Below are positions 1 to 64,000 of a DNA stretch of 64,000 nucleotides, piece by piece. The stretch comes from Candidatus Bathyarchaeia archaeon. GTDB taxonomy: Archaea > Thermoproteota > Bathyarchaeia > 40CM-2-53-6. The first letter of the stretch is position 1. Every line of letters begins with the position of its first letter. The translations under genes and the position numbers were made by a program. The stretch covers positions 800,001 through 864,000 of the forward strand of contig JBEKVV010000001.1 of assembly GCA_049513715.1 (NCBI GenBank), written 5' to 3'. Under the pieces are notes generated by a model that saw only the letters and a program-made list of their open reading frames with translations, did no database searches and had not been told where the DNA came from.

Positions 1-2456
1 CCTAATGGTACTCCCAAGTAGAAAGCGCCAATCAGGAAACTTGCCAGTAGGCCGGATATTAGTACGGCAAGCTCGGGGTAGGCGGAGGTTGCTGAGAACA
101 GGTTTGATGTTAGGTATAGGATTCCTACGAGCGGATAGAGCACGCCCTTCATCACCGTTCGCTCAACCCAATGAGTGTTCAAGTACGCGGCAACGCTGGG
201 GCTGAACGAATAGTACCAAGCGTTGAAAACCAACATGAAACTGGAACCAGACTTGGTGCCCATAATTGAATTGTCACGGAAGTTGCGGAGCAACTGAACC
301 TCAGGCGCCACTTGCGAACCATAAGTTGCAGTCGCGATGAGACACAACGGTTTTTGTGGTGGCGCGGTGCTGGATGTAATCGTGGATGTAATCGTAGTTG
401 AAGAGGACGTGACCTGAATAGTCACATTCGCTGTATGTATAAGCAATCCACTGAACCCGGTGACCTGTAGCAGGTAGCTTCCCGTTGTGGATGTGAGGGA
501 AGTGGTTATGGTTAGAGTCGAGGAGGCGACTGCGTTTGACAATGGGGTTACAGGTCCATCGAGGTTGATCGTGACTCCGTCAGGAGCTATGCTACTCCAG
601 GAGGCTGACAGTGAGACGCTGGAACTGAATGCGTTTTGTGAATAGACAGATATCGTTGCCGTCTTTGAACTTCCCTGATTTATCATGATCGTCGCTGACG
701 AAACTCCAATTGCGAAGTCTTGCAAGCCAGCCCGAATCACGGTTACCGTCAAGCTTGTGGAATGCGACAGGGACCCGCTTGCTGCAATAATCGGTATAAT
801 GTAAGTTCCCGTTGGTGTTGATCCTGCGACTGATACGATAAGCTGGGCGGCTGCGGTTCCCGCTAACGGCACAAGCATAGGGCTCGCAGTGAAGCTAAGG
901 CTCAATCCGTTCACGGCGGTTGTTGTGAGAGTAACAGGAGAGGAGAATGTGCCGGAAGCTTGCAATGTTACCGTTGAGGTTGTTTGTGAGCCCTGGATCA
1001 CATTAATCGTTGTCGGTGAAATTGAGATGCTGAAGTCGCCTCCTGATACTATGACCTGGATCAAGATATTCACCGCATGGCTAAGTGAACCGCTCGTCCC
1101 TACTACGTTGAGCGTGTAGGTTCCCACTTGAGCAGTAGTCGAGGCGGAAAATGTTACGGCAGCAAGAGTCGACCCATCGTCCGGCGGGGTGGCAGATCCA
1201 GGAATAGTGAAGGATAGCCCTTGAGGGGATATGCCAAACCAGGATGCGGACAGGGTGATGGGCGACGTAAAGTGGTTAATTGAGGACACATAGACGGTTC
1301 CTCCCGAGCTCGCTCCTTGATTAATTCCGATCGGAGCAGACAAAGAGGTGATGGAAAAGTCTGGGCTCGCAGCTTGCGATACGATAATTGTGATGGTTGT
1401 GCTATGCGTTAACCCTCCGCCGATTCCAGTAATCAGCATCGGATAAGTTCCCGAACTAGCCGACGGACTAACTGATATGACCGCGGTTGCAGTTGCTGCC
1501 CCTCCCGGCAATTCGGTCATCGGATTTGGTGAGAAATTCAAAGACACCCCGGAGGGACCATTGGCTGTTAGTTCTACGGCAGAAGAGAATCCGCCGAAAG
1601 AGCTCACGGTTACAGTGGCGGTCGTAGATGTGCCAGGCCGCATGCTGAGGCTCGAAGGCGCAACTGCGATAGTGAAATCCATAGGTAAAACCACCTGCAA
1701 AGTGAACTGGGTCGAATGAACGATTACGCTTTGAGAGACACCTAACGGGTCGCTTGTACCGGTCACGGCGATAGGGTAAAGCCCAACAGCAACCCATGAC
1801 GGAACGGAAACCGAAAGGAATGAGGTAGCTGATGTACCATAAGGGCTCGAAACGCCTGACGGCGGAAACAAGTGGCTTTGCGAGAAACTCAAAGACACAC
1901 CCGAAGGTTCCCCGCTATGTATCAAAGATACGCCTGAAGAGAAACCGTTGAAGGAGAAGACGGTGACGGTCGAGGATCCGTGTCCACCGGGTGCTATGTT
2001 GAGGACTGGCGGGGAGACAGAGATCCCGAAGTCCTGCGGGACAGTCCTGGGTGTTACTTGCAGGCCAAACGCATAAGTGTGGATAGTTGAACCACTCGAT
2101 CCAACAAGCGTGAGATAGTATGTGTTACCGGACACACTTGAATCAACCGTGAACGACGCGGTTGTGGTCACGGAACCTCCCGCAGGCGGCGTAACAGGAT
2201 TTGAGCTGAGATTAACCGTCACACCAACCGGAAGGACTGAGAAAAACAGTTGCACCGGACCACTGAATCCGTTCACCGAAGTAACGGTTACAACCACGCT
2301 CGCTTGCGAACCTGCCACCAAATTCAAACTGGAAGGTGAAGCGGCCAGCGCGAATGTAGGAAGCAGTTGCGCATTTACCGCCATGGCGAAAGAGGAAAAT
2401 AACGTAAGGAGAATTATTACTGTTTGAAGGAAAGCTCTTTTTCCTTTCTCACTCAA
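1..2456 (-). CDS. Large cell-surface protein, 3'-truncated by the window edge: signal peptide, six ~105-aa beta-rich 'DFxIxxxP..GFS..V.L' repeats, S/T/P linker, CFI-box-CTERM domain
   Basis: Absent from the ORF track, presumably because no stop occurs before the window edge. Segments read manually from TTG 2456: MSEKGKRAFLQTVIILLTLFSSFAMAVNAQ. Repeats start near 2355, 2035, 1680, 1365, 1040 and 720. The C-terminal CLIATATYGSQVAPEVQLLRNFRD...FMLVFNAWYYSFSP (~345-200) is in the same frame and matches the CFI-box-CTERM pattern. Confidence 0.88.
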   Translation of the reverse strand, partial: MSEKGKRAFLQTVIILLTLFSSFAMAVNAQLLPTFALAASPSSLNLVAGSQASVVVTVTSVNGFSGPVQLFFSVLPVGVTVNLSSNPVTPPAGGSVTTTASFTVDSSVSGNTYYLTLVGSSGSTIHTYAFGLQVTPRTVPQDFGISVSPPVLNIAPGGHGSSTVTVFSFNGFSSGVSLIHSGEPSGVSLSFSQSHLFPPSGVSSPYGTSATSFLSVSVPSWVAVGLYPIAVTGTSDPLGVSQSVIVHSTQFTLQVVLPMDFTIAVAPSSLSMRPGTSTTATVTVSSFGGFSSAVELTANGPSGVSLNFSPNPMTELPGGAATATAVISVSPSASSGTYPMLITGIGGGLTHSTTITIIVSQAASPDFSITSLSAPIGINQGASSGGTVYVSSINHFTSPITLSASWFGISPQGLSFTIPGSATPPDDGSTLAAVTFSASTTAQVGTYTLNVVGTSGSLSHAVNILIQVIVSGGDFSISISPTTINVIQGSQTTSTVTLQASGTFSSPVTLTTTAVNGLSLSFTASPMLVPLAGTAAAQLIVSVAGSTPTGTYIIPIIAASGSLSHSTSLTVTVIRAGLQDFAIGVSSATIMINQGSSKTATISVYSQNAFSSSVSLSASWSSIAPDGVTINLDGPVTPLSNAVASSTLTITTSLTSTTGSYLLQVTGFSGLLIHTANVTIQVTSSSTTITSTITSSTAPPQKPLCLIATATYGSQVAPEVQLLRNFRDNSIMGTKSGSSFMLVFNAWYYSFSPSVAAYLNTHWVERTVMKGVLYPLVGILYLTSNLFSATSAYPELAVLISGLLASFLIGAFYLGVPL

Positions 2457-2532
2457 GTTGCTCCACACCTATTGGTCGAGGGAGGTACACAAGATAATCG
2501 CATGTTCCTTCGCTCGTTCATGCTGAGTTCAT

Positions 2533-2850
2533 TCAGAGGTACTTCGATGCTAAGCCGACTATGCCGCCGATGAGTACGAGTACACCGCCAAGGCCGCCTC
2601 CGATCAGTCCTACAACTATGAGAACAATATCCCACGTGAGGTCGGTAGCACGTTTGGCGCCATAGATGGCAACAATGCCGAGGATGATTTCAATGATTCC
2701 CCAAAAGGCTCCACCGAGGGACCCAAGCACCGATGGCATGAGCATCATGAAAGCCATTCCCACGAAGCTCAGGAGACCCTGGATTACGAGGATTACTCCG
2801 CCAATCAGTGCGAGAATGTACGCAAGCCTTCCTAAGGAAGCTTTAGCCAT
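2533..2850 (-). CDS. Small Gly-rich multi-pass membrane protein (DUF6114-like)
   Basis: 105 aa, 3-4 hydrophobic helices, ends GGGLGGVLVLIGG; resembles the C-terminal domain of 36284..38671. Confidence 0.75.
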   Translation of the reverse strand: MAKASLGRLAYILALIGGVILVIQGLLSFVGMAFMMLMPSVLGSLGGAFWGIIEIILGIVAIYGAKRATDLTWDIVLIVVGLIGGGLGGVLVLIGGIVGLASKYL

Positions 2851-2873
2851 CGAGGATCATCCAACTTTAGATT

Positions 2874-3041
2874 CTAAAAGAGTTTCAGTAGGTACGGCAG
2901 GGCTAGGAAGATTATTCCCACGATGACCATGATGATGCCGACCCATTTCGCTAGCTTCCCCGCGAAGAACACGATCACACCTAGAATTATCACAACGATT
3001 GGGTTCAGTGTCAGCAGCCACTGGTACGCTGAATTAGCCAT
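2874..3041 (-). CDS. Small two-TM membrane protein (55 aa)
   Basis: ATG 3041 MANSAYQWLLTLNPIVVIILG...; two hydrophobic segments; co-oriented with neighbours. Confidence 0.65.
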   Translation of the reverse strand: MANSAYQWLLTLNPIVVIILGVIVFFAGKLAKWVGIIMVIVGIIFLALPYLLKLF

Positions 3042-3233
3042 GGAACCTGCACTTTGATTCGCACCGAATTCGTTAAGGATCCTAAACAGACTTACACCAA
3101 GTAAAGGCGCTATCATAGAATAGATCTTGCTCATATCAATCAAGTCACGATGTGACATAGTTGAATCGTGCTTATAAGGCTATATATTTATATCGTTAAT
3201 GCTGAAGGTAGCGTATCTCCGGGAATCTAGACT

Positions 3234-3452
3234 TTGGGCAAGATGTACATGGTTCTTTCTGACGAGACGGAACGCACACTCCGACTGGCCGTTGTCACAA
3301 TTCTCCGCTGAAGGAAGGGCGATCTAAGCAGTGCAATCGAGGTGGCTATCAAAGAATGGCTGGACAAACATGCCACAGAAGCCAACATTACCAAATGGGT
3401 GCGCGGCCAGCTGCATGAAAGAGGTCCAGGGAGACCCCGTGCTTCGAAATGA
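3234..3452 (+). pseudogene. Interrupted ribbon-helix-helix-like DNA-binding protein, paralog of 3867..4034
   Basis: TTG-GKMYMVLSDETERTLRLAVVTILR*RKGDLSSAIEVAIKEWL aligns without gaps to 3867..4034; the in-frame TGA at 3309-3311 falls on a Gly position. Confidence 0.7.
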
Positions 3453-3866
3453 TCTTTGTGGATCATGTGCGACCAATATTGAACCTCGAATTCAGATGGT
3501 TAGCTTCAAGGTTTACTGTTGTTAGAACTCATCGCTCCTCTTTCATAATTCTGGCATACTCTAAGTCATTCTAATTACTTGTAGGCGGAAATCCCTCTTC
3601 TTCACGCATTTCTGGAACCGCAGTATCTCTGCATGAGTATTACGGGAATCGCCCGTAACCGGGAAGAAGTTTGAGCTCTAACGAAGAATCAACCAAGGAA
3701 CGAGAACAATGAGCATGATCCCAAAAAGACCGATGTGTACACGCATTTTGAATCTCCCTCCAAGACCTACTGAAATTCAGCCGCAGTTATAGAGCTACAT
3801 CTGTATGACGTTAAATATACAAGCTTATATCGTGCTTTGCGTGTATACAGTTCAGCCAGATATCCT

Positions 3867-4034
3867 TTGGGAAAAATCTACGTGGTACTCTCGGATGACA
3901 CAGAGCGCCGACTGCGATTGACAATCGTGAAGAGGCTCGGAGGGAAGAAAGGAGACCTCAGTGTCGCGATAGAGGAAGCTGTCAGTGACTGGCTAGGTAA
4001 GGACTGGTTGAAGCCTGGAGATCATCGGACGTAA
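3867..4034 (+). CDS. Ribbon-helix-helix (CopG/Arc-like) DNA-binding protein
   Basis: MGKIYVVLSDDTERRLRLTIVKRLGGKKGDLSVAIEEAVSDWL has a strand-helix-helix pattern; TATA-like sequence upstream. Confidence 0.75.
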   Translation: MGKIYVVLSDDTERRLRLTIVKRLGGKKGDLSVAIEEAVSDWLGKDWLKPGDHRT

Positions 4035-4055
4035 GAAGGGAGGTGAAGAAAAGAA

Positions 4056-4346
4056 ATGTCATGTGCATGTATTGGGAACAATTATTACGGTCGCAGACCG
4101 GACTATATGTTCGCTCCGTCGTATGGTTATCCTTCGTACGGTTACGGCTACGGTTCGTATGGATATCCTTACTACAATAACTATTATGGACAGGGTTCGT
4201 ATGGTTATCCGTCGTATGGTTATCCGTCGTATGGTTATCCGTCGTATGGTTATCCTTCGTACGGTTACGGCTACGGTTCGTATGGATATCCTTACTACAA
4301 TAACTATTATGGACAGGGTTCGTATGGTTATCCGTACTATTGGTAA
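4056..4346 (+). CDS. Tyr/Gly/Ser/Pro-rich low-complexity peptide (96 aa) with N-terminal SCAC
   Basis: Strong GGAGGTGA RBS about 10 nt upstream; PSYGY repeats; 35 Tyr by my count; hairpin downstream. Confidence 0.75.
   Translation: MSCACIGNNYYGRRPDYMFAPSYGYPSYGYGYGSYGYPYYNNYYGQGSYGYPSYGYPSYGYPSYGYPSYGYGYGSYGYPYYNNYYGQGSYGYPYYW
4116..4335. repeat. 97-bp direct repeat (4116-4212 = 4239-4335) with 15-bp tandem units (ccgtcgtatggttat) between the copies
   Basis: Direct comparison; periods of 123 and 15 nt are both multiples of 3. Confidence 0.9.
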
Positions 4347-4375
4347 TCAGAGCATCGAAACTAAACCGACTAGAC

Positions 4376-4412
4376 CGAGCACTGATGGTGCTCGTCCTCT
4401 CTTCTCTCATTC
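4376..4412 (+). terminator. Hairpin CGAGCAC-tgatg-GTGCTCG plus pyrimidine tract
   Basis: 7-bp stem followed by tcctctcttctctcatt, about 30 nt after the stop of 4056..4346. Confidence 0.6.
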
Positions 4413-4509
4413 AATTGAAGCGTTGAAAACACAGGCTGTTAGCTCAAGAGCAGCATAAGAGTCATGGGTATCGCATCAAAACGATACGGACCAAACAGGC
4501 TATGGGGAA

Positions 4510-4935
4510 GTGGAGGTTGTGACTCCAAGGAACAAAACTGCCGGTATCCTGTGCATTGTGGGTGGTGCTCTTCTTGTGGTCGCAGGAACCACCGGCATGA
4601 AGCCCTTGCTGGAGGAAATCCTGAAGTACATTCAACCAACAGTTGATGCGTTCCCGATCCTCGCCACAATTTTCAAGGCGCTGATATTCATAGCCGCCCT
4701 TGGTGGAATCTCTGTCATAATAGGTGGGCTCTTGACCTTCCACGTCCCAAGGATAGGAAAGCTCTTGGTAATGCTCGGTGCCGGATTAGGTCTGCTCGGT
4801 TTCATGATCCCCATGAGCCTCGCTTGGCACCAAGGAATACCAATCAACGAATTGTTCGAAGGATATGTCTCATCGACGGGGGGGTACGTGCTGGGCATCA
4901 TGCTTACGATAATTGGGCGCCTCATCGCGAAGTAA
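4510..4935 (+). CDS. Hypothetical 4-TM membrane protein
   Basis: 141 aa, four hydrophobic Gly-rich helices; exact start uncertain. Confidence 0.75.
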   Translation: MEVVTPRNKTAGILCIVGGALLVVAGTTGMKPLLEEILKYIQPTVDAFPILATIFKALIFIAALGGISVIIGGLLTFHVPRIGKLLVMLGAGLGLLGFMIPMSLAWHQGIPINELFEGYVSSTGGYVLGIMLTIIGRLIAK

Positions 4936-4997
4936 ATCATAGCTTACATGGTAGCGCGCCAACCATCTGCCCAACCTGCTGCTGAATCATTCTGCTT

Positions 4998-5234
4998 TCA
5001 TGGAGACTTTCTCTTGGGTTTCTTGACCTTCACTAGCTGTTGCCCATTCAGCCGTGTCCCTTCCCGTTCACGCTCTTCCTCATCCTGCTCCAGTCTATCC
5101 TCGTCCTTTTCCTCTTCGGCACTCTCATCAGCGCCTTCCCGTTCACGCTCTTCCTCGTTCTCCTGTTCCCGCTGATCTTCTTCCTGCTCTCCCTCACGCT
5201 CCTTTTCCTCTTCCTCGTCGGACTCTTCACTCAA
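4998..5234 (-). CDS. Highly acidic low-complexity protein with basic tail
   Basis: TTG start after GGAGG; EEEREREG repeated; ends KVKKPKRKSP. Confidence 0.5.
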   Translation of the reverse strand: MSEESDEEEEKEREGEQEEDQREQENEEEREREGADESAEEEKDEDRLEQDEEEREREGTRLNGQQLVKVKKPKRKSP

Positions 5235-5504
5235 TAGTATCGCCTCCGCAGCATTTTCCAGCCTTGTCTCCTTCCGCTCTATGATTAATGGCTTTTTCTT
5301 GGGGCCTTTTCGCGGCTAGGCGCAGAGACTTGTCGGCGTTCGCATGTGTGAAGGCCCATAACCATTCCTGGGTACATGAAGACCCGGCTTCCAGCTAACA
5401 TAATGTCGTTTGGAGTTTGCACATGGAGCGACCCACCTAAATGGTCTAGAAGCTGAGTTGTGTAGCTATTTCTCTCTCTATCAATTTCGACCGGAAGTGA
5501 CCCA

Positions 5505-6791
5505 TTAGGATACGTTTTGTTTAGCGCCGCATTGGGAACAGAATTTGACGTCGGCGGGCAAAAGGGCACCGCATTGGACGCAATGCCCTGCTTGAATGCG
5601 AGGATACTGAGGAGAAGGCAAACCCGAAGGACCGAGACCAGGGCCCAGCTCGAGCTCTTGCCGCGTCTGGATCGTGCTGACAACGTCCTCACGGGTTGCC
5701 ATGCCAACCAGTCGACCCCCGTCGATCACCAAGACGCGCCCGACTTTGTTCCGAGCCATCTTCTGCATTGCATCCAAGGCGGTCACAGAAGACTTCACCA
5801 TTACCGTGTGTTCGAATGGAACCATCGCTTCCCGAACAGTCACGGAATCCCTCTTTTCCTTAGGAACAGTCCGTACGCACTGCAATGTGACTACGCCCAG
5901 AACCTCACCGTTCTTCACAACAGGGTAGCCTCCATGGCGGTGCACAAGGAGATAATCTGAGACGAGCTGCTGAACCGTGATCTCCGGCGGGACGGTCAAG
6001 ACTTCTCTAGTCATGATGTCACCAACCGAAACCCCCAAGAGAGCTTCGCCAACAAGCGTTTGCTTGAGACTGGTTTGCGCCCCGGACCTGATGAACCAAC
6101 CTAGCACTATTACCCATATTCCATCAACGAAGTCTCCGAAGATTATGAACGCGAACCCTCCGAACATCATTAGCAACGAAATGACCTCACTAACTCTTAT
6201 AGCGGTCCTGGTGGCTCCGACGAAATTGTTCGAATGCTTCCAGATGCTTCCACGGAATACCCTGCCGCCATCTAGCGGAAACGCGGGAAGTAGGTTGAAT
6301 GCTCCCAGAATTCCATTGATCAGTGCCGCATAGCCGAGTGTAGCAATTATCGCGACCGGTGCATGAGCAGACTCTCCTAGGTACCATAGTGCTCCCAAGA
6401 CGCCTGCGATTAGGAAACTCATCAAGGGGCCCGCGGCAGCCATACGAACCTCTAAGCCCGGGTCTTGAGGCTCTTCAGTCATCTCAGAGACACCTCCAAA
6501 GAAGAAGAGTGTAATTCTCGCAATCGGAAGTCCGTTTTTCTTCGCTATGTAAGAATGAGAGAGCTCATGTACAAGGACGGAAACGAAGAGGATTATTGCG
6601 GACGCAATACCAATGGCCCAGTAAGTCACGGTGCTAAGGCCCGGATATTGATGAGGCATGTACCCAACCGCGAGCGACCAGGCGATAAGAATGAAAACGA
6701 ACCACAACGTGTAGTGAATTCTGATCGGAATCCCCATGATTCTTCCGAGCCTCACAGACGTCGCTGATAACCTCCTAGGCGGGACCCACAT
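5505..6791 (-). CDS. Site-2 protease (M50) with CBS pair and C-terminal zinc ribbon
   Basis: HELSH, AAAGP and FNLLPAFPLDGG motifs; CBS region (DIMTREV...EAM); CVQC...CSQC tail. Confidence 0.93.
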   Translation of the reverse strand: MWVPPRRLSATSVRLGRIMGIPIRIHYTLWFVFILIAWSLAVGYMPHQYPGLSTVTYWAIGIASAIILFVSVLVHELSHSYIAKKNGLPIARITLFFFGGVSEMTEEPQDPGLEVRMAAAGPLMSFLIAGVLGALWYLGESAHAPVAIIATLGYAALINGILGAFNLLPAFPLDGGRVFRGSIWKHSNNFVGATRTAIRVSEVISLLMMFGGFAFIIFGDFVDGIWVIVLGWFIRSGAQTSLKQTLVGEALLGVSVGDIMTREVLTVPPEITVQQLVSDYLLVHRHGGYPVVKNGEVLGVVTLQCVRTVPKEKRDSVTVREAMVPFEHTVMVKSSVTALDAMQKMARNKVGRVLVIDGGRLVGMATREDVVSTIQTRQELELGPGLGPSGLPSPQYPRIQAGHCVQCGALLPADVKFCSQCGAKQNVS

Positions 6792-6999
6792 GATTCAGGA
6801 CCAATAGAAAAACCCCTTTGGTTGAACAGCAGTCTTATAATTAATGCTGTAACCCGGAGGAGATTCGAGATTCTTTACAGCTATAACTAACGGTTCTAAA
6901 GGCTTAATCTGCACACACGGTTCCAGATCCTTTCAAAAACGCATCGCATACGATAGATTGATGAACACGAGGTGTATGGGTGAATAAGTGTGAGAGAAC

Positions 7000-7398
7000 A
7001 TGAAAGGATACGTAATCCAAATTGAGAAAGAGACGAGGAAGAATGCAGATTTTCGGCGTGTGTTGTATACTGGGAAGCACAGTCAGCTCGTACTCATGAG
7101 CCTTAAACCATTAGAAGAGATTGGTGCAGAGACACACGAGGATGTCGATCAATTCTTTCGATTTGAACGCGGAGAAGGAAAAGTAGTCATTGACGGCGTA
7201 GAACACCTTGTTAAGGACGGGAACGGAATCATCGTTCCTGCGGGCGCTAGACATAATGTAATCAACACCTCTAAGCGAGCGACCCTTAGACTATACACGA
7301 TTTACTCCCCACCTGAACACAAGGATGGTGTGGTCCGCCATACGAAAGGAGAAGCGATGGCAAGTGAGGAGCACTTCGACGGGCGAACCACGGAGTAG
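7000..7398 (+). CDS. Cupin domain protein
   Basis: EIGAETHEDVDQFFRFERG, IVPAGARHNVIN and LYTIYSPPEH motifs. Confidence 0.9.
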   Translation: MKGYVIQIEKETRKNADFRRVLYTGKHSQLVLMSLKPLEEIGAETHEDVDQFFRFERGEGKVVIDGVEHLVKDGNGIIVPAGARHNVINTSKRATLRLYTIYSPPEHKDGVVRHTKGEAMASEEHFDGRTTE

Positions 7399-7756
7399 CA
7401 GAACTTAGCCCACCCCATAACCGAATGTCGTTGTAGTGTGGACACGCAACGAATCTCCTTACGAGAGCGTCAATTCGCAATAATCAGAATGACCTCTCGA
7501 CAAAAGAACGGACATACACCCTAAAATAAGCTGCAAATCTCCGACCGCTGCAGCATACCCCATTCTTTCACATTCCCGAGGCCAGGATCCAGATACCGTT
7601 CTGGCGAAACCAATCATAAAAGCCAAGAAAACAGTAGGCATAGTTCATCGTATTCGGATTCAGCTAGTGCCGAATCTTACTTTCTACTCCCTGACTACTT
7701 TGTAGTTAGCGTTTATCTAGCAACTTAGTCATGATGGGATATAGTGATGCCACAGA

Positions 7757-9289
7757 ATGATCGACCATGTTTTTGTCGTAATGTTAGAGAACAGAAGCTT
7801 TGACCATATGCTTGGTTTTTCGCAAATTCAAGGCACTGATCCGTCCGGAAAACTAACGAAGATCGAAGGGCTCACCGGGAAAGAAAGCAACATTCCACTG
7901 AGTGGCGACCTCGTCAACGTCTCGTCGCCAGCAGATTTCATACTGGCTTACGGTCCAGGTCATGAATTTAATGACGTGAAAGAGCAACTCTGTGGAAAAG
8001 GCCACACGTATTCTTCGCCTGCTCCGTCGCCAGGCCAAATTGATCCTAACATAAACAATAGCGGTTATGTTTCTAACTACAGCGTATACGATCGCAAGAA
8101 TCCCGGAAATATCATGAAATGTTACCTGCCAGAACAGTTGCCAATCCTGACGACGTTAGCCAAGGAATTTGCAGTGTGCGACCGCTGGTTTTCATCAATG
8201 CCCGGACCTACGTGGCCCAACCGCTTCTTCATACACGCTGCCTCCTCTGGAGGTTTGGACGACAGCCCCTCCTTCTCCCGCGAGTTCAAGTCCATACTTT
8301 ATGATGGCTTCAAGTTCGACAACGGCACAATCTATGACCGGCTAGACTCTGAGGACCATGATTGGATGATTTATTGCGATGATGAATTTCCTCAAGTGCT
8401 CTCGATCGCTGGGATGCGTTCCCATTTCACTAAACACTTTACACCATTCAATCTATTCAAACAGGACGTGAGTAATCCTCTTTTCTCAAAATCTTACGTA
8501 TTCATAGAACCGGATTATCATGCCTTCACGGGTAATTTCCGAGGTGGCAATTCTCAGCATCCAATGGACGACATAACTCGGGGGGAGAAGATGCTTAAGG
8601 AAATTTACGAAACCATACGTCAGTCTCCCCACTGAGAAAGCAGTCTACTCATCATAACCTACGACGAGCACGGCGGATTCTATGATCACGTTGTGCCACC
8701 CGCCACTGTACATCCAGGAGATTCTATCACCGACCCGGGTAACAATCATAACAACTTTGACTTTCAACAACTCGGTGTTAGGGTGCCGACGATAATTGTC
8801 TCACCGCTAATCCCTAAGGGCACGATTGATCACACCGTTTACGACCACACTTCTGTTCTCGCTACGGTTGAGAAGCTGTTCAAGCTCAGCAGCCTAACTG
8901 AACGGGACGAGAAAGCAGAAACGGTGAACGATCTACTCACGCTTAGCGATCCTCGAACCGATACACCTGCGGTATTGCCTAATCCGGCTGACTCAGGCTT
9001 TAGCTATAATGATGAAGACGAGAAACCAAAGAACGCTATGGTGTCGTTTCTCAGCGGCATAATGTCCGGCCGCATTTCCATCCTGAACCGTGAACCGGTT
9101 GATCCATCATTGCGAGGGTTCCACCACGTCGCTCTCTTAAGAGATCTTGGAGATTCACCTTCAACTGGAAAGGAGCAACATTTCGAAAGATTCTTGAGGC
9201 ATAAGAAAGTTGATGCTGTAAGATACATGCAGCAGGTCAGACAGAAGGTAACCGCCAAAGGTCACGAAGTATCAGCCAAGGAATCATAA
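7757..9289 (+). pseudogene. Phosphoesterase / phospholipase C family protein split by one in-frame TGA (8633-8635)
   Basis: HVFVVMLENRSFDHMLG and GPTWPNRF; the frame continues SPH*ESSLLIITYDEHGGFYDHV...LGVRVPTIIVSP...YDHTSVL. Confidence 0.85.
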
Positions 9290-9773
9290 GAGCATGAGCT
9301 GCCGGATGATGAATCCTTTAAGTTCAAAGCGATGCTAAGTACGGGAATGCAAGCAGCTAGGAACCGCTCAGTCGCTCGCACGAATGATGGGTCAAATCCA
9401 AGACATTGAGGTTCTAATGAAGGACTTGTTTGCATTTAAATGGAAAAAGAAGAACGCGCAGCAAGCTGTAGATGAAATTTGATTCGATCTTGAACGAAGA
9501 AAAACTGACGCTGCTCAACGCTTTCTAAGAGCTATTCCTAAGTTGGGGAACATCTGGAAACCAATAATCCATGAACAAACAGCCTTCAGATATAGAGTAG
9601 ATGTTCATTGAAAGTTCTGAGGATTAGTCCAGACGCACTCTTCGTGCAATGGTTTCTAAAGTCGTTTCTGCTCCGAGAGAAAACGCTGAATTGCAGTCGT
9701 CTTAGAGATGTGAACGATCCGGTTGGGCGGTAGTGAAAGGGGTGTGCTATCAGTGTCCTCTATAGGTTTCGGA

Positions 9774-10124
9774 TCAGAATAGTGATACGATAGCTAGCCC
9801 CAGTAGGAGTGCGAGCGCGGCGGTCACTATTGCGAGGGCAACCAACGCTATGATGCCAACTAGTGCGGCTTTGCTCCACCCGGTGTCGAAGAAATGCTTG
9901 ATCAACCACACCCAAACGACCAGCGTTACCAGTAACCCCAACAGGCCAGAGACGAACATGCTCAATACTGCGTTTATTATAACTCCAAGCACTACTATCC
10001 AGAGTGCGTCCGTGAACTTCGCTTTCTCCTTGCCGACCATCGCTCGACCTACAAGCCACAGAAATGGGGCGACGAGTATGACGTCTGCAATGATTTCGCC
10101 TAGTAACGATGTTAGACTCACCAA
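9774..10124 (-). CDS. Hypothetical 4-TM membrane protein
   Basis: 116 aa, hydrophobic; KAKFTDALWIV and IKHFFDTGW motifs. Confidence 0.75.
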   Translation of the reverse strand: MVSLTSLLGEIIADVILVAPFLWLVGRAMVGKEKAKFTDALWIVVLGVIINAVLSMFVSGLLGLLVTLVVWVWLIKHFFDTGWSKAALVGIIALVALAIVTAALALLLGLAIVSLF

Positions 10125-10134
10125 TCCATTTTCC

Positions 10135-10272
10135 TCACAAAGATACCCTTACGAGCTGAATCAGCTGAAGTAGACCTGCGACCAGAAATGTGATCGTGAC
10201 ATTTACGACCAAGACCAAGAGACCAAAAATTATTCCCAACCTTTTCCGCCTGATCTGCATTCTAAATTTCAT
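10135..10272 (-). CDS. Putative single-TM microprotein (45 aa)
   Basis: Manual read MKFRMQIRRKRLGIIFGLLVLVVNVTITFLVAGLLQLIQLVRVSL; directly upstream of 9774..10124. Confidence 0.45.
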   Translation of the reverse strand: MKFRMQIRRKRLGIIFGLLVLVVNVTITFLVAGLLQLIQLVRVSL

Positions 10273-10634
10273 CAGCTTTCTGGCCGCCGAACTATGGATC
10301 CGTAAAGAGATTTATGTTATTCGTACTTATCTGGTTCTTGCGTTTCTCCTGAGAGTTCTTGGACTAAGGATAGTGATTCGATACCAGTTTTAATGACTGT
10401 CGTATCGAGGCCCCCGCATGTCTGCACGAGATTTTACACGTTTCCACAGGAGGCTACAAGGACTAGGGATTAATTGTGCCATCAAGCATGCTATTGATAG
10501 GAATGTAGCAAACCAGGATGGATTTGGGAGTACTGCAGTTTGAAAGATCAATACAACCGAAACGACAGGGGCTCACCGAACTCAGAAGACTATGGTCAGA
10601 ATCCATCATTGTAGGAATGGAATCAGGAGCGGGA

Positions 10635-10802
10635 TCAGATCGCTTTCATGATTTCTTTGATGTGTTGTTTCGCGCTCTCCTTGATTTGCTGGAGTTCCTG
10701 GTTCTTGCCGAATTCCCCAAGACTTCGTTCAACCATGTCGAAGAGTTTGTCGACATCTCGCATAAGTCCTGTGAGTTCTTCACGGATCTTTCCCGTGTCC
10801 AA
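10635..10802 (-). CDS. Small helical hypothetical protein (55 aa)
   Basis: Manual read TTG-DTGKIREELTGLMRDVDKLFDMVERSLGEFGKNQELQQIKESAKQHIKEIMKAI; amphipathic pattern; TATA-like sequence upstream. Confidence 0.55.
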   Translation of the reverse strand: MDTGKIREELTGLMRDVDKLFDMVERSLGEFGKNQELQQIKESAKQHIKEIMKAI

Positions 10803-11079
10803 TTTTGATCTAAATTGAGGACTGGTTTACGCCTAATAAGACTTTGCGAGAGATGGGAAGGGCGTTGGAGCTCTGGATGAACCTACTTGACTTTTGCGGA
10901 GTAGTTGTCCGCGTATAGTTCGATTTCTATGTTGTAGTTGTTCCCGAAGTCTTGTGCTAATCGGGTGAAGCCGTCCTTGTTCCCAGGAGGATTGGTCGAT
11001 CTTGCGTTTGGTCTCATCACGGTAGATTTCTCCTAGTTTGAGTTTCTGCCCAAGGGGGATCTGATATAGCGCTTTGTCC

Positions 11080-11163
11080 GATGAGACCGTTGCTGGAGAT
11101 TAGTCTGAACAGGAATAGTTCTACGCGGAATGCTCCTACTCTGACTTCACCGTTGCTGACAAT
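11080..11163 (-). pseudogene. Possible relic of a DUF932-like (mobile-element-associated) gene
   Basis: IVSNGEVRVGAFRVELFLFRLISSNGLI resembles the SNSEVG..s..v....RLvCsNGl motif as I recall it; no intact ORF. Confidence 0.4.
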
Positions 11164-11293
11164 GAGGTCTAGCTGGCGCGCTCAATCAGAGAACAAACCA
11201 CACTGCGAAAGAATGCATCGCAAAGTCAACTTCCGCGCCGCAGCAGCAGAAGTCACAGAATCAACGAATAATTAAGCCAATAACTCATAGCAA

Positions 11294-11449
11294 CTATGAC
11301 AATATACGACGTCCTTGAAGTAGCCTAACTATTACTACGATGATGACAATCACAATCACGATGTGAATTAGACTTCCGCCTATACCACCAATGAATCCCA
11401 GTAGCCAGAGAATAACGAGAATCACGATTATAGTAACTAATAGATCCAT
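11294..11449 (-). CDS. lmo0937/DUF5670-family small membrane protein
   Basis: MDLLVTIIVILVILWLLGFIGGIGGSLIHIVIVIVIIVVIVRLLQGRR contains the WLLG...GGLIH-type signature. Confidence 0.8.
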   Translation of the reverse strand: MDLLVTIIVILVILWLLGFIGGIGGSLIHIVIVIVIIVVIVRLLQGRRILS

Positions 11450-11600
11450 TAACGATTCGCCTTATCACATAATACAGTTAAATTGCGTTGATAAGGTTAT
11501 CCATCTATATCGTTAATGGTGAAGGTGGAAATGTAGGCCAAATCTTAGGAACCTCTTCTCCAGAAGAGACTGTTGAGATAACCATAAAGTCCAATTCAGC

Positions 11601-12377
11601 TCATTTCCAGATTAGACGAATTCTGCACCAAGGGCACATCGGGGCCCCCTTAGGAACCGGTTTCTTGCAAGTCGGACATGAAGTAGTTTGTGCTCTCTTC
11701 TTAGTGTGAATGACAGCTGCTCCTGTAAGCAAGCGGATGTGAGGCAACTCCCTAGGTTGCCTCTTTGGCGCTCTATGCCTTGCGTCGAATACCACTGAAA
11801 TTGAGAATATGCCCAAGTATGCCAGTGTTCCAAATTGCCAGCCTGTAATGAATAGTTGAGAAAGATTAGCTGAAATCGCTATGAACCATACAGCCGCAAA
11901 TGCCTGAACAACCCACTCCCACATCCCTGCAAAATGAATAAGACGCCTAGACGGCAACCACTTTCGCGTGATATGCTCGTAAATTCCTTCATCAGGATGG
12001 TCATCTCTCCAACCGTCAAGCGGATCCATCAGGGAATGAATCCAAGCTCCAAGACTCCAGCACGCGCCGGCGATAAGCCAGAATACATATTTCTGAAAGA
12101 AGATTGCCAAAATGACTAAGCTAGCGCTCAGGAGTAGGTAGCCTGTGATGTAGTGGGTTGTCTTCTTGTGAGTAAAGTACTTCCCAATTGATCTGGGCGC
12201 CCAGAATTCTGCCTGATCAATATCAGGAAAGATCCCACCGATGGCTCCTGCAAGCGCCAAGAGGGCTGTCGCGGGCATTAGGACAAGATAAGTGGACGGA
12301 GCAATCCACATGGCAAATGTAACCGAAAGGACATATCCTGTGACGAAACCATACGCCATGTGCGTTGACATCATCAA
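11601..12377 (-). CDS. Membrane-bound metal-dependent hydrolase (YdjM-like) with C-terminal zinc ribbon
   Basis: TH, FPDID, HKKTTH and HSLMD motifs; CPTC...CPWC tail. Confidence 0.8.
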   Translation of the reverse strand: MMMSTHMAYGFVTGYVLSVTFAMWIAPSTYLVLMPATALLALAGAIGGIFPDIDQAEFWAPRSIGKYFTHKKTTHYITGYLLLSASLVILAIFFQKYVFWLIAGACWSLGAWIHSLMDPLDGWRDDHPDEGIYEHITRKWLPSRRLIHFAGMWEWVVQAFAAVWFIAISANLSQLFITGWQFGTLAYLGIFSISVVFDARHRAPKRQPRELPHIRLLTGAAVIHTKKRAQTTSCPTCKKPVPKGAPMCPWCRIRLIWK

Positions 12378-12630
12378 ATCATAGACCCCAACATATCTAA
12401 TTCCGTGAGCTACTTATTGATATGGCGAGAAGCCCAAACGGGTTTTCAGCTAGAACCATGACGCGATCAATAGCACGGGCCAACGCGAAGCAACGACAGA
12501 CATCTTTCAGACCACCGTAAAAAATCAACGTGACACGATTTTCGTTTCTGTGAGTTGGACTCTGTGGAGTGTGGATGGCGTAACTGATGGAGATCAGGGG
12601 CGTCGTATCTCGCCTCGAATTCAATCTGTC

Positions 12631-13292
12631 TTGATGTTCTTAGCCGCTATTGCAATGATAATTGCTGTTGAGTTTGTCGATGAATTCTACCTGGTTGGAT
12701 TTCAACCTACAGGAACCAGCTGGTTCATTCCAGCTTGGTTACAGAGTTGGGACATCGCGGGTTTCGAGCTGGTGCACGAGAGTTTAACGTCACCGTTTCT
12801 TGACATCGCCATGTGACTGATCACTCGTACAGGTTCAACTGTCTTCTAGTTGCTCTTGGCAGCCGTTCTTTGGCTAGCGAGGAGGAAGCGACAGGCAGCG
12901 CTACTGGTGTTCGGAGTGATCGTTGGAGGCGTGCTTTTGCTACCGGTCAAGATCCTACTCCCGAGACCTAGACCATATTCGATTATGCAAGGGCTTAGAA
13001 TAATAGAAATTGAAGGCGGCGGAAGCTTTCCAAGTGGACATTCAAGAACGGCTTCACAGCAGCCGTCATACTTGGTTCTACTTGGAGGAGACTGAGAGCG
13101 TGGCTCTACATCTTGGCGTTCTTGATAGCATTAAGCAGGATTTACTTAGCTCAGCACTGGCCTTCCGATGTGATAGTTGGTTCGCTGGCTGGTTGGATAG
13201 TCGGCAAGATTACAATTCGTTACGAATCCGAGATCATCACAATTTTGAAGGAGGTCAAACTAGATGAAGAGCACCTGACGCACAACCTTTGA
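12631..13292 (+). pseudogene. PAP2-family phosphatase pseudogene
   Basis: KxxxxxxRP, SFPSGH and SRIYLAQHWPSDV motifs; stops at 12814 (TGA) and 12847 (TAG); frameshift near 13045. Confidence 0.85.
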
Positions 13293-13825
13293 GTTTGCTT
13301 TAGATTCGATTGTGGCGATGGTTAGGGCCCTAACTACGAGAAGCTAGTAACCGCTTATAGTCATCATTTAGGGAGATGTCAATCGCAACTTGCAAGAAGT
13401 AACAACTGACAGGAACTTCTCATCGCTTGTCCGGACTTCGTGTGCCTAGAAGGCTGGTAACGAATCTCGGCCCTTAATGTGGAGAACTGCTTTCCTTTTA
13501 TTACCTCGTAATGCTATTCGGTTTCTTGAGAGGGGCGTCCAATAAGCGGCTGAAAACGAATGGGTCAAGCACCCTTGCCAGTTTCAGACCGTTTTTCTGT
13601 GTCCTGGGAACCCCTTTCCCTGCTTTGCGACGAGAGTAGAGTTGCCATGGTAGCCCGCTTGGTTTGGGAAAAAAGAAGATTTGGGCTCTCTTGAAAGGCG
13701 TGAGAAAGTAGGCCTAGAGAGCTGTCACTGGACCCTGAACGGTTGATACGAGTACATCTGGGTAGGCGGCTGCTAGGAACTAGAAAGATGAGGGGAGGTT
13801 AGAGTGGAAATGGGTTTGATAGAGC

Positions 13826-14035
13826 TCAGCCGTATCTGATTAGCGGTGAACTGCATAAGCCGCAGAAGCGTGCTTCACCAGCGTTTTGGGTTCCGCATAT
13901 CAGGCACTGTCCTCGTTGTGGCTGGTCAGGAAAATTACTCAGCACAGTTCTACACCAGTTGCAGTAATTATTACTGTCTGAATTCTGTTTACTGCAGTAT
14001 CTACATGTTTTCAAACAGAGAACACCACGATGCAA
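13826..14035 (-). CDS. Double zinc-ribbon protein
   Basis: CRYC..CNWC..CLIC..CGLC; true start possibly the TTG near 14014. Confidence 0.7.
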   Translation of the reverse strand: MHRGVLCLKTCRYCSKQNSDSNNYCNWCRTVLSNFPDQPQRGQCLICGTQNAGEARFCGLCSSPLIRYG

Positions 14036-14419
14036 TGCGCCCTATCGCATAGAAAAGTCTTTTGTTATGACGAAAAGATTCATCATCTCTTTCGCGCGTG
14101 GCATGGAATGTCTCTTCGGCAAGTACGTAGTCTACAATCTGCTGCGGTTGGTTCACTTTGAACTGTGGCATCCCACAAAGCCGGAGGATGTGAACGATTT
14201 GCTGAAGGCTTGCAGGAAAGCAGAATCACACCTGAAGGTTCAGTAGATTCGATCTTCATCTAGAAAGAGACGCGTGTCAGGTCTCCACCTATGCCTTACA
14301 ACTTATGCTGAGACTTCGTATACTAGCTTCTGCCTCGCTTCTCTAGATCTACCTTGGCGTGTCATCCTTTATGCCGGAATCTAAATCTACTCTGGTTGCG
14401 TACTATTCGTTGAACCATC

Positions 14420-14869
14420 TTGGGATGGAAGGAAAGTAAGGTTGGCCGCAAGAGAAGGAGGAAGGTTGAGTTTGACCTGACCTTGCTTGCAGGCAGAGCG
14501 AAACGCGGGGGCATTGGTCTAAAACCTGTTAGGAGGAAGAACAAGAAGAAGCGCGGAGACAAAGCAATACGGTCACACAATACAGAGAGAGTAATACGAT
14601 CACATATGACAGACATAACAGACATTGTTCCAGTTGGCGGCAAGGAAGCCAAGAAGCCCATGAAAGAGTTTGGCAGCCCTGCTGCGTTGGCACATGAGAA
14701 ACAGACGAAGAAGCGTCTCGATCTAGATCATCCCATATTGCTCATGTGTCAAAACTGCGGATTAGAGGGCCTTCAGAGCGGGTGGGTTAAGCGGGGAGAA
14801 AACAAGCAAAGCAAACCCGAGCTCACATGCCCCAGATGCGGTTCGTCAGAGCATAAGGAAACCGAGTAG
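14420..14869 (+). CDS. Hypothetical protein with basic N-terminus and C-terminal zinc ribbon
   Basis: CQNCG...CPRCG; start uncertain. Confidence 0.5.
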   Translation: MGWKESKVGRKRRRKVEFDLTLLAGRAKRGGIGLKPVRRKNKKKRGDKAIRSHNTERVIRSHMTDITDIVPVGGKEAKKPMKEFGSPAALAHEKQTKKRLDLDHPILLMCQNCGLEGLQSGWVKRGENKQSKPELTCPRCGSSEHKETE

Positions 14870-14907
14870 TGGATGGCGAACGAGAAAAAGACCTTAGCGA
14901 AAAAAGG

Positions 14908-15130
14908 ATTGAATAAGAGAAAAGAGAAGACGAGCACCATCAGTGCTCGGTTTGGTCTGTTTAGTTAAGATGTCGTAAACACCAGCGGTTATTGAGTGTT
15001 TTAATCGAGTTGTTTGTACCACAGGTGGGGACAGGCACAACTATTGTACGGATGCCCATACGAACCATAGTCATAATAAGACCAGCCAAAGCCGTAACCA
15101 TAGGACGGATAATCGTCCCCTGCGACCGTG
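14908..15130 (-). pseudogene. Second, degenerate copy of the Tyr-rich peptide cassette with the same 3' hairpin
   Basis: 15114->15001 reads DYPSYGYGFGWSYYDYGSYGHPYNSCACPHLWYKQLD*; hairpin 14931-14949 is identical to 4376-4394; no in-frame start found. Confidence 0.7.
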
Positions 15131-15230
15131 ACGCTTCTCTGCTTGTCTATCCTCTGAACTGAAGGGGTGGCGAAGTCCGACTGTTGCCGGACTGCTTATG
15201 TTATTCCAGAGAGTGAGTGGTAGGTCTGTT

Positions 15231-15593
15231 CTATAGTAGTTCTGTCCACTTCTCTGGTTTCTCTATGACCTTGACTTCGCTGACCGTTCGCATCATCCTT
15301 GACTTTTGAGGTCTTGTCTGGTCGATCATGTCCCAAGTCTTGAGAGTCCATTCCGCTATAGCCTTGCAGTCACGCATCTTGTCTAAGGAGGCCCAGTCGG
15401 GCGCAGCCCACCAGTCCTCAGCATCATAATCGCCAAAGCTTTGAATCGTGGTGTAGGTGTTAAGGTACTTCATGCCAGTTTCCTTCTCTATTTGAGAAGC
15501 CAAAAGCTTTGCCTCGTCTGACTTCAACCATTTCACGTACTCTGCAACTTTCCCTGGTTTTCCATAATAGCTCCATACCCAATATATCGACAT
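15231..15593 (-). CDS. Hypothetical protein (possibly dimeric alpha-beta barrel-like)
   Basis: 120-aa ORF with GGGGAGG RBS. Confidence 0.7.
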   Translation of the reverse strand: MSIYWVWSYYGKPGKVAEYVKWLKSDEAKLLASQIEKETGMKYLNTYTTIQSFGDYDAEDWWAAPDWASLDKMRDCKAIAEWTLKTWDMIDQTRPQKSRMMRTVSEVKVIEKPEKWTELL

Positions 15594-15867
15594 ATTTCCC
15601 TCCCCGATCTCCTTGGTCGCGGCATGATGTAATTAAGGATGCTTGGTTCGTGCGCGCACACATACGAAAATCCCCTAGCAACCCCTCCCCTGCCAAATCG
15701 CAAAATGCTCTTCACAAAGGTCACATCAAGTGACACGTCCGAAAGGACGCTAAGGCAGTGTTCTTCCGGTTAGGAATAATTCTTGAACGCGCTGGCGCTT
15801 AGGAAGTGGTCCGAGATTCTTCTCCTTCTGTCCGGATCTTCTCCTTCTTCCGTCTCTCGGCAAGCCG

Positions 15868-16080
15868 TTAATGAACTGCCGATGGACGCCATCCGCCCGG
15901 CGGAAGGCCCTTCATTATTCGTCGCGCTTCCTCCAAGCCCGCAATGTAGCCTTGTATGTATTGTGCGTCCAATTTGTATTCCTCGTAGGGCAGCTTATCT
16001 TTTTCCGCCTCCCTCTTGGCGATTAGGTTTTCAATTTTCGTCAGTAGAGTCCTCTTTCGAAAACTGTCTTTCTCGCGCAT
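15868..16080 (-). CDS. Small helical hypothetical protein
   Basis: 70 aa; YIQGYIAGLEEA. Confidence 0.55.
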   Translation of the reverse strand: MREKDSFRKRTLLTKIENLIAKREAEKDKLPYEEYKLDAQYIQGYIAGLEEARRIMKGLPPGGWRPSAVH

Positions 16081-17036
16081 GACTCACACAAAGCAAAGAG
16101 AGCTCGACGCGATATGAAAACGCTCGCTCCAAATCGCGTTTACTCTCCGTTACAGGGCCAGTTCCGTGACCACTTTCAACGAGTGGGCGTTTTGCGCGAT
16201 ACACGCGCGCACATAAAAATCATGGTACATCAATGAAAAAGGTATAATGTTGGCCGGAGGCGAATGCACTCTTTCTCAAGGCACTCCCGAGTGCAACAAC
16301 TTGGTTCTGCCCATCTTTCAGGGCCGACCATGTTTGCGCACGGCCAGCAAACCATATTTAAGTCTTACATCATTAATAAGGTTATGGTTGAAAAAATAAT
16401 TGACCTCGCACGACCAGTCATTGCCGGGAGTCTCATCAAGAACCGGAACCGAGAGCATGCCACTTAGTGGCATCCAGGCAAATTCGTACCAGCGATTTCA
16501 CGCAGGATTTGGTCAACGAGTCATCAAGCGAATCGCAACAACCATTAGACCGTGAAACGTAGAGGCTACGGAACCAGAAACCTCAAGCCGCGTGGAAAAG
16601 TTTGACTGAGATAGTCAACGACACTCATGCGAAGTACTGTTCGAACTGCGGCAAGAAAATCGAGAAACCCATTCAGTTCAAAGGCTACTTTTTCTGCTCA
16701 CAAGAATGCCGAGAATCCTTCGCGACCCCACGTGGACGAGTGAGAGGCGGAAAGGCAAAGCGAGCAGCAGGGTAAAACAAAACCTGCACGCGGTCTCTCT
16801 AAATTGTAGTTCTTTCCATATCTCTCGGATAAAGACGGGATTAAGGATTCTGTTCAAATCGGCGCCAAGGATCCTCAATGGTGCGCACACACAGGAAAAC
16901 GACTGCTCGAATTACGATGCTCGCACTATTGATACTACACATACTTTTCTTACGACAAACGACAATCTAGTCATACCGTACCTGAGCGAAGCTTCTTTCT
17001 AAAGGCTTTTAGGGGCACGATGGATGAGATGAGGTT

Positions 17037-17330
17037 ATGCCAACATATGTATTGCTAGTTAACTTTACGGAGAAAGGTAAGAGGAACATTAAACAGGAAT
17101 ACACGGCGACCCGCGATCAGTTCAAGAAAGCTGCCGAGCAGGCCGGCGGCAAGCTTACCGGCTACGTAACCGCTGGACCGTACGACGCTGTTGAAATACT
17201 TGACGTGCCCAGCGACGATGCTGCACTCGCCATGCTTCTCGGCTCGCTCTCAATAGAAGCTGTGAAAATCATGAGCCTCAGAGCGTTTCCAGAGGATCAG
17301 GTAAAACAAGCTCTAAAGAAAGTACCTTAA
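17037..17330 (+). CDS. GYD domain protein
   Basis: MPTYVLLVNFTEKG...GPYDAV...SLRAF. Confidence 0.88.
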   Translation: MPTYVLLVNFTEKGKRNIKQEYTATRDQFKKAAEQAGGKLTGYVTAGPYDAVEILDVPSDDAALAMLLGSLSIEAVKIMSLRAFPEDQVKQALKKVP

Positions 17331-17406
17331 CGATCCCTCAACGGTCACCAAAGTGAACCTAGCTGGCAGCGTCCAGCATGTTTCGCCTAGTTCATTCCGG
17401 CTTTAG

Positions 17407-17438
17407 GTGTGTGTGCGCACCTTTAGTCGCACACACAC
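17407..17438. terminator. 11-bp inverted repeat between convergent genes
   Basis: GTGTGTGTGCG-N10-CGCACACACAC. Confidence 0.5.
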
Positions 17439-17469
17439 TTGAAAAATCCAATATTCCCCTAATTTGACG

Positions 17470-18804
17470 TTAATTCCTTGCAAGCGAACACATCGGGTCC
17501 CAGAAGGGCAGAACCACCGGCTCAGTATCAAGGAGGTTGGTGAGTTCTGGAGGCAGATGCTTTTTCCTCACAACAACCTCGTAGAGGTATTCGTCGAACC
17601 ATTCATCCATCATGTACATGTATCCTTGATCCCCTATTGCTGCTCCCCAGCTGTTTTCAACTCGCCATTTCCTGGGGTTGCCTTGCTCATCGAGGTCGAC
17701 TCCAGTAATCACCATTGCATGAGTTATCTCACTATCGCCATACTCCAATCTTGCAGCTTTGTCAAGTTGGAACTTCGCACCAAAGACTAATTCGTAGTCA
17801 TAGATGCTTAGGTCCATTGCACCCATCTTCGTCTCCAGCATTTTAGCCACGTCACATCCGAACCATACAGCCTGATTATCTTCGATCATGTCTACAGTTG
17901 CTTTCTTCAGCGTCTTCAGGTCGACATTCAGGTAACGAGGACCTTGCCCACCGACCACATTGCCGAAATGTTGGACAGTGTAGAGTTTGTTGAATGGTTT
18001 GTTGGGTGCGTTGATTAGACTCACGAAATCATCAAGTTCTATTCCGACGTATTCATGGTAGAACTCAGCAGGGGTAACGTTTCCCCTTCTATGGAAAACG
18101 CCGTCCTTGTCCCGCCACTCCCAGTAAAACGTCTCTGGAGGAACGCCAAGGTTGATGCACAGCAACTTGTAGAATTCTTCCATGAACCCTCCCTTTCTCT
18201 CCCTTAGTTCAGTTGTAGAAGCTCCTTGCTCACTCATCTCTCGGAGAACCTTAGCGTATTCTCTTAATTTCGAGGCGAGTAGAGCATTCATTGGGTCAGA
18301 ATTGTTGCTGTTGGCTGTTTCTGGCATGAACGTTTTTGGCAAAATTCCGTACTTCTTTATGAGGTTCACAAACATGTTCCATTGACCGCCATCGGTTAAC
18401 GGATCCGAAAGAAGCGAACTGACTAGTCTGCCATTCAAGGGCTCTGCCTTCGATTCGATGATGTTCTCAAGGAAGTAGTTGGCTTTCTCTAGTTTATCCC
18501 AAAACATCTGATATGTTTCAGAGAGTTCGAACGTCCTTAGGTTCAGCTTTTTCATGGCTTCAAGAGCCAGTAGGCTTAGTCCAGAGAATAACCAGCATCT
18601 TCCAGTTCTTTCTTGGTTGGTGGCATCTGGAGATTCGATAAGATGACTAAAGGTAAAGTTCTGTCTGTCCACCTCTTTTCTACTTAGGGCAACTGCGGCG
18701 ATGCCATTCTCTGTGACGGCATTCAAGGCGAGTGTGTTTTTCGGGTCCTTATTGAAGGCTAGTGAGAAACGTCTCAAATCCTCAATACTCAAACGTTTTT
18801 CCAA
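17470..18804 (-). CDS. pepC: Aminopeptidase C / bleomycin hydrolase (peptidase C1B)
   Basis: NQERTGRCWLF, HAMVITG, WRVENSWG and C-terminal WDPM. Confidence 0.93.
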   Translation of the reverse strand: MEKRLSIEDLRRFSLAFNKDPKNTLALNAVTENGIAAVALSRKEVDRQNFTFSHLIESPDATNQERTGRCWLFSGLSLLALEAMKKLNLRTFELSETYQMFWDKLEKANYFLENIIESKAEPLNGRLVSSLLSDPLTDGGQWNMFVNLIKKYGILPKTFMPETANSNNSDPMNALLASKLREYAKVLREMSEQGASTTELRERKGGFMEEFYKLLCINLGVPPETFYWEWRDKDGVFHRRGNVTPAEFYHEYVGIELDDFVSLINAPNKPFNKLYTVQHFGNVVGGQGPRYLNVDLKTLKKATVDMIEDNQAVWFGCDVAKMLETKMGAMDLSIYDYELVFGAKFQLDKAARLEYGDSEITHAMVITGVDLDEQGNPRKWRVENSWGAAIGDQGYMYMMDEWFDEYLYEVVVRKKHLPPELTNLLDTEPVVLPFWDPMCSLARN

Positions 18805-18929
18805 GAAGTACCCACTGAACGCTTACTTTCATTCTTAGCTAAAGAAACTTCTCTCCTTATATCGTATGGAATGATTGTAGAGGAAAAGCCTCATACACCT
18901 CTCAACAGGTACATTCGGAATAGGAGAAA

Positions 18930-20264
18930 ATGCGAAAAGTCAGGACGAAGTTCTCGAAGGACCTAGGTCTCTTTGACTCGGTCCTTCTTGGGATTGGTTT
19001 CATAATAGGGTCGGGCATATTCCTCTTCCCAATCTTAATGGCCAGCAAAGCAGGAACCTTTTCTCTAGTTTCATGGGTCATCGCTGGCATCTACTCGATT
19101 CTGACCGGTCTCTGTTTTGCCGAAAATGCCCAGAAGATGCCGCGGGCGGGAGGGCTCTACGCGTATGCTCATGGCGCTCTGGGAAATGTTGCGGGGTTCC
19201 TGACTGGTTGGGCTTTTTGGACTGGGTATTGGATGACCCTCGCCACCGAAATGGTTGCCACCTCACTATACCTGAAGTTCTTCCTTCCGTCCTTGTCGGA
19301 TTTCTACAGGATCGTCATAGCCACCGTTATTGCCTTGTCCCTCACTGCGATAAACTACAGAGGAGTGAAGTCTGGAGGAAGAACTGAAGACATTTTAACG
19401 ATCGGTAAATTGGGTCCGCTCGCAGTCTTCATTATAGTCGGTGCATTCCTGGTCAGCTACAGCAACTACTATCCTCTAGCCCCGGCAAATGTGAGTCTTC
19501 TCCCAGCCGTAGGTTCAGCTACAATCTTCGCCCTTTGGGCGTATCTTGGCGTCGAAATAATCACAGTCCCAGAAGAGGAGATAAAAGATGCAAAGCGCAC
19601 AGTGCCCCGGGCCATAATCATTTCAGTCTTCACCGTTATGAGCATCTATCTGCTTGTAGCGGCGGTGGCACTCGGGCTTGGGCGCTGGGGGAACTTCGTC
19701 AACTCGCAGGCTCCACTTGCTGACATCTTTCAAGCAGCCACACAGCGATACGTCGGAAACGCCGGAGGGATCTTACTGGCACTTGGCGGGTTAATCGCCA
19801 TTCTTGGTTCCATCAATGCGGTAATTCTCGGGGCTGCGCGTATATCATACGCCATGGCAAGAGACCGACTCTTCCCCCAAATCATCAACCATCTCCATCC
19901 CAAATTCAAAACTCCTGACCGCGCGATCATACTCCAAACAATCCTAGCCATTTCACTAGTCTACGCATTATCGGACTTCACGATATTGGCTTCACTTGCA
20001 GTTCTATTCACAATAGTCCCCTATCTGTTCAGCTGCTTGGCCACGATCATGCTCATTTCAAAAGCCGGGTGGAAGACGCATGTGCTACACACTCGGTGGA
20101 CACCCTTTGCCGCAGTAATTTTCTCAGTCATCCTGTTCTATTACATTGACCTGAAGGTTCTATTGCTGGGCTTAGCCTTCATACTGGGAGGCCTGTTCTT
20201 GTATTACTTGTCGGTTCACGGAAAAGCAAAACCACCTCCGCTCGCCAGTAAATCAACTGATTAG
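18930..20264 (+). CDS. APC-family amino acid permease
   Basis: IIGSGIF, AGGLYAY, WAYLGVE and RISYAMARD; about 12 TM. Confidence 0.92.
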   Translation: MRKVRTKFSKDLGLFDSVLLGIGFIIGSGIFLFPILMASKAGTFSLVSWVIAGIYSILTGLCFAENAQKMPRAGGLYAYAHGALGNVAGFLTGWAFWTGYWMTLATEMVATSLYLKFFLPSLSDFYRIVIATVIALSLTAINYRGVKSGGRTEDILTIGKLGPLAVFIIVGAFLVSYSNYYPLAPANVSLLPAVGSATIFALWAYLGVEIITVPEEEIKDAKRTVPRAIIISVFTVMSIYLLVAAVALGLGRWGNFVNSQAPLADIFQAATQRYVGNAGGILLALGGLIAILGSINAVILGAARISYAMARDRLFPQIINHLHPKFKTPDRAIILQTILAISLVYALSDFTILASLAVLFTIVPYLFSCLATIMLISKAGWKTHVLHTRWTPFAAVIFSVILFYYIDLKVLLLGLAFILGGLFLYYLSVHGKAKPPPLASKSTD

Positions 20265-20428
20265 TGCTAGACCTCCAAAGAATTCAAGGGCAATCGCAAC
20301 GTAGGTTGGGGCTGCAGGAACTCCAAGACTCTTAGTCCATTGGATGATCTGCAGAGTACCCTTTTGCTTAGGAGAACCGTTCATAACGAAACTGACATTG
20401 TAACGTGAGGTAGGGTACGTAAGCTTCA

Positions 20429-21142
20429 TCAATTGTCCTTATTGCCAAACCGGTTATGGTGCATGAAGTCCTTTACGTCGCGGCGCACTCGCAGATAGTT
20501 AGTTACCGCAGACCGAGGGTAACCCAGTCGGGCGGCAAAGGCAATTTTCATGCATTCAGGAATATTGAGAATCTTTTTTACCTCTTTCTCGACGGCGATT
20601 CCGCTGAAGACACTCAATATGTGAAAGCCAATCCCCAGAGATTGAGCCATGAGCCACATATTCTCCATAACGCAGCCGAGACTCATAATTCCCAAGACAT
20701 CTCCCTCCGAAGCAGGCGCCCTTTTCCTGGAGTCATAGAGCACTATCAAAAGCGTTGGGCTGCCCTGAATGCGTTCCTGCAGGGGCCACGGCCCCTCCCG
20801 AACAGCTTCATCCAGCCTAGCAGGATCAGTCCATGACGGGGGAAACATGGCGGCAAGAATTCCAACCTTCTTTTGGAGGAACTCCTTCTTCGAGAACGAG
20901 AGTTGTTCATAGTTTTCCCTGATGAACTCCTCTGATACCTGAGACTTTATGTGCCCTATTTCTTTCAGAACTTTCTCGTTGTCGATGACGATGACTTCGA
21001 AGTTCTGCATGTTGTGTGCCGTGGGAGCCCAGCGCCCAGCTTCAAGAATTTGTGTTAAATCCTTCTTGGTCACAGAGTGTTTCCGATCGAAAAGCCCCCT
21101 CGACGAGTGCCTTTCCTCGATGAGCTTCAGGAGATTAGTCAT
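20429..21142 (-). CDS. Nitroreductase family protein
   Basis: RHSSR, WAPTAHNMQNF, ENMWLMAQSLGIG and LGYP. Confidence 0.9.
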   Translation of the reverse strand: MTNLLKLIEERHSSRGLFDRKHSVTKKDLTQILEAGRWAPTAHNMQNFEVIVIDNEKVLKEIGHIKSQVSEEFIRENYEQLSFSKKEFLQKKVGILAAMFPPSWTDPARLDEAVREGPWPLQERIQGSPTLLIVLYDSRKRAPASEGDVLGIMSLGCVMENMWLMAQSLGIGFHILSVFSGIAVEKEVKKILNIPECMKIAFAARLGYPRSAVTNYLRVRRDVKDFMHHNRFGNKDN

Positions 21143-21200
21143 AATGGCCGTCCCACATTCAGAACCGCCAGAAAATGAACGTTTCCGACAAGCATCACAC

Positions 21201-22523
21201 TTAACTCAGTAGCGCTGGTAGGGCGAGTACTCCTGACAAGAGTACGAGACCTAGCATTAGCCAGTAAGCCATCCTCCAAGCCCCTTTCATTGCATTCTTC
21301 CCCATGACGCTTTTGTTTGATGAAAGCATGCCCTGAAGCACCGCGGGAAATATGAGAACAAAGACGAAGATGACCATCAAGTTCAACATGAGCTTCACTA
21401 AGTCCGCGAAGAAAAATGGAATCAAAACCGCGGGCAACGTTTCCAGCAGATACACAACGTAGAAGTTCCTGGCCAACGAGAATCTTTCACCGATCCGTGT
21501 CCTCCAACCCAAGGCTTCAGCGATTCCCCAAGTGCTGGCGAGAGAGATGACTACGAGGGCTAGGAAGCTTGCGGAAGCTAACCCAACCCCGAATAGAAAG
21601 TAAGCATATCCACCGGCTAATGGTTTCAGCGCAGCGGCTAGTGATGTTGGTGAGAGAAAGTCGACGGCGCCTAGTGAAGATGATACGACGACTATTGCGA
21701 TCATGATGATTTCGCTGGCCACAGCACCCAGTAGAGTTTCCAACCTTTCATGCGAAATTTGGCTTCCGTTCAATCCTTTTTGGGCAACTGCACCGGCTTG
21801 ATAGAAGAGCATCCAAGGCATGATTACTGCGCCGACATTGGCGGCTACCATGTAGCTAAAGGAACGATCCAAGTAAGGATGAATTGGCGTCAAGGCCGTG
21901 CCTAGTAGGCCTTTGATGTCTGGTTTGACGAGGATGGCTGCGAGAATATACGAGGAGAGTAGAACTCCCGTTACAAGAAGCAGAACCCTCTCTGTGTTTC
22001 TATAGCTGCCCGTGAAGACTAGCGCGGAATGGAGTATGAATACGATTGGAAGGGAAACTATTGGGGGAATACCGAGCACACTCAAGCCTACCGCTATCCC
22101 AGTGTATTCAACCGCGTAGCTCAGAAAATCCGTTGCGAACATGGGGAGGGAGGCTACGATTGCCATTTTCTGCGAGTAGTGGTCTTTGATTATGGCAGCT
22201 AGGCCCTTGCCTGTAATTATGCCCAGTCGTCCAGATGCTTCTTGAATGAAGAAGAGGGGAACGATCAAAACTAGAAGTATGAAGGCCATGTGGTAACCGA
22301 ACCGGGCGCCACTTTCCGCCGCTGTAATCACGCTGGCTGCATCCACGTCGGCAATCATCACAATCCATGCTGGTCCCAGAACTGCGAGAAACGCCTTGAA
22401 TGCGGAAGGAAGCCCTAGCTTAGTCGACCTGGATCGCGACTGAAGCGAATGTGCTCCCTCGCACATCGAATTGCGAGTAATTGTAGAAAGCCTCTTGGCA
22501 TGTACAATAAGTTCCGTATTCAC
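21201..22523 (-). CDS. NRAMP-family divalent metal transporter
   Basis: LGPAWIVMIADVDAAS and GAVIMPWMLFYQ; start uncertain. Confidence 0.88.
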   Translation of the reverse strand: MNTELIVHAKRLSTITRNSMCEGAHSLQSRSRSTKLGLPSAFKAFLAVLGPAWIVMIADVDAASVITAAESGARFGYHMAFILLVLIVPLFFIQEASGRLGIITGKGLAAIIKDHYSQKMAIVASLPMFATDFLSYAVEYTGIAVGLSVLGIPPIVSLPIVFILHSALVFTGSYRNTERVLLLVTGVLLSSYILAAILVKPDIKGLLGTALTPIHPYLDRSFSYMVAANVGAVIMPWMLFYQAGAVAQKGLNGSQISHERLETLLGAVASEIIMIAIVVVSSSLGAVDFLSPTSLAAALKPLAGGYAYFLFGVGLASASFLALVVISLASTWGIAEALGWRTRIGERFSLARNFYVVYLLETLPAVLIPFFFADLVKLMLNLMVIFVFVLIFPAVLQGMLSSNKSVMGKNAMKGAWRMAYWLMLGLVLLSGVLALPALLS

Positions 22524-22629
22524 CGTGGCAAGAATCGAGACGACGCTTCAGGATCATTCGGAAGATGGAGACAACCGTTGTCCCCAGTCACGATTTCAAC
22601 AGCGCGAATCATGCGGCCCTCGTCACTCG

Positions 22630-22848
22630 CTAACCACCAGCGACGAGTGGTATGAAATCCACTTCGTTTCCGTCCTCCAACCCTGCACCGGTTTTCGCCG
22701 GAGCGCCGTCAACCAAGATCAACATAGAAGCCATCATTTGTGGTGAAATAGATGGATGTCTCAGTAGGACCGCATCTAGGAGATCAGGGAGGTAAGCTGG
22801 GTTTTGGAGAACGAAATACTCGCCACCCTTGCTGACATATTGGGCCAT
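22630..22848 (-). CDS. MoaD/ThiS/SAMP ubiquitin-like protein, N-terminus possibly eroded
   Basis: ILVDG...LEDGNEVDFIPLVAGG with C-terminal diglycine; in-frame stops just upstream. Confidence 0.7.
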   Translation of the reverse strand: MAQYVSKGGEYFVLQNPAYLPDLLDAVLLRHPSISPQMMASMLILVDGAPAKTGAGLEDGNEVDFIPLVAGG

Positions 22849-22934
22849 GTCACCTCATCCTCAGGTGATTTCACCCTTGACCAACCGGATAAACCCAACT
22901 CGTACCGCTTTGGCTAATTTACCGGACCGTCACT

Positions 22935-23318
22935 CTACAGTCTCTTAATGATTGGAAAGAGCTCTTCTTCCGATCGTTCGAAAGCATCAGATACCTCTGC
23001 CAGTTTCCTTGAGGTTAGGTGAAGCTCGATTCCTTCGATTCCGTTCTTAACTCGAATTACGCCGTCGCGGGGCTTCACGCATTCCACCTGCCCCTTGTCA
23101 AGGCCCAGCAGAGCCTTGAAAGCATCTGCTAGGCATTCCTTTGCTCCGACTCTTACTTGTAGAGCGCTCCTATCATTGGTGATGCGCAGTTCTCGTTCCA
23201 CGATGTCCACTGCTCTAATTCCTATTGCTAGCCCGACGCATTCATCGCCATGAAGTCGGGCCGCCTCCTTCAGCCTCTGCTCCCAGATCTCATTTTTTGA
23301 CAATTCCAAACACCGCAT
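22935..23318 (-). CDS. FmdE-family (formylmethanofuran dehydrogenase subunit E-like) protein
   Basis: LHGDECVGLAIGIRA...CLADA resembles FHGHxCPGLxxG...CxxDA. Confidence 0.7.
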   Translation of the reverse strand: MRCLELSKNEIWEQRLKEAARLHGDECVGLAIGIRAVDIVERELRITNDRSALQVRVGAKECLADAFKALLGLDKGQVECVKPRDGVIRVKNGIEGIELHLTSRKLAEVSDAFERSEEELFPIIKRL

Positions 23319-23969
23319 CGCATTGAAGTTAGAATGACGGCGAACAAGAAGGCGTTGGCTGGAAACTTGAAAACGTCAAGATCTTCCTGATCAACGCAAT
23401 CTCCATTTTGCGGAGCGCTGCGGCCAAATTCAATCCGCATATCCCTCAGATCTCGTATCGGTGGCAGCTGTGGCAGTACCATCTTTGGAACTGTTCCACG
23501 TAAGTGAGGTCCCCACGGCAAACAGAGCACTGGGGAATCTCCGATTTCTTCGTCGCTTTTCAACTCGCATTTCGATAGTGGGCCCACTGACAAAACTCTT
23601 ACGTTGAGCCACGTTCGGCACAACGTTCCTAGGTCTGAACCACTAGGTGGAATAGTGGAGCTTGTTCCACCCTGCTTTAAGTATAAAGTACCCCTAGCTA
23701 CCTGTTGAAAGCGAAAGGGTGGTGAATTGAAGATGGCGAAGAAACGCAAGGTTAAGATGCGAGTTAACGCAGACGCTCCAAGATCCGAGAAGGGCAGCAG
23801 CGAATACGTAGCATAAGCCCAACGAGGCTAATGCTGCTTGGACGAGGTTCCTTCGGGAACCTTCCCGATTTACCCTTTTTCCGGTAAACCCACGAATTTC
23901 CAGCGTGCAGGTCTGATGTTGCGAGCAACTAATCCGTAATTGAGCAAGCATGTTGTATAGATGTCTGAG

Positions 23970-24952
23970 TTAGCCCGCGTGGACAGCCGTGAGCACGCTG
24001 ATCGCATCGCATGTAACGAATTCATTCATTCTTCGCTGGCTTACTCCTCCCCAACCTACGAGAGAACGTCCACTAGTCAGTCTCTTTGTCCCTCGATAAT
24101 ATGCCTCCTCAGCCGAGAAGCCTCCATCGTCGAGTCCTTTCGATTGGAGTAGCGCGACTGCGTCCAAGCACCTTGTGTCTTGTATGAACCCAACCTCCAT
24201 CATGACTTTCAGACCGAATAGGAAATCGTAGTGCCAGTAGCACGGGTAGTGTAACTTAGTGAACTTCCCAGAAATTATCCTTCCGTCGCGTTTTCGTTTG
24301 AATAGCCTCCTATCGAGGAAGAATTCCGCGGCCCTCTGGACGGCAATCGTGTACGAGCTTGCGCCCGAACTTGCGTGGTGCGCCAAGCCACGGAGTGGCA
24401 GAAGACTCTCTGTGAAGGAAGACGTGTGAGCCTTGGGTTTCTTGTCGCAATTCCAGCCTCCGTCTGGCCATTGCCACTCGACCAGCCTATCAGCCAAGGC
24501 GTGTGTTCTTTCGTCAGCGAGACCTAGCGCATGTAAGTAATAGATTGCGTTTCCCTCCATTGACGCGTGAGCCCTGACTAAGCCGCGTGTCTTCATGATT
24601 GGCCCGGCGTAGGTGTCATGGTGCCTAGTGTACTCCAAATGCTGCCTAGAAAACAGCCATTCGTATACCTGCTCTCTCAAGGGAACGAGTGTTTTGTCTT
24701 CAGGAGGGTAGCGCAGGTCGGCCAGCGCTGAGAGAACCCAATGGGCACCGTACCACTTGGCATACGGGTGGTAGGGAATTCTGCCGTTCTTGCTCTCTGA
24801 CAGGAGCAGTCTAACACGTTTGGATCGCCTCACCTCTTTCTGTAGCCTCGCAACTTCCCTCGAACTAGGAGACTCTCCGAGTATGTCAACATGAGTTCTC
24901 AGGCGTATCGAAGGTTCGTCGGATGCCAACAGCATCTGAATCACACCCTCCA
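23970..24952 (-). CDS. Prenyltransferase / squalene-cyclase-like alpha-alpha toroid protein
   Basis: QWPDGGWNC, SSFTES and LHYPCYWHYD motifs; start taken at MEGVIQ. Confidence 0.75.
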
Positions 24953-25037
24953 TATTGGCGGTGTGTGACCCAGGCAATTTAGGTGAGAGCAGCTCCAGCA
25001 CCAGATGGAAACGAGCGCGACGGTGAACAAAACGAAA

Positions 25038-25388
25038 TCAAGATGAGTTACCCGCTTCCAAATGAAAGTGGTGCAGGAAGCGGTGGACGACTGGGGCGAA
25101 AAGTACCCCTGCAACAACGACAAAGACCACGCCGCTGTACAGAGCATAGAATGAGGCGAACAATTTTCCGGCGGTTGTATGCAATTCATTGACCGGCCCC
25201 ATGCCCCCGAGGATCATCGCCGCGTTGAGAAGTGAATCAACCCATGGGATACCTTCGAAGAAATGATACCCGAGCATGCCGATGACCAAAGAACCTAGGT
25301 CGATTCCAAGCGCGATTACTGCGTACCGCGCCAGTCGTCGCAGAAACGCAGACGCAGGAAGTAAGGGTTCGCTACGATGCTCAAACAT
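25038..25388 (-). CDS. Two-TM potassium-channel-like small membrane protein
   Basis: GYHFFEG-WVDSLLNAAMILGGMGP...GKLFASFYALYSG; lacks the canonical TxGYG filter. Confidence 0.75.
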   Translation of the reverse strand: MFEHRSEPLLPASAFLRRLARYAVIALGIDLGSLVIGMLGYHFFEGIPWVDSLLNAAMILGGMGPVNELHTTAGKLFASFYALYSGVVFVVVAGVLFAPVVHRFLHHFHLEAGNSS

Positions 25389-25565
25389 AGGCGTTCCTCC
25401 GATTAACGAGACCTACCCTTGCCGCCGGCCCCACCTTATCAAGATTCTCACAACCGATTTGCATTATTCCCGCCTGGCCTCCCAATATCGGGAAGAATCT
25501 TATGTCAATCTTCTCACATGTTTCGGAGGTAGTCTTATCTCTGCGCCACTCGAGAGCAACTGTGA

Positions 25566-25829
25566 ATGCCAATGTTGCTCATCATTGACGCGTTGTCCAG
25601 AGGGGACAGTTTCCCGGTTGATTCCTTGAAAGAAGTTGATGCGGCTTTGGCTACGCTGGAGTTCAAGAAAGAGATCCACTCGGTCGTAAAACCCGGGAAG
25701 CAATATTCCCTAACTTACGATGGCCCCAGCACTGAAAAGAGCAGAATCGAAGACGCCCTACGACCAGTTGCGGAGAAAAACAATATCGGCCTGTCTTTCG
25801 AGGTTGAGGAATCGGTTAAGTTCCCCTGA
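25566..25829 (+). CDS. Hypothetical protein
   Basis: 87-aa ORF with normal composition. Confidence 0.65.
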   Translation: MPMLLIIDALSRGDSFPVDSLKEVDAALATLEFKKEIHSVVKPGKQYSLTYDGPSTEKSRIEDALRPVAEKNNIGLSFEVEESVKFP

Positions 25830-26074
25830 TCAGACGGATGTCTCAGCGATCTTGTCTTCGTTCGACCAGAGTCGTAGAACGAACAGAGCTTTCGTTGCAC
25901 ATTTTCTGGATAGCGATAACGGAAACTGTGGCTTAAAATCATCGTAGAGTTTCATTTTCGTATCTTTGTGCGATTAGTTTCACTTAGCTCACCGACCACC
26001 GGGCACCTCAGCCGCGTTATATCGTGAATTTCGGTCTGCTATTCCATATTGCAGCTTGCATGGTGAAGTAGCAG

Positions 26075-26251
26075 ATGCTTGAAGGTTTCGCAAAAATCGT
26101 CCTCCCCACCAGAAGCGACCGAAGCAAAACAGGAATCCTGTACATTCCTGCGGACGTGGTCAAAGACTCATCCTTCCCGTTCGAACCAGATCAAGAGGTC
26201 GTCATCCGCATTGACGGAAAACGCCTCGTAATCGAGGAGTCGAGAGCATAA
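26075..26251 (+). CDS. AbrB/MazE/SpoVT-like small DNA-binding protein (58 aa)
   Basis: Manual read MLEGFAKIVLPTRSDRSKTGILYIPADVVKDSSFPFEPDQEVVIRIDGKRLVIEESRA; GGTGA RBS; TAATG overlap with the actin start. Confidence 0.8.
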   Translation: MLEGFAKIVLPTRSDRSKTGILYIPADVVKDSSFPFEPDQEVVIRIDGKRLVIEESRA

Positions 26252-27519
26252 TGGCCCTTGACAATTACAGAAGCCACTACACATTCGCAATGGATTTCGG
26301 AACGAGCGACTTCAAGTTCGGCCCGATCACTTGCGGCGAGAACCCTAGAATCGTAAACAACCGGGGCTACTTCCCCGACAAGAAGTCCGTCATGTACCGC
26401 GCCTTCGAAACCACCTCAGACATCATTGTCGGCGAAGAGGTACCGCTCTATCTCCAATCCATCGATGACCTTTCCTCCCGCCTCGTCTACCCAATGAGGA
26501 ACGGCGTAATCGACAAAGGAGACGACAACGCTTGGCGCGTAGTCAGCGCTCTCTCCCGCTACGGATTGGACGCCTTCAAAGAGAGACCGAACGATGGCTT
26601 TCAGGGATTCTACGTGGTAGCATCCCTCTCCTCAGTTTCACCCAGATACATGTACGAGCACCTGATGGACATTTTCAAAAACCTCAATGATGGCACCATC
26701 AAAGCCGTAACGATAATTCCACAACCCTTCGCTGTAGCAATAGGTCACGGAGTCACCACGTGTGTCGTAATCGAATCCGGCCATGGAAACAGCCAGATCT
26801 GCCCGATATCCAAGTACCCCATCCGAAGCGCGCAAGTGGCACTCAACCGCGGGGGCGGCGACGCGAACGCGATAACATCTGAGATCCTCAAAGACGCAGG
26901 ATACGGAGACTTGACCGGTGAGGAGACGCTAATTCGAAAGGTCAAAGAGAACATCGGACTTGTCCCCGCCGACCTTGACTCCGCCATTGCCGAAGCAAAG
27001 AAGCTACCCCGAAGGTTCCGGGCGAAATACAAAGTCCCAGGAACACGCGTAGAAATTGATCTGGAAAAGGACTCATGGGCTAGGTTTCTGATTGGGGAAT
27101 ACGTCTTCAACCCCAATCATGAAATTTTCGAAAGTTACTTCGGGCGCGGAATGCCTCGGCCAAAAGACGTGAAGATGGGTGAAACAACCTTCCGCGGCAT
27201 GCTTGATTTCGGCGATGCAATTGTGGCCTCCGTTGAAAGATGCCCAGTCGAGCTCCAACCCATGCTCTACCGTGAAATCCTCCTATCCGGAGGTAACTTC
27301 AGCTGGAAAGTGCCAGAGCGAATGGAAGAAATTGCGGTTGATGCTCCCACAAAAGTGAAGCTTCTCCTTCGCGATAAAGGAATCAAGAATGTTTCAGTGA
27401 AGATGACGCAAGCACCGCAGTTTTCCGTGTGGCATGGTTGCATAATCTACGGGTTCGCAGTACCAGAAAACTACGAATGGGATTGGCAGAGATTGGAGGG
27501 GTGGATGAAGCTTAGCTAA
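26251..27519 (+). CDS. Crenactin-type archaeal actin
   Basis: Phosphate-1 DFGTS, YPMRNG, IPQPFAVAI, phosphate-2 ESGHGN, LNRGG, ILLSGG and SVWHG; C-terminal EW...EGW as in crenactin. Confidence 0.93.
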   Translation: MALDNYRSHYTFAMDFGTSDFKFGPITCGENPRIVNNRGYFPDKKSVMYRAFETTSDIIVGEEVPLYLQSIDDLSSRLVYPMRNGVIDKGDDNAWRVVSALSRYGLDAFKERPNDGFQGFYVVASLSSVSPRYMYEHLMDIFKNLNDGTIKAVTIIPQPFAVAIGHGVTTCVVIESGHGNSQICPISKYPIRSAQVALNRGGGDANAITSEILKDAGYGDLTGEETLIRKVKENIGLVPADLDSAIAEAKKLPRRFRAKYKVPGTRVEIDLEKDSWARFLIGEYVFNPNHEIFESYFGRGMPRPKDVKMGETTFRGMLDFGDAIVASVERCPVELQPMLYREILLSGGNFSWKVPERMEEIAVDAPTKVKLLLRDKGIKNVSVKMTQAPQFSVWHGCIIYGFAVPENYEWDWQRLEGWMKLS

Positions 27520-27559
27520 TCTTCCGATCGAGCAAAGACTCCTGCACTACTTCCTCGCT

Positions 27560-28171
27560 ATGGGTGCACAACAAGACACGACTCAACCCGCAGAACAAGG
27601 AATCCTCTCACTTGTCGCCGGCAACGAGAAACTACGCGTTGCCATATTGAAGAATGATGCCTTCATTCAACGAAACAGAATCCTCGAATCCATATTAGCT
27701 CTAACTGCACAAAGGGGCGCGTTCAGCCAAGTCTACTTGGCTGTGCCTAGGCTCCTCGGCACCGCAATAGACGCTGCCCTATTCCGCTCACATGGCATCG
27801 GATTAGTGCTGTTTGACGAACGTAGAATCGAGGAGGTTGTTGCCCCTCAACCGATTCAAGCGCCACCACCCCAAGAACCGTCGTCCCGTGGTCCCGACCC
27901 AGCAGTCGTGACAGAGCTGGCGACGCTGAAATCAATGTACGCCGAGATGGAAAGAAGCATCACAAGGCTTCGAGATGAATTGAAAGGATTCCAAGAAATG
28001 CCTAGGGCCGCTTCCCCCACTATAGAACCAATCACCCGACCACCGTCGCTCCAACCCAACCCAATCTTCGCTGGCCAAGGTGGTCAGCTGCCATCTTTCT
28101 TCAGCAATAATCCGTGGTTAGATGTCCTCTCGAAACGTGGAAGAGTTGAGGAAGAGCAATTTGCCGCCTGA
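27560..28171 (+). CDS. Arcadin-2-like putative actin regulator
   Basis: Directly downstream of actin; globular N-terminus, coiled coil, Pro-rich linkers; C-terminal NNPWLDVLSKRG resembles the arcadin-2 actin-binding helix. Confidence 0.75.
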   Translation: MGAQQDTTQPAEQGILSLVAGNEKLRVAILKNDAFIQRNRILESILALTAQRGAFSQVYLAVPRLLGTAIDAALFRSHGIGLVLFDERRIEEVVAPQPIQAPPPQEPSSRGPDPAVVTELATLKSMYAEMERSITRLRDELKGFQEMPRAASPTIEPITRPPSLQPNPIFAGQGGQLPSFFSNNPWLDVLSKRGRVEEEQFAA

Positions 28172-28436
28172 GACCGTCATCAAAGTACCAATACGAAGAA
28201 TCCCGGTCGTCATAGATACCAAAGACCCTCTGGCACCTGAGCTTGGGCTCGACGATTTCCGCAAACTGTTCGGCCAAGATCCTCAACCTGACAGGTACAG
28301 AGTGATTAGTATCGAGGTGATTACGTCCCCGGACGACCAGCAACCCATGCTCGTTTCGGAATGCGGCAGATATTCGAGGTTTTTGCGCAGGGAAGCCGAC
28401 AATATTTACTTTAGAAGGGAACTCGATGCTCTATAG
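28161..28436 (+). CDS. Small arcade-cluster protein (arcadin-3 position) with a degenerate Zn-finger
   Basis: TTG start overlaps the previous gene; C-terminus aligns to the Cys4 motif of 58296..58595. Confidence 0.65.
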   Translation: MPPETVIKVPIRRIPVVIDTKDPLAPELGLDDFRKLFGQDPQPDRYRVISIEVITSPDDQQPMLVSECGRYSRFLRREADNIYFRRELDAL

Positions 28437-28606
28437 GCCCGAAAACGCCTTGAAGGTCCCCTAGTGATTTCAGAAATCCCAAAAATGAACAAATTCAGAC
28501 GTGTTCAGGCCTACAGCATGTATCACATGTATCTACAACTTGAATATCGGTGGAGCGCGTCCTGTTGGGCGGTTTGCCTCGAAAATGCTAAGATCCAGCG
28601 CAAGGC

Positions 28607-28613
28607 TTAAATA
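28607..28613 (+). promoter_or_regulatory. Candidate TATA box upstream of tfb
   Basis: TTAAATA in the intergenic region before tfb. Confidence 0.4.
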
Positions 28614-28737
28614 CGATTATGCCAGGATTATTATAGCTTTCGGGCCGGATGACGTGTTCTGAAGCAGAACGACGTCCGTGGTTGTTCTACTGAGGAGAGA
28701 TGGCTCGAGCGTTAAGCATGGAAAAGGTTGAACAAAA

Positions 28738-29670
28738 ATGAGTACGAGCACAACAACAAGGAAAGTTGGAAAAGTAACCAATTGCCCCGAATGTGGCAGT
28801 GCGAACCTCGTAGAGGATTATGATCTCGGAGAAATCATCTGCCATGACTGCGGCTTGGTCCTTAGCGAGCATGCCCTGAACCAGGGACCTGAATGGCGGG
28901 CCTTTACCAAAGAAGAGAAAGATGAGCGTGGACGCGTAGGTATTCCGACGTCATTCTCGATTCATGATAAGGGACTTTCAACCGTAATAGACCGAGTAAA
29001 CAGAGACGCCTATGGCCGACAACTTCCGCTGGCCACGAGGCTTGAAATGCTGAGGTTGAGGAAATGGCAGATCCGAACCAGGGTGCATTCCTCAGCTGAC
29101 AGAAACTTGGCTCAAGCGATGGCTGAGCTTGACCGCCTGACAGACATGCTCCACATCCCAGCCTCAATAAAGGAACGCGCCGCAATTGTTTACCGCAAAG
29201 CCTTGGATAACGGCCTAGTTAGAGGTCGCTCAATCGCAGCAATTGCAGCCGCATCACTGTACGCCGCATGCAGAATGTCCGAAACCCCAAGAACGCTCAA
29301 AGATGTTTCCGCGGCAAGCAGAATCCGCAAGAAAGACGTCGCCAGATGCTACAGACTACTAGTCAGAGAGCTAGACTTACGAATGCCAGTTGAAGACCCA
29401 GTCAAATGCATCTCTAAGATCGCAACGAAAGTGGAGATATCAATGCCAACGCAACAGCGCGCAATCAAAATCATCAACGAGGCCAAGAGGATGGGCATTG
29501 TTGCCGGCAAGGACCCAATGGGATTAGCTGCTGCATCGCTCTACGTGGCTTGTGTGCTAGAAGGGGAAAAGAAAACCCAGAAAGAGATAGCTGAAGTAGC
29601 CAACGTCACCGAAGTTACCGTTAGAAACAGGTACAAGGGTCTCAAAGAAGCCCTGAAACTTGACATCTAA
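28738..29670 (+). CDS. tfb: Transcription initiation factor IIB
   Basis: CPECG zinc ribbon, GPEWRAF, two cyclin repeats, VTEVTVRNRYK. Confidence 0.97.
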   Translation: MSTSTTTRKVGKVTNCPECGSANLVEDYDLGEIICHDCGLVLSEHALNQGPEWRAFTKEEKDERGRVGIPTSFSIHDKGLSTVIDRVNRDAYGRQLPLATRLEMLRLRKWQIRTRVHSSADRNLAQAMAELDRLTDMLHIPASIKERAAIVYRKALDNGLVRGRSIAAIAAASLYAACRMSETPRTLKDVSAASRIRKKDVARCYRLLVRELDLRMPVEDPVKCISKIATKVEISMPTQQRAIKIINEAKRMGIVAGKDPMGLAAASLYVACVLEGEKKTQKEIAEVANVTEVTVRNRYKGLKEALKLDI

Positions 29671-32432
29671 CACGGTTGACGCGGCTTAACAGCTGTCTCA
29701 AACCTTTCTTTTATTTTCCCGATGATTTCCCGTTCGCTCATGCCGAACACTATTGCTTTGCATTCCAATGCGTTCCGTATTGGGTGAACCTTCACTCCTT
29801 CATCCGTTAGGATCCGCATTTCGTCTGAGGCGTTTTCGAAATTCGCTGAAGGCAATACTAGATCCGTCACGCGAACACGACGTGACTTCAGGATCCCAAT
29901 AATTTTCCCTGTCTGCGTCCCGTAGCCACCCAATCCTCCGACGGGCCCAATGTCGAGCTTTACTCCAATCGTTCCTGTGGCAACGATGGACGGCGAAATT
30001 GACAATCCTGAAAGCTCTGATACGAGAGAAAGGACCATAGCCAATCCTGCACTTGGCCCAGAAACACCTTGGCCTAGCCCGCCCTCCAGAATGCTGCGCA
30101 CTTGGAAGTGTACGTGCACCTTGCTCAAGTCGATGCCACTAACGCTCCAGAGCCATGACCTGACCGCTTCGGCCGCGTTTTCAGCACTTTGAGGTACCGA
30201 CTGGTCCGGAATTACTGCTTGACCAATAACAGCGGATGTCGAGTTGCCTGTCACAGACACGGGCTGCTCTCCGGCAACGATGGGTCTGACAGAGCATTCG
30301 ACCGTAATGATCCCTCCACTGCCGTCCTCTGTGGCATACAATCCGTAAGAGGCTCCGGCGATCGGAGTCGTCGGAATCAGCGCCTCTTCCATCTCCCTCC
30401 GCTGATGCTCTTGGGTTGACTCCAACGCTTGGATTGCTTTCTCGAAATGATAGAGTCGAATGGGGTAATTTGATTCATCTATCCCGCTGAGGTCTGGCAA
30501 CGGTTTCTCGCTTTTTGAGATTTCGATGACATCTTCCAGCCGTTTCAGGTCTGCTTCGTATCGTTTTCTGACAGATGAGGCTTCGACGCCTTCCTTCTTG
30601 GCTCTGAGCTCATATACTGCGCTAAGCTCGGACGCCCACAACCGGTGTGCCTCCGATATGGTCTCGGCGGCTGCTCGCGGGCTAAGGATCCGTTGCAATC
30701 TGAACAGGCGTGTGATTTTCGGCGCGTCAATCTCTGCGTGGAGAAAGCGTTTGAATTTTCTGAGGTGAATTTCTACAACCTCGTTCCATTCCCTGTCGTT
30801 GAGGGGCGTGTGAATGTAGAAGACGTTTGGTTCAAAGCGGTCCCTGGTTGCATTGTCTATGAGATTTTCTTTGTTCGAGGCTGCGATTATGACAATTCCT
30901 TCGTCCGGTTTGATTTCACTTAGCTCCGACTTGACCTGGGCGAGGATCTTGTTCCCGGTCGGATCTGCTCCCCAGAAAATTGCGTCTGCCTCGTCGAGGA
31001 ACAGTATGCACGGGGACCGTTGCCTTGCCACGGCAAACAGGTCCTTAATGCGCTTCTCTGGTTCACCGATGTAGCTTGCGCCGCTCATGAGTTCGCCGCC
31101 TCTGACTTTTATGAAAACAACTTTGTTCTCAGCAGCCGCGACTGAGGCCAGCAACGTTTTCCCTGTACCTGGTGGTCCGAAAAGCAAGAAACTGCAGTTC
31201 GAAGCGTACCCTAGCTCCGACATTTTGCGGTTGAAAGCGAGCGATATGTGGTTAAGCACTTTGTCGCGAACATCATGCAACCCCCCGATATCGTCTCGGG
31301 AAACCTTAGGCGCAACAATGTAAACGGAGTCCATGATTTCCTGGGACTTCCCCTGCTCAACGTAGAATTTCATAGAGTGGGCCGCTAGAGCGAAATCCTC
31401 TAGGGTTACTTTGTAGATTGGTTTGGTCCACTTTGAAAGCGGGCCAGGCATCGACCTTCTTATCGTCTCCAGCAGGGGCACTTCTTTGGCCCGTTTAACT
31501 TCCCTGAAGACGCTCATGATGTCGTTGGGCGTTATCGAGCCATGCCGTCTTAGCGCTGCCTCCCGTTCCATAACCTCCAACACCTCAGTAGGTGAGACGC
31601 CGCGCCACCCTTCTTCGCTCAACCTTTCCGTAACGATGACCAAATGCATGTCCCTTGTTACACCCGAGTCCAAATCTACACGCGTCAGGCGCCTACGAAT
31701 ATCTTCCCGGGTCTGTTCGTATGAGTTTGTGGCCACGATCACGAGCGTTCTTGAATCATTGTTGAGAATCTTGTCGAGCCAGCGGTTGATTTCATCCTGA
31801 ACTCGCGTATCTTCCAGTTCGGTGCCTGTATCTCCTCGAACTTTCTTGCCGAAGCTTTGAAACTCGTCTATGTAGATCACAGAAGGTGATGTTGATGCTT
31901 GCTCCAATAATCGCCCAATCTGTTTCGTGCTCCTGCCGTAGTATTCTGAAAAGACATCTGACCCTTTGATGATTATGGGCGATACGAGGACGCCGTTCTT
32001 GTGTGCTTCAAGGATCATCTGCTTCAATGAAACCATGGTCAGGAATGTCTTCCCAGTCCCGCTTTGCCCGGTGAGGCAGATTGCCTTGGGGAGCTCGTCC
32101 TTGTTGAACCATTTCTTTAGCATGGGATGCTTCAAAACGTGTAGTCTGAATGAATCCAAGAGGAGGTTGTATTCCTTCTCGCGGCCAATCAGCTTCCCAA
32201 CAGCATATCTGTTCGGTGGATACAGCCGGTCTAACCGGTGCTGTATCTTCCGGAACTTCCGGGGGGAGATTCGTGATTTTCTCCAACGGGCGAAATCCTT
32301 GTCCACCGCCCGTAATGGGATGTAGTTTAGCCACCGCAGGAGCGTGTACTTCAGCCACCACTCTGCGTCTCCCTCGGTCCCGGATTCTGTTGGCGCGTAA
32401 TTCTCCATGTCATCAAGGCTGCTTGTCGACAT
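29667..32432 (-). CDS. Tandem AAA-AAA ATPase (Cdc48-like modules) fused to a C-terminal Lon/S16 protease domain, 921 aa
   Basis: D1 GQSGTGKT / IYIDE / ATN...RRR; D2 DIGGL / GPPGTGKT / LFLDE / ASN...RDRF; Lon GPSAG...TGTI...PVGG...K; start at ATG 32432 with GGAGG and a TAATG overlap. Confidence 0.9.
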   Translation of the reverse strand: MSTSSLDDMENYAPTESGTEGDAEWWLKYTLLRWLNYIPLRAVDKDFARWRKSRISPRKFRKIQHRLDRLYPPNRYAVGKLIGREKEYNLLLDSFRLHVLKHPMLKKWFNKDELPKAICLTGQSGTGKTFLTMVSLKQMILEAHKNGVLVSPIIIKGSDVFSEYYGRSTKQIGRLLEQASTSPSVIYIDEFQSFGKKVRGDTGTELEDTRVQDEINRWLDKILNNDSRTLVIVATNSYEQTREDIRRRLTRVDLDSGVTRDMHLVIVTERLSEEGWRGVSPTEVLEVMEREAALRRHGSITPNDIMSVFREVKRAKEVPLLETIRRSMPGPLSKWTKPIYKVTLEDFALAAHSMKFYVEQGKSQEIMDSVYIVAPKVSRDDIGGLHDVRDKVLNHISLAFNRKMSELGYASNCSFLLFGPPGTGKTLLASVAAAENKVVFIKVRGGELMSGASYIGEPEKRIKDLFAVARQRSPCILFLDEADAIFWGADPTGNKILAQVKSELSEIKPDEGIVIIAASNKENLIDNATRDRFEPNVFYIHTPLNDREWNEVVEIHLRKFKRFLHAEIDAPKITRLFRLQRILSPRAAAETISEAHRLWASELSAVYELRAKKEGVEASSVRKRYEADLKRLEDVIEISKSEKPLPDLSGIDESNYPIRLYHFEKAIQALESTQEHQRREMEEALIPTTPIAGASYGLYATEDGSGGIITVECSVRPIVAGEQPVSVTGNSTSAVIGQAVIPDQSVPQSAENAAEAVRSWLWSVSGIDLSKVHVHFQVRSILEGGLGQGVSGPSAGLAMVLSLVSELSGLSISPSIVATGTIGVKLDIGPVGGLGGYGTQTGKIIGILKSRRVRVTDLVLPSANFENASDEMRILTDEGVKVHPIRNALECKAIVFGMSEREIIGKIKERFETAVKPRQPC

Positions 32433-33319
32433 TATGCATCCTCCATCGGTTTCATGTCGAAGGCCTTCTCCATCGTGAAGCGAATCAGGTACATGATTAC
32501 GATCACTCCCAAGGCGAAACCGATTACGAAAAGGTCCCAAAGGGAAAGGAAGTCAAATGAGGCTAGAAACATGAAGCGAAGTATGAACAGAATTAGAAGC
32601 TCGCCGCCCATGATTGCTACAATTGCCGCGAAGGATGCGAGTAGGAATTTGTAAGCAGTGTCCACCCACATGTACGCTTGGTCGCCTCGGTCGACTCGTT
32701 GGTCGGTGGATTCCTTTCTTGACGTTTCCCGGCGAATCCATAAGCCCCCTACTGCAAAGAACTGAACTCCCATCCCAAAGTAGAGCAGTTTCACCCAGAG
32801 TGGAAATGCCTCACCGAATTTTCCAACCCACTTGGCGAAGTTCTGGAACGGCGGTTCCGAGGCAACAACAGGTATCGTATCGTTTGGGTGGGGGTTGAAG
32901 GTAGCGTTGATGTCGAGTTCGAAGGGGCCGCTTGAAAGATAATACGTGGTGGCGTTCCTGGTTAGACCGCTATCCTTGTTCTTGACGAAGAGATTGACAG
33001 TGTAGTCACCTGGAGAATCGAAGAGTACTCGAATCTCGTAGCTAGAGGGCTCGGTGGCTGATACTTCGAACCCGTTGGCTGGATATTGTTGTGGTTTTGT
33101 GAGGTTCATGTAGGTGAGGTTTCCGGTTAGGAAGAGTTTCTGGATCGCAGTGTGGTCGCTTTGGACAACGAGCGATTGCCGAATGGTCAGCTGCATGTTT
33201 TGAGTTCGAGCGAGTGTTTGGTCTGCGTAAGCCCATCGAGCACTTGCTATCGCGATGGTCAGGACTATGATGAGAATTACCCATTGTTTGTGTGGGTGGT
33301 GGTTGGTTTTCGTCGCAAT
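32432..33319 (-). CDS. Membrane protein: signal peptide, beta-rich extracellular domain, three C-terminal TM helices
   Basis: The frame stays open upstream of the track ATG (33196) through KQWVILIIVLTIAIASARWAYA; only a non-canonical ATT (33319) is available as start. Confidence 0.75.
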   Translation of the reverse strand: MATKTNHHPHKQWVILIIVLTIAIASARWAYADQTLARTQNMQLTIRQSLVVQSDHTAIQKLFLTGNLTYMNLTKPQQYPANGFEVSATEPSSYEIRVLFDSPGDYTVNLFVKNKDSGLTRNATTYYLSSGPFELDINATFNPHPNDTIPVVASEPPFQNFAKWVGKFGEAFPLWVKLLYFGMGVQFFAVGGLWIRRETSRKESTDQRVDRGDQAYMWVDTAYKFLLASFAAIVAIMGGELLILFILRFMFLASFDFLSLWDLFVIGFALGVIVIMYLIRFTMEKAFDMKPMEDA

Positions 33320-33395
33320 CTTCCGTCCTGGGAGAGTGCAGGTCGCTCTTCCAGGTTGGGGTATATTAATGTTCCTTTATTGGTACATTAACGTA

Positions 33396-33608
33396 TCAAC
33401 TATTTTTTTGTTTACCAGAATCCTCTCTATCGAGCTCCAAAACCAACTTGCCAACATAACCACAATCCGTGCAGGCCCAGTCCGGAGGCAGAAGCCACCC
33501 ACCAAGTGATCCACGCTGTTTAATCCTAATACTTCCACATACCGGGCAAGCCAAAGCTCCTGGCCCAGAATGACGCAGATTCTTCACTGTATCGAAAAAG
33601 TCACCCAC
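33396..33608 (-). CDS. Small zinc-ribbon protein
   Basis: CPVCGS...GWLLP...CTDCGY. Confidence 0.8.
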   Translation of the reverse strand: MGDFFDTVKNLRHSGPGALACPVCGSIRIKQRGSLGGWLLPPDWACTDCGYVGKLVLELDREDSGKQKNS

Positions 33609-33634
33609 TCCGACATCCCTTCAGCTGACGATAT

Positions 33635-33955
33635 TCAGTGTACCTCAATGGAAGTTTCCGGAAAGCCATAGTCAACCAGTAGCTTCTTCACTTTGCCCCG
33701 ATGGTCGCCCTGAAGCAATATTAGGCCATCCTTGGATGTGCCACCACAGGCGCAGTAGGTTTTCAGCTTCGCACCCAGGTCACCGAGGTTGATGCTCTTC
33801 GTGTTTATTCCTTCGATAATTGTGGTTGCCTTGCCCCATTTTCGAGTCTCAAGGCGGACTTTAACAAGCTGCTGTTCCATGCTAATAGTTCCGCAGACGC
33901 AGAGATCTTTTGGAAGCCCGCAAGTGGGGCATACATCCGCCATTCTTTCGTTCAA
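33635..33955 (-). CDS. sui1: Translation initiation factor aIF1 / SUI1
   Basis: CGLPKDLCVC, GKATTIIEG, LKTYCACGGT and LQGDHR. Confidence 0.95.
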   Translation of the reverse strand: MNERMADVCPTCGLPKDLCVCGTISMEQQLVKVRLETRKWGKATTIIEGINTKSINLGDLGAKLKTYCACGGTSKDGLILLQGDHRGKVKKLLVDYGFPETSIEVH

Positions 33956-34076
33956 TTACTCCTCTTAAGTAAAGCCGATTTACGCCTAGATTATTATTTA
34001 AGCCTATTTCCTAACGCTAGATTTTCCTTGTGCAAATCAACGGTGAGGCAGAATTTACTAATCGGATCGGAATCAA

Positions 34077-34634
34077 TTGACGACGGGTCATATGTCACAC
34101 CCTGGAAGGCCGAATGTCGAAGGGCACGGGCATGAAGATCACGAAGTCACTATCGAGACACTGTCGACGCCGCCAGTTCATGTGAAACCTGCCCCGCTTA
34201 CCAAACGGGTTGCGGCTGGGCTAGTGGACTCTGCGCTCCTCGCAGCAGCGTGGGTTGTTGTGTTGATTTTGACCGTCAAGGATTTCACCCTGGCAGAAAC
34301 AACTTCAGTCTACACAGGAGCCGCCTACCTGGCCGTACTGACTTTCTTCTATTACTTCCTTCTGGAGTGGTTTCTTGCTGCCTCGATCGGGAAGCTGCTG
34401 CTCAAGCTTCGGGTCTTTGGAACCGATGGTGAACCTTGCTCGATGAGTGCCTCGTTCAAGCGTAACTTGTTGCGATTTGTTGATTAGCTACCATGCCTCT
34501 ACGCCATTGCAGTCGTGTCAGTCGTAGCTTCCAGTGACCGGCAGAGGCTTGGTGACAGAGTCGCTTCAACTATAGTCTCGCTGGCGCCCGCGAAGGACAT
34601 TAATCCGCCGCCTGCACCATTCCTGTTCCATTGA
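34077..34634 (+). pseudogene. RDD-family membrane protein interrupted by one TAG (34485-34487)
   Basis: KRVAAGLVD, SIGKLLLKLRV, RNLLRFVD*LP...RQRLGDRVASTIV. Confidence 0.85.
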
Positions 34635-34659
34635 GGCCCGCTCAGATCTGTGAGAGGCG

Positions 34660-35835
34660 TTGCCCGCAAACTTAACACCCGAAGCCAAAGCAAAATGGCG
34701 TGAGGCCGAACTCACCAAGAATCCAAGAGAGCAACTTCAAGCTTACCAAGAATTTCTGTCAATTATCCCGAAGCATAAAGGGAATGAGAGGCTCAAGGCT
34801 CAAATCAACACCAAAATTGCCAATCTCAAAGTAGAACTACTCACCCGTCGCGGCAAACGGGGCGGCGGTCATTCCATTTGGCACGTCGAACGCGAGGGCG
34901 CCGCACAAATCATCCTCTTTGGTCCGACAAAGGCCGGTCGTAGTAGCCTCCTGAGGTTCCTAACGAAAGCACAGGTAGTGGTGGCTGACTACGAGTTTAC
35001 TACCCAGCGCCCAACCCCTGGAATGCTCGCTTTTGAAGATGTTCAACTTCAAATGGTTGAACTCCCCGCTCCACAAATGAACCGGGACGGAGAGTTCGAA
35101 ATTCAACCAGAAAGCATCGACCTCATCCGAGCGGCGGACGGCCTCATGCTCATGCTCGATCTCACATCGGAACCACTGAGCCAACTCCAACATTTGATAT
35201 CAGCCCTCGGAAAAGTCCGTATCTCAACCCAAAGAACCGCGTCCAGGGTGGAGATTGTTCCTGAGAAGGGTTCGGGGGAGATTCGCATCGCGACCTCAGG
35301 CATCCAAACTTCATGCACGCCTGTGCAGGTCCGAGAGCTTTTGCACAGCTACGGCTTGAGAAACGCACTGATTAGGATATACGGGGACGTAACCATCGAC
35401 GACGTTGAAGACGCGATCTTCGAGAACGTAACCACATACAAGCCTTCACTGATCATCGTGAACAAACTCGATCTCCCCGGTGCCAAACAAACTGCGGATG
35501 ACTTCACACAGAAAAACGCCATATCTCTGCCGACCTTGTTCACTTCTTGCTTAACGGGACAAGGGTTGAAGGATGTGGGTGGCGTTGCCTTTCGTGCCTT
35601 GGGAATAATCAGAGTTTACACTAGGGAGCCGAACGCAAGCAAGCCATCTGAAAATCCGTTCGTGGTTCGCGCTGGGACAACTGTGCAAGACTTGGCGCGG
35701 AGCATCCACACGGATTTAGCTAACCGCTATCGGTATTCAAGAATCTGGGGGCCAACTAGCAAGTTCGCTGGCGAGCGCGTAGGCCCCGATCACGTATTGG
35801 GCGACCGGGATATTGTGGAAATCCACACTGAGTAA
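34660..35835 (+). CDS. DRG/OBG-family GTPase with TGS domain (divergent G1)
   Basis: MPANL, PKHKG, GPTKAGRSS, YEFTT, NKLD and C-terminal TGS (HVLGDRDIVEIH). Confidence 0.9.
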   Translation: MPANLTPEAKAKWREAELTKNPREQLQAYQEFLSIIPKHKGNERLKAQINTKIANLKVELLTRRGKRGGGHSIWHVEREGAAQIILFGPTKAGRSSLLRFLTKAQVVVADYEFTTQRPTPGMLAFEDVQLQMVELPAPQMNRDGEFEIQPESIDLIRAADGLMLMLDLTSEPLSQLQHLISALGKVRISTQRTASRVEIVPEKGSGEIRIATSGIQTSCTPVQVRELLHSYGLRNALIRIYGDVTIDDVEDAIFENVTTYKPSLIIVNKLDLPGAKQTADDFTQKNAISLPTLFTSCLTGQGLKDVGGVAFRALGIIRVYTREPNASKPSENPFVVRAGTTVQDLARSIHTDLANRYRYSRIWGPTSKFAGERVGPDHVLGDRDIVEIHTE

Positions 35836-36283
35836 CCGGGAGCTAATTGCTAATTGGGCTGTGTCGCGTGCACTTAGATTCTGGCACGCCTACGGCGACG
35901 GAAGTTCTTGATTCGCCAGAACCCGCTTGAGTCGCGGTAATATTCCATGACTTCCATTTCATATGCACCTTATCCCCCCTAGACTGTGCCTTCGTGACTT
36001 AGGGCTTTCATGATACCAAAATTCATCCCCACGACGATTCAACCCCCAAAACTGGGTAGTGAAGCTGCAATTTCCAATCAAAAAGCAGGTCTCACTATGT
36101 CGCAACTTGATAGGTCCAGCCCTATCTAACGCACACGGTTTCGATTCAAGCAAAATCCCTTGAATCAAACCCGTAAATTCTGACGGCGCTACCTATGCAA
36201 AGCAAACATGTTTGTCTTAGAAAGACCGTGAAACAAGCAATTCCTAGAAACTTAGTTGGAACTGTCAAAAGTTTTCGTGTAAG

Positions 36284-38671
36284 TTAGCGCTTCAGCGCTG
36301 CGATGATGCCTCCAACAATCCCGAGGAGCATTCCGGCGATGAAGCCTCCGCCGATTATGAGGCTGAAGATTGCGAAGGGGAAGACTATGATGTCGGCGAG
36401 TGCGCCGTTGCGAAGGACCATGATTATCGAACCCATGATCAGAACCAGGCCTATGATAACCCCTAACGCGAACCCGTACAGTGGCCCGATTAAGGGAAGC
36501 CAGAAGAATATTCCCGACCAGACGCCGAAGAAGCTAGGAGAGAGCAGGGCGGCCGCGTTAAGAATCACAAGAATCCCAGAGACCAATGACAACGCGAACC
36601 CGAAGATACCCCTACCGCCCACGCGGCCAGTGGGTCGAACTGCCATCGGAATGGGTCGAGCCAGAATGACTTGGGGTCTGCCGCAGAAGGGGCAGTAGAC
36701 TGCGTGCATGGGCATCATTCTGCCGCACCACTTACATCGAATCATCGGCAGCGGCAAAACATGCACAACCCTCGGCCTGGGTCTCATTCGAACCGGAGCA
36801 GGTACGACAGCCCGAACGGGTCTGCGACCTTTTCGGAACGCCAAGATACCCAACAACAACGCCAAGCCCAGAGCAAGCAGGATTAGCAATAGAAGGAGCC
36901 AAAAGTTCACGTTAGAGGTTGGCGGCTGGACGATCCTGAAAAGCACGTTCGTGGTGTGGAAGAGCGGTCCACTAGCTCCGCTGATGGTTAGAGTATAATT
37001 ACCCGGAGTGGCCTGCTGAGCCACACAGACTTGAAGGTTCGAAGTCACCGTCACACTGGGGGGCGGGGTGACCGGGTTGGGCTGAATTATGAAGGTGGTC
37101 TTTGGTGGAAGACCGGTCGCGTTCAACGTAATAGGTGAACTGAAGTTCCCCTGTGGCACAATTGATACAGTATAGTTTCCGCACTGCGTTAGATTAAGCG
37201 CCAGAAGCGGAGTTGCCGAGATAGAGAAGTCATTGGGCGGGACAGTTACGACAAGTTGAACTGTAGTTGTCCGCATGATCGCGGGAAGTAATGATGTCCC
37301 CGTAATAGTCAGGGTGTACGTGCCTATGGGGGTGTTTGTACTTGTGGAAATTGTCAGTTGGGAGTTTGCCGTTCCACCAGCGGGTGGTGTCACGCTGCCT
37401 GGGGAGAAGCTTGGTGACGAGAACGAAGGAAGCCCAGTAACCTGGAGGTTGACTTGTGAGCTGAACCCTCCTATCGAATTCACGGTGACTGCGTAAGTTG
37501 CGGTGCTTCCAGCCTGAACGGTGACGGTTGGCGGGGTCGCTGAAAGAACAAAGTCAATCTGTGGGCCGTGAACGAATTTGTTTCCGTAAACCTGCTCAAC
37601 AGCATAGAACCCTGCACTGCCAACGGGCAACTGTTCCTGTGGGTGGAATCCAAGGCCCTCGACGATTCCGTTGCCGAACTGGAAATAGAAACCAAGTATA
37701 GCATGACGGAATGGCACACCGAACTTGGTGCTGTCCATTAGTATTCTGACATCGGATGTGTGAGCCGGGTTCACGCTAGCAACGGCGTAACCACCACCCG
37801 CGGTGACCAGCGTGATGTCGTTGGGGTTCGGGCCAGCATTGTAGTATTGGCTTGGGAATTCCCCTGGGAATGTACCCGACGGAGCGGGGGGGTTGTGCAT
37901 GACTGAAGCCCAATTTCCGCCCTGGTTTGGTCCTATGAGTTGGACGTATCCTGGAAACGTCTGTTCGAGGTCTTTCAGGGCAATGTCAGTGTAGATTATT
38001 TCATTGCCCGCTTGGATGTGGGTTCTAAGATTATTGTAGACGGCCTGAACCTGAGCCTGCACAGTCGGCGTGAAAGTTGAGGGATCGCCGAACCATCCTG
38101 GACAGTCAAGGACAATGAGCGAGTACTGATTGACGATTGAGGGATTGGCTAAGACATCGTCGGGGCTGATGAGTGTGTAGTTTATCTTCATTTGGTCGAG
38201 GGTGAGGTCGGTTCTTCCCCAGATGCCCTTGATCACGAGAATATTAGTTGGTTGGCGAACAAAGAAGACTTGATTGGATGTGAACGGCGCGGTCAGCCGT
38301 GTTACGGTTACCTTATTGAAATTCACAGAAGACAGAAGCGCATTGACTTGGGCGGAGAACCTGTCCTCGATTAGGAACGGCCCTCCTTGATAGACTGCGC
38401 CGCTTGGTGTGAGAGCCGTTTGCATGCTGACGTCTGGCGGTTCGATGACGCGAGCCATCTGAAGGCCGGGCGCACTACGCAAGAACTCATGGATAAAACC
38501 GTACACGCGGATTCTATCGGCTTGTTTACCGTCCATCGGCACTACGAAAGTTCCGACTGGAAATGTTCCAGCTGCTAGTGGCGGCAGTGCAGCGGAAACC
38601 GCGTACAATGCAGGAGATATGAGAACAATGAATAAAACGAGGCACGCGAGCAGTTTCGTGGGTCTATTCAT
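36284..38671 (-). CDS. Multidomain surface protein: GATase-like N-domain, two DF-repeats, TM, zinc ribbon, Gly-rich membrane domain
   Basis: Signal peptide MNRPTKLLACLV...; DFVLSATP and DFSISATP repeats; CKWC..CPFC; C-terminal GGGFIAGMLLGIVGG. Confidence 0.85.
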   Translation of the reverse strand: MNRPTKLLACLVLFIVLISPALYAVSAALPPLAAGTFPVGTFVVPMDGKQADRIRVYGFIHEFLRSAPGLQMARVIEPPDVSMQTALTPSGAVYQGGPFLIEDRFSAQVNALLSSVNFNKVTVTRLTAPFTSNQVFFVRQPTNILVIKGIWGRTDLTLDQMKINYTLISPDDVLANPSIVNQYSLIVLDCPGWFGDPSTFTPTVQAQVQAVYNNLRTHIQAGNEIIYTDIALKDLEQTFPGYVQLIGPNQGGNWASVMHNPPAPSGTFPGEFPSQYYNAGPNPNDITLVTAGGGYAVASVNPAHTSDVRILMDSTKFGVPFRHAILGFYFQFGNGIVEGLGFHPQEQLPVGSAGFYAVEQVYGNKFVHGPQIDFVLSATPPTVTVQAGSTATYAVTVNSIGGFSSQVNLQVTGLPSFSSPSFSPGSVTPPAGGTANSQLTISTSTNTPIGTYTLTITGTSLLPAIMRTTTVQLVVTVPPNDFSISATPLLALNLTQCGNYTVSIVPQGNFSSPITLNATGLPPKTTFIIQPNPVTPPPSVTVTSNLQVCVAQQATPGNYTLTISGASGPLFHTTNVLFRIVQPPTSNVNFWLLLLLILLALGLALLLGILAFRKGRRPVRAVVPAPVRMRPRPRVVHVLPLPMIRCKWCGRMMPMHAVYCPFCGRPQVILARPIPMAVRPTGRVGGRGIFGFALSLVSGILVILNAAALLSPSFFGVWSGIFFWLPLIGPLYGFALGVIIGLVLIMGSIIMVLRNGALADIIVFPFAIFSLIIGGGFIAGMLLGIVGGIIAALKR

Positions 38672-38970
38672 CGATGTGTGCCTCAATTCTGATTCATAAT
38701 TGAGCTCTTTTCGGCTTTTGGAGCCAGATGCTAGCTTAGCCACCCGTTGGTTACTTAAGACTTGAGTTCATTGGCTCCACGCTGACTATTTAATACGCCA
38801 TTTTCTCTTTTGCGGACATGAATGAAACAGCCCAACTTGTTTTACGCAATTTCATCCCAATGGGCTGCCGATATTTGTATGAAAGGTGCATTGAACAACA
38901 ACGCCGGAATCCCTTGGGAGTTGAAACTGCGGCTTGCTCCCCCTAACTCACGCCGAACCCTTCGACGAGG

Positions 38971-39870
38971 CTAGGCGGTTCTCTTTTTCTGCTGGTATCT
39001 GATAAAACCTAACGTGTTGAGCCTGATCAGCACTCGAAGATACTCCGGAACCTCGCCTACCGAGCGCCCGATTTGCTGGGACGAGCGTTTGGTGAATTCA
39101 TCAGCAATCCCCTCTGCTGTCCGCCCTTCTTTGAGCATTCCTTCAACCAACGAATTCCAAGCAAGCAGCTCACGGATGTTCTCACCAAGCCACCCTTCAG
39201 GGTGGGAGACAATTCCGAAGTGTGGCGTGAAGAGTTGGGAAGGAAAAATCCCTTGAATTCGGCTAAGGCTTTTGACGGCCAAGTCCAAGTCGAAGCTGGG
39301 GGGAGGAGTAGTTGGCACCAAGACTGGAAAGTTGGCATAGTGAACCCCCACTGCGTCGCCAGTAAAAACCACCCCAGACTCTTCGAGCACGTAGCTCAAG
39401 TGGTGAGGTGCGTGGCCGGGTGTCCAAACCGATCGAAGCGTGACGCCGGTGCCCAGGCTAATTGTTTCACCATCGGCAACGGTATGAATTCGCCGTTCGT
39501 CAATGGGCTCCGGCAAGCCATAATTTCTCATTAGAGCTTCTCCGAACAGTTTACCGGCGCTGGCAATGAGCCGGGCCGGATCGACAAGGTGTGGAGCGCC
39601 CAAGGGATGGCAACCGACAGTTGCGTTGGGAAAAGCTCTCGCAAGCGACCCACATGACCCAGCATGGTCTAGGTGAACATGAGTGGGTAACAAATACTGC
39701 AGGCCACCTGGCCCCACGTCCTTCTCCCTTAATTTTCTAATGACGACTTCTGCGGACGATTGGTAGCCCATGTCAATCAAGGCCCGCTTCTTGCCAGTTA
39801 CCAGGTACGCCGCTACAACGCCGTTGTTACCCAATGCTTCGGTATCCGTGACGGAGACAGTCTCGTTAAT
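38971..39870 (-). CDS. MBL-fold metallo-hydrolase
   Basis: THVHLDHAG, TPGHAPHH, FTGDA and HFG; frame open to 39885, start ambiguous. Confidence 0.9.
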   Translation of the reverse strand: MNETVSVTDTEALGNNGVVAAYLVTGKKRALIDMGYQSSAEVVIRKLREKDVGPGGLQYLLPTHVHLDHAGSCGSLARAFPNATVGCHPLGAPHLVDPARLIASAGKLFGEALMRNYGLPEPIDERRIHTVADGETISLGTGVTLRSVWTPGHAPHHLSYVLEESGVVFTGDAVGVHYANFPVLVPTTPPPSFDLDLAVKSLSRIQGIFPSQLFTPHFGIVSHPEGWLGENIRELLAWNSLVEGMLKEGRTAEGIADEFTKRSSQQIGRSVGEVPEYLRVLIRLNTLGFIRYQQKKRTA

Positions 39871-39958
39871 GTTCCTTGTGAAGCCTCATCACATCTGATG
39901 GCTGAATATCCGAAACAAGTATATTCACTCTTAGAAGATTGGCGGTAGGCAGATTCAT

Positions 39959-40312
39959 TTGAGCAGACCGGTTCTCCCTGAGAACCTCGAAGTCTACATT
40001 GAATCCATTGACGGCCAAGGTCGCGTTACTTATGTTTCCGGATACTTTGAATTCAGGAAGGTCAAGCTGAAGTTTGACGCCATTGGAATGGAAGGATACG
40101 GAGGGCCAAACATTGGAGCAACACTCTCTGAGGAAACACAATCCGCACTGAGACAGATGGGTTTGGACCATGCTGCAATTGATGAGTTACTCACGGAACT
40201 CCAACGCAAAATCATGGAAGGGCAGGCGCACATCGAGCTTCGTAACCCCGAGAATACACCAAAGCCGGACATCGCGGATGAAAAACCAAAATCAGGAGAG
40301 GCTACGAAATAG
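39959..40312 (+). CDS. Hypothetical protein
   Basis: 117 aa, TTG start, YGGPNI motif. Confidence 0.7.
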   Translation: MSRPVLPENLEVYIESIDGQGRVTYVSGYFEFRKVKLKFDAIGMEGYGGPNIGATLSEETQSALRQMGLDHAAIDELLTELQRKIMEGQAHIELRNPENTPKPDIADEKPKSGEATK

Positions 40313-40326
40313 CGCTCGCTAATGTC

Positions 40327-40608
40327 TTATTCGTCATGTGAGTCACGTTGCGCCAGGCTGCAATTGGGGCATTCCTTGCACTCCAAGGGAATCTGAGTCA
40401 TGCAATACCAACAGAATTTCATCCCCACTTCAGGTTCAACTGGAGACGGCTCAGGTCTCCAGAAACCTACTAGGAACATTATCAGCCCCAAAACCATTAT
40501 TGGAAGCCCGAAGATCGAAACACCCAATGGAACGTACAAATCCGTCAAGACCAAGAACGCTCCGAAAACAGCCAAAATTCCACCTGAAGCCACGAGCCCC
40601 CGGTACAT
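40327..40608 (-). CDS. Two-TM membrane protein with C-terminal zinc ribbon
   Basis: Two hydrophobic helices, then KFCWYC...CPNC. Confidence 0.75.
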   Translation of the reverse strand: MYRGLVASGGILAVFGAFLVLTDLYVPLGVSIFGLPIMVLGLIMFLVGFWRPEPSPVEPEVGMKFCWYCMTQIPLECKECPNCSLAQRDSHDE

Positions 40609-40673
40609 AACAATCGCACAAACCTGAATACAGTGAAGCATATGGCTCTTTTCGCCGAACAACGTCTTAACAA

Positions 40674-41546
40674 ATGATTACAAAAGTCTCCAAATCCACA
40701 TCGGAGGCGCTTGACCAAGTTTCCAGCTTTGTAATCGAAGACCAAGAGTACATGAAAGAGAATTTTCCTCAGTGCAAGAGCAAAGATGAGATTACGGAAG
40801 CATTGAGAAAGGCTGGTAACAATTGGAACATTCTTGTCGTTGACCATCCTGTCGCGCTCTTCTCTTTACAATCCACTGGTCTTGAAGTTACTCTTGAACG
40901 ACTTTGTCCCGAAGAACCAGGCGCGCTGCAAATGTTGATCTCTGCTCTCCAATCGGATTTTAGGAACATGAATGTCGCCTCAAGCATTGTCATTCTGCCA
41001 GAGGGATATGAGCGAGCGTTCTCAGATGGAGGTTACAAAAAAACAAACGCGATGGCGACCTTCTCCAAGACCGTCTCGGAAACCCAGCTAATGCCCATCT
41101 TGCCGATGATGAACCCGAGCGAAAAGAACATTCCAGCCATCGCCAAATTGATGCTCGAATCTTACGCAAATGGAACTGAGAAGTTCCAAAAAGAGAAATC
41201 GGCCGAGGCTTACCTGCGGAGCATAATGAAAGGGACGTGTGGAACCTTTCTTTCTGACGCCTCATTCATCAGCGGGGCGCAAGGAAATCTTGTCAGCGCC
41301 TGCTTCGTAGCAAGTGATATGCCAAAGGTCGCCCGTGTGGTCCAGCTCTTCACGCATCCACTCTATCGAGCTCGCGGCCTAGCGACTACGGAACTAGTGA
41401 CAGGCATGAACCGACTACGCAAACTCGGTGTCCTCACGTTAACGGCTTTGATTCCTCAAAGCAATGAAGTGGCGGTAAGGCTGTTTACAAAACTCGAGTT
41501 CGACAGAGGGAAAGCGGTTGTGGAGATGGTTAAGCCCCTTGGTTAG
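40674..41546 (+). CDS. GNAT-family acetyltransferase (tandem fold)
   Basis: LFTHPLYRARGLA and NEVAVRLFTKLEF. Confidence 0.82.
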   Translation: MITKVSKSTSEALDQVSSFVIEDQEYMKENFPQCKSKDEITEALRKAGNNWNILVVDHPVALFSLQSTGLEVTLERLCPEEPGALQMLISALQSDFRNMNVASSIVILPEGYERAFSDGGYKKTNAMATFSKTVSETQLMPILPMMNPSEKNIPAIAKLMLESYANGTEKFQKEKSAEAYLRSIMKGTCGTFLSDASFISGAQGNLVSACFVASDMPKVARVVQLFTHPLYRARGLATTELVTGMNRLRKLGVLTLTALIPQSNEVAVRLFTKLEFDRGKAVVEMVKPLG

Positions 41547-41581
41547 AAATAGGGTACCTCATTCTCGCTTTCCGGGCTCCA

Positions 41582-42142
41582 TCAGGCTTTGAACCATCTG
41601 AAGACCAAGTAGTCTACTTTCTTTCCTTTTCGTTTCGGCACCGCAATTGTAAACTGCTTCCGTACTGTTGTTGCAAGTCTTCCCGCCAGGACCACCTCAA
41701 ACGGACCCATCGTTTCCTCTTCCTTTTTCACCGTTACAATGAACGGGGCGTGGTCTATGCCAGGGCCATGCTCGTAAATTGCGAAATCAGATCCGAACCT
41801 TATCCCGGGAGTTACAATGAGACCTTTTTCACGCAAGTTTTCGTAAGCGCTATACCCAAGGTCAAATTTCTTGTATGTTTTATTGGCGATTTTCAGAAGC
41901 TTGACACGATTTACTGCCTTAGAAGTCTTTGCGTCAACCACTTTGATGAACCGTCTATCGAGGAGGTACAAACCCTCCATTAGGTCCAGCATCAGAGGGG
42001 CCTTGAAGTCTTGCTCGGGTTTGGGTTTTGGGATACCCACTGGTTTGCCATAGAACCCAAGTCTATAGAGGCTCATTCCGTCCTTGTAGTTCCATACAAT
42101 CAGCCTATTTCCAATTAGCTCGGTGGTGATGGGCTGAGGCAT
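41582..42142 (-). CDS. endA: tRNA-intron endonuclease catalytic subunit
   Basis: GIRFGSDFAIYEHGPGIDHAPF...RLATTVRK (Tyr/His/Lys triad). Confidence 0.93.
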   Translation of the reverse strand: MPQPITTELIGNRLIVWNYKDGMSLYRLGFYGKPVGIPKPKPEQDFKAPLMLDLMEGLYLLDRRFIKVVDAKTSKAVNRVKLLKIANKTYKKFDLGYSAYENLREKGLIVTPGIRFGSDFAIYEHGPGIDHAPFIVTVKKEEETMGPFEVVLAGRLATTVRKQFTIAVPKRKGKKVDYLVFRWFKA

Positions 42143-42153
42143 CGAACATGCAC

Positions 42154-42813
42154 CTAGGCAGTGAGAGCCAACACGCGAATGTGGTCCACGACGTCTACGC
42201 CGATGTCCGCAATCTTTTCTGCTCTGTCAACCAGATCCCGCAGAAATAACAATGTCTGAAGAGGCATCTTGCTCGAGATCAATTCGAGGTCCAGTTTCCT
42301 CGATTCGGCATCGATAGCGCGCTCCAGTTCTTCCACTGCTTTTGCGGTCTCTATCGCCTTTTCGGCGTCGAAGGAGAGAGAATGAAGTGTTTCTCTCACC
42401 TTTGAAATCTCTTTCAGAACTGACCCCATCAAATTCGAAATGGCTTCCAGCTTGTTTGTATCGAGCTTCCACTTCAAGTCGACAACGCCCATCAGCCTGA
42501 ACCCCATTGCTTCGCAATACTCAGCAACTTCGCTCAGTCTAAACAATAGGCGTAGAAAGTCCTCTCGGTTAATCAGCAGGGTTCCCACGGACGCCACTTC
42601 ACTAAGGAACGTGGCTTTGTTTTTCTCGTTATCCTCGATTGTCTTGAGAATGTTCTGGTAGTTTTCTTTGGCGAGTTTCGGCTTCTTGGCAGCCACATTG
42701 TCTAAGAGAACAACGAGCTGTCTGGTGATTTCTACGACGTTTCTCGCGTGAGTTTGGCAGAGGTCAAGGATTCTGCGACGAATATTAGCTTCAGTTTCAA
42801 CAGGGAAGGTCAG
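42154..42813 (-). CDS. DUF47/PhoU-like helical protein, probable CTG start
   Basis: REDFLRL...AEKIADIGVDVVD; the frame extends 39 codons beyond the track start to CTG 42813, preceded by GGAGG. Confidence 0.8.
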   Translation of the reverse strand: MTFPVETEANIRRRILDLCQTHARNVVEITRQLVVLLDNVAAKKPKLAKENYQNILKTIEDNEKNKATFLSEVASVGTLLINREDFLRLLFRLSEVAEYCEAMGFRLMGVVDLKWKLDTNKLEAISNLMGSVLKEISKVRETLHSLSFDAEKAIETAKAVEELERAIDAESRKLDLELISSKMPLQTLLFLRDLVDRAEKIADIGVDVVDHIRVLALTA

Positions 42814-42898
42814 GATCCATGCCTCCAGCTCTGAAACAGTACTAGGCCGCGTCAGAACTTAAACCATAGCCTGCCGGAAGGCTAAAATTTGGTTTAGC

Positions 42899-44668
42899 TC
42901 ACTCGTAAGCTACATGGACAGGTGTACCGAGCTCAGCGAACCTAAGCTTTGATTGAAGGAACTTCCGCATCAGGTCAGGAAGTGTTTTCCAACCGTTCCG
43001 CACCTGCTCCCAACTATCCCTGTCTCGAAGCGTAACAGTTGCGTCCTTCTTCGTTTGGTAGTCTACCGCCATGGAAAGTGGAATCCCTACTTCATCTGCA
43101 CGGGCGTAGCGTCTCCCGATGGTTCCAGATTCATCATACTCGACAGCAAACCCATCGCTCGTTAGGTAGTTTGTAATCTCGGATGCGATTTCAGAAAGAC
43201 CATCCTTCGCCATTAGTGGAAAAACCGCGACCTGCAACGGTACCAGGTGTACTGGAAGCTTGAGGACAATTCTGTCTTTCACCCTAGCGTACGCGTATTC
43301 CAAAGCTGAGTATACTACTCTCTCAGCTCCGTAACTGGGCTCGACTACGTGCGGAATCACCCGTCGACCGGTCTCTCGCATGTTGCGTTCCTCAAACCGG
43401 ACGTGTGAAGGAAGAACCCTGAAACCCTGTACCTCGAAATATCCGGTAGTATCGAACGCTTCCTTTACCTCCATCGCGTTGCTTGCGGTCAACGTTTCGA
43501 CCACGCTTCGAGCCTTCTCTCGCAAAAGCGGCCCAAGCACGGCACCGAGAGGCACAACGGCCAATGCCTTTTTCTCAAGTGGTTGCGGGTAGGGTTTGAA
43601 AATAGACAAGTCCACTCCTGTCGCCTTGGAATGTGCAGAGAGATCGTAGTCTGTCCGATAGGCGTGTCCCGCAATCTCGGTCCACCCCCACCTGTCAAGC
43701 CAGATTTGATGGTCAAAGGTTTGGGCAGAATAATGTGACCTTTCGGCAGGTAGCTTCTCCTCAAACCTTTGTTTGTCGAAGGGAATGCCAAGCGAACCTG
43801 CGAATTTGACTGAAAGAGCCATGAAATAGGTCGACCATTCGGACTGAACAAGCCCACGCTTCGCCGCTTCAGGGGCAGAAACACGGGTCAGATCAGAACT
43901 CCCTCTTTCGCGATCTTTGGCAAGGAGAAGCGGCAGTTCGATGTCCGCCACACGGTTCAAGTACTTGCATTCTGGCTGGTTTGGGTCGAAGAACATCTCC
44001 ATCTCCATGATCGTAAATTCGCGAAGCCTTATCGGGCCTTGGCGCGGGGAAATCTCATTTCTCATCACTGTGCCGATTTGTGCAATGCCCAGTGGGAATC
44101 GCTCTCGATTGGTTTCGAAGACACGTTTGAAATCAACGAATATGCCTTGGGCAGCCTCAGGTCGACCGTAACCTGTCACGTCCCCGTAAGGCCCAACATT
44201 CGTTTTGAACATGGTTGAGAAATATTCTGCGTTTGTTAGAGTGCCGCCGCATTCGGGACAACGAATTTGGTTTTCAGTGACGAATAAGTCGATTTCCGCG
44301 GCCGTCATTGCTTCTGTTGCTATGTCGGCGCGCCCTGGCATTGCTTCGGCGATAACTTGATCGGCTCTGAAATGCCTGCGGCAGTTGTTGCAGCTCACCA
44401 TTAGGTCTTTGAAGTGGTCTACATGGCCTGAGGCGATGAAGACTCTCTCAGGTGTGATCACTGGTGTGGAGATTGCGGCAAAACTGTGCTGGTAAACGAA
44501 TAGGTTCAACCATTCCTCTTCTATGCGGCGCTTGAGCCTTGTTCCGAGCGGCCCCAGATCGAGGTAGCCACTTACACCGCCGTAGATTTCGAAGGAGGGC
44601 CAAAAGTAACCTCTCCTCTTGGCTAGGTCGGAGAGAAGTTCGTATTTGTCTATGCCTGACATCTTCAA
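42899..44668 (-). CDS. glyS: Glycine--tRNA ligase (alpha2 type)
   Basis: RPEAAQG, RNEISPRQGPIRLREF, PHVVEPSYG and IGRRYARADEVG. Confidence 0.96.
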   Translation of the reverse strand: MKMSGIDKYELLSDLAKRRGYFWPSFEIYGGVSGYLDLGPLGTRLKRRIEEEWLNLFVYQHSFAAISTPVITPERVFIASGHVDHFKDLMVSCNNCRRHFRADQVIAEAMPGRADIATEAMTAAEIDLFVTENQIRCPECGGTLTNAEYFSTMFKTNVGPYGDVTGYGRPEAAQGIFVDFKRVFETNRERFPLGIAQIGTVMRNEISPRQGPIRLREFTIMEMEMFFDPNQPECKYLNRVADIELPLLLAKDRERGSSDLTRVSAPEAAKRGLVQSEWSTYFMALSVKFAGSLGIPFDKQRFEEKLPAERSHYSAQTFDHQIWLDRWGWTEIAGHAYRTDYDLSAHSKATGVDLSIFKPYPQPLEKKALAVVPLGAVLGPLLREKARSVVETLTASNAMEVKEAFDTTGYFEVQGFRVLPSHVRFEERNMRETGRRVIPHVVEPSYGAERVVYSALEYAYARVKDRIVLKLPVHLVPLQVAVFPLMAKDGLSEIASEITNYLTSDGFAVEYDESGTIGRRYARADEVGIPLSMAVDYQTKKDATVTLRDRDSWEQVRNGWKTLPDLMRKFLQSKLRFAELGTPVHVAYE

Positions 44669-44916
44669 TCCTTCACTTGGTTTTGGCCGATCTAAATGCT
44701 AACGTTGTAGGAGTGTGAATAAGGTTGCCGCTGCGATGGGCCCAGCCTGTGGTACTTGCTTGATGAGGAGCGATGGAGCCCACTTTGCCACAAGGACATT
44801 CGGCTTTGAGTGACTGACCGCATCATGATTCAGCAGGTCCGTCGGCTTCACTTTCGGAGCGGTCTCATCATCTTTTCCATCTCTACCTTAAAGATGCTCA
44901 ACCTCAGAGCGTTCAC

Positions 44917-45171
44917 ATGGAGAATTTTGTCATTTCACCCGACGGGCGAATTTTGCGCTGGACCTGCACGGCATGCCAGCGCGATAACATCTTCATAGCA
45001 AATTCTTCGCTGTACCCTGAGAGAGTGAAGTGGCGCTGTTCAGGATGCCATGCCATAGTGGTAGTCTATAGGCCGGATAAATGGGTCGACAAAGCAATGT
45101 CAGAGTATCTGAAAATTCATCGCGAAGGACAACAAGCCAAGTGGCCAAAGCAAAATTCCAGAGTAACCTAG
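44917..45171 (+). CDS. Small zinc-ribbon protein
   Basis: CTAC...CSGC. Confidence 0.55.
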   Translation: MENFVISPDGRILRWTCTACQRDNIFIANSSLYPERVKWRCSGCHAIVVVYRPDKWVDKAMSEYLKIHREGQQAKWPKQNSRVT

Positions 45172-45296
45172 TCGCTGGGGACGACGTCGACGTACGTACC
45201 GCAGTTTTCGCAGAATGGCCACACCTCTCCTGCTGATGACATGTCGTTTATGAAAACTTGGATCTTGCTGCCGCACGTAGCACATTTCACCTTCAT
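45168..45296 (-). CDS. Zinc-ribbon microprotein (42 aa)
   Basis: Manual read MKVKCATCGSKIQVFINDMSSAGEVWPFCENCGTYVDVVPSD; AAGGAG upstream. Confidence 0.6.
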   Translation of the reverse strand: MKVKCATCGSKIQVFINDMSSAGEVWPFCENCGTYVDVVPSD

Positions 45297-45350
45297 GTCA
45301 AGCAGCTTGTTCTCCTTTCGCAAGAAGACTGAATCAATGCCCATAGAGTA

Positions 45351-46136
45351 TCACGTTTGGGCTTCGTGCTTAGCGAGAAGCGGTGATCCGCTTCTCTTTG
45401 TGATATTCTTGGAAAAGACGAGTCTCCTCAGCCTCTGGATAGCCAGTGCTGGGTCCACGCCTTTGGGGCATACAAAGCTGCATGCTCCCGCAAAGTGGCA
45501 TCTCCAAATGCCGTGATTATTGTCAATGGCCTTGATTCTTGCTTCGGCACCTTCGTCGCGTGAATCAGCGGTGTATCTGTACGCCTGTCCTAGAGCTTGT
45601 GGTCCGATGAAACCCGGGTCCGTTCGCACCGTCGGGCATGCGGCGTTGCAAAGGCCGCACTTGATGCAGTAGGAGAATTGCAGGAAGTCTTCTAGCTCAG
45701 CTGGACTTTGGTCATATTCAGAATTGGGGGTTTCCTGTTCTTCCTCGTTCCGTCTGACCGTGAATGGCTTAATTGATGCGTGCTTGGAGAAGAACCCGTC
45801 AAAGTCAGTCACCAAGTCTCTAACAAGTGGATATGTGTCTAATGGCTCCACAATCACAGCTTTTCCACTGAAGTCAGCGACCTGTGTGTAACATGCGAGC
45901 CGCGGGATACCGTTAATTTTCATACCACACGAACCGCAAGACGCCATTCTGCACGAAAACCGAATGGCAATAGAATGATCCATTCTCTCCTTCGCGGCCA
46001 GCAAAGCACTCAACACCGTCATCCCGGGTTCCAATGGAACCTGAAAGGTCTGATAGTGCCGCTTCAATCCAACTGCAGGGTTTGCGCGCAGAACGCGAAG
46101 CGTCACCGTTTTCTCAGACTGTTGACTGCTCACCAT
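45351..46136 (-). CDS. sdhB: Succinate dehydrogenase / fumarate reductase Fe-S subunit
   Basis: SCRMASCGSC, CIKCGLCNAACP and CHFAGACSFVCP. Confidence 0.95.
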   Translation of the reverse strand: MVSSQQSEKTVTLRVLRANPAVGLKRHYQTFQVPLEPGMTVLSALLAAKERMDHSIAIRFSCRMASCGSCGMKINGIPRLACYTQVADFSGKAVIVEPLDTYPLVRDLVTDFDGFFSKHASIKPFTVRRNEEEQETPNSEYDQSPAELEDFLQFSYCIKCGLCNAACPTVRTDPGFIGPQALGQAYRYTADSRDEGAEARIKAIDNNHGIWRCHFAGACSFVCPKGVDPALAIQRLRRLVFSKNITKRSGSPLLAKHEAQT

Positions 46137-46147
46137 CTGTGCCGGCC

Positions 46148-47863
46148 TCAGTAATGTCGTTCCGTAGGCGTGTACCTGGTAATCGTAACTGGAGCGTATT
46201 CAAGGTGAGGCCCTTCAGATGTGTAATAGGCCAACGTATGCTTGAGCCAATTGGGGTCATCCCTCTTCGGGTAGTCTGTTCGAGAATGGGCTCCTCTGGA
46301 CTCGGTCCTGGCGAGTCCGCCAGCGAGAACAACTTCTGCAATCTCAAACATGGACTCAAGTTCGAGCACGTTCGTGAGATTTGTGTTGTATTCCTTGGCT
46401 TGATCGTCAACGTGCCTGTATGCTCTTTTGTGTAATGCTCGAAGTTCTCGTAGTCCAGTTTCAAGTCCTTCGCCGGTTCTATACACGTAGGCGTACGTGT
46501 CCATAAGAGTCTGAATCTCGTTATGGATCTCGTACGGATTCTCGGAACCCGACCCGTGAAGGATTTCGTCAAACAGCCTCTTCTCCTCTGCCGCCACAGC
46601 GCTCTGATCAATCGGGTCAGATGGTCGGGACATCGCATAGTTGGCTACTCCCGCTCCGGCCTGGGTGCCAAAAACCATGCATTCAGCGGTCGAGTTTGCG
46701 CCGAGCCTGTTTGCCCCGTTGATGCTGACGCAGGCTGCCTCTCCCGCAGCCCACAGCCCCGTGATTGCGGTCTCAGCTTGGGAATTCGTGCGTATCCCAC
46801 CCATTGTGTAATGGCAAACAGGGCGCACCGGCAAGGGTTCGTCTATTGGGTCGATGCCATTGAATTTGATCGCAATTTCCCTGATTCCTGACAGGCGTTC
46901 TTTGATCTTCTCGGCTCCTAGGTGTCTTAGGTCGAGAAGTAAGTGCTCCATTCCGGTCGCGGGGTCCTTGAGCCCTCTGCCTTCTTGAATTTCAGTAATC
47001 ATCGCCCGTGAAACAACGTCGCGAGAAGCCAGGTCGACTTTCTCAGGTGCATATTTCTTCATGAAACGTTCGCCGCTGCTGTTTATCAAAATCGCTCCAT
47101 CACCACGCGCGCCTTCGGTAATCAAAACCCCAGATGGGATTAGTCCAGTCGGGTGAAATTGAACGAATTCCATATCCATTATGGGAACCCCGGCTCTGTA
47201 GGCAAGTGAAAGGCCGTCTGGTGTTGAGGAGTACCCATACGTGGCGAAGCGGTACAACCGCCCGGCTCCTCCAGTTGCGATCACTCCGGCTTTCGCGGTG
47301 AATGCGCAAAACCGCCCGGTCTTCAGTTCGATGGCAGTTACTCCTTTGAATGCACTGTGATCGGTTAACAGGGAAGTGACGTAATACTCTTGGAAGAATT
47401 CGATATTGTCGAATTTGCGTGTTGTGTCGTAGAGGGTTTGCATCTCGAAGAAACCTACTCGGTCGGCGGCGAATGTTGCCCTGGGGTAGCTGTAACCGCC
47501 AAAGTTACGTTGGGCGATGCGACCGTCCTCATTCCTCGACCAAGGCATCCCCCAATGTTCAAGTTGGTAGATTTCTGCGGGCATTGCGTGCACAAAGAAC
47601 TCTACAGCATCTTGGTCGGCTAGAAAGTCGCTACCCTTTATCGTATCGTAGATGTGTGATTCAAACGAATCTCCTTTATCCGGGTAAAGGACCGCGGCCG
47701 TCCCGCCTTCTGCGGAGGCGGAGTGTGACCGCATCGCTTGCACTTTTGTTATGACAGCAATTCTGCACTTGCCTTTCGATACACGTGCTGCCTCAATCGC
47801 TGCGCGCAGGCCAGCGATCCCTGAACCAACAATAACAATATCGTATGATAGTACCTCCGTCAT
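46148..47863 (-). CDS. sdhA: Succinate dehydrogenase / fumarate reductase flavoprotein
   Basis: [37 protein letters not shown] and ESRGAH. Confidence 0.95.
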
Positions 47864-47988
47864 TCAGTTGTGCCTCACAGGTACCGTTTAGATTGGAAAG
47901 CGGGCTACTCGAGCAATATAAGATATAGTTGATTCCCGCCAGTTCAGCTTATATCGAGCGCCCAACAACCGACTTGTGTGAAAAATCG

Positions 47989-48267
47989 TTGGCTCTAATG
48001 GGATATGAATGGATAGTGGTCATCGCCGTGTTGGTCATCATTTTTCTTTGGGGGCCGCAGAAACTCCCCGAGTTGGCGAGATCAATAGGGCTCGCTAAGA
48101 AAGAATTCGACAAGGCAGCGAAGGAAGCAACGAATCCATTATCTTCGACCGCTGAAACCTCAACTGACCCGTTGATAACTGCAGCCAGAAGCCTGGGAAT
48201 AGACACAGCTGGCAAAACAAAAGAGGAAATTGCGAAGGCAATCGCGGAGAAGACCTCTGCCAAGTAA
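47989..48267 (+). CDS. tatA: Twin-arginine translocase TatA
   Basis: TM-WGPQKLPELARSIGLAKKEF; A..LGIDT.GKT tail. Confidence 0.92.
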   Translation: MALMGYEWIVVIAVLVIIFLWGPQKLPELARSIGLAKKEFDKAAKEATNPLSSTAETSTDPLITAARSLGIDTAGKTKEEIAKAIAEKTSAK

Positions 48268-48444
48268 TCGTTGGGCGAGAATAGGACACTTGCCTAGAGC
48301 CGCTTCCCAAAGAATTGCTCCCGCCAGTATCGTTGCTAAAGTGGCTTCCGCGCACTGTAACGGACGTAGGGTAGGAGCGTGAGTTTCTCACCGCCTCGGC
48401 ACTAGGATACTTCGAACCTGAGAATTTCAAAAAAGGCCAGACAC

Positions 48445-49341
48445 TTGAACACTAACGAAAGCAAGCAGAAAGCAGGCTCGGTTTTCGAACACATAGGCGA
48501 ATTGGCCGCTCGTGTGAAGATCATATTCTATTCGCTCATAGCAACCACCATATTCTTCATGGTATTCCCGGCCAACAGCTCCTTCTTGCGTGACCCCTTC
48601 GCGTTCTACGACCCACTTATTGCAGTTGTCTTGCAACAAGTGTTAAGAGATGTCTTACCGCCCAAGGTCCAACTGATCGCCGGCGAGTTTACCGCGCCAC
48701 TGGAAATCTATTTCATAGCATCGGTGCTTTTGGGCATCGCCTCCAGTGCTCCGGTAATTGCCTATGAGGTTTACAGGTATGTTGACCCCGCGCTCTATCC
48801 AGAGGAGCGCAAAGCCGTCTATCCTTTCGTAACATCATTTACAGTGCTATTCCTGATTGGCTCGCTCTTCGGGTACAAAGTGCTCGCGCCTTTCATGATA
48901 TGGGCGATGATCCCCTTCTTCTCGTTGGCTGGTGCGGTGCCATTCATCTACGTGATGGACTTCTACAGCATGGTCTTCATGACCACATTGGCGTGCGGTT
49001 TCACGTTCACGATGCCAGTTTTTTTCGTTCTGCTCGTTAGGTTTGGGATAATCAAAACAAGCTATATCACGACTCGGCGAAGATACATCTACGCAGCGTT
49101 ATACATCATTACCGCAGTAATCACCCCCGACGGAGGCCCTCTAGGAGACATAGCGCTGTTCGTGCCCATGGCGATTTTGCTCGAACTGGCTGTTCTCTTC
49201 GGGAAGAGGTACGAGAAGAGAGGCGAGATTATGCGCCGACCTCTATTCGCGAAACCCGTCGGCATCAAGTGCAGATATTGTGGAGCCCTGATGAGTAACC
49301 AGTCAGGGTTCTGTCCTTCCTGCGGCAAAGCCCAACTGTAG
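48445..49341 (+). CDS. tatC: Twin-arginine translocase TatC with C-terminal zinc ribbon
   Basis: EHIGEL, PALYPEE and AVITPDG; CRYCG...CPSCG tail. Confidence 0.92.
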   Translation: MNTNESKQKAGSVFEHIGELAARVKIIFYSLIATTIFFMVFPANSSFLRDPFAFYDPLIAVVLQQVLRDVLPPKVQLIAGEFTAPLEIYFIASVLLGIASSAPVIAYEVYRYVDPALYPEERKAVYPFVTSFTVLFLIGSLFGYKVLAPFMIWAMIPFFSLAGAVPFIYVMDFYSMVFMTTLACGFTFTMPVFFVLLVRFGIIKTSYITTRRRYIYAALYIITAVITPDGGPLGDIALFVPMAILLELAVLFGKRYEKRGEIMRRPLFAKPVGIKCRYCGALMSNQSGFCPSCGKAQL

Positions 49342-49438
49342 ATATCAGTCGGGCAATCACAGCTGATTGGTATGGGAATGAACCGAGCCGCTTTTATGCT
49401 ACGCACACGCCAAATTCCCCAGAGCTGGCCAACAATTC

Positions 49439-50212
49439 ATGCCAATCCCTCTCTTAGAACGTTCATCGAAAGAGATTTCGCAAATCATCAAATCCTCTAT
49501 CGAAGACCTCCCGGATGTTAGGGGAGTTCGACACGTAAGTGTCCGGCTGACTGGCAAAAGGTTGGATATCACAGCCCACGTTTTTCTTGATAACAGTCTG
49601 CGATTCGAGGACATTCATCGAATCGTTTCGGGAATCGAGCGGCAGATAAGAAGCAAAGTCCAGAGAATCGCCCGCATCACTGTGCAAACGGAGCCAGCAG
49701 GCCATGCGCGAACAGGCCTCGCAACATTGGTATCAGAAATAGCTGAAAACGTCCCAGGTTCACGAGGTGTTCATAATGTCTACATCCAAAAAGTCAATGG
49801 CAAGGTGTGCGTCGACTTACGTCTCGAGGTAAGCGCGAACACCACTGTGAAACAAGCCCATGAAATATCAAAAGAGGTGGAGAAGCGTTTGAAGGGAGCC
49901 AACCCTCACGTATCAGAAGTCACTATTCATTTGGAATCCGCATCAGACTTGGTATCTCGGGAATTGGAGGGACACGGAACTGAGCTTCGATGGTACATTG
50001 AACACACTGCGAAAAAGTTCCCAGAAATAAAAGCCGTTCACGGCGTGAAAATCCGCAGGAGCGGCAACACTCTACGAGCCGTGCTCAGATGCCGCTTCGA
50101 TCCGAGTATGAGCATAAAGCAGGCCCATGATATTTCGCTCAAACTTGAGAAGACCGTGAAAAGCGCATACCCAGTCCTTGACGACTTAGAAGTGCTCCAA
50201 GAACCAGCGTAA
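49439..50212 (+). CDS. Stand-alone triple cation-efflux (CDF) C-terminal domain protein
   Basis: Three repeats of V..VH.V....V..AH.I...E.....V.IH.EP; no TM segment. Confidence 0.8.
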   Translation: MPIPLLERSSKEISQIIKSSIEDLPDVRGVRHVSVRLTGKRLDITAHVFLDNSLRFEDIHRIVSGIERQIRSKVQRIARITVQTEPAGHARTGLATLVSEIAENVPGSRGVHNVYIQKVNGKVCVDLRLEVSANTTVKQAHEISKEVEKRLKGANPHVSEVTIHLESASDLVSRELEGHGTELRWYIEHTAKKFPEIKAVHGVKIRRSGNTLRAVLRCRFDPSMSIKQAHDISLKLEKTVKSAYPVLDDLEVLQEPA

Positions 50213-50279
50213 CGACTAGCGGCCGAGCCCGGATGGAAGGGTAGCGTAATTCCTAAATTCTGCGCGTTTTGCCTCATGA

Positions 50280-52880
50280 ATCGCTGGGGCGGATGAGACG
50301 TCGGAAAATAAGCGTCGAACGACGGCTATCCGCAAGGACTACTGGTCCAAACCTGTAACAGATGTCTTCAGGAACCTTGAGACCAGTGAGCAGGGGTTAT
50401 CCGAACAGGAAGCGCAAAACCGCCTTAGAACCTATGGTTACAACGAGATACCAACGCATGCATTTAGCTCGATAAAGATTCTCGTCAGGCAATTCAAGAA
50501 TCCATTGTTTTTCATACTCCTCATCGCTGCAATCGTAGCTGGGTTCTTCGACACTCGACAGTCAGCTGTCATAATCGCGATGATCGCGTTGAGCGTTGTT
50601 TTGGGATTCTATAACGAATACAGAGCGGAAAAAATCATCGAAGACCTCAGGCAAAAAGTATCTCTAAGGGCATTGGTAATAAGGAATGGAAAACCTGTCC
50701 AAATCGACTCCAAGTTCCTTACTCCAGGAGACGTGGTTTCTCTTTACGTAGGAGACATTGTCCCCTCCGATATGCGAATAATCGATTGCAAGGACCTCGA
50801 GGTGAACGAAGCTGTTCTGACAGGCGAGTCATTTCCGACGGAAAAGACCTCCGCGATCTTGCAGGTTGAAAATCCCATTCCGCAGCAGTTGACGAATTAC
50901 ACGTTCATGGGAACGGTTATCGTTCATGGAACCGGGCGCGGCGTAGTGGTGGCTACCGGGAAACAAACGGAGTTTGGCTCTATTTCTAGAAGCCTAGCCC
51001 GTACTCGTCCTGCAACAGAATTCCAACGGGGAGTACGCAAGTACGGTAACATGCTAATCACGTTGACTCTGGCGCTTGTAGTAGGAATCTTCGCGTTTAA
51101 CGCGCTCCTTGGGCACCCGATCATTGAATCTCTTCTTTTCTCTCTTGCGGTCGCCGTTGGGCTCGTTCCAGAACTCATGCCAGCAATCGTGACCATCAGC
51201 CTGTCACAAGCAGCACGAAATATGGCTAAGAGCAGAGTTGTCGTAAAACGTCAGGTCTCGATCGAAGACTTCGGAAACATGGATGTTCTCTGCACTGACA
51301 AAACGGGTACGCTCACGAGCGGAAAAATAGGAGTTAAGGACTACTGGGCACCGAACGGAACCGGCGACCAGAGGATTCTCCAGTATTCTATGGTATGTAA
51401 CAGTGCGGCCGTTGGAACCGAAGAAATCACTGGCAATCCAATGGACGTTGCCATTTTGGAATATGCGACAAAAGGCGGCATTCAAAAGGACGCGAAATTA
51501 GCCACAGTCATTGACGAGATACCATTTGATTATCAGAGACGAATGATGTCAACGGCTATCAAGAACGGGCCGAGAACGCTGCTAATTACAAAGGGAGCCC
51601 CGGAATCTGTTCTCTCCAAGTGTGAGGATGCCGAAACTACCGATGGAATCAAACCTATGGAATCCGTTCGTCAATTAGTTGAAGCTAAGCTCGTTGAACA
51701 GTCCAGCGCAGGATACCGTACTATCGCGGTTGCTTACCGGAGCGTGGAGCCTAAGCCGTCTTATTCAGTCGATGACGAATCCAAACTAACCCTTCTTGGT
51801 TTTCTTACCTTCACGGATCCGCCCAAACAAGATGCTCGTCAAGCGCTCGACAAGCTGAAGGCCATGGGAGTTGACGTGAAGATCCTTACCGGGGACAACG
51901 AATTAGTCGCTGTGAAAATCTGTGAAGAGTTAGGCGTCCCGGTTTACCATGTGGTGCGCGGTTCAGAATTAACTCAAATGACCTCAACCGAAATCAGAAC
52001 TGCCGTCGAGGAAGCTACGATTTTCGCACGCATAACACCAGAGCAAAAGCTCGACATCATAAAGGCCCTAAAAATGAACAAACACGTCGTTGGCTTCATG
52101 GGCGACGGAGTGAATGACGCGCCCGCTTTATTCGAAGCAGACGTAGGACTATCTGTTGATTCCGGAGTCGATGTTGCCAAGGATGCAGCGGACATCGTTC
52201 TACTCGACAAGGACCTCCTTGTCTTGGCTAACGGCATCGAAGAGGGCCGAAAAGTCTTCGGCAATGTGACAAAGTACATCCTGATGGGTACGAGCTCCAA
52301 CTTCGGGAACATGTTCAGCGCGGCAGCCGCTTCACTATTCCTCCCAGGTTTTCTCCCAATGTTGCCCATGCAGATCCTGTTCATGAACTTGCTCTATGAC
52401 GTTGCCAACATGACGCTTCCCACCGACATAATTGACGTCGAATTCAAGGAATTGCCAAAGCGTTGGGACATAGATTTCGTTCGGAAGTTCACACTGTTCT
52501 TTGGCCCGTTCAGCTCTCTCTACGACTTCCTAACTTTCGGAATCATGCTTTTCATATTTGGAGCGACATCGGCGGCATCGGCACCACTCTTCCAGACCGG
52601 ATGGTTTGTTGAATCATTTTGGACAGAGGTCCTTGTTATCTTTGTGATACGAACGAGGAGAATACCATTCATCAAGAGTCGCCCAGGAAAATGGCTCACT
52701 ATACTGACATTATCAGCAGTGGCCTTTGGAACAATACTGCCATTCACATTCCTAGGTCGTTTTCTAGGGTTTGTATCCCTTCCCGCCGAATATTGGGTCC
52801 TCTTGGTTCTTATGGTGGCAACGTATCTTCTGCTCGTGGACGCCGGGAAGGTGTTCTTCTACAAAGTATGCAAGTTCTGA
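50280..52880 (+). CDS. mgtA: Magnesium-translocating P-type ATPase (MgtA-like), start ambiguous
   Basis: TGES, DKTGT, KGAPE, GDGVND, SSNFGNMFS and NLLYD; the N-domain YWSK...GLSEQEAQNRL lies in frame upstream of the track start 50505. Confidence 0.9.
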   Translation: MAGADETSENKRRTTAIRKDYWSKPVTDVFRNLETSEQGLSEQEAQNRLRTYGYNEIPTHAFSSIKILVRQFKNPLFFILLIAAIVAGFFDTRQSAVIIAMIALSVVLGFYNEYRAEKIIEDLRQKVSLRALVIRNGKPVQIDSKFLTPGDVVSLYVGDIVPSDMRIIDCKDLEVNEAVLTGESFPTEKTSAILQVENPIPQQLTNYTFMGTVIVHGTGRGVVVATGKQTEFGSISRSLARTRPATEFQRGVRKYGNMLITLTLALVVGIFAFNALLGHPIIESLLFSLAVAVGLVPELMPAIVTISLSQAARNMAKSRVVVKRQVSIEDFGNMDVLCTDKTGTLTSGKIGVKDYWAPNGTGDQRILQYSMVCNSAAVGTEEITGNPMDVAILEYATKGGIQKDAKLATVIDEIPFDYQRRMMSTAIKNGPRTLLITKGAPESVLSKCEDAETTDGIKPMESVRQLVEAKLVEQSSAGYRTIAVAYRSVEPKPSYSVDDESKLTLLGFLTFTDPPKQDARQALDKLKAMGVDVKILTGDNELVAVKICEELGVPVYHVVRGSELTQMTSTEIRTAVEEATIFARITPEQKLDIIKALKMNKHVVGFMGDGVNDAPALFEADVGLSVDSGVDVAKDAADIVLLDKDLLVLANGIEEGRKVFGNVTKYILMGTSSNFGNMFSAAAASLFLPGFLPMLPMQILFMNLLYDVANMTLPTDIIDVEFKELPKRWDIDFVRKFTLFFGPFSSLYDFLTFGIMLFIFGATSAASAPLFQTGWFVESFWTEVLVIFVIRTRRIPFIKSRPGKWLTILTLSAVAFGTILPFTFLGRFLGFVSLPAEYWVLLVLMVATYLLLVDAGKVFFYKVCKF

Positions 52881-52890
52881 GAGATGACCA

Positions 52891-53181
52891 ATGCAGTCCT
52901 CTAACCTACTCTTCCTATGGGCACTTAGCATCAGCTGGAGCGCGGTTTTCCTGATAGCGGTGAGCGTCTACCTCTATGCCAGAAGAAAGCATCGAACCCC
53001 TGACAAAGCGTCAAGCCATGTGAGAGTCAATGATTTCGTTTTCGTCATCGTGTTGGCGGCACTGCTGGGCCTCTACATCGTCTCAATCTACAGGACCTCA
53101 TCCCTCATCTTTGCAGCGGGCAATATCATCGTCGAAGTAATCTTGGTAGCTTACACGGTCAAGAACAAGAGCGGGACTTAG
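52891..53181 (+). CDS. Small 3-TM membrane protein
   Basis: 96 aa, hydrophobic; 10 nt downstream of mgtA. Confidence 0.7.
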   Translation: MQSSNLLFLWALSISWSAVFLIAVSVYLYARRKHRTPDKASSHVRVNDFVFVIVLAALLGLYIVSIYRTSSLIFAAGNIIVEVILVAYTVKNKSGT

Positions 53182-53226
53182 CCTCACGACAATCTCTGCA
53201 GAGCAGCGTCTACAGCGAGCGTGCCA

Positions 53227-53403
53227 CTACCGTGCCTTGATGTGTTTCACGATTGGTGGTCGCGATTTTCGAAGGACGCGGTATCCGCAGAAAGGGCATT
53301 TGATTTCAGGGGTCATGGACAGCTGCTCCGCGGTCAAGTGTTGGCCACAACTGATGCATTCATACATTATTCCCGCGGGACGCTGTTCTGGACTTTCAGA
53401 CAT
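53227..53403 (-). CDS. rpoP: RNA polymerase subunit Rpo12 (RpoP)
   Basis: YECISCG...IKCPFCGYRVLRKSRPPIVKHIKAR. Confidence 0.93.
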   Translation of the reverse strand: MSESPEQRPAGIMYECISCGQHLTAEQLSMTPEIKCPFCGYRVLRKSRPPIVKHIKAR

Positions 53404-53457
53404 CTGCGTAACCTGTATGGCCAATGTTTGCGATTCCAATTAAACCTTTGGCGTCTC

Positions 53458-54663
53458 TTAGCTATGCTTTTTCATGAATTGTTCGATTGCGTCAAATGCT
53501 TCTCCCAACATCTTCTCGTCGGGGAGAAAGACAGCCCTGAAGTGGTCTTTGCCGTAGATAGGGTCAAACCCTGAACCGTGAACCACCAGTACCCCTGTCT
53601 CCTTGAGCAACTCGTTCACAAACTGTTCGTCGCTCTTCCATTTCCCGCCAAGGGCAACTTTCGGAAAGATATAGAACGCGCCGACCGGTTTTGCCGCACT
53701 CAGCCCAGGTATCTCGTTGACTCGCTTCCAAGAAAAGTCGCGACGCTGTCTCAATTTGGAGACCATGTCCTTGATGTGGCCTTGCGGCCCACGCAGCGCC
53801 TCAACTGCTGCAAATTGCACAGGAGTACTAGCGCATAATCGGACACGAGATAGTCTTTGGATTCCGTCCCAGACGTTGGCTAGTCTGCCATCAACGTCCT
53901 GCACATAGATGTATCCCATTCGCCAACCAGTCATCAAGTATGCTTTCGAGAACCCGTTCAGGCCAATCAAAGGGACATCTTTGGCTAGAGACGATACGCT
54001 GGTGAATGCCCCGTCGTAGATGATGCGGTCGTAGATCTCGTCGGCGGCGACAATGAGATTGTGGGAGGAAGCCAGCTCAAGCATCTCAGCAATTTCGCTC
54101 TTCGAATAGACGGACCCACACGGATTATTTGGGTTGACAATCACGAGAAGACGTGTTCGCTTGGTTATCTTAGATTTCAAGTCAGCAATGTCCGGCGCCC
54201 AGCCCTTCTCCTCTACGGTCCTGTAGGTCACAGCTTTTCCATCAAAGAATTTCGCATACGCCATGTAAGGCGAATAGCAAGGTCCAGGCATCAGCACCTC
54301 GTCGCCGGGGTTAACTATCGATGCCATTAAGAACGTGATTGCCTCGGATATTCCAGTCGTGACAATGACATTGTCGGCGCCAATGTGCGCCCCGTTCACT
54401 TTGTTTTCTTTCTCAGCGACCGCTTCTCTGAGTTCCTTCAAACCTTCCGAAGATGAGTAGTAGTTTTGGCCTCCTTCAATCGCCTTTTCGAGCGCGCGTT
54501 TGATGTGTGTGGGTGTGTCGAACCCATATTTCACCGGATCTCCAATGTTCAGGTAAAGTATCTTCTTCCCGCTCTTTCGGACTTCTTCCGCTTTGACCAT
54601 GACGTCGCGAATTGCGTATTCTACTCCTTGGGCGCGTTTTGATGCTTCAAAATTGCGCGGCAT
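53458..54663 (-). CDS. PLP-dependent class I/II aminotransferase (alanine aminotransferase-like)
   Basis: YAIRD, LNIGDP, NPNNP, DEIYD and GFSKAYLMTGWRMG. Confidence 0.92.
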   Translation of the reverse strand: MPRNFEASKRAQGVEYAIRDVMVKAEEVRKSGKKILYLNIGDPVKYGFDTPTHIKRALEKAIEGGQNYYSSSEGLKELREAVAEKENKVNGAHIGADNVIVTTGISEAITFLMASIVNPGDEVLMPGPCYSPYMAYAKFFDGKAVTYRTVEEKGWAPDIADLKSKITKRTRLLVIVNPNNPCGSVYSKSEIAEMLELASSHNLIVAADEIYDRIIYDGAFTSVSSLAKDVPLIGLNGFSKAYLMTGWRMGYIYVQDVDGRLANVWDGIQRLSRVRLCASTPVQFAAVEALRGPQGHIKDMVSKLRQRRDFSWKRVNEIPGLSAAKPVGAFYIFPKVALGGKWKSDEQFVNELLKETGVLVVHGSGFDPIYGKDHFRAVFLPDEKMLGEAFDAIEQFMKKHS

Positions 54664-54838
54664 CGTTTGGACCCGCGGCCGGTATCGGCGGCCGTATTTA
54701 ATAGGGTTCTTTCGTGTTTTCGAAACAGAGCTTTAGCGCGGCACTCACTCGACATCGCCTATGCCAATCAGAGTTGCAGCCGTTCAGTTCGATGAGGACA
54801 GCATTCATACGTTTGTGTAGTAGAGCGGGTCCCAACTC

Positions 54839-54931
54839 TTAGGGATAGAGTGCGAGGAGTAAGAGTGGGGCTACTGCAAGCGTTATTGTGTTGAGCAGTT
54901 TGACCACAACGTGAAGTGACGGTCCCGCTGT
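54839..54931 (-). pseudogene. 3' remnant of a second membrane pyrophosphatase gene
   Basis: TAGPSLHVVVKLLNTITLAVAPLLLLALYP* aligns to hppA TAGPALNPMIKVVNLISLIIAPII. Confidence 0.75.
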
Positions 54932-55019
54932 GCTTGTGATCGCGAACTTCGCGTTGGGTCACGCATTACTTTAAGGGAAACGAGAACCGGCGCGGGCGCC
55001 GGGGAATTGGATGGTCGTG

Positions 55020-57326
55020 TCACTTGATTTGTTCGAGAACGTCCGGGCGTCCCTTTCGCGCGGCTTCCTCAGGTGCAACTTCGTGTTTGCTTCGGCGCAA
55101 AGCCCATCCTGCAAGCCCCAGGAGTATTACTGCGACGATGGATGCGTACCAGCTGCCTCGAACGGCTACTATGATTGGGGCAATGATGAGTGAGATCAGG
55201 TTCACGACTTTGATCATGGGGTTCAGTGCTGGACCTGCTGTGTCTTTCAGTGGGTCGCCTACGGTGTCTCCTACGACGCTTGCTTTGTGGCGCTCGCTGC
55301 CTTTGCCTGTGTTTGCGGCTAGGTCGCGGGGTTCGTCTTCGATGGTTTTCTTGGCGTTGTCCCATGCACCGCCTGCGTTGGCCATGAAGACCGCTAGGAG
55401 TTGGCCGGACACGATTATACCAGCCAAGAAGCCGCCTAAGGCTTCAACTTGGAGTAGAAGGCCCACTATTATTGGGATTGTCATGGCTATGATGGCGAGA
55501 GGGACGAGTTCTTTCTGCGCGGCCGCTGTCGAAATTCCAACGACGTTTCGGTAGTCCGGTTGAACCGTACCTTCCATGACGCCGGGTATTCGGAATTGGC
55601 GTCGGACTTCTTCCACGATCAGTTTAGCGGCCCTTGAGACGGCTCGGATCGATAAGGAGCTGAAGAGCCAAGGCAGTGCACCTCCCAGTAGCAATCCGAT
55701 GAACACTGGTAGGCTGGATATACTGATGGCTTGGAGCCTTGTGGCGGTGATGTAGGATGCGAAGAGTGAGACCGCCGCGATCACTGCCGATGCTATGGCG
55801 ACGCCTTTCGTTATGGCTTTGGTTGTGTTACCTACTGCGTCCAGGTCGGCCATGATTTGTCGGCCGCGTTTGGTTTCTTCGTCGTCCATGTCGTGCCATG
55901 CCATCTCTCCGATTCCGTTGGCGTTGTCGCTGATGGGTCCGTAGGAGTCCATGGCCACGTTGTTACCCGTCTGGCTTAGCATGCCGATTCCAATCATTGC
56001 GATGGCGTATAGTGTGTAGATGCTGCCGTTCTCAACCGGGAAGAGGAGTAGAGCGAGAACGAAACTGATGACGATGAGTAGGAGCGCCCAGACTGATGAT
56101 TCGTAGCCGCTTGCTAGACCGGAGAGGATTGTGGTGGCTGGACCTGCGCGGGTGGATTTCACAATATCGTTGACGGGGGCCTTGTTGGTGGCGGTGAAGT
56201 ATGATGTGAGCGGGTTAAAGCTGACAGCGAGCCCGACGCCGATGGTGATCAGCGCGGCCAACCGCCAGTCGTTAGCGTACCAAAGCGCCACAACGAATGA
56301 CCAGAAGATTGTGTTGATGCTTGAGATCTCGTAGGAACGGAACATTGCATCCTCTGCGTTTTGTGCTCTTAGGAATTTGATGGGAAAGCGCGACCATATG
56401 GGAACTGAAAAGGTGCCTATGATTGAGGATATGACGCCTATTCCTCTAATGATGAGTGGGAAGAGGATCCACATGATCCTGTGGAGTGGATCAATAGCCA
56501 TTATTGCAACGCCAAGAATCAACGCGGATACGATTGTGACCTCGTAGGATTCGAAAATGTCGGCGGCCATGCCTGCGCAGTCGCCCACGTTATCACCCAC
56601 CAAGTCCGCGACGACCGCTGCGTTCCTTGGGTCATCTTCCGGAATGTCTTTCTCAACTTTACCGACCAGGTCGGCGCCTACGTCTGCGGCTTTGGTGTAG
56701 ATCCCGCCGCCAACTCGCATGAATAGTGCCAGAAGTGTGCCGCCGAATCCGAAGCCTAGTAGCGCGTCTGGTGCGGCGCGGCCAAAGATGATGAAGATTG
56801 TTGTTCCGCCCAGTAGGCCGAGCCCGTCGGTTAGCATACCGGTTATTGTTCCGGCCTGATAGGCGATTGTGAGTGATTCGTTTAAGCTTCTTCGGGATGC
56901 GGAGGCTACTCGGACGTTTGCCTGCACAGCCATCCTCATGCCGTATTGGCCGACAGTTAAGCTGAAGATTGCGCCGAGCACGAATGCGAGCATTCTGCCA
57001 ACAGCGATTATGATCTTCGCGTTGTTGCCGAAGACCTGTATTGCTTCTGTTGTGGGTGAGACAACGTAGACGCTGAAGAAGAGCACTACCGCGAGAACTC
57101 CGATCAGCGGAAGGATTGTGCGGAGTTGGCGGTTCAGGTATGCGTCGGCTCCGACTCGGATCGCGTTCCAGACCTCTTGCATCTTGGCGGTGCCCTTATC
57201 TTTTCTGAGCACATTCCCGCGCAGCCACAAAGCATAGAGTAGGCTGAGTATGGCGATGCCGACGATTGCCCAAGGGGCTATTGTTTCGAAAGTTGCCAGG
57301 TTCATTCCGAGCACGGTGAAGCCCAC
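55020..57326 (-). CDS. hppA: Membrane-bound H+-translocating pyrophosphatase, K+-independent type
   Basis: DVGADLVGKVE, DNVGD, GNTTKA (Lys determinant), GGAWDNAKK and GDTVGDPLKDTAGP. Confidence 0.95.
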   Translation of the reverse strand: MGFTVLGMNLATFETIAPWAIVGIAILSLLYALWLRGNVLRKDKGTAKMQEVWNAIRVGADAYLNRQLRTILPLIGVLAVVLFFSVYVVSPTTEAIQVFGNNAKIIIAVGRMLAFVLGAIFSLTVGQYGMRMAVQANVRVASASRRSLNESLTIAYQAGTITGMLTDGLGLLGGTTIFIIFGRAAPDALLGFGFGGTLLALFMRVGGGIYTKAADVGADLVGKVEKDIPEDDPRNAAVVADLVGDNVGDCAGMAADIFESYEVTIVSALILGVAIMAIDPLHRIMWILFPLIIRGIGVISSIIGTFSVPIWSRFPIKFLRAQNAEDAMFRSYEISSINTIFWSFVVALWYANDWRLAALITIGVGLAVSFNPLTSYFTATNKAPVNDIVKSTRAGPATTILSGLASGYESSVWALLLIVISFVLALLLFPVENGSIYTLYAIAMIGIGMLSQTGNNVAMDSYGPISDNANGIGEMAWHDMDDEETKRGRQIMADLDAVGNTTKAITKGVAIASAVIAAVSLFASYITATRLQAISISSLPVFIGLLLGGALPWLFSSLSIRAVSRAAKLIVEEVRRQFRIPGVMEGTVQPDYRNVVGISTAAAQKELVPLAIIAMTIPIIVGLLLQVEALGGFLAGIIVSGQLLAVFMANAGGAWDNAKKTIEDEPRDLAANTGKGSERHKASVVGDTVGDPLKDTAGPALNPMIKVVNLISLIIAPIIVAVRGSWYASIVAVILLGLAGWALRRSKHEVAPEEAARKGRPDVLEQIK

Positions 57327-57432
57327 AATCTCCTTGATATTTCAGATTTCGATTCGTGCCAAGGAGTATTACGTTATTTAACTATCGCGCTTGGAAGTAA
57401 CCGAACGGAAAGAGTTGTTTTGGTGCGGAAAA

Positions 57433-58209
57433 TTGGCTCGAACAATTAGTGTAATCGGGTTGGAGAATATTGGTTTGGTGAAGGCGGGCGATGATGTTGC
57501 TAAACTGATTCTTGACGCTGCTGCAGCTGAGGGTGTGGGTTTGATGGATGGGGACGTTGTGGTGGTTTCGCAGAAGATCATTTCCAAAGCTGATGGGTTG
57601 CTTGTGGATATTGGAACAGTCAAGCCCAGCGCGAGAGCGAAGGCGATCGCCAAAAGAACGAAGAAGGATCCGCGTTTGGTTGAGCTGGTGTTGAAGGATA
57701 GTGGCAAGGTTTTGCGGGCGGATAGGGATGCGTTGGTGGTGGCTAGGCGGAATGGTTTCATTTGCATAAACGCGGGTGTGGATAAGTCGAATGTGGGCGG
57801 CCGGTTTGTGTATGCGCGGTTGCCGTTGGACTCGGATAAGTCGGCGTGTGAGTTGAGAGCGGGTTTGGAACGGTTGAGTGGAAGGCGGTTGGCGGTGATT
57901 GTTGGGGATACGTATAGCCGTCCGCTTCGGGTTGGGCAGGTTGAGTTTGCGATTGGGTTGTCTGGAATCGAGCCGATCGTTGATTACCGGGGGCGAAAGG
58001 ATTTGTTCGGTTACGAGTTGCGGTTCAAGTACGTGGGGTTGGCGGATGAGGTGGCTGCGGCTGCGGAGTTGGTGATGGGACAGGGAACGGAGGGGATTCC
58101 GGTGGCTATTGTTCGTGGTTTGACTCGAACGGCTAGGAGCGAGTCGGGGGGGTTGTCGAGGAGGCTTTTGCTTGGGCGGCGGATGGATTTGTTTAGGAGC
58201 ATGCTGTAG
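57433..58209 (+). CDS. cofE: Coenzyme F420-0:L-glutamate ligase
   Basis: GDVVVVSQKIISKA, NAGVDKSN, DTYSRPLR, DLFGYEL and ADEVAAAAELVMG. Confidence 0.92.
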   Translation: MARTISVIGLENIGLVKAGDDVAKLILDAAAAEGVGLMDGDVVVVSQKIISKADGLLVDIGTVKPSARAKAIAKRTKKDPRLVELVLKDSGKVLRADRDALVVARRNGFICINAGVDKSNVGGRFVYARLPLDSDKSACELRAGLERLSGRRLAVIVGDTYSRPLRVGQVEFAIGLSGIEPIVDYRGRKDLFGYELRFKYVGLADEVAAAAELVMGQGTEGIPVAIVRGLTRTARSESGGLSRRLLLGRRMDLFRSML

Positions 58210-58295
58210 GGGGTTGGGTGCGATTATTGTTTGGCTTTGTATTTGTTCGAAAGGCCTTTATTGAGTTGGATGAAGCCTTTTCTTAGGTTTGAGCC

Positions 58296-58595
58296 ATGAG
58301 CGATAACTCTTCGGCCCCGCAGGCGTCGGAGCCTGTGCACATGAGTGAGGACGACAAGTTTCTGGTGGATATTTTCTTGCCGCCGAAGACGATTCCGTCG
58401 CCTAAGGAGTCGTTGGAGGCGGTTAAGGGGTCGGTTAAGGGCAAGATGCTTGCCAAAATGAAGAAGGAGGCTGTTGATTGCCCCGTCAAATTGAAGAAAG
58501 TGTCGTTCTTGGAATGTTTCACGTGCCCTAATTTCAACCGGCGAGTTCGCGGCAAGGTTGGATGCAAAGGCCTGCCGCTTCCCGCACCAGAGTAG
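58296..58595 (+). CDS. Small Cys4 zinc-binding protein, probable relative of 28161..28436
   Basis: CPVKLKKVSFLECFTCPNFNRRVRGKVGC. Confidence 0.75.
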   Translation: MSDNSSAPQASEPVHMSEDDKFLVDIFLPPKTIPSPKESLEAVKGSVKGKMLAKMKKEAVDCPVKLKKVSFLECFTCPNFNRRVRGKVGCKGLPLPAPE

Positions 58596-58789
58596 CCGAT
58601 GACGGGCTCCTTTCGGGGAGCCTCAGTCCCATGCCCCGTTCTTTGTGGTGGAGTCCTTTCCGCGCACACGACGCTCGTCTATCGGTGATTCAATCTCGTG
58701 TGAAGCATTGCATCATCTTCGTTGGGAATATCGGCAAAACCTCTTATTGGTGACGGAGGGTAGAGGGCTTACGTGCGGGATGCGATAGA

Positions 58790-59276
58790 ATGATTCGAGC
58801 ACGGCTCGCGAGACTCCTTGCAGCCGTGTTGGTTGTCACCGTGATCTTATGGTTAGCGCCGAGCGCTCATTCAATCCCCCCCATTCACAATCACGCTGAC
58901 GCCTAACATAGGCGCAGCCGGGACGGCAGTCACAATTGCAGGTTCTCGGCCCAGTCCCGGTGCTCCCAGTCTGGATCATTCCTGCCAAGTATCTTCTGTT
59001 TCTGGCGGCCTAATCTCAAGCCCGACTTGCACCGTGACTCAAACGGCGGGCAATTTTGTCGTGGCCGGGTCTTTCACAGTTGCGAGTGGCGCGAGTCTCG
59101 GGCCGTACACCGTCACCGTCACTGTCACTGCCTCCCTAACTCCTTATGCCTCCGCTTCAGCCTCCTTCACAACCGTTAGTGAGTGTGCTGGATTGAGTGC
59201 GCATGCATGCTTGATCCTAATTCAAGGCGGCTACCGCGACAGCTCAAGAGCAACGCTTGCGGACTTAACGGACTAA
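58790..59276 (+). pseudogene. Secreted Ig-like protein frameshifted in a C7 run (58876-58882)
   Basis: Signal peptide MIRARLARLLAAVLVVTVILWLAPSAHS; removing one C gives IPPFTITLTPNIGAAGTAVTIAG...SFTVASGASLGPYTVTVT. Confidence 0.65.
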
Positions 59277-59496
59277 ACGGCCACGGCTAACCTGGACCCG
59301 TCAACCGAAAAGTAACAGTTCAAATCTAATCCTCCATCAACCCCCCAAAGTTAGCACCGTGAAAGACCCGAATGAACCATCCAATAAGTTAGCAGAACCG
59401 GAGGGGTGATTTTTCGGCCCACGTGGAGGGTCGTGAAGAGCCCGAGGACGTGAAGTCACCGATGGCGCAGAGCCAGCAGGCCCTTACACTTCCTTG

Positions 59497-61056
59497 CTAG
59501 CCACCAACCACGACAAACTTGGCCACTAGAATCAGCAACCTCTCGAAGCGTCTGGGGGCAATGCTCCGGACGAACTCCACATCATCCTTCGTCAATATGT
59601 GGAACGCGCGCAAGGAACCAGTGTAGATTGCGGCCCCAACCACCACCATAATGGGCAGCATCAGGAGTTTTATCAAGAACGTGTGGAAGAACGCAAGGAC
59701 CACGAACACGACGACCCCCATCAATGTCGAAGCGCCCGCTGCGCCGAGGAAGGCTTTGAGGTCGATTTCCAGAAATCCGCTCCTTTGAACCGCAATTGCG
59801 TAGATTAGGGCGGCGAGAATCATCAAGCTCGCCCGCCCAAAAGCGGGGCCACTTAAGCCAAGAATCGGTGTAAGAACGTACGACACTATTAGAAGACTGA
59901 TGAGGCCGAGCACGTTAGCGCCCGCGTACCATTTGAGCTCGCCAAGAGCCAGAAGCACACCAGCATAGACTGCCCCAACCGCCGCCAACCCCGTCACAAT
60001 GGAAACGATCATGGAGGGCGCCAGGCCTGCAACATAATCGAGTCCGAAGATTCGCAGAGCAACTTGAGTGATCGCGGCAAAACCGAAGGCAATGGGCAAG
60101 ACGACGATGGAAACGTACCGGGTATACGTGCGTACCATATGACGCATCTCCCGCTTCTTGTTTGAAGCATGCAGGGCGGAGAGGGCTGGGAGAAGCACGG
60201 TGACCAAGGCGTATGGTGCGAAGCCTGCGAAACTGGCCGCGACGATTGCCACGTTATAGATTGCCAGCTCCTGCAAACCCCGCTGGGCCAAAGTGAAAAT
60301 CTTGTCCGCCTGATTGATTGCGAAACCAATCAAAGCGCTGAACAGGGTATAGAGCGAATACTTGGTTAGGTCGGAAACAGAGAACCCCGTGGCCTTGTCA
60401 CTCCCGCCATGAATTCTTCTCAGGGATCTTTGAAGGGCGATTGTTAGCAGAATGGCGTCGCCAATAATCCAACCAACCAGCACACCGACTATGACGTATG
60501 GAACCAGGAGGAGAGAGGCCAGAGTATACCGAGCCACACTCCACAGAATGAGGTAGATCGTGGCGCTCCTCATCTCCCCGAGAGCGATGAGTGAGCCAAT
60601 GCACACTTGTGCTACTCCGAGTACTAGAACATCCACGGCCGAGAGTTGAATGTAGATTGGCAGGATTACTTGGCCACCAATGAACGGTGCCACAGCGCCT
60701 GGAACCAGCGTCAAGACCACTGCGATTATCCCACCAAGAATCACGGCCGAAGCCAGACTGATCCTGAAAACCCTCGCGACGCTCTTTTGCGACCCTTTCG
60801 CCACGAATTCAGGCAGAAACTTGAGAACCGCTTGCGGCGCGGGGATGGGAGATTGAACGGTCACGGGTTGCGCAAGTATACAGATCGTAACCAAAAGCCA
60901 GATCGTAATGTTCAGTGCCGTAACGATTCCAACTTGCGTCGTTGAGCGCAGAATGTTTGTCAAAACCAAGAAGTAGAGCGTGTTCGCCAACAGTACAACG
61001 ACATTGGCCACATAGAGTGAAGTAGCGCCTCTCGCTACGGAAGCTTGACTTTCCAA
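59497..61056 (-). CDS. Oligosaccharide flippase (Wzx/MOP superfamily)
   Basis: About 14 TM; VARGATSLYVA, INQADKIF and LLPALS. Confidence 0.85.
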   Translation of the reverse strand: MESQASVARGATSLYVANVVVLLANTLYFLVLTNILRSTTQVGIVTALNITIWLLVTICILAQPVTVQSPIPAPQAVLKFLPEFVAKGSQKSVARVFRISLASAVILGGIIAVVLTLVPGAVAPFIGGQVILPIYIQLSAVDVLVLGVAQVCIGSLIALGEMRSATIYLILWSVARYTLASLLLVPYVIVGVLVGWIIGDAILLTIALQRSLRRIHGGSDKATGFSVSDLTKYSLYTLFSALIGFAINQADKIFTLAQRGLQELAIYNVAIVAASFAGFAPYALVTVLLPALSALHASNKKREMRHMVRTYTRYVSIVVLPIAFGFAAITQVALRIFGLDYVAGLAPSMIVSIVTGLAAVGAVYAGVLLALGELKWYAGANVLGLISLLIVSYVLTPILGLSGPAFGRASLMILAALIYAIAVQRSGFLEIDLKAFLGAAGASTLMGVVVFVVLAFFHTFLIKLLMLPIMVVVGAAIYTGSLRAFHILTKDDVEFVRSIAPRRFERLLILVAKFVVVGG

Positions 61057-61192
61057 GAATGGTGATTCTCCGGTTTGTGGGAGGCACTCTCCAGTGTGCT
61101 ATAAGTAATTTCAGTACACGCAAATCATGGTGCTCATCGAAGGTTTATTACCAATCGTCACGGAGCCTCACGCGATAAGGCAGGAATTTCCC

Positions 61193-61900
61193 GTGAAGGC
61201 GGCGATTCTCGCTGGGGGCGCAGGTACACGACTCTACCCCATCACGACCTATGTCCCAAAGGCCTTGCTTCCAATTGGCGGACGATTTGTCATCGAATAC
61301 ATCATCGACTACCTAAAACACCACGGAATCACAGAACTCGTCCTGTTACTCTCCGAAAGCGAGTTTGAGCTCGTCAGAAACCATCTCGGCGACGGAGAAC
61401 GGTTCGGCGCGAAGATCGAGTATTCTGTGGCCGATAGGATCGGAACCGCAGGAGCGGTCGGCGCTGCAGCCAACATACTCGGCGACCGATTCGTCATCTA
61501 CTACGGCGACGTCTTGACCGACATGAACTTACGGGAGATGATAGAGTTCCACGAGAAGAAGAAAGCCGTCTGCACACTGGCATTGAGCACGGCTGTGCCA
61601 ATTGAGTATGGCGTTGGGCAGGTTGCTTCAGATGGACGGGTCACGTATTTCCAGGAGAAACCAATCATCAAGGAATACCCAGTAAGCATGGGCATACACG
61701 TTGCGGAGAAGGAAGTTCTCTCATACTGTGCCCCTCACACGGACATAGCTCAAAACGTGATCCCACAGCTCCTACGAGAGAGCAAACCAGTTTACGCCTA
61801 TCTCACAAACGAACGCCACTATGACATTGGAACATTCAAAAGCCTAGAGGAAGTTCGAGAACTCCTCGAGAAGAAGAAGACGCTCTTCAAAAGTTCATAG
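61193..61900 (+). CDS. Sugar-phosphate nucleotidyltransferase
   Basis: KAAILAGGAGTRLYPIT..PKALLPI, GTAGA, YGD, EKP and DIGT. Confidence 0.92.
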   Translation: MKAAILAGGAGTRLYPITTYVPKALLPIGGRFVIEYIIDYLKHHGITELVLLLSESEFELVRNHLGDGERFGAKIEYSVADRIGTAGAVGAAANILGDRFVIYYGDVLTDMNLREMIEFHEKKKAVCTLALSTAVPIEYGVGQVASDGRVTYFQEKPIIKEYPVSMGIHVAEKEVLSYCAPHTDIAQNVIPQLLRESKPVYAYLTNERHYDIGTFKSLEEVRELLEKKKTLFKSS

Positions 61901-61910
61901 GCCTGAGCGA

Positions 61911-62075
61911 ATGGAAGGGTCGGTTGGCTTCAGCGTGTCCACATCTGACCTCGCCCAGCTAATCGCCAGGTCGGGCGTGAATTTGGACGACGTGTCGGTT
62001 GACGAAGCAATCCGGTATTACGCAAGAATGAGGGAGTTGGAGTTACGGAGAACCTCTACGATTCAAACTGATTGA
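61911..62075 (+). other. Possible antitoxin remnant followed by a truncated PIN-toxin start
   Basis: ...VSVDEAIRYYARMRELELRRTSTIQTD*; an overlapping frame gives ENLYDSN*LNY. Confidence 0.3.
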
Positions 62076-62130
62076 ATTACGCAAAGAGTTTTTTGAAGAG
62101 AAGAAAACTTTGTTTGGTCTTTTGCGTGAG

Positions 62131-63786
62131 TTATCGCCCGTTCTTTTTTCTTGCCGCAAATAGGGCAGCGAATACTAACAACCCCACTGACACCTGTATT
62201 AGCAAAGTAGTCCTGAACTCTGGCACGCTGTTTTGGCCACCAATGAGAATCTCGGTGGCACTGTTGGTGTATGTGAAGAAGACGTAATAGTTGTTCGCGT
62301 CGGTGAAGGTTGAAGGGCTGAAAGTGTCCGAGCCCGATATTACTACGGGCTCTCCGTTCAACAAAGTCTTTGGAATCACCATGTCCATTACACCAATCGG
62401 GTTTGATTGATCAGTTGTCGATATTCTAAGAAGCATTGAGGTTGAATTGTAGACGACGTTGCTAACCTGATTATTGCTTGTGATTTGGACGGTAGTCGGT
62501 ACTTGGGGCAGGTTCAATGGCACGGTCGCGAGGTTGCCGACGTGGCCGGTTTTGAGGAATGCAACTATGTCTTGTCGAATGAGGGGCTCGGTTGATGTTC
62601 CAAGCCATGTGTGAGAGTACGGTAGAGGGTCGAGTCTGGTCAGACCGGGTTGAGCGTTCTTGAACCATTGTCCTGCAGTTTGAACGCTGATCGTTCCGGA
62701 GTCATCTTTGCCCCATACTAGTATGTGTGGGATGGACACTTCGTTTGAGATTGATGCGGTCGTGAAAACCGATGGATCCGTGTGGGTTCCTGTTTCCGTT
62801 GGTCCAGTCAGCTCGGCATCCATTATCACTGCCAGGTCGAGGATTCTTTGGAAGTCGTGTGTTAGGGCCCAAGCTGAGGCCACGCCGCCCGCGCTCCAAC
62901 CAATCAGGTAGACTTGGCTCATGAGGAAACCGTGCTTCAGAAGAGCTCCAAGCACGAGCGGGAACGATGGAACGTTGGGCACATACCACCCAACGGGTGC
63001 GATGACGTTGAACCCTGCAGCTGCGAGGTAGTTGAGGAAGCCTGTTGTGGCGTCATCCAGTTGGCTAACTCCATGCAGCGAGTCGAGTTCGTAGCCGCCC
63101 CCAACGAAGATGACGGCGGGCAGCGTGGGTGAAGTTAGCTGAATGTATGACCCGCGCCCGCCTAACCCTTGCGAGTAATAGAGCACGGGGACGTTTCCGG
63201 AGGCGGAGGCGGTGTTCGTGGAGTAGGAGCCGTTGGATGTTGCGGCCCAGTTTGTTGTTGGGTCATTCATTTCGAGGGAGTAGTATGCGATGCTTGAGCT
63301 GGGGAATTGAGGGACCGTGAAGCTGAAGCGGAAAACTCCGTTGGAGTCCGAGGTGGCGTGCAGGTTGTTCGTCGGGTCATTATACTGCACCTGTACACCG
63401 GCTTCGGCTTTGCCGTACTGGTCACCAATGAACCCTGTGATCTGGACTACTTCGCCTGGATGAGCTTCGATGTTGCTTAGGATGAAGGCGTATTGACAGC
63501 AGTTGACGGCAGATGATGTTTGTGTTGACGGTCCACTGGTCGTAGTGGTGGTTTGAGTGCTGAGCTGAGTGGTGGTTGTCGAGTTGGTGGCTCCGTTTGT
63601 TGTGCTGTTTGTGAAAGTGGTATTTGCAGTTGTGATGAATGAGGTTGTTCCGGAACCAGACGATGTGTTTGTGAATGTTACCGACCCAGCAGAAACAGGG
63701 GTCAAGATGTGAGCGGACAGTAAGATTCCAACAACTAGGAATATGATGATTGCGAGTCTGCGCTTACGCGCCAGCAGGGTCATCAT
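62131..63786 (-). CDS. Secreted alpha/beta-hydrolase with Thr-rich linker and PEF-type C-terminal sorting signal
   Basis: Signal peptide; GWSAGG nucleophile elbow; WGKDD; YSH; VPEF-TM-RKKNGR. Confidence 0.85.
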   Translation of the reverse strand: MMTLLARKRRLAIIIFLVVGILLSAHILTPVSAGSVTFTNTSSGSGTTSFITTANTTFTNSTTNGATNSTTTTQLSTQTTTTTSGPSTQTSSAVNCCQYAFILSNIEAHPGEVVQITGFIGDQYGKAEAGVQVQYNDPTNNLHATSDSNGVFRFSFTVPQFPSSSIAYYSLEMNDPTTNWAATSNGSYSTNTASASGNVPVLYYSQGLGGRGSYIQLTSPTLPAVIFVGGGYELDSLHGVSQLDDATTGFLNYLAAAGFNVIAPVGWYVPNVPSFPLVLGALLKHGFLMSQVYLIGWSAGGVASAWALTHDFQRILDLAVIMDAELTGPTETGTHTDPSVFTTASISNEVSIPHILVWGKDDSGTISVQTAGQWFKNAQPGLTRLDPLPYSHTWLGTSTEPLIRQDIVAFLKTGHVGNLATVPLNLPQVPTTVQITSNNQVSNVVYNSTSMLLRISTTDQSNPIGVMDMVIPKTLLNGEPVVISGSDTFSPSTFTDANNYYVFFTYTNSATEILIGGQNSVPEFRTTLLIQVSVGLLVFAALFAARKKNGR

Positions 63787-64000
63787 CTTGAGAATTCTTC
63801 CTGTGGATCTGCTCGCATGGAGAGCCCTATTTCAGGTTTCAACCATCCCGAAGATTGATGCATCTAATTCGGTTTGGATGAGGTGGCACTTATGATGCAT
63901 GGGCCGAAGGAATATGAACGCATCCATGGGAGCGAGCACGGTAGGATATGGCACGTTGGAATGGGCAGACGCCTCCAGCTTCGAGCTGGGTCCGCGCCGG

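Follow-up and report, generated by a model that had tools for sequence, protein, structure and literature searches.

Archaeal LonB proteases, such as those of A. fulgidus, T. onnurineus and H. volcanii, carry a Lon peptidase domain with a Ser-Lys dyad and have membrane helices inserted in a single AAA+ module, which belongs to the HCLR clade (excerpt of PMC5039278). A role in membrane quality control has been proposed for them (excerpt of PMC4343526). Cdc48/VAT docks onto the 20S proteasome through a C-terminal HbYX motif (excerpt of PMC5070193). FtsH, m-AAA and i-AAA proteases join one classical-clade AAA module to a C-terminal zinc peptidase (M41), FtsH having membrane helices at its N-terminus, and LonA combines a LON N-domain with one HCLR AAA+ module. 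Lon-like domains are also found on the MCM-like, RecA-like or Lon-type motors of BrxL (BREX), RadA/Sms and LonC. Here we describe a gene from a window of 64,000 nucleotides of a Candidatus Bathyarchaeia genome, whose product is best read as a membrane-tethered unfoldase-protease that would work like FtsH or LonB and belongs to neither.

The gene (P0001, 29667..32432, on the reverse strand, as are all features given below) has an open frame from 32432 and encodes 921 amino acids. Pfam detects AAA in two stretches (E 1.5e-49) and Lon_C at amino acids 688-885 (E 7e-9, 36 bits versus a cut-off of 21.1), and the motif positions agree with a preliminary description of two classical AAA modules and an S16 domain in one reading frame; we call the protein double-AAA Lon. 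Module D1 (amino acids 76-345; 31398..32207) has a Walker A motif at G122-T129 that includes K128, the pore loop E163-Y-Y-G with Y164/Y165, the Walker B residues D189/E190 and an SRH with I245-RRR, which contains R246-R248. Module D2 (amino acids 372-600; 30633..31319) has Walker A at G419-T426 with K425, the pore loop S453-Y-I-G with Y454, Walker B D480/E481, N520 and T529-RDRF, and the DIGGL reported ahead of it is present at amino acid 381. Arg fingers had been assigned to both modules, which is correct for D1, whereas D2 has one that is invariant (R532), with R530 in only 41/73 aligned proteins. Between D2 and the peptidase domain (amino acids 686-900; 29733..30377), which is recognized by Pfam Lon_C and by profile and fold matches, lies a variable region (amino acids 601-685; 30378..30632) that extends the D2 lid and links it to the peptidase. 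This stretch is helical in the predicted model and is the least conserved of the protease, with a median identity of 36% to 41 near relatives. The monomer model (pLDDT 72.8, pTM 0.46) also has about 75 mostly helical residues ahead of D1.

At least 120 relatives share 59-100% identity with the protein and are mostly full length, and single contigs span positions 29500-33500 with 0 differences in 3/4 sequencing runs, which may be of the source DNA. The AAA-Lon fusion is therefore not an assembly artefact. A 957-amino acid ORF with a TTG start was rejected as the protease gene start because it overlaps the upstream gene and relatives begin at the ATG position.

The tandem classical AAA modules, DIGGL linker and aromatic pore loops are like those of Cdc48/VAT/p97. 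The best PDB sequence match of the protein is VAT (E 1.7e-51), and its best Foldseek matches are p97. In contrast to Cdc48, double-AAA Lon has its own peptidase, placed after D2, lacks the HbYX tail, with no motif shared among 73 C-termini, and has no recognized Cdc48 N-domain, as had been noted; CDC48_N and CDC48_2 are both missing from the Pfam matches. It scores 167.3 bits against the NCBIfam CDC48 model (TIGR01243; cut-off 802.65), and the same genome encodes an ordinary Cdc48 too. In trees built on subsets of AAA sequences (P0231 and P0135 were left out of the LG tree and the AU test), each of the two modules makes up a separate clade. Under C20, both stand apart from Cdc48, PAN, Vps4 and FtsH (SH-aLRT 100), under LG, D1 groups with Cdc48 D1 (support 99), and FastTree places neither module inside Cdc48. 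The AU test rejects neither D1 with D2 (p 0.55) nor D2 with Cdc48 D2 (p 0.59). The term "Cdc48-type" thus holds only for resemblance, since the Cdc48 link of the two clades varies with the model.

With FtsH and the m-AAA and i-AAA proteases, the protein shares a classical-clade AAA motor with a C-terminal peptidase and, we infer, work at the membrane. D2 superimposes on A. aeolicus FtsH (4ww0) with Z 24.0 and rmsd 2.5 over 245 aligned residues. Unlike FtsH, double-AAA Lon has two AAA modules and a Ser-Lys S16 peptidase, and its anchor is encoded by a separate gene instead of by membrane helices in the protease (NCBIfam FtsH, 113 bits versus a cut-off of 600). It differs from LonB in its two classical modules without a transmembrane segment, in its GPS(A/L)G motif and in a longer loop ahead of the Lys (NCBIfam LonB, 21.6 bits versus 516.6), and from LonA in having two classical modules and no Pfam match to a LON N-domain or an HCLR module (NCBIfam lon, 46 bits versus 608). 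BrxL, RadA/Sms and LonC are similar by fold in carrying a Lon-like domain, but none has tandem classical AAA modules or the membrane partner described below.

Catalytic residues proposed earlier were confirmed at their positions: Ser794 of GPSAG (30051..30053, codon 30053-30051), the predicted nucleophile, and Lys843 (29904..29906, codon 29906-29904), the predicted general base, which begins a helix at 841-849 in the model. Both are invariant in 109/109 proteins and, together with the Walker A and B motifs, the Arg fingers and the glycines around both residues, in 73/73 aligned rows (70 distinct) that reach down to ~30% identity. By pattern match, the Ser motif with a Lys further on occurs in 255/261 full-length proteins. 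The peptidase is about as conserved as D1, both among near (59% versus 60%) and among distant relatives (32% versus 31%). Ser and Lys are 49 residues apart in the 921-amino acid protein and 47 or 49 apart in 72/73 rows, compared with 43 in E. coli Lon (S679/K722). In a profile alignment, K843 falls on the catalytic Lys of Lon past an insert of 4-6 residues, pairwise BLAST sets this gap elsewhere, and the loop at 835-839 has pLDDT <50 in the model. With its Lon fold and a Ser-Lys dyad at a spacing of 47-49, the predicted domain fits MEROPS family S16. The best profile matches of the domain are to LonB. In the peptidase tree LonA is a separate clade; the deep split does not settle descent from LonB, and euryarchaeal LonB was outside this tree. 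Some distant members have a degenerate D1 (P0134, P0141 and P0153), and the dyad motifs are missing from P0145. Judged from the sequences, double-AAA Lon is very probably an active ATP-driven protease.

The protein might instead extract or remodel membrane proteins and pass them to the 20S proteasome or recycle them, with a Lon domain that is structural or weakly active. We know of no protease activity shown for the Lon-like domains of RadA and BrxL, and these and that of ComM fit the fold (Z 16-19) nearly as well as E. coli Lon does (1rr9; Z 20.2, rmsd 2.6, 180 residues aligned to the model); the altered loop ahead of the Lys and the few members without dyad motifs would also suit such a role. 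However, invariance of the Ser, the Lys and their glycines argues for catalysis, profile searches favor active Lon proteases (A. fulgidus LonB 1z0b, E 1.5e-20; B. subtilis LonB 8dvh, E 3.7e-17) far over RadA (E 0.077), and the C-termini have no common HbYX motif. We consider a mere extractor quite unlikely.

The prediction that the protease has no transmembrane segment was borne out, in that hydropathy windows reach KD 1.8 in 0/72 family proteins (one window of the 921-amino acid protein is at 1.53). What precedes D1 is a set of basic, aromatic helices (amino acids 25-70; 32223..32360; low model confidence), whose net charge has a median of +10 (range 7-15, n=72), versus a background 99th percentile of 5.5, and which have a median of 7 aromatic residues versus 3 in the background. 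This segment may face the membrane or a partner and replace the Cdc48 N-domain.

Directly upstream is a gene for a membrane protein of ~295 amino acids (32432..33319), whose stop codon overlaps the protease ATG at 32432 by one base (TAATG). The frame stays open upstream of its first ATG (33196), and homologues have an extra signal segment; the true start is probably an ATT at 33319. Contigs from the sequencing runs show no differences in this region. The protein begins with a signal peptide or first hydrophobic helix (amino acids 10-26; 33242..33292), continues with an eight-strand beta-sandwich (amino acids 36-142; 32894..33214; pLDDT 93-97 over 41-140) that is presumably extracellular, and ends with a three-helix membrane part (amino acids 174-287; 32459..32800) with a basic loop and then a short acidic tail. 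Ectodomains of 54 sequences contain 1-6 N-x-S/T sequons (median 4). Some lineages have lost the beta-sandwich and have helix-only partners of 124-134 amino acids (loci L059-L061 and L064), so the membrane part is the partner's core. No Pfam family exceeds its cut-off among 58 members, a fold search (VIA) finds generic helical bundles at best (Z 8.2) and barely covers the ectodomain, Foldseek returns nothing at E <=0.001, with weak Ig/cohesin-like rows, and Atlas matches are all below the cut-off.

This partner adjoins the protease gene in 44/49 near loci, the other five being without upstream DNA (four) or without the gene's 5' half (one). The same holds for 33/34 further loci, among which L065 repeats L016 and the remaining one has an N gap. 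Adjacency is kept despite an inversion at L078, L079 and L096. In the class sample, the partner is found in 32/36 genomes with the protease family, and weakly (E ~1e-6) in 2/165 genomes without it. A search for longer proteins with a partner alignment gave no fused forms, which is weak evidence, and none of 261 full-length proteins has an N-terminal transmembrane segment or partner match. Complex predictions of the N-terminal segment and D1 with the partner's membrane part scored 0.30, 0.33 and 0.27, against a mark of 0.32. The protease had been called self-contained, a description that leaves out the dedicated membrane-protein gene, which runs into the first base of its ATG and stays with it across genomes. 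We think it probable that the two proteins work together at the membrane.

Three partner subtypes are homologous to one another (hhalign 94.8% and 94.5%) and track three ATPase subtypes in 30/30 same-strand pairs (the L079 row was left out). Gene linkage alone could produce this matching.

The partner is built like a receptor: its membrane part is conserved, whereas its ectodomain varies. If it were a sensor or substrate, an outside cue at the ectodomain could trigger cutting of one or a few regulatory targets; the strict pairing is consistent with such signalling, and the probable ATT start would hold partner levels low. On the other hand, four loci lack the ectodomain, and in the loci compared no regulator gene is found repeatedly next to the pair, whose flanks vary with lineage. 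Regulated signalling proteolysis therefore appears improbable to us.

The protease family occurs in 36/201 genomes of its class and in 49/401 of the phylum. The window's genome also encodes Cdc48, a 20S proteasome and a soluble LonC-like protease, so double-AAA Lon is not its sole protease; in 3/8 family genomes checked besides G000, no other protein has Lon_C. A soluble general protease that takes the place of PAN or LonA for cytosolic proteins, with a neighbor that is co-regulated and does not bind, would accord with the absence of a membrane helix, and no PAN was found in G000 or its class within the phylum sample. Yet class members without the protease family lack PAN too, PAN accompanies the family in 7/49 genomes (one below the cut-off), and partner adjacency survives inversion and spans classes. 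We regard this explanation as having little likelihood, and replacement of PAN as a general rule was rejected.

Membrane LonB-like genes are present in 28/201 class and 25/401 phylum genomes (the latter by strong matches), and 6/6 of the proteins checked show two transmembrane segments. None of these genomes has the protease family (0/28 and 0/25), which is weak evidence for exclusion because related genomes are not independent; when families are counted instead of genomes (5 and 6 out of 31), an overlap of 0 has a probability of ~0.3. In 327/401 phylum genomes neither is found.

The range is patchy and subtypes cut across classes, as might be expected of an antiviral system in which detection of a virus by the membrane protein would lead the protease to degrade a protein of the virus or of the host. 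BREX also has Lon domains, and P0127 has a weak BrxL match. Against this, the flanks are housekeeping genes in a conserved order, prevalence inside families is high (20/26, 13/14 and 5/5), PADLOC matches concern the generic AAA core with partners matched in 0/3, and no full-length relative was found in plasmids, phages or viral contigs, all of which makes defense very unlikely. A link to the crenactin-arcadin cluster was rejected, as this cluster is located past the convergent TFB in only ~13/50 loci. SPFH genes are present and not adjacent in 5/5 genomes. A metagenome scan gave generic AAA/Cdc48-like loci that were used solely as tree outgroups.

What the sequences give is an intact pair of classical AAA modules, an intact Ser-Lys peptidase domain, no transmembrane segment in the protease and a co-inherited membrane-protein gene. 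We slightly favor a two-component, membrane-acting ATP-dependent protease. By analogy with p97/VAT, FtsH and Lon, six chains would form three stacked rings of D1, D2 and peptidase. The basic-aromatic helices would dock the D1 face to the inner side of the membrane, on lipids and on the loop or tail that the partner exposes to the cytoplasm, and the partner may anchor the ring, present substrates or both. Pore loops of D1 and D2 would extract membrane or membrane-associated proteins and feed them to the Lon chamber for cleavage by Ser794 and Lys843. Such a protease might serve membrane-protein quality control or turnover, as FtsH does in bacteria and LonB in euryarchaea; the chances that its substrates are membrane proteins are about even.

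The architecture passes no NCBIfam cut-off, and a p97-like double ring and Lon peptidase in one chain are not described in the literature or solved structures searched (the arCOG/asCOG tables were outside this search). It is absent from excerpts of PMC11237479, PMC10936438, PMC5898192 and PMC5070193, and the consulted portions of the supplements of PMC10936438 (file 7 excepted) and PMC11237479 contain no match to Lon. The earlier view of an unfoldase-protease of unassigned architecture therefore stands as a prediction, and the pair seems to represent a type of ATP-driven membrane protease that has not been described before. It is a speculative and rather unlikely extension that the two genes form a ubiquitin-free, ERAD-like machine, in which the outside beta-sandwich would capture misfolded exported or surface glycoproteins, the partner helices would provide the site of dislocation, and the two AAA rings would draw the chain back through the membrane and directly into the Lon chamber of the same protein. 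If true, archaea would have one more class of ATP-dependent protease in addition to the proteasome and Lon, and p97-driven retro-translocation would have a prokaryotic counterpart. With a p97-like double ring and a Lon peptidase in one chain, the protease may offer a minimal system for ubiquitin-free extraction and destruction of membrane proteins. In the phylum sample, where strong LonB-like matches are found in 25/401 genomes only, the pair is a specific candidate, amenable to cloning, for the clearance of membrane proteins in 49/401 genomes.

The protease gene corresponds to an ORF on the minus strand (32432-29667) whose translated product is 921 amino acids long and contains two AAA stretches (D1 and D2) and one Lon_C domain, all scoring above Pfam cut-offs. 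Motif positions proposed in the preliminary description are all borne out, including those of the predicted catalytic dyad, Ser794 (30053-30051) and Lys843 (29906-29904). Among 120 relatives listed, identity ranges from 59 to 100% and the majority are full-length. The region is covered by single contigs without differences in three of four sequencing runs (possibly the source of the DNA). The AAA-AAA-Lon fusion is therefore real.

Relatives are labelled mostly as Candidatus Bathyarchaeia. A search profile built from 19 diverse members detected the complete architecture in 36 of 201 genomes sampled from the class and in 49 of 401 sampled from the phylum, and across these samples the family is spread over at least 15 family-level groups. 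Its sources include Bathyarchaeia, Marsarchaeota, Nitrososphaerales, Brockarchaeota and Thermoproteota; the single record named Nealsonbacteria is possibly misbinned. The Atlas holds two archaeal clusters and one bacterial AAA+Lon_C cluster of ~1140 amino acids (score 0.98), which serves only as a lead.

In a family alignment of 73 rows (70 distinct), no variation is seen at the Walker A lysine and Walker B DE pair of either AAA module, at R246-R248 of D1, at N520 and R532 of D2, or at Ser794 and Lys843. Conservation of the peptidase domain is on a par with that of D1. A peptidase profile matched A. fulgidus LonB (E 1.5e-20), B. subtilis LonB, T. onnurineus Lon and LonA, and matched RadA at E 0.077 only. 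The peptidase domain of the predicted model resembles that of E. coli Lon (Z 20.2, rmsd 2.6, 180 residues). Family members have an insert of 4-6 residues between PVGG and the Lys, and therefore a Ser-Lys spacing of 47-49; Lys843 is aligned with the catalytic Lys of Lon by profile alignment, but not by pairwise BLAST. Six of 261 full-length proteins, some of them truncated or frameshifted, depart from the dyad pattern. Among distant members, the dyad is missing in P0145 and D1 is degenerate in P0134, P0141 and P0153. Set beside both the invariant dyad and these exceptions, an extractor whose Lon domain is idle is improbable. P0134 (Nitrososphaerales) also carries a second peptidase domain, of BSP type, C-terminal to the Lon domain (aa 970-1112), and D2 of another member, P0147, is interrupted by an intein with a LAGLIDADG domain (aa 569-876).

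The protease differs from Cdc48, LonA, LonB and FtsH in the defining features of each. Most trees place D1 and D2 in well-supported groups of their own, the exception being D2 in the mixture-model tree. That tree sets both apart from every Cdc48, PAN, Vps4 and FtsH domain, the LG tree joins D1 with Cdc48 D1, and a FastTree of 362 domains puts neither within Cdc48; AU tests reject neither history. In both lids a proline motif (TP.D and SPR) occupies the position of GAD in Cdc48, which hints that D1 and D2 may have arisen by their own duplication. Because tree topology depends on the model used and the lid motifs differ, the earlier label "Cdc48-type" holds as resemblance and not as membership. 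The peptidase domains form a weakly supported group (72/35), separate from those of LonA, membrane LonB, LonC and small anchored S16 proteins, in a tree that contained no euryarchaeal LonB.

Directly upstream is a gene for a membrane protein, the partner (32432-33319, minus strand), whose stop shares one base with the protease ATG (TAATG). Its start is probably a non-canonical ATT at 33319, because the reading frame continues uninterrupted upstream of the first ATG, where it codes for a signal-like helix. Gene callers put the start at 33196, which drops the signal peptide. A Pfam search gave no fitting family, and the predicted model (pLDDT 87) begins with a signal helix, followed by a beta-sandwich of eight strands, a short helix and, finally, three long ones.

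Of 49 near loci, 44 have a partner homologue next to the protease; of the remaining five, four have no upstream DNA and one is without the 5' half of the gene. The same arrangement is seen in 33 of 34 further loci, one of which repeats a near locus; the single miss contains an N gap. Adjacency is kept in three loci despite an opposite-strand partner. In a genome-wide search, the partner was found in 32 of the class's 36 family genomes and, weakly, in 2 of its 165 other genomes. Three partner subtypes, homologous to each other, correspond to three subtypes of the ATPase in all 30 same-strand pairs, a correspondence that linkage alone could produce. A soluble general protease, a reading to be weighed against this pairing with a membrane protein, seems unlikely. 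Three genomes have additional copies: G180 has two partner genes in tandem (C1:112972-114541), G043 has an extra partner elsewhere (C6:44956), and G196 carries the pair twice.

Loss of the ectodomain in four partners marks the membrane part as the partner's core. Sensor-gated regulatory proteolysis, on which the ectodomain and its loss both bear, is conceivable yet doubtful. At the place of the Cdc48 N-domain, the protease has a helical stretch of ~45 residues that is strongly basic and rich in aromatic residues (median net charge +10, versus a background 99th percentile of 5.5), and two of the three partner subtypes have an acidic C-terminal tail; docking may occur via these two elements.

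Other flanking genes differ by lineage, and include TFB, SUI1, crenactin-arcadin and genes that we take, from their sequences, to be GMP synthase-like and tRNA synthetase-like. An antiviral system is a very improbable reading. In the window, a plus-strand cluster (26251-28436) consists of a gene for a crenactin-like actin (546.6 of 630 bits), an ORF that matches arcadin-2 weakly, and a third, small ORF. Downstream of it lies TFB (28738-29670), with a 4-nucleotide overlap between its end and the protease stop. Large ORFs at 36284-38743, 59497-61056 and 62131-63786 have no Pfam match at 1e-6; the first, which starts with a signal-like segment and also contains beta-rich repeats and membrane helices, is seen again in 13 loci.

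The window's genome (G000) further encodes Cdc48, a CdvC/Vps4-like protein, a 20S proteasome and a soluble LonC-like protein, as labelled by reading their sequences, and gave no match to PAN. Since PAN occurs alongside the family in 7 of 49 genomes, we reject the protease as a PAN substitute. Overall, PAN matches occur in 93 of 401 phylum-sample genomes and in no sampled genome of the window's class. Membrane LonB-like genes are present in 28 of 201 class and 25 of 401 phylum genomes, none of which has the protease family, although kin are not independent, the exclusion is unremarkable at family level (probability about 0.3) and the majority of genomes lack both. The class's membrane LonB-like proteins (L098-L103) have two TM helices and GPSAG at the catalytic Ser, and score below the TIGR00764 cut-off. 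Stand-alone S16 peptidases of ~300 amino acids, which have GPSAG and a hydrophobic helix at the N-terminus, occur in four genomes (L115, L232, L233, L235). A 557-amino acid frame at G000:C1:623240 (plus strand) encodes a signal-like segment, a beta-rich region, a membrane helix and a single classical AAA ATPase, and HMM comparison found no homology to the partner.

No solved structure spanning the AAA-AAA-Lon build is among the structure matches listed, and no description of it was found in the accessible literature; subscription papers, arCOG/asCOG, InterPro or MEROPS may have one. Going beyond what the domains, conserved residues and linked genes show, we somewhat favor a membrane-held three-ring unfoldase-protease. 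The hexamer would form three stacked rings, anchored to the inner face of the membrane through the partner and the protease's own basic helices; D1 and D2 would pull in membrane or membrane-bound proteins, which would be cut inside the Lon chamber. That an AAA+ unfoldase feeds a chambered peptidase is an already known working principle; the protease itself, as far as these sources extend, apparently represents a family not yet described, with a membrane subunit of its own.
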